Positions 1-27,933 of a stretch of DNA of 27,933 bases are shown here, one piece after another (position 1 is the first letter of the stretch; each line of letters begins with the position of its first letter). The position numbers and the translations under genes are program-made. The DNA is from Candidatus Nomurabacteria bacterium. GTDB lineage: Bacteria > Patescibacteriota > Minisyncoccia > Phycocordibacterales > UBA9973. The notes beneath the pieces were generated by a model. The model had not been told where the DNA came from, did not search any database, and saw only the letters and a list, made by a program, of their open reading frames with translations. The DNA is taken from the NCBI GenBank assembly GCA_020846955.1, contig JADLCZ010000023.1:1-27933 (forward strand). Reading direction: 5' to 3'.

Positions 1-150
1 ATGACAATGGGAACTAGTTACCAACCCAATGGTTTTCTTCTTCTTGTTTTATTCTTTGTTATGGCAATATTCTTATTTTCTTTGCCAATGCTAATTCTAT
101 ATGGTAAAAATGCATGGATTGATATGTTAAAAACACTTTTTATAAATTAA
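1..150 (+). CDS. Small hydrophobic ORF, possibly the 3' end of a membrane-protein gene cut by the window edge
   Basis: Frame 1 is open from base 1 to TAA at 148-150 and reads MTMGTSYQPNGFLLLVLFFVMAIFLFSLPMLILYGKNAWIDMLKTLFIN, with one long hydrophobic stretch. It is not in the ORF track. Confidence 0.4.
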   Translation: MTMGTSYQPNGFLLLVLFFVMAIFLFSLPMLILYGKNAWIDMLKTLFIN

Positions 151-326
151 TTCTATGCCACAAAAAATTTGTATTTGTTAGAACGAGCATTAAAACAAAA
201 AGTGGAAGAAACAAGGTTGCAAATGTACTTTATGAACTAGGTTTACAAAGGAGAATCAACAGAGAAACTCTAGCTGTAAATCACGAAATTCTAAACAATA
301 CTGTTTATCGTAAAACCTAAAATATG

Positions 327-360
327 AAAGGTCCCAGAAATTACTGGGACCTTTACTTTT
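327..360 (+). terminator. Intrinsic terminator-like hairpin upstream of the RAYT locus
   Basis: Perfect 11-bp stem AAAGGTCCCAG (327-337) / CTGGGACCTTT (344-354) with a 6-nt loop, followed by a T-rich tract. Confidence 0.6.
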
Positions 361-361
361 C

Positions 362-380
362 CCACCAGTCCGACTGGTGG
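362..380. repeat. REP-like palindrome, copy 1 (upstream of RAYT)
   Basis: CCACCAGTC-C-GACTGGTGG, 9-bp arms and a 1-nt centre, with T and A runs on the flanks. Same sequence as copies at 680-704 and 1121-1147. Confidence 0.9.
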
Positions 381-394
381 AAAATAGTATTAAT

Positions 395-403
395 TGATAT
401 AAT
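395..403 (+). promoter_or_regulatory. Extended -10 promoter of the RAYT gene
   Basis: TG-A-TATAAT, 7 nt before the ATG at 411. Confidence 0.6.
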
Positions 404-410
404 ATATATT

Positions 411-1112
411 ATGAGTAATAGAAAAGTTCCAATATGTGATGGAGAGTACTACCATGTTTATAACAGAGGTAACAGTAAGCAAAAGATATTTTTGGACGAA
501 GAAGACTATATGCATTTTATAAAACTTCTCTATATATCAAATACTTACAAAAAATATAAGTTCCGAGATAATATAGTTGATCATAATATTGATGCTTTTG
601 AGTTTGATCGTGGCGAGACCATTGTTTCTATTGGAGCATGGGTATTAATGCCAAATCATTTCCATTTTTATATTACTACTTCCCACCAGTCGGACTGGTG
701 GGAAAAAATTGAGAGGAATAGAATTTCGGAATATATGAGGAAATTGCTTACTGCTTATACTTTATACTTCAATAAAAAATACAATAGAACAGGTGGATTA
801 TTTGAGGGAAAATTTAAATCAGTACATATCAATAATGACAATCAAGCAAAATATTTATTTTCATACATACATCTTAATCCAATAAAACTTATACAAAAAG
901 ACTGGAAGAAAAATGGAATTAGGAATACAAAAAAAGCTTTAGATTTTTTAGGTAATTATAAATGGAGTAGTTACCAAGACTATAAAGGGGATAATCGTAT
1001 CGAGAATACCATTCTAGATACAAAAAACTTTTTGCAATACTTCTCCAGTATAAAAGATTTCGAAAAAGAAATATTAGAGTGGTTAAAATACAAAAAAGAA
1101 GAGATTTTCTAG
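411..1112 (+). mobile_element. REP-associated tyrosine transposase (RAYT; Y1/IS200-like HUH transposase)
   Basis: Motifs YYHVYNRG, the HUH motif LMPNHFH, LFEGKFKSV, YIHLNP and YKWSSY, with flanking REP-like palindromes. I place the start at ATG 411 (MSNRK) because the 324-410 extension runs through a terminator, a REP and the promoter. Confidence 0.88.
680..704. repeat. REP-like palindrome, copy 2, inside the RAYT CDS and inverted relative to the flanking copies
   Basis: TTCCCACCAGTC-G-GACTGGTGGGAA, perfect 12-bp arms, translated in frame as SHQSDWWE. Confidence 0.9.
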
Positions 1113-1120
1113 TTTAAGGG

Positions 1121-1147
1121 TTTCCCACCAGTCCGACTGGTGGGAAA
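1121..1147. repeat. REP-like palindrome, copy 3, between the convergent RAYT and priA stops; may also act as a terminator
   Basis: TTTCCCACCAGTC-C-GACTGGTGGGAAA, perfect 13-bp arms. Confidence 0.9.
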
Positions 1148-1158
1148 AGATAAATATT

Positions 1159-3123
1159 TTATAAAAGGTCTTCGGGGTCGATGTTTATAGAGAAGGATTG
1201 GGGGAGGGAGGATAGTTTGTCACTCAGGTTTACAGACTCCTTGTTTTCATTAAAGGTATTCATTTTGGGGGGATAGGGCCAGATTTTGGGATCGATTTTT
1301 AATACTGTATTGGTTATATATTCACCTTTTACACGACCAACAAAGGCGCTGAAGATCTGTGGGTCGTATTCGGCAAATGTCTCCTCAAGATACGCCCGAG
1401 CTTTCTCGCTGTCGCGGGCATTGCCGGCGAAAGTAATTTTGATTAATTTTTTGTACGGCGGGTAGCCGAAAGTCTCGCGCTCTTTTAAGTCCTCGCGATA
1501 AATTGGGAGGACATTACCAGAGAGAATATGCTGTAGAATTAGATTCTCTGGCACACGAGTCTGGATTATCATATTGCGTGTAGTGATTAATGAGAGCTTC
1601 TCTATAATATGCAGAATTTTTTGATTCATATTAAATGAAGGTACGGATAGTAATCCATCTAGCGAGACGATAGCACTATGAGTAAATTCCTGATTGATTG
1701 AAGAGAAGGCCATCTCGGTGCCGATGAGTATTACACTTGGAGTATTTTTGATCTTAATTTGTGCAATTTTTATATCCTTTTCTGTTGGAGTGGCTTCCTT
1801 ATCTATCTGTACAATAATTGCTTTTGGAAATAATTTTTCAATTTCCTCTTTTACACGATCTGTTCCTATACCAAGTGGAGTTAAGTTCCAGCTATCGCAC
1901 TTCTGACATCGAGCTTTAGCCGTTTCTTTCCGCCCACATTTATTACACATAAAGATTCTTTCTTCAGTTGTGTTTTTGTCTTTTGTATTTCTTTTGTTGT
2001 AGAGCACTATTGGCACCTTGCAATAGTTGCAGAGCATTGTGTCACCACAATCACCACACACAGTTACCCCTGCAAGGCCTTTGCGTACAGTAAAGAGGAA
2101 GACACTTTCATTGTGGTCTTGGGCGTACTGAATCATCTTTTTGGTTGTATCACCTAGTACAGTGAAAGTTTGCAGACCTTTTTCATTTACTTCGTTTTTC
2201 ATATCGATAATGATTTGGCGCTCTACAGATGGCAGACGAAATAATGGTGATGCGACTTCACCGAGCTCTTTGTTCTCGTGCCTTTGTAGTGTCTCGGGTC
2301 GCAAGAGTGTGTCGCCATATATTAGTCGCGAGCCATCACACTCAGCGAGTACTTCGGCAAAGCTACGGATATCGACATAGGGCCTACGAATTCCTTTGTA
2401 TGCTTCGGAGCTTTCGTGTTCGACAATGATTGTCTTGATATCGTATCGTGGAATCGAGAGGAACATTCCAGTCCCAATTATTATTACCGCATGCTCTTCG
2501 GTAATTGCACGATTGTAATCTGCAATCAATGTCTTTTTATTTATATTGCCATGGAAACGGAAAACATATTGCTCGATACCTTTGGCAAATGCGTTGTAGA
2601 AAATATCGATGTCGTATTCTGTTGGCACACAGACAAATACTGACTGCTTCTTGGCAAATGCTTCGCGGACAAGTGTGCGGTACCAACTCAAGCGGTCAGA
2701 GGGCAGTGCTTGGAAAATTAATTTCTCACTAGTAATATTTTTATCTACATCATTATTTGGAATTACTTTTGGTTTTTTGAATTCAGAATATTTCTCTAAA
2801 AATATATTTGGTAACATTGCATCGATTATACTGCCAGTAGTAGTGGCATAATACTTTTGCATTCGGACGCATGCTTCGAAGAATGATCCTCGGTATGGAG
2901 CCATACCCTTGACCTTTTCGATTTTCTTGAGCTGAAAATCGGCATCTTTAACCCCACCTTTCAGACTCGATGCATCCTCAAGCTCAATCACCAGAGCATC
3001 AATCATCTTGGAGCGTACTGGCACAGAGACAATAGACCCAAGCGGAATTTCCTTGGCTGTGAAGTAAGTCAAATTCTCTTTCTGGATATTCTTTGATAGG
3101 GGAATAACGGTGGCGATATACAT
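1159..3123 (-). CDS. priA: Primosomal protein N' (PriA) with degenerate helicase motifs
   Basis: N-terminal 3'-DNA-binding region (LTYF...GSIVSVPVR), four CxxC pairs (CGDC, CNYC, CNKC, CQKC), GIGTDRVKEE, QTRVPE, YPPYKKLIKI and C-terminal INIDP. Confidence 0.9.
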   Translation of the reverse strand: MYIATVIPLSKNIQKENLTYFTAKEIPLGSIVSVPVRSKMIDALVIELEDASSLKGGVKDADFQLKKIEKVKGMAPYRGSFFEACVRMQKYYATTTGSIIDAMLPNIFLEKYSEFKKPKVIPNNDVDKNITSEKLIFQALPSDRLSWYRTLVREAFAKKQSVFVCVPTEYDIDIFYNAFAKGIEQYVFRFHGNINKKTLIADYNRAITEEHAVIIIGTGMFLSIPRYDIKTIIVEHESSEAYKGIRRPYVDIRSFAEVLAECDGSRLIYGDTLLRPETLQRHENKELGEVASPLFRLPSVERQIIIDMKNEVNEKGLQTFTVLGDTTKKMIQYAQDHNESVFLFTVRKGLAGVTVCGDCGDTMLCNYCKVPIVLYNKRNTKDKNTTEERIFMCNKCGRKETAKARCQKCDSWNLTPLGIGTDRVKEEIEKLFPKAIIVQIDKEATPTEKDIKIAQIKIKNTPSVILIGTEMAFSSINQEFTHSAIVSLDGLLSVPSFNMNQKILHIIEKLSLITTRNMIIQTRVPENLILQHILSGNVLPIYREDLKERETFGYPPYKKLIKITFAGNARDSEKARAYLEETFAEYDPQIFSAFVGRVKGEYITNTVLKIDPKIWPYPPKMNTFNENKESVNLSDKLSSLPQSFSINIDPEDLL

Positions 3124-3129
3124 ACCTTA

Positions 3130-3138
3130 ATCCTAGCA
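3130..3138 (-). promoter_or_regulatory. Extended -10 promoter of priA (divergent from mreB)
   Basis: The minus strand reads TG-C-TAGGAT, then 6 nt, then ATG. Confidence 0.45.
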
Positions 3139-3168
3139 TACTTCATATTATTTTTATTTATTATTCTA

Positions 3169-3177
3169 TGTTATAAT
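3169..3177 (+). promoter_or_regulatory. Extended -10 promoter of mreB
   Basis: TG-T-TATAAT, 11 nt before ATG 3189. Confidence 0.6.
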
Positions 3178-3188
3178 CCGCTCTACAT

Positions 3189-4202
3189 ATGGGGATTTTT
3201 TCTAAAAAATTGGGAATAGATTTAGGCACTGCTAATACTCTGGTATATATGCCAGGGAAAGGTATTGTTCTAAATGAGCCTTCTGTTGTAGCAGTTTCGG
3301 AGCAGGATAACAGGATATTGGCTATTGGAATAGAGGCCAAGGCTATGATAGGTAAGACACCCGAAAGTATTATCGCTTACCGACCCATGAAAGATGGTGT
3401 GATTGCAGACTATAGAGTGACAGAAGCGATGCTACGATACTTCATCCGCAAAGCTCTTGGCAAATACAATATGTGGAAGCCAGATGTAATGGTCTCGGTG
3501 CCAGCTGGGATTACCTCGACAGAAAGACGTGCAGTTGTGGAAGCTGCGATCAAGGCCGGGGCCAAGAATGCTTATGTGGTCAAGGAGCCAATTTTGGCTG
3601 CTATCGGAGCTGGAATTCCAATACACGAGCCAAGTGGCCATATGATTGTGGATATTGGTGGAGGTACAACAGATGTAGCCGTGATATCTCTCGGAGGAAT
3701 TGTAGCAAGCACATCTGTAAAATGTGCAGGGGATAAAATTGATCATGCGATTATTGACTACATAAAGAAGACTTTTAATTTGGCGATTGGTGACAAGACT
3801 GCTGAGGAAATCAAAATGAAAATTGGTGCAGCTATACCGCTTGAAGAGGAATTGACAATGACAATCAAAGGCCGTGACTATGTCCAAGGGTTACCGAGAA
3901 CTGCACAAATTTCTACAAATGAAATAGTTCGCGCGATAGATAAAGAATTGCGTACAATGGTAAGTGCTATTAAAGATGTCCTCGCTGAGACACCACCAGA
4001 GCTTGCTGCAGATATTATTGATGATGGTATCATTATGACTGGAGGGTCATCGCAACTTCGCAATTTACCAGATTTAGTTTATAGGAAAACTGGTGTTAAA
4101 GCTCGCATGGCCGAAGAGCCACTATATTGTGTAGTGCGTGGTACAGGCGAGGCACTCAACCACCTCGATACTTACAAAAAGACTATTTTAAGTAAGAGAT
4201 AA
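3189..4202 (+). CDS. mreB: Rod shape-determining protein MreB
   Basis: IDLGTANT, EPSVVA, RPMKDGVIAD, VDIGGGTTDVAVISLGG, AEEIK and MTGGSS motifs. Confidence 0.97.
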   Translation: MGIFSKKLGIDLGTANTLVYMPGKGIVLNEPSVVAVSEQDNRILAIGIEAKAMIGKTPESIIAYRPMKDGVIADYRVTEAMLRYFIRKALGKYNMWKPDVMVSVPAGITSTERRAVVEAAIKAGAKNAYVVKEPILAAIGAGIPIHEPSGHMIVDIGGGTTDVAVISLGGIVASTSVKCAGDKIDHAIIDYIKKTFNLAIGDKTAEEIKMKIGAAIPLEEELTMTIKGRDYVQGLPRTAQISTNEIVRAIDKELRTMVSAIKDVLAETPPELAADIIDDGIIMTGGSSQLRNLPDLVYRKTGVKARMAEEPLYCVVRGTGEALNHLDTYKKTILSKR

Positions 4203-4215
4203 AATAATTTAATTA

Positions 4216-5085
4216 ATGAAAAATGCCATCAAGAAAATATTAAAATTTTTGCTCTATCTATTTGCATTAATAGGTTTTGTTTTCGCATTTGTTTATGTAG
4301 CAATACAAATGGGTTGGCTCAATGTCCGAGGATCTGCTTCACAAAGGAATTCGTATTTCAATATTGTAAAAGGAAATAATATTAGCATTCAAGAAATAAG
4401 AAACAAGAGTCTGTGTGTACCGACTTCTACTTGCGCATGGGCATCTAGCGAGGAGTGGGCACTTATGAAAGAAGTTTTCACACGTGATCAAGAAATTATA
4501 AAGAAAGCTGCCTATGACGCAGGAGTGAGCCCTCGAATACTGCTCGGTGGTGTGATTGGCGAGCAATTCCGATTCTTTGGTAACAGAAGGGAATCATTCA
4601 AACAATATTTTGAGCCTTTGAAAATTTTGGCATCATTGTCCAATACTTCTTATGGTATAGCAGGACTCAAGCCAAAAACATTATTGCAAATAGAGGAACA
4701 TATGAAAGATCCAAAATCCCCATTTTATCTAGGCCCTGATATGGAGAATTTCTTTGTATATGATGAAGGTGCAGATATAGAGAAAATCAGATTCAACAGA
4801 ATCACAGATGTAAATGATCCATACTATTCATATTTATATGCAGGATTATTTATGAAGCAAATACAAACACAATGGCAGAATATGGGGTATGATATTAGCG
4901 AGAGGCCAGATGTATTTGGCACATTGTACAATTTAGGCTTTTATTATTCTGTTCCGAAACAAAATCCTCAATCAGGTGGATCAATCGTTATCGTAAATGG
5001 TATGTCGTATAATTTCGGTGATCTATCTTATGAATTCTATTATTCTGATGAACTTTCCGATATTTTCCCATATGATGTAAAATAA
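4216..5085 (+). CDS. Membrane-anchored hypothetical protein, possibly lysozyme-like fold (DUF1402-like)
   Basis: N-terminal transmembrane helix. The pattern GGVIGEQ...YGIAGLK...LYAGLFM...GTLYNLG resembles lysozyme-like families. Recognised by eye only. Confidence 0.45.
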   Translation: MKNAIKKILKFLLYLFALIGFVFAFVYVAIQMGWLNVRGSASQRNSYFNIVKGNNISIQEIRNKSLCVPTSTCAWASSEEWALMKEVFTRDQEIIKKAAYDAGVSPRILLGGVIGEQFRFFGNRRESFKQYFEPLKILASLSNTSYGIAGLKPKTLLQIEEHMKDPKSPFYLGPDMENFFVYDEGADIEKIRFNRITDVNDPYYSYLYAGLFMKQIQTQWQNMGYDISERPDVFGTLYNLGFYYSVPKQNPQSGGSIVIVNGMSYNFGDLSYEFYYSDELSDIFPYDVK

Positions 5086-5089
5086 GGAT

Positions 5090-5782
5090 ATGAATACTTT
5101 TGAAGTAAAAATTGGCAATAATCTCTTTCAGACATATTTTATAGAGTGCACCCAACCAAATACAAAAGAGGACTTTTTGCAATATTTGCAAATTCAAAAT
5201 ATCCAAATATATGCCAACCCAAATGTGCTCAACGAAGTATATGAATCTTTTACAATCGACAATGTCCGCACACTCAACGAACATCACAACCAGAGATCAT
5301 CTAATGAAGGCAAAAAGATTTTTATTATCGAGGCTCTTACCATCAATCATGAAGCTCACAATGCACTTCTTAAGATGTTTGAAGAGCCAACTGTCGATAC
5401 GCATTTCTTTTTCTTAATACCACGAGTAGATACATTGCCGGATACTCTCAAATCTCGTGCCCATATAATATACGAAGATCATAAAGATAATATTTTGGGA
5501 TACAAAGAGGCAATTGAATTTATCGGGAAAAGTCCAAACGAAAGAATGGAAATTATAACAAAAATAATTGCAAAAAATAAAAATACAGAGACTAGCGCAC
5601 CACTACGCGATGATGCAAGAGTATTACTTGATGCGTGTGAATATGTAATTCGAGAAAATACAAAAAATATTGATACAGATACCTCATGGAAATTGGGAGA
5701 ATTGTTAAAAGCCAAAAAATATCTTTCGACACCAGGTGCATCTGTCAAAATGATTTTGGAACATATAGCTCTTATAGTATAA
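5090..5782 (+). CDS. holB: DNA polymerase III delta'-like clamp-loader subunit (short form)
   Basis: TIDNVR, KIFIIE, AHNALLKMFEEP and LPDTLKSR are characteristic of delta'/gamma subunits. No Walker A motif is visible. Confidence 0.75.
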   Translation: MNTFEVKIGNNLFQTYFIECTQPNTKEDFLQYLQIQNIQIYANPNVLNEVYESFTIDNVRTLNEHHNQRSSNEGKKIFIIEALTINHEAHNALLKMFEEPTVDTHFFFLIPRVDTLPDTLKSRAHIIYEDHKDNILGYKEAIEFIGKSPNERMEIITKIIAKNKNTETSAPLRDDARVLLDACEYVIRENTKNIDTDTSWKLGELLKAKKYLSTPGASVKMILEHIALIV

Positions 5783-5784
5783 GT

Positions 5785-5808
5785 AATTAGTATAAGTATA
5801 AGGAAATA
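5785..5808. repeat. Solo arm of the GTATAAG repeat family
   Basis: AATTAGTATAAGTATAAGGAAATA is the exact reverse complement of 23976-23999. Confidence 0.8.
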
Positions 5809-5853
5809 CAAAAAAGTTCCTAAAAAATACAATTTAGTGTAAAATATAAACAT

Positions 5854-6387
5854 ATGGCATACAATACACAAAATTTTAAAATAGAATTAAAAAAGGTTGA
5901 AGAATGGTTATCAAAGGAATTGTCACAAGTCCAGACTGGCAGGGCAACACCAATTGTGCTCGATGGGATCAGTATCGAGAGTTATGGAAGCCGAACAGCA
6001 CTTAAAAATGTGGCATCTATTACAGTCGAGGATCCAAAGACACTTCGTATTGCACCATGGGACAAGAATCAAATTCGTGCAATTGAGCAGGCAATACAAG
6101 AATCAAATATTGGACTTTCTGTGCTATCGGACAGCGATGGAGTAAGAGCAATATTCCCAATGCTCACTACTGAGACCCGCGCCAAACTCGTTAAAGTTTT
6201 GAAAGAGAAATTGGAAGACGCTAGAATTTCTGTACGTAAAATGCGCGGAGATGAGATAGACACAACAGCAGACTTACCAGAAGATGAAAAGAAACGCGCC
6301 AAAGATGACATTCAGAAGGTGGTAGACGAAGCGAACATTAATCTTGAAGCAATTTTCGACAAAAAAGAACACGAGGTAATGCAGTAA
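5854..6387 (+). CDS. frr: Ribosome recycling factor
   Basis: QTGRATP, SYG, ITVEDPKTLRIAPWDK, FPMLTTETR, ARISVRKMR and DIQKVVD motifs. Confidence 0.96.
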   Translation: MAYNTQNFKIELKKVEEWLSKELSQVQTGRATPIVLDGISIESYGSRTALKNVASITVEDPKTLRIAPWDKNQIRAIEQAIQESNIGLSVLSDSDGVRAIFPMLTTETRAKLVKVLKEKLEDARISVRKMRGDEIDTTADLPEDEKKRAKDDIQKVVDEANINLEAIFDKKEHEVMQ

Positions 6388-6419
6388 TTAGTGGCTAGTT
6401 TCTAGTGATTAGGTTCTAG
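6388..6419. repeat. Left arm of the inverted heptamer array (reverse complement of CTAGAAC-like units)
   Basis: TTAG TGGCTAG TTTCTAG TGATTAG GTTCTAG. Bases 6403-6419 are the perfect 17-bp reverse complement of 7390-7406. Confidence 0.85.
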
Positions 6420-6449
6420 GGAAATTATAAAAATATTTAATTAAAAATT

Positions 6450-6803
6450 ATGACCACTGATAAAGCTAGTAAAATTGTGAATATTTATGGTAAACACCTT
6501 GAACAATGCTCAAAACTTAATTTTATTTTTGGCTCTCATATACCAGAATCATTTTTACCTTTCCCAAAAGATGTTATTGAAGAAGCTTTAAATGTTCTAG
6601 CAGAGTATCATTTTAGTAATGGAAATAAGGTTGCTGTAAATTCTATGGAAAATGCTAAAGCAGGTTTAATTGGATATATAAATGACGAAGAAGCAATATT
6701 AAAATCAGTGGAACTTTAGAAGAATCAAACTTGGCGAGAGTCGATACTTCCATCTTTTAAGGAGTTTCAGAAAACATGGATCAAAACTCAAGATATTGAT
6801 TAG
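6450..6803 (+). pseudogene. Hypothetical gene with an internal TAG at 6717-6719 (89 aa, or 117 aa if read through)
   Basis: After the TAG the same frame stays open for 27 codons (KNQTWRESILPSFKEFQKTWIKTQDID) to a TAG at 6801-6803, which overlaps the AGGAG RBS of the next gene. Confidence 0.5.
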
Positions 6804-6816
6804 GAGTAAATAATTT

Positions 6817-7029
6817 ATGATAAAAGTAGGAGATAAAATCAAAGTTTCAAACATCAACGTTATTTTAGTCTATTTTTCAGATCCTCATCACGCAAAAGTT
6901 ATTTATAAAGATAATGGATATAGAATTATAGACGATATTATTTTTATTGATGGATTGTGGAAATTTGAAATACCAGGTGTCTCTGGCAAAAAATTAAAAG
7001 ATAGTGAATATACAGATTTTATAATTTAA
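6817..7029 (+). CDS. Small hypothetical protein (70 aa)
   Basis: Preceded by AGGAG and ends 1 nt before the next ATG. No motif recognised. Confidence 0.6.
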   Translation: MIKVGDKIKVSNINVILVYFSDPHHAKVIYKDNGYRIIDDIIFIDGLWKFEIPGVSGKKLKDSEYTDFII

Positions 7030-7030
7030 C

Positions 7031-7393
7031 ATGACATACAGTATAAAATCATACAAAGATTTAATTGTTTGGCAGAAGGGGTATGAACTTGTAAAGCAGG
7101 TTTATAAAATTACTTCGAAACTTCCTCAGGCTGAAGTGTTTGCTTTGCAATCACAAATGCGTCGTTCTGCTGTGTCTATTGTTTCAAATATAGCAGAAGG
7201 TAGTAGTAGAAAAACTAGAAAAGATTATTGTCAGTTTATGCATATTGCTTACGGCTCAACATCTGAATTAGAGACTCAATTATTTCTCTGTAAAGACTTA
7301 TACAACATTCCTGTAGAATCACAACTTGAATTAATCACAGAAGTAAGTAAAATGTTAAGAGCTATTATTAATAAACTAGAACCTAGCAACTAG
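7031..7393 (+). CDS. Four-helix-bundle protein (23S rRNA intervening-sequence protein family)
   Basis: SYKDLIVWQK, LPQAEVFALQSQMRRSAVSIVSNIAEG and AYGSTSELETQL are the family signature. Confidence 0.93.
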   Translation: MTYSIKSYKDLIVWQKGYELVKQVYKITSKLPQAEVFALQSQMRRSAVSIVSNIAEGSSRKTRKDYCQFMHIAYGSTSELETQLFLCKDLYNIPVESQLELITEVSKMLRAIINKLEPSN

Positions 7394-7410
7394 AACCTAA
7401 TCACTAATCC
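7376..7410. repeat. Right arm of the inverted heptamer array, overlapping the end of the four-helix-bundle gene
   Basis: CTAGAAC CTAGCAA CTAGAAC CTAATCA CTAATCC. The first units encode the C-terminal LEPSN and the stop. Confidence 0.85.
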
Positions 7411-7412
7411 AC

Positions 7413-8507
7413 ATGAATATAATAATTTTTATAATAATATTGCTTGTTTTGGTTGTGTCCCATGAATTTGGGCATTTTATTGTTGCTAAAAAGGCGGGGA
7501 TACGGGTAGATGAATTTGCTTTTGGTTTCAAGCCACGACTTTGGAGTATTAAGAAAGGCGAGACTACATATAGTATCAATGCACTGCCTATTGGTGGATA
7601 TGTATCAATCTTTGGCGAGAACCCAAATGATGAGAATACAAATGGTCCAGACCGTGATAGGAGCTTCGTACATAAGCCAAAATATATCCAGGCACTAGTA
7701 CTTGTTGCAGGAGTTGTCATGAATTTCCTTGTAGCATGGTTACTATTTACAGTTGGGTTTATGACAGGATTACCATCATCTGTTACGAATGCGCCAGTTG
7801 GATCAAATATTACAAATGCTGAGCTTGCTGTAACGAGTGTATTGAAGGATTCTCCTGCAGAGATTGCTGGATTGAAAACTGGTGATAGGATAAAACAACT
7901 TTATGTTGTTGATGACATGACAGAAGTCCCATCTATCGAAAGCCTTAAATATTTTATTCGTAAACATAGTACAGAAAATATTACAGTTGAATTTACTCGT
8001 AAATCTACAGAGATGAAAACAAATATTGTACCAAAGGCCGGACTTGTAGAAGGTGAGGCAGGGATTGGAATTGGTATGGATATGATTGGGACTTTGAAAT
8101 TACCTATACACAAAGCACTATGGCAGGGATTGAAATTATCGGCAAATGTATTCGTAGCTACAGTTGTAGGATTCTATACACTAATACACAATGCTGTAAT
8201 CGGCCAGGGTGATATGTCAGCGGTGACTGGACCTGTAGGGATTGTGGGCGTTGTTGGTAATGCCATGAGCTTCGGTTTCGTTTATCTACTTTCATTTACG
8301 GCACTTATATCTATAAATCTTGCAGTTATAAATTTGATTCCATTTCCAGCTCTAGATGGTGGAAGATTACTATTCCTACTTATTGAAAAAATAAAGGGTT
8401 CAAGAATAAAACCTAAAATTGCAAACGTAGTAAATTTTATCGGATTTTGCCTATTGATGCTTTTGATGATTGTTGTAACTTTCAATGACATTAAAAAATT
8501 GTTTTAA
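7413..8507 (+). CDS. rseP: RIP metalloprotease RseP (peptidase M50 with a PDZ domain)
   Basis: HEFGH zinc motif, PIGGYV, AGVVMN, PDZ-like SPAEIAGLKTGD, GPVGI and NLIPFPALDGG. Confidence 0.95.
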   Translation: MNIIIFIIILLVLVVSHEFGHFIVAKKAGIRVDEFAFGFKPRLWSIKKGETTYSINALPIGGYVSIFGENPNDENTNGPDRDRSFVHKPKYIQALVLVAGVVMNFLVAWLLFTVGFMTGLPSSVTNAPVGSNITNAELAVTSVLKDSPAEIAGLKTGDRIKQLYVVDDMTEVPSIESLKYFIRKHSTENITVEFTRKSTEMKTNIVPKAGLVEGEAGIGIGMDMIGTLKLPIHKALWQGLKLSANVFVATVVGFYTLIHNAVIGQGDMSAVTGPVGIVGVVGNAMSFGFVYLLSFTALISINLAVINLIPFPALDGGRLLFLLIEKIKGSRIKPKIANVVNFIGFCLLMLLMIVVTFNDIKKLF

Positions 8508-8524
8508 AATATAAATATTTTTGC

Positions 8525-8553
8525 TTGTAATGTCAATTTTTTTGTGATATAGT
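8525..8553 (+). promoter_or_regulatory. Sigma70-type promoter of typA
   Basis: TTGTAA (8525-8530), 17 nt, TATAGT (8548-8553), with TG at 8545-8546. Confidence 0.55.
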
Positions 8554-8606
8554 GCTTGCATAACAACCCTCGCCTTAAGGCGATTTATTTTTTAACAAAA
8601 TTAAGT

Positions 8607-10403
8607 ATGGAAATTAGAAACATCGCAATTATAGCTCACGTGGACCATGGCAAGACAACTCTTACAGATGAGTTGATGAAGCAGTGCGGAATGAATGATG
8701 CAGGACTTACAATGGATTCCAATGCTCTTGAACAAGAGCGGGGTATTACCATTTACTCCAAAAATACTTCTGTTAATTACAAAGGTACAAAGATCAATAT
8801 AGTGGATACACCAGGTCACGCGGACTTTGGCTCGGAAGTGGAGCGTGTGTTGCGTGCCATTGACTCTGTGTTATTACTCGTAGATGCACAAGAGGGCCCA
8901 ATGCCACAGACTCGCTTCGTATTGAAGAAGTCTCTTGAGCTTGGACTCAAGCCTATTGTCGTGATAAATAAAATAGACAAACCAGCTGCCAATCCTGATC
9001 GTGTACACGAAGAAGTATTGGAATTATTTTTAGAATTGGGAGCCAATGAAGAACAAATAGACTTCAAGACAATCTATGCAATTGGAAGGCAAGGTATAGC
9101 AAAGAGGAATATGTCAGATGACTCAAAAGATCTGACTCCACTCCTTGATCTAGTACTCGAAGATGTCCCAGAAGCTTCAAAGAACCCAGAGGATCCTTTT
9201 GTTGCACAAGTATTTAATCTTGGTTATGACAATTTCCTTGGCCGTTTGGCTATTGTGCGAGCATACAGTGGTTCTATTAAGTCAGGATCAACTATTTTTG
9301 TAAAGAAGCCAGATGGCGAGACTCGTACTGCCAAGATTACAAAGATGTTTACATTTCATGGTATTGCCCGTAAAGATGCCGATGTGTTAACAACAGGTGA
9401 CATTGCAATCGTAGCAGGAATCCCTGATGTATTTATCGGAGAGACAATTTCTATAAATGCAGATGCAAATCCTATGCCATCTATTGCTATCGACGAGCCG
9501 ACAATCTCTTTGAACTTTTTAGTGAACGACTCACCATTTGCAGGACGAGAAGGTAAATTTGTTACAGGAAGACAGATTCGTGAAAGACTCGAAAAAGAGC
9601 TTGAAATAAACGTAGGATTGAAAATTAATTTTGATGGTACAGACCAAGAAGAAATGCAAGAAGGGTATCTTGTGTACGGCCGTGGAGAGTTGCATATCGC
9701 CGTGTTGCTTGAAAACATGCGCCGCGAAGGATATGAGCTACAAGTATCTCAACCACATGTAATCATCAAAGAAGAAAATGGTAAAAAGCTAGAGCCATAC
9801 GAAGAAGTGACTATAGATGTAAGAAGTGAGTTCTCTGGAACTGTAATAGAAAAACTTTCTCAAAGAAAAGGAATTTTAACAAGCATGAATGAAAAAGAAG
9901 GTATTACTCGAATCTTAATAGAAATTCCAACCCGTGGACTTCTTGGTTATCGTGGACAATTCGTTGTGGATACAAAAGGTGAAGGATTACTCTCATCACA
10001 ATTTATAGGATTCAAAAATTATGCAGGTGAGATCAAGAAACGTGATGTCGGATCAATGACAAGTATGACCAGTGGTATGGCTGTTGCTTTTGCTCTATGG
10101 AATCTTCAAGAACGTGGATTATTGTATGTAGATCATGGTACAGAAGTATACGAAGGTATGGTTATTGGTAATGTCACAAAGGGGGACGAAATGGCAGTGA
10201 ATCCGATCAAAGGTAAACAACTTACTAACATGCGAGCAAGTGGTACTGATGAAGCTGTGAATGTGAAGCCACCGTATACACTATCTATTGAGCGCGGTTT
10301 GGAAATTATCGCTGATGATGAATACCTAGAAATTACTCCAAAAAGCGTCCGCTTGAGAAAAAAGTTCCTTACAGAACAAGCTCGGTCAAAGAATAAACGA
10401 TAA
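8607..10403 (+). CDS. typA: Translational GTPase TypA/BipA
   Basis: RNIAIIAHVDHGKTTL, ERGITI, DTPGHADF, NKID, GRGELH, PTRGLLG and LEITPKSVRLRK. Start moved to ATG 8607 (MEIRN). Confidence 0.97.
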   Translation: MEIRNIAIIAHVDHGKTTLTDELMKQCGMNDAGLTMDSNALEQERGITIYSKNTSVNYKGTKINIVDTPGHADFGSEVERVLRAIDSVLLLVDAQEGPMPQTRFVLKKSLELGLKPIVVINKIDKPAANPDRVHEEVLELFLELGANEEQIDFKTIYAIGRQGIAKRNMSDDSKDLTPLLDLVLEDVPEASKNPEDPFVAQVFNLGYDNFLGRLAIVRAYSGSIKSGSTIFVKKPDGETRTAKITKMFTFHGIARKDADVLTTGDIAIVAGIPDVFIGETISINADANPMPSIAIDEPTISLNFLVNDSPFAGREGKFVTGRQIRERLEKELEINVGLKINFDGTDQEEMQEGYLVYGRGELHIAVLLENMRREGYELQVSQPHVIIKEENGKKLEPYEEVTIDVRSEFSGTVIEKLSQRKGILTSMNEKEGITRILIEIPTRGLLGYRGQFVVDTKGEGLLSSQFIGFKNYAGEIKKRDVGSMTSMTSGMAVAFALWNLQERGLLYVDHGTEVYEGMVIGNVTKGDEMAVNPIKGKQLTNMRASGTDEAVNVKPPYTLSIERGLEIIADDEYLEITPKSVRLRKKFLTEQARSKNKR

Positions 10404-10449
10404 ATAAAACCTTTATTTTACAATGTTATTTACATTATGCAATAGAGAG

Positions 10450-10478
10450 TTGACTTTATACGATAGTAATGATATTAT
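10450..10478 (+). promoter_or_regulatory. Sigma70-type promoter
   Basis: TTGACT, 17 nt, TATTAT, with TG at 10470-10471. Confidence 0.6.
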
Positions 10479-10517
10479 AGAAAAAGTAATTTATTATAAA
10501 TATTAAAAAATAATCAA

Positions 10518-11552
10518 ATGCCAAACCATACAATTAGTTTCAAGCCAAAACAAGTTACAAAAAGAATTCTTTCAGGGCTCCCTGAACGTGCAAATAAAGT
10601 AGTTGTGCGTCGTTTTGGCCTTGGTGACAAACCTGAGCGTATGACACTTGAAGCTATTGGTCAAACTTATGGTATTACTCGTGAACGTGTTCGTCAGATA
10701 GAGAATGCAGCATTGACCCTTATCCGTAAATCAGAGAGTTACAAGAACGAAAAAGCTACTTTTGAAGAATTAAAAAATATAGTACACGAACTAGGTGCTA
10801 TTGTTTCCGAAGACGATTTACTTGGGCATGTATCCAAGGATCCTCAGGTTCAGAATCACATACACCTTTACTTAACATTGGGTGATGATTTCAAAAAAGA
10901 AAAGGAGGATGAACATTTCAAATCTCGATGGAGTGTGAATAGTGACGTATCTACTGCTGTGCATTCAGCTCTCAAGAATTTGTACGCGAACTTGTCCGAT
11001 GATGAATTAGTTTCTGAAACTGATCTTGTTAATCGTTTCCTAGAAGAGGTAAAAGATTTGTCCGAGAAATACCGCAATGAAGAGATTGCAAAAAGATGGT
11101 TATCAATATCAAAATCAATCACAAAGAATCCTCTTGGTGAATGGGGTAAATCTACATCTGCAAATATCAAGACTCGTGGGATCAAGGATTATGCATTCCT
11201 TATGATGCGCAAACACGGTAGCCCAATGCACTTCCGAGAAGTTGCCAAAGCAATTACTGATACATTTAACAAAAAGACTCATACAGCAACCTGCCACAAC
11301 GAGCTGATAAAGGACTCTAGATTCGTACTTGTTGGCCGTGGTATATACGCTCTGAAGGAATGGGGATACAAGACTGGAGTCGTCCGAGATGTTATTAAGG
11401 AATTGATTAAAAAGAATGGACCAATGACAAAAGAAGATATAGTTGAGCAAGTCATGAAGGAGAGATATCTAAAGAAGAATACAATTCTAGTAAATCTACA
11501 AAACTCAAAATATTTCAAAAAGAATAAACAAGGTCAGTACGGTATAGCCTAA
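10518..11552 (+). CDS. Protein with a sigma70 region-4-like HTH and C-terminal winged-helix (HARE-HTH/RpoE-delta-like) domains
   Basis: RRFGL...TLEAIGQTYGITRERVRQIE is a sigma region 4 HTH. PMHFREVA...HNELI...RFVLVGRGIYAL is winged-helix-like. No sigma region 2 is visible. Confidence 0.7.
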   Translation: MPNHTISFKPKQVTKRILSGLPERANKVVVRRFGLGDKPERMTLEAIGQTYGITRERVRQIENAALTLIRKSESYKNEKATFEELKNIVHELGAIVSEDDLLGHVSKDPQVQNHIHLYLTLGDDFKKEKEDEHFKSRWSVNSDVSTAVHSALKNLYANLSDDELVSETDLVNRFLEEVKDLSEKYRNEEIAKRWLSISKSITKNPLGEWGKSTSANIKTRGIKDYAFLMMRKHGSPMHFREVAKAITDTFNKKTHTATCHNELIKDSRFVLVGRGIYALKEWGYKTGVVRDVIKELIKKNGPMTKEDIVEQVMKERYLKKNTILVNLQNSKYFKKNKQGQYGIA

Positions 11553-11560
11553 AGATCTAA

Positions 11561-11598
11561 ATAATAAAAAGCTCCCAAATTTGGGAGTTTTTTATTAT
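11561..11598. terminator. Bidirectional intrinsic terminator
   Basis: ATAATAAAAA-G-CTCCCAAATTTGGGAG-T-TTTTTATTAT, an extended inverted repeat with A and T tails. Confidence 0.8.
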
Positions 11599-11603
11599 TA
11601 ATA

Positions 11604-11612
11604 TGATATAAT
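11604..11612 (+). promoter_or_regulatory. Extended -10 promoter
   Basis: TG-A-TATAAT, 11 nt before ATG 11624. Confidence 0.55.
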
Positions 11613-11623
11613 ATTCTATACAT

Positions 11624-12916
11624 ATGTTAGGGGAATTTTTTGCAAATCATAATATTATAAATATCATAATCATAATAATTGGTTATCTTATGCCGTTGCC
11701 ACTTTCGTATGTAGCATTTCATTTCTGGCATCATTATAGAACTGAAAGATTCATCGCAGGTATGAAATGGACATTACTTGAGGTACAAGTCCCGCGTGAG
11801 GTCAATAAATCTCCTTCAGCAATGGAATTAATATTTACTAATGCATTTTTCCACAAGAGTGGTAAAGGATTCTGGGAGCAATATATTCAAGGTGCACCAT
11901 GGATGTGGTTTTCTTTGGAAATGGTTGGTATTGATGGCAAGGTGCATTTCTATATTCGTACTCCTAGTCGTATAAGAGGATTAGTAGAAACGCAAATATA
12001 TGCTCAGTACCCTCAAGCAAAGGTAATAGAATCCGAGGACTATGTCTTCCATGTACCAAAGATCACTAAGCATGGTAATTGGTATATGTGGGGTTGTGAA
12101 TACAAGAAGGCACTTCATGACGCACGCCCTATCAAGACGTACCGCGATATGGAAGAAATGGAAAGTGGCACAAAAGAAGAGTATAAAGTCGACCCGATTA
12201 CACCCGTGATAGAATTCCTCGGATCACTTGCAAAAGGTGAGCAAGTTTGGATACAGATTATTGTGCGTCAAACTCTTAAGAAGTACCACAGTCATAAATT
12301 AAAAAAGCATGTTGATTTCTATACTGCGGCCCAGGAGCACTTGGATGAGCTATTGGCCCCGTACACAAAGGTTGGTAAGGGTGGAGGATTGGGAGGCAGA
12401 GATTCACTCGAAGTTCGTGCACCGGCATATCTTGACCCTGTTATTAAGAAGAGTGTTAGAAATCTAGAAGAGGTACATTTCGATTGTGGTATACGTGTTG
12501 TGACATTGGCCAATAAGCAATATGTCTCTGAAGCAAATTTCAACAATCTACGCCGAAATTCTCGTTTGATATGGCGTCAATATGCATCTCCTTCTCTCAA
12601 TGAGCTTGAGCGTTTCAATTCGACTCAGTTCGATTCACCATTTGCTGATCCAACTGGACTTGTTTTAACTAAAATGAAGGCCCGCATGGTCAACTTCTAT
12701 AGACTTAGAGTTATGTTCCATCCACCGCTACAATACAGCTTCAAATACCACCCACTTATTAAGACTTTCTTTCCTTCAGGAAGTCCAGAAATTTTCGTAA
12801 TGAGTTCTGAAGAATTGGCAACCATTTTCCACTTCCCAGGTATGGTATCGGAGGCTCCTACATTCAAGCGTGTGGAGTCAAAGATAGCAAAGCCACCATC
12901 AAATTTGCCCTCATAA
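11624..12916 (+). CDS. Membrane-anchored conserved hypothetical protein of the type usually partnered with or fused to VirD4/HerA-like ATPases
   Basis: N-terminal transmembrane helix, then LLEVQVP, FSLEM, IYAQYP, PIKTY and EELATIFHFP. No P-loop is present. Confidence 0.55.
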   Translation: MLGEFFANHNIINIIIIIIGYLMPLPLSYVAFHFWHHYRTERFIAGMKWTLLEVQVPREVNKSPSAMELIFTNAFFHKSGKGFWEQYIQGAPWMWFSLEMVGIDGKVHFYIRTPSRIRGLVETQIYAQYPQAKVIESEDYVFHVPKITKHGNWYMWGCEYKKALHDARPIKTYRDMEEMESGTKEEYKVDPITPVIEFLGSLAKGEQVWIQIIVRQTLKKYHSHKLKKHVDFYTAAQEHLDELLAPYTKVGKGGGLGGRDSLEVRAPAYLDPVIKKSVRNLEEVHFDCGIRVVTLANKQYVSEANFNNLRRNSRLIWRQYASPSLNELERFNSTQFDSPFADPTGLVLTKMKARMVNFYRLRVMFHPPLQYSFKYHPLIKTFFPSGSPEIFVMSSEELATIFHFPGMVSEAPTFKRVESKIAKPPSNLPS

Positions 12917-12919
12917 TTT

Positions 12920-13834
12920 ATGTCAGAAATAATTATATCCGAAGAGTATATAAACAAGCGAAAGAAAATTCGTTTGTTTGTGATTTTTGGATCAATATTA
13001 TTTATTTTAATATTATTCTATTTTTTTGTTATTAGGGGGACTAAAATAGAAAAACCAATCATTATTCATATTTCAAAAGGTGACACAATTGAAAATATTG
13101 CTCTAGAATTGGATAACAAAGGAATAATTCGTTCTGCATTATTTCTACAATCTTTCATCGCATTTATTGGCGGAGATGAGAAAATAAATTTGGGTGATTA
13201 CTATTTTGACAAGAGAATATCACTACCGCGTGTTGCGTATAGATTAGCACGTGGTATTCACAATATAGAGCCCCTGAAGATTACAATTCCTGAAGGAAGT
13301 AACAACAAGGAGATCGCTATAATACTTGGTAAGAAATTGCCTGACTTTGATACCGAATTATTCTTGAATTCAGTTGATAATCTTCAAGGCAGACTTTTCC
13401 CTGATACTTATTTCTTCTATCCGATGACAAAAATAGATGAAATAGTGAATCTACTTTCAAATACATTTAATCGTAAGACTAAGGAAATTCTAAATACTGG
13501 CTACAAAAATTATAATTCCAATCAAATACTTACAATGGCATCTATTGTCGAGGAAGAATCAAAAGGGAATGGTGATCGTGATATTATCGCAGGAATTTTA
13601 TGGAAGAGGTTAGAGAAGGGTATGCTGCTACAAGTAGATGTTGCACCAGAGACATATAAAATAAGGGGTTTGCCAGCATACCCAATTACTAATTTTGGAC
13701 TTCAAACGCTAGCGGCAACAGTTAATCCAAAAGAAACTGTATACCTTTTCTATCTACACGATAAAGATGGTATGATACATCTGGCGAAAACATACACTGA
13801 ACATAAAAGTAACATTAAGAAATACCTAAAATGA
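12920..13834 (+). CDS. mltG: Endolytic transglycosylase MltG (YceG-like)
   Basis: N-terminal transmembrane helix, ITIPEG, GRLFPDTY, MASIVEEE with the catalytic Glu, RLEKGMLLQVD and YLFYLHD. Confidence 0.88.
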   Translation: MSEIIISEEYINKRKKIRLFVIFGSILFILILFYFFVIRGTKIEKPIIIHISKGDTIENIALELDNKGIIRSALFLQSFIAFIGGDEKINLGDYYFDKRISLPRVAYRLARGIHNIEPLKITIPEGSNNKEIAIILGKKLPDFDTELFLNSVDNLQGRLFPDTYFFYPMTKIDEIVNLLSNTFNRKTKEILNTGYKNYNSNQILTMASIVEEESKGNGDRDIIAGILWKRLEKGMLLQVDVAPETYKIRGLPAYPITNFGLQTLAATVNPKETVYLFYLHDKDGMIHLAKTYTEHKSNIKKYLK

Positions 13835-14379
13835 GACACCACAAATTAGCATTTATAGACACAGAAACAACAGGTTTCGACCCCGATACGCATGAGCTTA
13901 TTGAAATAGGTATAGTACTTGTCGACCAAGATTGGAGCGGTGTTAGGCCAGTTTTTACTATTTTAGAAGAATTAGAAATCAAGATAAAGCCAGTTCATAT
14001 TGAGAGCGCAGATCCAATTTCATTAAAGATTAATAAATATAAAAAGGAAGACTGGGTAGACGCAAAGAGTTTAAAAGAATCATTGAAAATATTAAATACA
14101 AAAATAAAAGATTCTATAATGGTGGCTCACAATCTGTGTTTCGATGCGAGCTTTATCGATAGAGCCTACAAACAAACTGGTATAAAGAACGAAATGCATT
14201 ATTTACGGATAGATACTATCACAATGGCATTTGCCAAATTGCACAATAGAGATGATATAGATAAATATTCACTACGAACATTGTGCGAATATTTCAAAAT
14301 AGAAAACAAGAATGCTCATACAGCACTCTCGGATGCACGAGCTTTGTTTGAACTTTATAAACATTTAATAAATATATGA
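13831..14379 (+). CDS. DEDDh 3'-5' exonuclease (DnaQ-like)
   Basis: Exo I FIDTETTG, Exo II AHNLCFD and Exo III HTALSDA. Confidence 0.9.
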   Translation: MRHHKLAFIDTETTGFDPDTHELIEIGIVLVDQDWSGVRPVFTILEELEIKIKPVHIESADPISLKINKYKKEDWVDAKSLKESLKILNTKIKDSIMVAHNLCFDASFIDRAYKQTGIKNEMHYLRIDTITMAFAKLHNRDDIDKYSLRTLCEYFKIENKNAHTALSDARALFELYKHLINI

Positions 14380-15272
14380 TACTAAAAACTCTCAAAACTA
14401 AAGATTATGAATTACTTGATTCAGGCAATGGACTCAAATTGGAGCGCTATGGCAAGATTGTTTTTTCCCGTCCTGACCCTGAAGCATTGTGGAATTGTAA
14501 TTTGGCTACTAGTATTTGGGATAATGCAGATGCAATTTTTATTCGTCGTGGGACAAAATCTGAATGGAATTTGAAAGCAAATGTCCCGCCAAAATGGGAT
14601 ATAGAATTTGGAGGATATAAATTCATCATCAAGCCGACATCTTTCAAGCATACAGGACTTTTTCCAGAGCAATTGGCCAATTGGGATTGGATGAAGAGCG
14701 TTATAGAGAGGTCGTACCTCAAAGGGGCCCGAGGTCCGACCTCTAAAACCGAACCCATTTCTGTATTAAATTTATTTGGTTACACCGGTGGTGCAACATT
14801 GGCTTGTGCCGACGCAGGGGCTGAAGTAACTCATGTAGATGGGTCTAGAACTGCTGTGGCTTGGGCACGTGAGAATGCTGAGCTATCGGGACTCGCAGAC
14901 AAACCTATACGCTGGATAATAGATGATTGTATTATGTATTTGAAAAGGGAAGTTAAAAGAGGGCGCAAATATGATGCAGTTCTTATGGATCCACCAGCAT
15001 TTGGTCATGGGCCCAAGGATGAGCTTTGGAAAATTGAAGAGCAATTTATGGAACTAATTGATTTATGCAAGCAAGTCCTTTCCGACAACCCATTATTTGT
15101 CCTTATAAACGGCTATACAGCAGGGTATTCACCAGTTGCGTATGAAAACGTGCTAAAAGGCATGATGAATGATTCAAAAGGCAGTATAGAGATTGGAGAG
15201 CTTGCAATAGCAGAATCAAGTAGCGACAGATTGTTACCATGCGGTATATTTGCTCGCTGGAGCAAAGAATAA
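14376..15272 (+). CDS. Class I SAM-dependent methyltransferase (RlmI/RlmK-like)
   Basis: KHTGLFPEQ, VLNLFGYTGG, HVDGS, WARENAELSG and MDPPAFG motifs. Confidence 0.88.
   Translation: MILKTLKTKDYELLDSGNGLKLERYGKIVFSRPDPEALWNCNLATSIWDNADAIFIRRGTKSEWNLKANVPPKWDIEFGGYKFIIKPTSFKHTGLFPEQLANWDWMKSVIERSYLKGARGPTSKTEPISVLNLFGYTGGATLACADAGAEVTHVDGSRTAVAWARENAELSGLADKPIRWIIDDCIMYLKREVKRGRKYDAVLMDPPAFGHGPKDELWKIEEQFMELIDLCKQVLSDNPLFVLINGYTAGYSPVAYENVLKGMMNDSKGSIEIGELAIAESSSDRLLPCGIFARWSKE
14707..14744. repeat. Inverted doublet of short REP-like palindromes inside the methyltransferase CDS
   Basis: GAGGTC-G-TACCTC (14708-14720) and GAGGTC-C-GACCTC (14731-14743), 10 nt apart, translated as RSYLKGARGPTS. 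Confidence 0.65.
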
Positions 15273-15329
15273 CACACCTTTACTTCATATTGTATTTGTG
15301 TTATTTTAGATTGAAATAAAGCAAATATT

Positions 15330-16001
15330 TTGAGAAAATCTGAAAACCGAGGACCGAGATCTAATAATGGATCTTACCTCAAAAGGCAAAAAGAACTTTT
15401 CAAGATATTTGAAAAGTTACAGAATTCGAAGCTAATTGAATCATTCAAAAAGCGTCCTACAGTTAAGGGTACTGATGTGCATGCATTTTCACTAAAACCT
15501 AAAAATATTACTGACGTGATACGTATCTATTTTGTTAAATCCTCAAAATTGTATGAGTTAACACTACAAGAAAGAAAGTCACATGAGTTAAGGATTAAAA
15601 TTGGTGATAAAGTTGTTCCAAATAAAATACTTTCTTTTGTTTCAGGTATCTTAAAACCACTAATTTTTGGTTTTAAGAACGAGAATGTTTTTTTGCGATG
15701 TTTTAATGAAGCAAAAAAGAGACTTTCAAAAAATAGTATTTCCCTTCAAACTGCTTCCACTAATGATGATAAAAGTGGAATTGATTTCTGGATTATCATC
15801 AACAAAAAAAAGATTCCACTTCAAATAAAGTACGTTTTTACTGATACTGATAAGCAGGAGTCAGTGTACTTTACAATTCCCACAATACTTTTTAAAACAG
15901 ATCGTTTTGGAAAATCGTTCGCAGACTACGAAGAGTTATACGAAAAGGTTAAAAGGATTGGAAGAGAATACTCAGAACTCAATAGAGTTCTCCATTTATA
16001 G
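15330..16001 (+). CDS. Hypothetical protein with a putative PD-(D/E)XK nuclease motif
   Basis: TTG start. The C-terminal half reads GFKNE...DDKSGIDFWI...PLQIK, matching the E...D...(Q)xK pattern. Confidence 0.5.
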   Translation: MRKSENRGPRSNNGSYLKRQKELFKIFEKLQNSKLIESFKKRPTVKGTDVHAFSLKPKNITDVIRIYFVKSSKLYELTLQERKSHELRIKIGDKVVPNKILSFVSGILKPLIFGFKNENVFLRCFNEAKKRLSKNSISLQTASTNDDKSGIDFWIIINKKKIPLQIKYVFTDTDKQESVYFTIPTILFKTDRFGKSFADYEELYEKVKRIGREYSELNRVLHL

Positions 16002-16036
16002 AAAAGTCGTCAGGATTATATATTCTGCGACTTTTT

Positions 16037-16045
16037 TGTTATAGT
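16037..16045 (+). promoter_or_regulatory. Extended -10 promoter of mnmA
   Basis: TG-T-TATAGT, 15 nt before ATG 16061. Confidence 0.45.
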
Positions 16046-16060
16046 ACCAATGTAAATAAA

Positions 16061-17326
16061 ATGATAAAAGAAAAAAATAAACAACTAGTATTTGTAGGAG
16101 TCCCCCCGAAGGAAAGAATACTTCCTACGGGGCAGGCTGGCGGAGATAAACCTCTAGTTTTTGTTGGTGTGTCTGGAGGTGTCGATAGTTCCGTATCGTT
16201 AGCGTTACTTAAAGACGCCGGATACGATGTTGTAGGAGTCTTTATACGTACATGGACACCTAATTTTATAGAGTGTACATGGCGTGATGAGCGACGTGAT
16301 GCTATGCGTGTATGTGCACACCTAGATGTGCCATTTCTTGAATGCGATGCTGAAGAGGCCTACAAGAAAGGTGTAGCCGACTACATGATAGATGAATACA
16401 AAAAAGGCAACGTACCGAATCCTGATGTAATGTGCAATCGCGAAGTGAAATTCGGGATATTCTGGCAGTTTGCCAAAGAGCGTGGTGCAGATTTTATCGC
16501 TACTGGCCACTATGTGCAAAATATGTATAACTTCTCAGAAAAATATCTTTCCAAGCCCACTCGGTCTCTCCTGCGGAGACCTCGCTTAGTCCTCGACGCT
16601 TCGTTGTCAAGAGAAGTACTCTTGACAACACCAAGCTTCGCACCTGCGGAGGCTATGAAAGATAATTTTCTGATGCGTTCACCTGACCCCTCGAAAGATC
16701 AATCATATTTCCTTTGGACTTTGACACAGGAAGATTTAGCCCATACACTTTTCCCAATTGGGTATTTGCACAAAACCGAAGTTCGTAAATTAGCAGAGAA
16801 ATATAAATTACCTACAGCTACAAAAAAAGATAGCCAAGGAGTGTGTTTCTTAGGTCCACTTGATATGAAAGATTTCCTAAAGCATTATATTGAAAGTAAA
16901 TCAGGTGATGTTGTGGATACAAATGGCAAAGTAATTGGCAATCACGACGGTGCAATATTTTTTACTCTTGGAGAGCGACATGGATTTAATATTACAGAGA
17001 AAGGTACGACAGATGAGCCGTATTATGTAGTGGCAAAAAATATAGAGAAAAACATTTTAATAGTATCTCATAATAAAAATGAGTATCAAAAAAATAATAA
17101 TGAAATAGAATTGGAAAAAGTAGTGACAAGAGGGGAATTGGGAATAGGTAAAAAGTACACTGCCCAAATCCGTTACCACGGTGAAAATTTGCCGATAATA
17201 ATTGTATCTCATACGAAAGATAAATTAACTATTAAATTTGAAAAATCTGACCCGACAGCCTCAAGCGGACAATCAGTGGTAATCTATGATGGTGATATAT
17301 GCCTTGCAGGTGGGGTAATTGTATAG
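16061..17326 (+). CDS. mnmA: tRNA-specific 2-thiouridylase MnmA with two insertions
   Basis: SGGVDSS, NPDVMCN, ATGHY, KDQSYFL, KKDSQGVCF, QIRYH and GQSVVIY motifs. Confidence 0.96.
   Translation: MIKEKNKQLVFVGVPPKERILPTGQAGGDKPLVFVGVSGGVDSSVSLALLKDAGYDVVGVFIRTWTPNFIECTWRDERRDAMRVCAHLDVPFLECDAEEAYKKGVADYMIDEYKKGNVPNPDVMCNREVKFGIFWQFAKERGADFIATGHYVQNMYNFSEKYLSKPTRSLLRRPRLVLDASLSREVLLTTPSFAPAEAMKDNFLMRSPDPSKDQSYFLWTLTQEDLAHTLFPIGYLHKTEVRKLAEKYKLPTATKKDSQGVCFLGPLDMKDFLKHYIESKSGDVVDTNGKVIGNHDGAIFFTLGERHGFNITEKGTTDEPYYVVAKNIEKNILIVSHNKNEYQKNNNEIELEKVVTRGELGIGKKYTAQIRYHGENLPIIIVSHTKDKLTIKFEKSDPTASSGQSVVIYDGDICLAGGVIV
16104..16132. repeat. CCCCG(T/A)AG...CTACGGGG hairpin inside the 5' end of mnmA
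   Basis: CCCCGAAGGAA / TTCCTACGGGG arms with one mismatch and a 7-nt loop, between two imperfect copies of the LVFVGV codons. Confidence 0.65.
16535..16673. mobile_element. MITE-like structured insertion, in frame in mnmA
   Basis: Terminal inverted repeats 16535-16557 and 16651-16673 (23 bp, 3 mismatches). Internal hairpins GGTCTC/GAGACC (16563-16581) and GTTGTCAAGAG/CTCTTGACAAC (16603-16629). About 40 extra residues lie between ATGHY and KDQSYFL. Confidence 0.7.
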
Positions 17327-17338
17327 CATAATTATATA

Positions 17339-19096
17339 ATGGAAGCTCAAACAAAAAATTGCCAGAATTGTAAACAAGATTTCATCATAGAGTCAGAGGA
17401 TTTTAATTTTTACGAGAAAATCAAAGTTCCAACACCAACATTTTGTCCTGATTGTAGATTACAAAGGAGGATGTCTTGGCGCAACGAACGCTCACTTCAT
17501 AAAATGAAATGTTGCGTGCCTGGTCATAATGAAGATATTATTACAATGTATGATCCTGAAAAACCATACATTGTATATGATAATAAATATTGGTGGAGTG
17601 ATGAATGGGATCCTTGTGATTATGGTGCTGAATACGATTTTTCAAAATCATTTTTTATTCAATTTTCAGATTTATCACACAAAGTCCCTCAGGCTGCACT
17701 TTCAACACTAAATTCTATTAATAGTGAATATACCAATTATGTAGATGGTAATAAGAATTGTTACTTAATATTTGGTTCAGGTTGGAATGAAAATATTAGA
17801 TATGGAAATAAATTATTTTCATGTAAAGATTCTCAAGATTTACTAAATTGTACAAAATGTGAGCTTTCATATGAATGCGAGTCCTGCGCAGAATCTCATA
17901 GACTCTTTTATAGTCGGAATTCAAAGAATTGCACTGATTCATATTTGTTATATAACTGTAGAAATTGCATGAATTGTTTCGGATGTTCAAATTTAGTTAG
18001 TAAGTCATATTGTATATGGAATAAACAGTATGAGAAACAAGGGTATTTTGATGAATTAGAAAGATTAGGAATAAAATCCTACAAAAATTTGATTTCTTTA
18101 AAAGAAAAATTTATCAATGAAGTGTATCTTTCCTCTATTCACCGTTACGCAAATATTTTGAATTCAACAGATTGTACTGGTAATAATATTATTCATTCAA
18201 AAAACTGCAAAAATTGTTATGACATATGGCAAAATGCAGAAGATTCAAAATATTTGTACGCATCATTAGACATAAAGGATTCATATGATGGGATTGGAGT
18301 ATTTAAAAATGAACTTTCATATGAAAATGTAGACTGCAACATAGGTAGCAAGAATTTTGCTACTATAGTTGTGTACGATTCAAATAATATAGAATATTCT
18401 ATAAATTGTCATAATTGTAAATATTGTTTTGGTTGTACTGGCATTAGAAATAAACAATATTGTATATTAAATAAACAATACACTAAAGAGGAATATATTG
18501 AATTACTACCAAAAATAAAAGAACATATGGGTTTATTGCCATACATAGACAAAGTAGGCAGAGTATATAAATACGGTGAATTTTTTCCTGTTGACCTTTC
18601 TTGTTTTGGATATAATGAAACAATAGCTCAGGAATATTTTCCACTCACATTTGATGAAAATTTAAAATTTGGTTTTACTTGGAAAAAAAATATAGAAAGA
18701 AATTATAAAATTGATATAAAAGCTACAGACTTACCTGATTCAATTAATGATATAAATTTATTATTAAATAAAACAATAGAGTGTGAACATTTTCAAGATA
18801 AAACGCATGATTGTGACTGTGAATTTGCTTGTACAGAGGCTTATAAAATAACAGAAGAAGATATTAGTTTTCATAATAGATTGAAGATACCATTACCTAG
18901 GATGTGTCCAAATTGTAGACATTATTCAAGGCTTAAACAAAGAACACCGCTTAAATTGTGGCACAGAACCTGCATGTGCGATAAAGAAAATCACGAACAT
19001 ATAGGTGTTTGTACAAATGAATTCGAGACTTCTTATTCACCTGAAAGGCCTGAGATTATTTATTGTGAGAAATGTTATCAAGCCGAAGTTATGTAG
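17339..19096 (+). CDS. Large Cys-rich protein of unknown function (CPR-type zinc-ribbon/Cys-repeat family), paralog 1
   Basis: N-terminal CQNC...PTFCPDCR..RR...RNER, internal CxxC repeats, and C-terminal CPNCRH...KLWHRTCMC...FETSY...YCEKCYQAEV. Confidence 0.8.
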   Translation: MEAQTKNCQNCKQDFIIESEDFNFYEKIKVPTPTFCPDCRLQRRMSWRNERSLHKMKCCVPGHNEDIITMYDPEKPYIVYDNKYWWSDEWDPCDYGAEYDFSKSFFIQFSDLSHKVPQAALSTLNSINSEYTNYVDGNKNCYLIFGSGWNENIRYGNKLFSCKDSQDLLNCTKCELSYECESCAESHRLFYSRNSKNCTDSYLLYNCRNCMNCFGCSNLVSKSYCIWNKQYEKQGYFDELERLGIKSYKNLISLKEKFINEVYLSSIHRYANILNSTDCTGNNIIHSKNCKNCYDIWQNAEDSKYLYASLDIKDSYDGIGVFKNELSYENVDCNIGSKNFATIVVYDSNNIEYSINCHNCKYCFGCTGIRNKQYCILNKQYTKEEYIELLPKIKEHMGLLPYIDKVGRVYKYGEFFPVDLSCFGYNETIAQEYFPLTFDENLKFGFTWKKNIERNYKIDIKATDLPDSINDINLLLNKTIECEHFQDKTHDCDCEFACTEAYKITEEDISFHNRLKIPLPRMCPNCRHYSRLKQRTPLKLWHRTCMCDKENHEHIGVCTNEFETSYSPERPEIIYCEKCYQAEVM

Positions 19097-19102
19097 TGGT
19101 AA

Positions 19103-19128
19103 CACTTTTTGACGATCGTCAAAAAGTG
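19103..19128. repeat. Perfect 26-bp palindrome centred on CGATCG
   Basis: CACTTTTTGACGA / TCGTCAAAAAGTG, starting 6 nt after the paralog 1 stop. Confidence 0.85.
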
Positions 19129-19167
19129 AGTAGGTTAAATTTATTAACAACAAGCAGTCATATATTT

Positions 19168-20931
19168 ATGGAAATAAAAACACATTTAAATAATTCAGTG
19201 CAAGTCTGTCAAAATTGTAAAAATGAGTTTAATATTACACAGGATGATTTTTCTTTTTATTCAAAAATTGATGTGCCTGCTCCCACATTTTGTTTTGATT
19301 GCCGTGCACAAAGAAGAATGATGTTCCGTAACGAGCGTGTGATGTATAAGCGGACAAATAATGCTCCTAATAAAAATAATGAACAAATTATTTCCATTCA
19401 CAATCCAGAAGCAGATGTAACTGTATATGATGACAGAACCTGGTGGAGTGACGCTTGGGATCCTATGGACTATGGTTTTGAGTATGATTTTTCTAAAACA
19501 TTTTTTCAACAGTTTAAACAATTGTATAGATCTGTGCCATTGATAAGTTTATCAGTGACAAATAATATGAACTGTACTTATTGTAATGTTTCTGAAGGCG
19601 ACAAGGTTTGTCATATGCTTTCTGGTTCAGAACACAACGAAGATACAATATACGGCAATAGAGTTGTAGAAAATAAACAATCAGGTGATCTATATATTGC
19701 ATTTCAAAATGAAGCTTGTTACGAGTTAACTAATTGCACAAAATGTTTTAAAACTTTGTATTCTATGAATTCCCAGGAGTGCTCAGATTCCTATTTTCTT
19801 ATGAATTGCAAGAACTGTATTGATTGTATTGGATGTATTAATCTTAGAAGTAAATCTAGGTGTATTTTTAATCAACAATATACAAAAGAGGAGTACGATA
19901 AATTAAAAAAGGAATTTAATTTAAATACAATAGATGGGGTTAGGAAATTTAAAGAGATGTTTGATGAATTTTCTAAAACCCAATTTTTTAGATATGCCAA
20001 TAATGTTAAATCTGAAGGTTCAACCGGGGATAATCTTGTAGGAGTTGCAAAATCACAAAATATTTTTGATTTCCAGGAAGCAGAAAATATAAAAAATTGT
20101 TTTTGGGGACTAAGAATGAAGGATTCCCAGGACGCAGGTCCGGGTGTGGGAATGGGATCAGAGCTTGTATATGATGTTGTTGATCAAATGGGAGGGCATG
20201 ATGTCTGTTTTACAAGTGTAGTTTACCACTCATTTAACGTAAAGTATTCTATCAATTGTCATTCCTCTACAAATTTATTTGGGTGCTATGGTTTACGTAC
20301 AAAAGAATATTGTATTTTCAATCGCCAATATTCTAAAAAAGAATATGAGGAATTGGTGCCAAAAATAATTGCCCATATGAAAGAAATGCCCTATGTAGAT
20401 AGTAAGGGTAGGATTTTCTCGTATGGTGAATTTTTCCCTTATGATATTTCACCATTTGCTTACAATGAGACAATTGCACAAGAATATTTTCCAATTTCTA
20501 AAGAGCAAGCTATTGATAAAGGATTTGAGTGGTATGAAAGAGAAGAGAGGAATTACCAAACAACAATAAAAAGTGGACAGATTCCTCAAACGATAGATGA
20601 AGTACAAGATACTTTTATAAATGAAATAATAGAATGCTCTGGAGGTGGTAATGCTGTCCGACAGTGTACCCAAGCATTTAAAATAATACCACAAGAATTA
20701 GAGTTATATAGAAAATTAAATGTTCCATTACCAGAGTTTTGTTATAATTGTCGGCACTATAATCGTCTACAAAAACGAAATCCTATGAAATTGTGGCATA
20801 GAGCTTGCATGTGTGATAGAGATAATCATGAACACCAGGGAAAGTGCCAGAATGAATTCGAGACGAGCTATGCTCCAAATCGGGAAGAAATTATTTTTTG
20901 TGAGAAGTGCTACCAAGCAGAAGTTATGTAG
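19168..20931 (+). CDS. Large Cys-rich protein of unknown function, paralog 2
   Basis: Same architecture as 17339-19096 and the same C-terminus, CEKCYQAEVM. Start moved to ATG 19168, because the longer ORF overlaps paralog 1 and runs through the palindrome. Confidence 0.8.
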   Translation: MEIKTHLNNSVQVCQNCKNEFNITQDDFSFYSKIDVPAPTFCFDCRAQRRMMFRNERVMYKRTNNAPNKNNEQIISIHNPEADVTVYDDRTWWSDAWDPMDYGFEYDFSKTFFQQFKQLYRSVPLISLSVTNNMNCTYCNVSEGDKVCHMLSGSEHNEDTIYGNRVVENKQSGDLYIAFQNEACYELTNCTKCFKTLYSMNSQECSDSYFLMNCKNCIDCIGCINLRSKSRCIFNQQYTKEEYDKLKKEFNLNTIDGVRKFKEMFDEFSKTQFFRYANNVKSEGSTGDNLVGVAKSQNIFDFQEAENIKNCFWGLRMKDSQDAGPGVGMGSELVYDVVDQMGGHDVCFTSVVYHSFNVKYSINCHSSTNLFGCYGLRTKEYCIFNRQYSKKEYEELVPKIIAHMKEMPYVDSKGRIFSYGEFFPYDISPFAYNETIAQEYFPISKEQAIDKGFEWYEREERNYQTTIKSGQIPQTIDEVQDTFINEIIECSGGGNAVRQCTQAFKIIPQELELYRKLNVPLPEFCYNCRHYNRLQKRNPMKLWHRACMCDRDNHEHQGKCQNEFETSYAPNREEIIFCEKCYQAEVM

Positions 20932-20934
20932 TGC

Positions 20935-20968
20935 TATACCATTTATCACGATCGTGAAAATGGGTATA
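20935..20968. repeat. Imperfect palindrome centred on CGATCG after paralog 2
   Basis: TATACCATTTA-TCACGATCGTGA-AAATGGGTATA, with a perfect 12-bp core at 20946-20957. Confidence 0.7.
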
Positions 20969-20988
20969 TATTTGAAATTTCAAATAAA

Positions 20989-21016
20989 TTGACTTTTTGG
21001 GGTGATATGGTAATAT
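20989..21016 (+). promoter_or_regulatory. Sigma70-type promoter
   Basis: TTGACT, 16 nt, TAATAT, with TG at 21008-21009. Confidence 0.5.
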
Positions 21017-21034
21017 TTAGAAAACTTAATAAGT

Positions 21035-21490
21035 ATGAAACAGAAAATAAAATTACTCACCTGGATAAGAACAAACTATCCAGAATTGTTTGAAGTATGT
21101 TTTTCTAACAAGAGACTAGATGGTACTAAAATTCTTGTCCCAGAAAATGAATCATTATCAAACACAGATTTTTTATCGGTTGTTAAAGCTGTAGGTATTT
21201 TTGAGGAAAAAATCCTAACCACCTATCTTACACAATTAATGCAAGGATTGCAGAATTTATTGGTAAATGAACCTGGTACTGAAAAATTCGAAGCTGAACT
21301 GAAAATTTGTGCTGAAGAAACTAAGGAGCATGAAAGAAGGAATGATAACTTTATGAAAACTTCCTTTTTTCCAGCATTAATCAGGGTTTATAATGATAAT
21401 GCATCAGATGATGACATTGTTCTAATCCAAGAGAGGTTTGTATCCTATGAAAAAATTCGTTTAGGAAATTTAAATGTTCACGCAAGTTAA
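21035..21490 (+). CDS. Hypothetical protein (151 aa), monocistronic
   Basis: Clean ORF between a promoter and a terminator. No motif recognised. Confidence 0.7.
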   Translation: MKQKIKLLTWIRTNYPELFEVCFSNKRLDGTKILVPENESLSNTDFLSVVKAVGIFEEKILTTYLTQLMQGLQNLLVNEPGTEKFEAELKICAEETKEHERRNDNFMKTSFFPALIRVYNDNASDDDIVLIQERFVSYEKIRLGNLNVHAS

Positions 21491-21512
21491 TAGTAAAAAT
21501 ATTCTAATAAAG

Positions 21513-21538
21513 ACGGAAGCTTCGGCTTCCGTTTTTTA
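21513..21538 (+). terminator. Intrinsic terminator with a C(UUCG)G tetraloop
   Basis: ACGGAAGC-TTCG-GCTTCCGT followed by a T run. Confidence 0.9.
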
Positions 21539-21576
21539 TATGCTTAATTAGTGTTTATTTTGTAAATCTATGATAT

Positions 21577-21619
21577 CCCCGTAGTAGAATTTTGCAGAAA
21601 TTTCACTACGGGGTATAAT
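21577..21619 (+). promoter_or_regulatory. Promoter of the MgtC-family gene, overlapped by a CCCCGTAGT/ACTACGGGG inverted repeat
   Basis: 9-bp arms at 21577-21585 and 21605-21613 bracket TTGCAG (21592-21597). TATAAT at 21614-21619 lies 6 nt before the ATG. Confidence 0.6.
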
Positions 21620-21625
21620 TGAAGT

Positions 21626-22105
21626 ATGACAAATTTTTTTGATGCACAGACAGTAGATATTATTATTCGTTTAGGTATGGCATTGGTTTTCGGTATGTTT
21701 ATTGGTACAGAGCGAATTCTTGCTCACAAGACTGCAGGTATGCGGACTTACGCGCTTGTGGCCATGGGTTCTGCATTATTTATAATTATTTCTATTATTG
21801 TAACAAGTAGTTTCTCTGATAAAACTGTATTTGATCCAATGCGAGTAGCTGCTCAGATTATTTCTGCAGCTGGATTTATATGTGCTGGGCTTGTATTTGT
21901 ACGTAAAGACGGTATTACAGGATTGACATCATCTGCTGGATTGTGGGTCTCTGTTGGTATTGGAATGGCATGTGGATTCGGATTATTCAAATTGGCATTG
22001 ATTGGAACTATCTTTACACTATTTATTTTTATAGTTCTGTGGTTTGTGGAAGCAAGTTTCAAAAAATCTAAATTTTTTAGACAAATTGATAATCAAAAGG
22101 ACTAA
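21626..22105 (+). CDS. MgtC/SapB family membrane protein
   Basis: IGTER...AGMRTYALV...DPMRVAAQIISAAGFICAG...GLTSSAGLWVSVGIGMACG. Confidence 0.92.
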   Translation: MTNFFDAQTVDIIIRLGMALVFGMFIGTERILAHKTAGMRTYALVAMGSALFIIISIIVTSSFSDKTVFDPMRVAAQIISAAGFICAGLVFVRKDGITGLTSSAGLWVSVGIGMACGFGLFKLALIGTIFTLFIFIVLWFVEASFKKSKFFRQIDNQKD

Positions 22106-22126
22106 ATAGCCTACATACATATTTTC

Positions 22127-22135
22127 TGCTATATT
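22127..22135 (+). promoter_or_regulatory. Extended -10 promoter of alaS
   Basis: TG-C-TATATT, 8 nt before ATG 22144. Confidence 0.45.
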
Positions 22136-22143
22136 AAACATAT

Positions 22144-23904
22144 ATGAAATCTGACGAAATCAGGCAAAGGTTTTTAAAATTTTTCGAATCTCGTGGGCAC
22201 AAAATCTTGCCTTCGGCTCCGCTTGTACCTGAAAATGATCCTTCGGTGCTTTTTAACACTGCCGGTATGCAACCATTGGTACCGTATTTGATGGGCCAAA
22301 AACACCCAATGGGTTCACGATTGGCTAATATACAAAAATGTGTGCGTACGGGCGATTTAGACGATATTGGTGATAATCGTCACTTTTCTTTTTTTGAAAT
22401 GATGGGGAATTGGTCTCTTGGAGATTATTTTAAAGAAGAGGCGATTAAATGGAGTTATGAATTTTTGACCTCAAAAGAAGAAGGTCTTGGTCTTGATCCA
22501 AAGCGATTATACACTACTGTTTTTGAAGGTGATGAAAATGCACCTTTTGATCAAGAGTCAAAAGATATTTGGATGAATGTTGGTATTCCAGAAAATAGAA
22601 TTTACGCACTACCTGCAGATGATAATTGGTGGAGTCCAGGTGAAAATGGCCCTTGTGGTCCATGTAGCGAAATGTTTTATGATATGAGTGGTACCACCGG
22701 TGATCTTTCTAAGGAGGAATTTATTGATGCAGTAAACAAAGAATCTGTGATTGAAATTTGGAATGATGTATTCATGGAATACGAAAAAAAAGATGGCAAG
22801 GTTATTGGAAAGCTTGCGCAAGAAAATGTAGATACTGGGGCAGGTTTGGAGCGTATCACTGCAGTCATGCAAGGCAAACAAACTGCATACGATACTGATA
22901 TTTTATCTGATGTGATAAATAAAATCTCTGAGCTATCTGAGTTAAAGGAAATTAATTCTGAAACAACTAGATTAAAGAGAATTATTGCAGATCACTTAAG
23001 AACATCAATAATGCTTATTGCTGATGGGGTTTTGCCTTTAAGTACAGGGCAGGGATATATATTAAGAAGGCTATTAAGAAGAGCAATACGTTGCGGGCAT
23101 GCTCTAACTTTTAATAATTCCAGAGTGAGAGAAATATTTAATATTTTAGAGGAAAAATATTCTCTGACTTATCCAAATATTGTGTCAGAAAAAGAAAAAA
23201 TAATATTTGAAATGACCAAAGAATACGAGAAATTCATTAAAACATTATCTCAAGGATTGAAGGAACTTGAAAAGGGTACTGACCCCTTTGTTTTAGCTAC
23301 CACTTATGGCTTTCCTATTGAATTAACAATGGAAGAATACAATAAAAAAGGACAGGCAGTTGATTTGGAAGATTTTAGTAAGAAAATGACTGAACACCAG
23401 AAACTCTCACAAACTGCATCTGCAGGAATGTTCAAAGGTGGGCTTGCAAATCACAATGAAAAGACTATTCAATTGCACACCGCACACCATTTATTGCTTG
23501 CAGCACTTCAGGAAGTTCTGGGTAAAAGCGTGAAGCAGAGAGGAAGTAATATTACAGAAGAGCGTTTGCGTATCGACTTCAAGTTTGAGCGTAAAATGAC
23601 CGATGAAGAGAAGAAGAAAGTTGAAGACCTAGTAAATGAGAAGATAAAGCTTGGCTTGAGTGTAATTCGTCGCGAAATGCCATTGCAAGATGCGCAAAAT
23701 TTGGGTGCAGAGATGGAATTCGGCGCCAAGTATCCTGAGATTGTCTCTGTCTATACTATTGAAGATGAAAATGGCAATCAATTTTCAAAAGAATTCTGTG
23801 GAGGACCGCACGTAAACAATACAAATGAGCTCGGGCATTTCAAAATTCAAAAAGAAGAAGCAGTTTCTGCTGGAGTTCGCCGAATAAAAGCAGTGTTAGT
23901 ATAA
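22144..23904 (+). CDS. alaS: Alanine--tRNA ligase, short form
   Basis: NTAGMQP, QKCVR, FFEMMGNWS, GPCGPCSE, DTGAGLER and YILRRLLRR, plus the editing domain HTAHH / FCGGPHV / GVRRI. The protein ends before a C-Ala domain. Confidence 0.96.
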   Translation: MKSDEIRQRFLKFFESRGHKILPSAPLVPENDPSVLFNTAGMQPLVPYLMGQKHPMGSRLANIQKCVRTGDLDDIGDNRHFSFFEMMGNWSLGDYFKEEAIKWSYEFLTSKEEGLGLDPKRLYTTVFEGDENAPFDQESKDIWMNVGIPENRIYALPADDNWWSPGENGPCGPCSEMFYDMSGTTGDLSKEEFIDAVNKESVIEIWNDVFMEYEKKDGKVIGKLAQENVDTGAGLERITAVMQGKQTAYDTDILSDVINKISELSELKEINSETTRLKRIIADHLRTSIMLIADGVLPLSTGQGYILRRLLRRAIRCGHALTFNNSRVREIFNILEEKYSLTYPNIVSEKEKIIFEMTKEYEKFIKTLSQGLKELEKGTDPFVLATTYGFPIELTMEEYNKKGQAVDLEDFSKKMTEHQKLSQTASAGMFKGGLANHNEKTIQLHTAHHLLLAALQEVLGKSVKQRGSNITEERLRIDFKFERKMTDEEKKKVEDLVNEKIKLGLSVIRREMPLQDAQNLGAEMEFGAKYPEIVSVYTIEDENGNQFSKEFCGGPHVNNTNELGHFKIQKEEAVSAGVRRIKAVLV

Positions 23905-23999
23905 GGAGGAAGTATAAGTATAAGGAAAAATAAATTTAGAATAATATTTTTTAATGAATTGTAGTTTCCTTATACTATTTCCTTATACTTATACTAATT
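23898..23999. repeat. Inverted-repeat element of the GTATAAG family
   Basis: AGTATAAGTATAAGGAAA (23911-23928) and TTTCCTTATACTTATACT (23978-23995) form a perfect 18-bp inverted repeat. Extra GTATAAGG and CCTTATAC units lie on each side. Confidence 0.85.
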
Positions 24000-24001
24000 T
24001 A

Positions 24002-24010
24002 TGATATAAT
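24002..24010 (+). promoter_or_regulatory. Extended -10 promoter
   Basis: TG-A-TATAAT, 7 nt before ATG 24018. Confidence 0.6.
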
Positions 24011-24017
24011 AAAACAT

Positions 24018-25205
24018 ATGGGACTTTTTGGCACAAAGGAAAAAAATGAACAGACTATTGCACTTTTTGGTATTGGGTCTGGGTCTGTTGGAGGTGCACT
24101 AATACGTTTTAATAAAAATGCATTAGGGGACTGGGATCCACATATTGTGGCACAAGAGCGTACTTACATACCATTTCAGCAGGAGCTTAATTTTGATAAT
24201 TTTTTTGTAAATATGCAGACTGCGCTCAAGGCTACAGCAATGAAAATTTACGACAAAAAATTGGGTGCACCAGATAGTATCTTTTGTACAATGACATCTC
24301 CATGGTATGTCTCAGAAACTCGTAAAATTAATTTTAAGAAAGATTTACCTTTTACAATTACACCAAAAGTAATGAATGATATTATTAATGTTGAACTGTC
24401 TACAATATTGAAATCCTATGAAGAAAAATATAAGGATATGAATGCAATGCCGTATTTGCTTGAGAGCAAGGTTCTGCATACAACACTCAATGGCTATGAT
24501 GTAGTGAATCCGCTTGGAATGAAGGCAAAGAGCATAAATGTTAATCTATTCTTGAGTATTTGCCCTGATATTTCAATTGTTAGTATAAAGGATACCCTAA
24601 ATGAAGTTTTTCATAACAAGAATATTACATTTGGTTCATTTATACTACTTATGTTAATTATTGCCCGTGAGAAACTACAGGATCAGTCATCATACTTCCT
24701 TATTGATATTAATGCAGAGCTTACAGATGTAGGTATTGTTACAAACGGAGTATTGGTTGCAACAATTTCATTCCCAATGGGCAAGAATTATATTATTCGC
24801 ACCTTGGCAAAAGAATTACACAAGGAGGAGCCTGAAGTACGAACATTGTTTGCTATGACTGCAAGTAATACATTATCTAACGAGGAGAAAATAAAAGTAG
24901 ATCCAATTCTTACAAAAGTTAGAGACGAATGGAGTAAGTTATTTAAGGACTCGCTCGCTTTATTACCCCAGACAATATCACTCTCATCAAATATTTTTCT
25001 TGTTTCTGACAATGATGCAAGTACATGGTTTGCAAGCTTCCTAAAAGACAAGGAATATACACAAAAGCTATTGAATCAAAAGTATTTCGATGTAACAGTA
25101 GTAGAGGGTCAAAAATTATTAGATATTTGTAAAGTTAGCGATGGCGCCTGTGATCAATTCCTAATGATAGAGGCTATAGCCATTGCTCGTATGTTGCCAA
25201 AATAA
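24018..25205 (+). CDS. Actin-like (FtsA/PilM-like) protein with degenerate phosphate loops
   Basis: ALFGIGSGSVG stands where xxDIGS is expected and LIDINAELTDV where xxDIGGGTTD is expected, followed by SFPMGKNYII. Confidence 0.6.
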   Translation: MGLFGTKEKNEQTIALFGIGSGSVGGALIRFNKNALGDWDPHIVAQERTYIPFQQELNFDNFFVNMQTALKATAMKIYDKKLGAPDSIFCTMTSPWYVSETRKINFKKDLPFTITPKVMNDIINVELSTILKSYEEKYKDMNAMPYLLESKVLHTTLNGYDVVNPLGMKAKSINVNLFLSICPDISIVSIKDTLNEVFHNKNITFGSFILLMLIIAREKLQDQSSYFLIDINAELTDVGIVTNGVLVATISFPMGKNYIIRTLAKELHKEEPEVRTLFAMTASNTLSNEEKIKVDPILTKVRDEWSKLFKDSLALLPQTISLSSNIFLVSDNDASTWFASFLKDKEYTQKLLNQKYFDVTVVEGQKLLDICKVSDGACDQFLMIEAIAIARMLPK

Positions 25206-25209
25206 ATTT

Positions 25210-26538
25210 ATGAAAAGGAATCCAATACAAGACATTAAAAGAAGTACACCATCTATGCATCATAGTGCAAGTTCTTTTCACAGCCACAAGATCGAGGAAA
25301 GTGCCGAGGACATAACAGTAGAGAGTGAACCAACTGTTATCAAGAAAAAGTCAAATCCGACTAATTTTGCACCAAAAAGAAAAATTAATAGAAAATTAGA
25401 GCTCAAGACAATCCTCGTAATTACTGGCATCGTGTTGTTCATAATCGGTATATATTTCCTGTCTATTCAATACGGCCATGCACGTATATCTATAGTAGAA
25501 AAGCGTGAGCCATTTACATTTACTGATAAAATATTTAAAGCAAACCGTACAACTGACAGTAACCTTGCTTTTGAGGTGATGATTGTATCAGATAGTATTG
25601 ATCAGGAAATTACTCTCACTGAATCAAGGGAGGCATCTTCAAAGGCGAAGGGAATTGTTGTTATTTATAATTCATATAGTACTCTTCCACAGAAATTATC
25701 AATAAACACAAGATTAGTTGATGACAATGGCAATATATATTTTACAGATAAAGCAGTTACTGTGCCGGGGTTTACAATGTCAAAGGGTAAAATTGTCCCT
25801 GGTAGTGTAAGTATAGGTATTACTGCGTCAGTTGCAGGGGATAAATATAACGGGGAGCCAAGAGACTTCACTCTATTGGGATTCAAGGGTACACCAAAAG
25901 CTACAAAAATTTATGCTCGTTCCAAAGGTGCAATTACAGGTGGATCGGCAGGTCATATATATATACCAAGCTCTGAACAAAAGGGTGAGTTGAATAATAT
26001 AATATCAAACGAGCTGAAACAAAAATTGACAAAGAGTTTAGAGGCTCAGGTGCCACCTGGCTACATTTTGTTTAGTGATAGTATTAAGTATGAGTCAAAT
26101 TTTAACCCAGAGAATATATTATCATCCAATGCAAATACTAAAATTAAAATAAATGGGTCGGCAAGTTCAATAATCTTGAATGAAAATGATTTAAAAAATA
26201 GTGTAATAAAATCAGCTAATCCAAAGATTAGTAATGAGGAATTTGATTTAATATCAATTCCTGAATTAAGAAATTTTGTTTTTAAAATGGGGAATGATAC
26301 GCCGATCATAAATAAAGAGACTACATCAATAAGCTTCTCATTGACAGGTTCTGGAATCTTGACTTGGAAGCCCAACTACGACAAATTGAAGCTTATGCTT
26401 ATTGGTATCAATAAGAATGATGTAAATAATATCTTTGGCACAAACCCTAGTATTCATAAAGCGAGACTAACATTAATCCCGCCTTGGCAAAAGACTCTTC
26501 CAAAAAATATAAATTATATAAAAATAAAATCAGACTAA
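25210..26538 (+). CDS. Single-pass membrane protein with a baseplate J/gp47-like beta domain
   Basis: Disordered N-terminus, one transmembrane helix, then KAKGIVVIYN...NTRLV...FTDKAVTVPG...GSVSIGITASVAGDKYN...ITGG. Start moved to ATG 25210. Confidence 0.6.
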   Translation: MKRNPIQDIKRSTPSMHHSASSFHSHKIEESAEDITVESEPTVIKKKSNPTNFAPKRKINRKLELKTILVITGIVLFIIGIYFLSIQYGHARISIVEKREPFTFTDKIFKANRTTDSNLAFEVMIVSDSIDQEITLTESREASSKAKGIVVIYNSYSTLPQKLSINTRLVDDNGNIYFTDKAVTVPGFTMSKGKIVPGSVSIGITASVAGDKYNGEPRDFTLLGFKGTPKATKIYARSKGAITGGSAGHIYIPSSEQKGELNNIISNELKQKLTKSLEAQVPPGYILFSDSIKYESNFNPENILSSNANTKIKINGSASSIILNENDLKNSVIKSANPKISNEEFDLISIPELRNFVFKMGNDTPIINKETTSISFSLTGSGILTWKPNYDKLKLMLIGINKNDVNNIFGTNPSIHKARLTLIPPWQKTLPKNINYIKIKSD

Positions 26539-26539
26539 A

Positions 26540-26568
26540 TTGACTTAAAGCCCTAATTATATTATTAT
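26540..26568 (+). promoter_or_regulatory. Sigma70-type promoter of infA
   Basis: TTGACT, 17 nt, TATTAT, 11 nt before ATG 26580. Confidence 0.6.
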
Positions 26569-26579
26569 AGGATTACATA

Positions 26580-26795
26580 ATGAGCGATAAAACAAATGAT
26601 ATAACAATGATAGGAATAGTTGAGGAAGCAATGCCTAATACTTTTTTTCGTGTACGACTACCAGATGAGAATTTGATCATTGCATATCTCTCGGGCAAGA
26701 TGCGTATGCACAGGATCAAGGTCCTAATTGGTGATAAAGTAGAGGTCCTGATAGACCCATACGGAGGCAAAGGACGGATACTTAAGAGACTGTAA
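26580..26795 (+). CDS. infA: Translation initiation factor IF-1
   Basis: GIVEEAMPNTFFRV...AYLSGKMRMHRIKVLIGDKV...KGRI. Confidence 0.96.
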   Translation: MSDKTNDITMIGIVEEAMPNTFFRVRLPDENLIIAYLSGKMRMHRIKVLIGDKVEVLIDPYGGKGRILKRL

Positions 26796-26913
26796 GTATA
26801 TCAGTGGATATCCACTTGCATTTCTATTAATAATAGTGTAGGATAGTCTGATATATGTATAGTTGATGAAAACAGGGTCAAAACCCTTATTTTCTTTAAT
26901 TATAATATCAAAT

Positions 26914-27024
26914 ATGAAAATCAAATCGGCTGTTAAAAAAATCTGTACAAAATGTAAAATGGTAAAACGAGCCGGACATCTTCGTGTTATTTGCGATAAT
27001 CCTAAACACAAACAAAAACAATAA
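26914..27024 (+). CDS. rpmJ: 50S ribosomal protein L36, zinc-binding form (missed by the ORF track)
   Basis: Translates to [36 protein letters not shown] and lies in the canonical position between infA and rpsM. Confidence 0.95.
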
Positions 27025-27027
27025 TTT

Positions 27028-27408
27028 ATGAGAATTCTAGGTATAAACATTCCAAACGATAAGCATCTTGATATTGCACTAACATCACTTTATGGTATTG
27101 GTCTTTCAAGTGCTCGCAAGATTCTCAAGCAAGCTCAAGTTGAGATTAATTCAAAAGGAGACGTACTAACAGTTGATCAAGAGAATGCTATCCGTAAAGT
27201 TATAGAAGGTATGACAATCGAAGGTACACTCAAGCGTGAAATTGCTACAAACATTAAGCGGTTGAAAGATATCAAGGCTTACCGTGGAGTTCGCCACATG
27301 CGCAAAATGCCAGTTCATGGACAACGCACAAAGACAAATTCTCGTACAGTTCGTGGTAATGTTCGCAAGACTATGACAAGTGGCCGAAGAAAAGCTGAAA
27401 AGACTTAA
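27028..27408 (+). CDS. rpsM: 30S ribosomal protein S13
   Basis: MRILGINIP...ALTSLYGIG...YRGVRHMRKMPVHGQRTKTNSRT. Confidence 0.97.
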   Translation: MRILGINIPNDKHLDIALTSLYGIGLSSARKILKQAQVEINSKGDVLTVDQENAIRKVIEGMTIEGTLKREIATNIKRLKDIKAYRGVRHMRKMPVHGQRTKTNSRTVRGNVRKTMTSGRRKAEKT

Positions 27409-27495
27409 GATTAGTGACTAGTAGCTAGTGACTAGGTTCAAGAAAATAATTCTAAACCCACTAGAAACTAGCAACTAATTACTAGAACCTAATTC
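27409..27495. repeat. Empty inverted heptamer array of the same family as the arms of the four-helix-bundle cassette
   Basis: Left arm GATTAG TGACTAG TAGCTAG TGACTAG GTTCAAG; right arm CTAGAAA CTAGCAA CTAATTA CTAGAAC CTAATTC. There is no ORF between the arms. Confidence 0.8.
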
Positions 27496-27503
27496 ATATA
27501 TAA

Positions 27504-27932
27504 ATGGTTAAAACAAAAACTACAACAGAAGAAACAACAATACCAACCGAAGTGCAAGCTCCGGTTGTAAAAGTACCCAAAAAGAAAGTGGTAGCTGGTA
27601 CTTTGCATATCGAGGCAACATTCAACAATACAAAGATTGTTGTTTCTGACAAATTTGGTAATACACTTTTCTGGACATCATCTGGTGCACTTGGATTCAA
27701 GGGTGCAAAAAAGGGTACACCTTTTGCAGCTTCCAAAGCTGGTACTGTGCTCGGTGAGAAGGCAAAAGCATTAGGTATTAAAGAAGTAGATGTGATTGTA
27801 AAGGGAGTAGGTAGTGGAAGAGAGCCTGCAATACGATCATTTATGGCACACGATATAGAGATATCAGGAATCAAAGATGTCACACCAGTCCCACACAATG
27901 GTCCGAAACCAAAGAAGCCACGAAGAGTTTAA
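27504..27932 (+). CDS. rpsK: 30S ribosomal protein S11
   Basis: HIEATFNNT...WTSSGALGFKGAKKGTPFAA...KGVGSGRE...DVTPVPHNG. Confidence 0.97.
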   Translation: MVKTKTTTEETTIPTEVQAPVVKVPKKKVVAGTLHIEATFNNTKIVVSDKFGNTLFWTSSGALGFKGAKKGTPFAASKAGTVLGEKAKALGIKEVDVIVKGVGSGREPAIRSFMAHDIEISGIKDVTPVPHNGPKPKKPRRV

Positions 27933-27933
27933 T

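Follow-up and report, generated by a model that had tools for sequence, protein, structure and literature searches.

In the window, the whole 27,933-nucleotide stretch of DNA that was analysed, the genes for ribosome recycling factor (frr, 5854..6387, plus strand; PF01765, E 4.5e-45, and TIGR00496) and a site-2 protease (rseP, 7413..8507, plus strand; TIGR00054, E 1.5e-81, and PF02163) are separated by a segment of three genes, 6388-7407, bracketed by inverted arrays of 7-nt units. The host, labelled G000, is an uncultured wastewater or sludge bacterium of the Paceibacteria/Nomurabacteria kind, with a genome of 0.8 Mb and 36% GC. The left arm (6388..6419) begins at the base following the frr stop TAA (6385-6387), as the first-pass annotation had it, and is a reverse-oriented, T/G-rich array of five YTAG cores at 7-nt spacing (TTAGTGG CTAGTTT CTAGTGA TTAGGTT CTAG). 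The right arm (7376..7407) is a forward-oriented, A/C-rich array of five CTAR cores (CTAGAAC CTAGCAA CTAGAAC CTAATCA CTAA); its last full heptamer unit ends at 7407, leaving 5 nt to the rseP ATG at 7413, and the 2 nt given at first had included a partial unit. This arm overlaps the 3' end of a gene (7031..7393, plus strand) for a four-helix-bundle protein (4HB) of the type named '23S rRNA intervening sequence protein' (PF05635, TIGR02436), and it does, as first described, encode the protein's C-terminus, the final five codons and the stop (L E P S N stop) lying within the array. The heptamer motif has seven matches in the window against 0.07 expected, and the arms share a perfect 17-bp inverted repeat (6403-6419 / 7390-7406). 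The three cassette genes read in the direction of frr and rseP, and a promoter and terminator scan of the cassette gave no signal above chance. Rfam models, rRNA included, have no match in the window and none at the other 4HB loci, and no tRNA is found at the 4HB locus on contig C40; defence-system models match none of the cassette proteins.

The 4HB protein belongs to a known family, with matches above the cut-offs over nearly its full length: residues 9-110 match PF05635 at E 6.5e-36 (123.2 bits, cut-off 33.8), and TIGR02436 matches at E 3.6e-34 (117.3 bits, cut-off 24). It is homologous to PDB entries 2GSC (E 5.7e-19) and 2RLD (E 5.3e-5), each of five chains, and the former, from Xanthomonas, has been described as a homopentamer (PMC4990558). 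A dN/dS of 0.04-0.10 places the 4HB gene under strong purifying selection, and in every cassette compared the right arm and the 3' end of this gene are fused.

Two small ORFs precede the 4HB gene, as reported in the first pass, the first of them, orf89, being a truncated gene. It (6450..6719, plus strand) is interrupted by an in-frame TAG at 6717-6719; reading through to the final stop at 6801-6803 gives a product of 117 aa that matches a family of ~118 aa over 97-100% of its length. The assembly and two DNA runs have TAG at this triplet, where RNA contigs assembled from two libraries of other samples read TGG. The family also occurs elsewhere without arms, the copy in L064, which is 82% identical (pN 0.084, pS 0.514), having neither arms nor a 4HB gene nearby. 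The second ORF, orf70 (6817..7029, plus strand), encodes a small beta-rich protein with dN/dS 0.33-0.6, whose homologues lie in the same position in related cassettes, directly upstream of 4HB in L065-L067 and L109. Its structure model (pLDDT 87) has no significant fold match in the PDB; the best match, a Sub1/PC4-like ssDNA binder (TM 0.42-0.47, E ~0.7), is a lead only, and the matches in the structure atlas were all under 0.9.

Homologues of orf89 and orf70 are absent from the 60 genomes of the genus. Related cassettes elsewhere do carry different cargo, as a cassette with exchangeable contents had been predicted to do. The cargo slot, which runs from the left arm to the start of 4HB, is empty in L105, L107 and L111, and holds a membrane protein of 69-76 aa in L099 and L109, an orf70 homologue in L065, L109 and G000, and other membrane proteins, of 101-179 aa, in L122 and L126-L128.

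Insertion at the frr|rseP junction

The frr locus was taken from 30 relatives, both frr and rseP being found in 24. In 17 of these 24 a gap of just 1-13 nt divides the frr stop from the rseP start, typically as TAAnnATG. A tree of frr and rseP groups G000 with G007, G010 and G012 (support 0.96) and nests it among genomes with empty sites, the nearest relatives G007 and G010 having frr|rseP gaps of 1 and 4 nt. Segment 6388-7407 is a discrete insertion between frr and rseP, linked to both flanks, with no differences, in contigs of two independent DNA studies. The first-pass annotation had expected an inserted unit to leave relatives with the two genes directly adjacent, and this is the arrangement in most of them, the nearest included. 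Like an intervening sequence (IVS), the cassette is present only here and there among relatives, others of which keep the empty site intact.

Other genes have entered the same junction. Within the genus it holds HicAB, a MazG-like gene together with a RAYT-like gene between other palindromes, a Cys-rich secreted protein or small ORFs in one genome or another, none of these insertions having heptamer arms around it. With several unrelated insertions the junction is a hot spot.

The 4HB cassettes are faithful to this junction and to one other. In contig look-ups frr|rseP is the location, with CTAG arms on either side, of each of the closest 4HB homologues (94, 91, 88, 87 and 78% identity); recA|efp is that of an 81% homologue, of the host's own paralogue on contig C90 and of the G016 orthologue of the latter. 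In a species-level genome collection 12 of the 17 close homologues are at frr|rseP and three at recA|efp; two loci include neither junction, and one homologue is placed elsewhere. A subfamily found at only two junctions across many hosts of Paceibacteria type indicates that the cassette is not a free transposon. The transposase-free mobile cassette proposed at first stands as a discrete insertion with no transposase inside, and falls as an element that moves freely.

Divergence of the 4HB gene does not follow that of its hosts. The hosts are distant from G000 (frr 42-65%, rseP 39-60% identical), and the most similar 4HB (92-94%) resides in a host with only 54-56% identity in frr and 39-41% in rseP. 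Over 12 taxa a Mantel comparison of host with 4HB identity gave rho -0.04 (p 0.54), against rho 0.53 for frr with rseP. The pS values of 4HB (0.55-0.66) are lower than those of the saturated frr and rseP (0.69-0.81), and at L134 a different 4HB subfamily, 49% identical, occupies frr|rseP. Uncoupling from host phylogeny, lower pS and empty nearest sites together favour repeated gain or exchange at a preferred junction rather than simple vertical descent, with the proviso that strong constraint and saturation could mimic part of the uncoupling. These events would be old: synonymous divergence among 4HB copies is ~1 or more, with no recent movement documented among them, and recent transposition between two 4HB loci of the host genome was rejected on a dS of ~1.3.

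Heptamer arrays and PF05635 genes

The host genome has four 4HB genes, three of them bracketed by heptamer arrays: the gene in the window, the copy at recA|efp (C90) and a copy at atpG|atpD (C40) with ACAWTTR units. The C24 copy is not clearly bracketed. Elsewhere in the genus 18 of the 26 other 4HB genes have lag-7 periodicity on both flanks, compared with ~3% of control flanks (n=430-461; Mann-Whitney p ~1e-13), and other lags show nothing at the genus 4HB flanks. The same holds across phyla, where 36 of 77 4HB loci are lag-7 periodic on both sides, with 43 upstream and 54 downstream flanks above the threshold; when the best of lags 5, 6, 8 and 9 is taken instead, only seven upstream and seven downstream flanks pass. 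Kin among these loci are not independent of one another, though the loci represent many phyla and six or more classes of core. That homologous genes should carry heptamer-periodic inverted arrays was an expectation of the first-pass annotation, and in both samples it is borne out well above the control rate. No link of the PF05635 family to heptamer arrays is reported in PMC4990558, PMC4692102 or PMC10053308, and a literature search found no paper describing the heptamer-armed 4HB cassette layout.

Each unit of these arrays joins a 4-nt core, which is conserved, to 3 nt of spacer that vary freely; there are about five units to an arm, and the core motif varies with the 4HB subfamily (CTAG, GTAG/CTAC, AATTA, TTAGC or AGGT). 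Such a construction, a short core and free spacer repeated about five times beside a protein with pentameric homologues, would be appropriate to a reader made of several subunits. That five units should answer to five subunits is so far numerology, most arms having four or five units and arm length ranging from three to seven.

The CTAG arrays form a repeat family of their own. We find 24 CTAG-heptamer array loci in the host genome, 13 of which are short gene-free hairpins set precisely in the gap from one gene's stop codon to the start of the following gene; the remainder are lone arms or arms around genes. A typical copy, running from TTAG to CTAA, has a reverse, T/G-rich array of five cores separated by 10-50 nt of loop from its forward, A/C-rich counterpart, and occupies the whole gap from stop codon to following start. 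One such gene-free copy lies in the window at 27411..27492, where a reverse array, a 25-nt loop and a forward array fill the rpsM|rpsK gap. In 12 genus genomes this gap is 3-14 nt; two others have decayed CTAG arrays there, and another has a heptamer hairpin of AGGTTAT type, variable occupation which indicates that heptamer elements come and go at the DNA level. Contig C90 has further copies upstream of rpsF and at 4HB|efp, rpsR|ssb and ssb|rpsF. A count of four-unit CTAG arrays gave 16 in the host genome, where the reversed-pattern control gave 0; across the genus 35 of 61 genomes contain such arrays, and the reversed control has none.

A probable IVS-like cassette in an mRNA operon

The first-pass annotation had the arms pairing in the frr-rseP transcript and looping out about 1 kb. 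The minimum-energy fold of 6375-7425 predicts as much, joining 6387-6419 to 7376-7408 end to end with a mean pair probability of 0.85; this register is preferred in folding to that of the perfect 17-bp match, which is offset from it by two units. The 17-bp repeat, real as it is, does not identify a specific pair of arms. Pairings with arms from other loci reach 17 bp in 3 of 28 cases, so that a match of this length is unexceptional in the arm family. Comparison of cis with trans arms by duplex energy and longest match, at 15 genome loci and in five orthologous cassettes, revealed no cis advantage, the arms pairing equally well with those of other loci or other hosts. Since cis arms have no edge over trans arms in complementarity, covariation gives no support to a selected stem, and the complementary, stem-forming borders characteristic of an IVS are seen here as a predicted fold.

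Contigs of two metatranscriptomes cover the stretch from frr to the left arm and the orf89/orf70 part, and none covers the 4HB gene; no joint at 6388/7410, no ends at the arms and no circles are present in the assembled RNA-library contigs. An apparent RNA joint, 5814 to 7376, has just 26 nt to one side of it and was rejected as an artefact of the repeats. RNase III is encoded in 59 of 60 genus genomes and was not found in the host assembly, which is 94% complete. We regard looping-out of the RNA with cleavage by RNase III as possible, with the odds against it. Recognition of the arrays by the 4HB protein has a chance approaching, if still short of, an even one.

On this evidence the cassette at 6388-7407 is probably (we would put it at about 0.6) an inserted, hairpin-bounded gene cassette that is like an rRNA IVS in design and sits in an mRNA operon. 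It would be gained and lost as a unit at the DNA level, exchanged between lineages at the same junction and co-transcribed with frr and rseP, as suggested by their shared orientation, by the promoter and terminator scan and by RNA contigs that continue out of frr across the left arm. Its arms are predicted to form an imperfect stem of ~30 bp, which would loop out the cassette RNA and make a plausible RNase III substrate, and a pentameric 4HB may recognise the five-unit arrays, one core per subunit, leaving the 3-nt spacers free to vary. A bolder proposal, which we think rather unlikely in its entirety, makes PF05635 proteins and inverted heptamer arrays one system: the pentameric ring would read five-unit arrays, one core to each subunit, and would drive or protect a transposase-free element with cargo that homes to particular stop-start junctions in conserved operons and leaves behind it the heptamer hairpins seen between bacterial genes, the rRNA IVS being a special case.

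The arrays might alternatively be the sites of a regulator, a host-serving 4HB ring that binds them at operon junctions, tunes translation or mRNA stability and regulates its own gene. Arrays do lie 3-15 nt upstream of the rpsK, rplJ, rplL, efp, rseP and mreB starts, often as lone forward arms directly upstream of the start codon (e.g. at rplJ and mreB), and a protein that serves its host could be expected to show the strong purifying selection seen in 4HB. The composition of the arms, with 4-nt core, free 3-nt spacer and about five units, fits a multimeric reader here too, and binding by a protein would account better than a selected stem for the missing cis covariation. Arrays and protein are, however, poorly coupled from genome to genome. 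G060 has 16 CTAG arrays and no PF05635 match, which indicates that empty hairpins need no resident 4HB gene; conversely, CTAG arrays are missing from G069 and G072, which have three 4HB genes, and the genome-wide correlation of arrays with 4HB genes is only 0.43 and is confounded by kinship. Occupation of the junctions is sporadic even among close relatives, and in some hosts the 4HB gene is decaying, that of L065 having a frameshift and a stop; a cargo slot and a lack of coupling to the host phylogeny seem typical of an element and not of a regulator. A regulator serving the host is an unlikely account of the arrays.

The association could also be passive. REP/MITE-like hairpins would colonise short gaps between genes, small accessory genes, 4HB among them, would land in the same hot spots or in hairpin loops, and gene conversion between the 30-bp arms would copy the loop contents, with no functional link between arrays and protein. 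The generality of the frr|rseP hot spot, with its HicAB, MazG-like and RAYT-like, Cys-rich and other ORFs, is in keeping with this, as are the generic, interchangeable nature of the arms and the excess of empty over loaded hairpins, which is about six to one. It is difficult to reconcile with an enrichment that is specific to PF05635 and recurs across phyla with different cores, with the lack of heptamer brackets around the other genus insertions at frr|rseP, and with the invariable fusion of the 4HB 3' end to the right arm. We judge a purely passive association quite improbable.

Least probable by far, and hardly credible, is that 4HB is an orphan Avd-type accessory protein working in trans for a diversity-generating retroelement (DGR), with repeats that have nothing to do with it: the protein is a distant relative of Avd (PF22296, 31 bits; NF033474, 29.3 bits; PHROG 'Avd protein of DGR', E 1.2e-7) and three reverse-transcriptase genes exist in the genome, but neither PF22296 nor NF033474 reaches its cut-off (40 and 80 bits respectively), the reverse transcriptases are all on other contigs with none in the window, the repeats around 4HB include no template/variable pair, and every related cassette sits between housekeeping genes. 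Avd forms basic pentamers. A connection of the cassette with a DGR was rejected on the sub-threshold Avd models and the location of the reverse transcriptases.

Set beside known systems, the cassette comes closest to the IVS of 23S rRNA in Coxiella burnetii, Leptospira and Brucella, which has a protein of the same PF05635/S23p family and complementary, stem-forming arms and is excised by RNase III (PMC4990558). Both are sporadic and horizontally patterned, and both have ORF-free versions. The cassette differs in lying between protein genes of an operon rather than in a 23S rRNA helix (9, 25 or 45), in having heptamer arrays as arms and in carrying extra ORFs; moreover, its 4HB gene is strongly conserved by selection whereas the Coxiella IVS ORF is reported to be decaying (PMC4990558). 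Similarity of PF05635 to Avd has been noted in a DGR paper (PMC10053308), and Avd (PDB 4DWL) has the homologous four-helix-bundle fold, but unlike Avd the cassette protein has no adjacent reverse transcriptase or template/variable repeats. The cassette in the window is a further instance, with cargo, of a heptamer-armed 4HB cassette living in mRNA operons.

This bears on two puzzles, since PF05635/TIGR02436 is a very large orphan family spread over many phyla and heptamer repeats have long been noted and left unexplained. Their joint occurrence outside rRNA and inside essential operons offers a testable context for both, and the window adds three testable points: the cassettes keep to two junctions, have a slot for cargo and are uncoupled from the phylogeny of their hosts. 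The rRNA IVS may be the visible part of a wider class of hairpin-bounded cassettes. Cassettes of this sort are suggested to carry small genes from one lineage to another with no transposase that can be recognised, and in CPR bacteria, whose genomes are reduced, they may influence the form of operon transcripts.

Elements of REP/REPIN and MITE type, such as the Correia elements of Neisseria, are likewise short, dispersed intergenic hairpins co-transcribed with their neighbours; Correia elements are cut by RNase III, and REPs are tied to RAYT transposases. The heptamer arms differ from the unique inverted repeats of such elements in being arrays of 7-nt units. The arms are inverted, the genome has 24 array loci and the ends are TTAG...CTAA; we found no clear target duplication and, in this genome, no transposase-bearing parent. 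A link to RAYT and REP was considered and rejected, as the RAYT-like genes have different palindromes: of the seven RAYT-like (PF01797-like) genes in the genome six could be examined, most are flanked by GC-rich palindromes of their own and none by heptamer arrays.

Intergenic heptamers have been described in Xanthomonas (GGGAATC), Nostoc (GGGGA(T/C)T) and, as tandem heptanucleotides, in Calothrix (PMC4692102). They resemble the present arrays in being 7-nt repeats over-represented between genes near ORF ends, sometimes inverted and associated with no transposase. They are G-rich and were studied as quadruplex formers, with no PF05635 link reported, whereas the present heptamers, in an AT-rich genome, are built on a palindromic tetramer, CTAG.

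Insertions at the frr/rseP junction and a decayed sister cassette

The frr/rseP junction is a general hot spot for insertions across the genus. Other insertions are found there in L003 (from relative G013, at 2030-3210), in L016 and L017 (from G009 and G006, respectively) and in L005, L007 and L011. In one type a MazG-like gene accompanies a RAYT-like gene, with CCCCAGTCCTAGGAATTGCCTAGGACTGG palindromes between the two. Among the further types are HicB together with HicA, a secreted protein rich in Cys, and small ORFs with terminator-like hairpins. The orthologous cassette at this junction in a sister lineage (L065, a JGI metagenome contig, 2575-2960) retains both arms and a homologue of orf70, and its four-helix-bundle (4HB) gene is disrupted by a frameshift and a TAA. 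The passenger gene can thus decay with the arms remaining in place.

Cargo genes orf89 and orf70

The in-frame TAG at 6717-6719 that truncates orf89 is replaced by TGG (A to G at 6718) in contigs of two metatranscriptome libraries, which are elsewhere at least 99.5% identical to the window across 6638-6967. The A at 6718 is retained in two DNA runs from other samples. The TAG/TGG difference is most likely a strain allele. In the model of orf70 (6817-7029; pLDDT 87) five strands form a curved sheet, and a short helix lies at the C-terminus. The nearest matches of this model in the PDB are ssDNA binders of the Sub1/PC4 type, none of them significant.

RAYT-like genes and RNase III in the genome

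Seven RAYT-like (PF01797) genes are present in the genome, at 324-1112 in the window and on contigs C11, C15, C45, C47, C49 and C53. Six of the seven could be examined: most are flanked by GC-rich palindromes of their own, and none is associated with heptamer arrays. In the window copy the palindrome is translated in frame twice (HQSDWW) and occurs once more downstream. The RNase III domain (TIGR02191, PF14622, PF00636) was not found in the whole assembly, which is 94% complete; it is present in 59 of 60 genomes of the genus, and its absence here is probably an assembly gap.

Other 4HB genes and heptamer arrays

A third 4HB gene (L112; contig C40, 1011-1464) occupies the atpG/atpD junction of the ATP synthase operon, flanked on both sides by inverted ACAWTTR/TGTTNNN heptamers. 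On the same contig, atpA and atpG have an isolated CTAG array between them (2415-2453). Another CTAG-heptamer array (contig C22, 4960-4984) falls within an open reading frame of 1184 aa, whose frame is the only one free of the array's TAG triplets, indicating that this array is translated as a protein insertion.

A second family of 7-nt repeats, with GTATAAG units, follows the holB stop at 5776-5802 and recurs 18 kb away at 23898-23995. Reverse-complement GTATAAG units, at 4191-4228 of contig C24, also stand immediately upstream of the fourth 4HB gene. The stretch 5774-5804 is common to DNA contigs from many loci.
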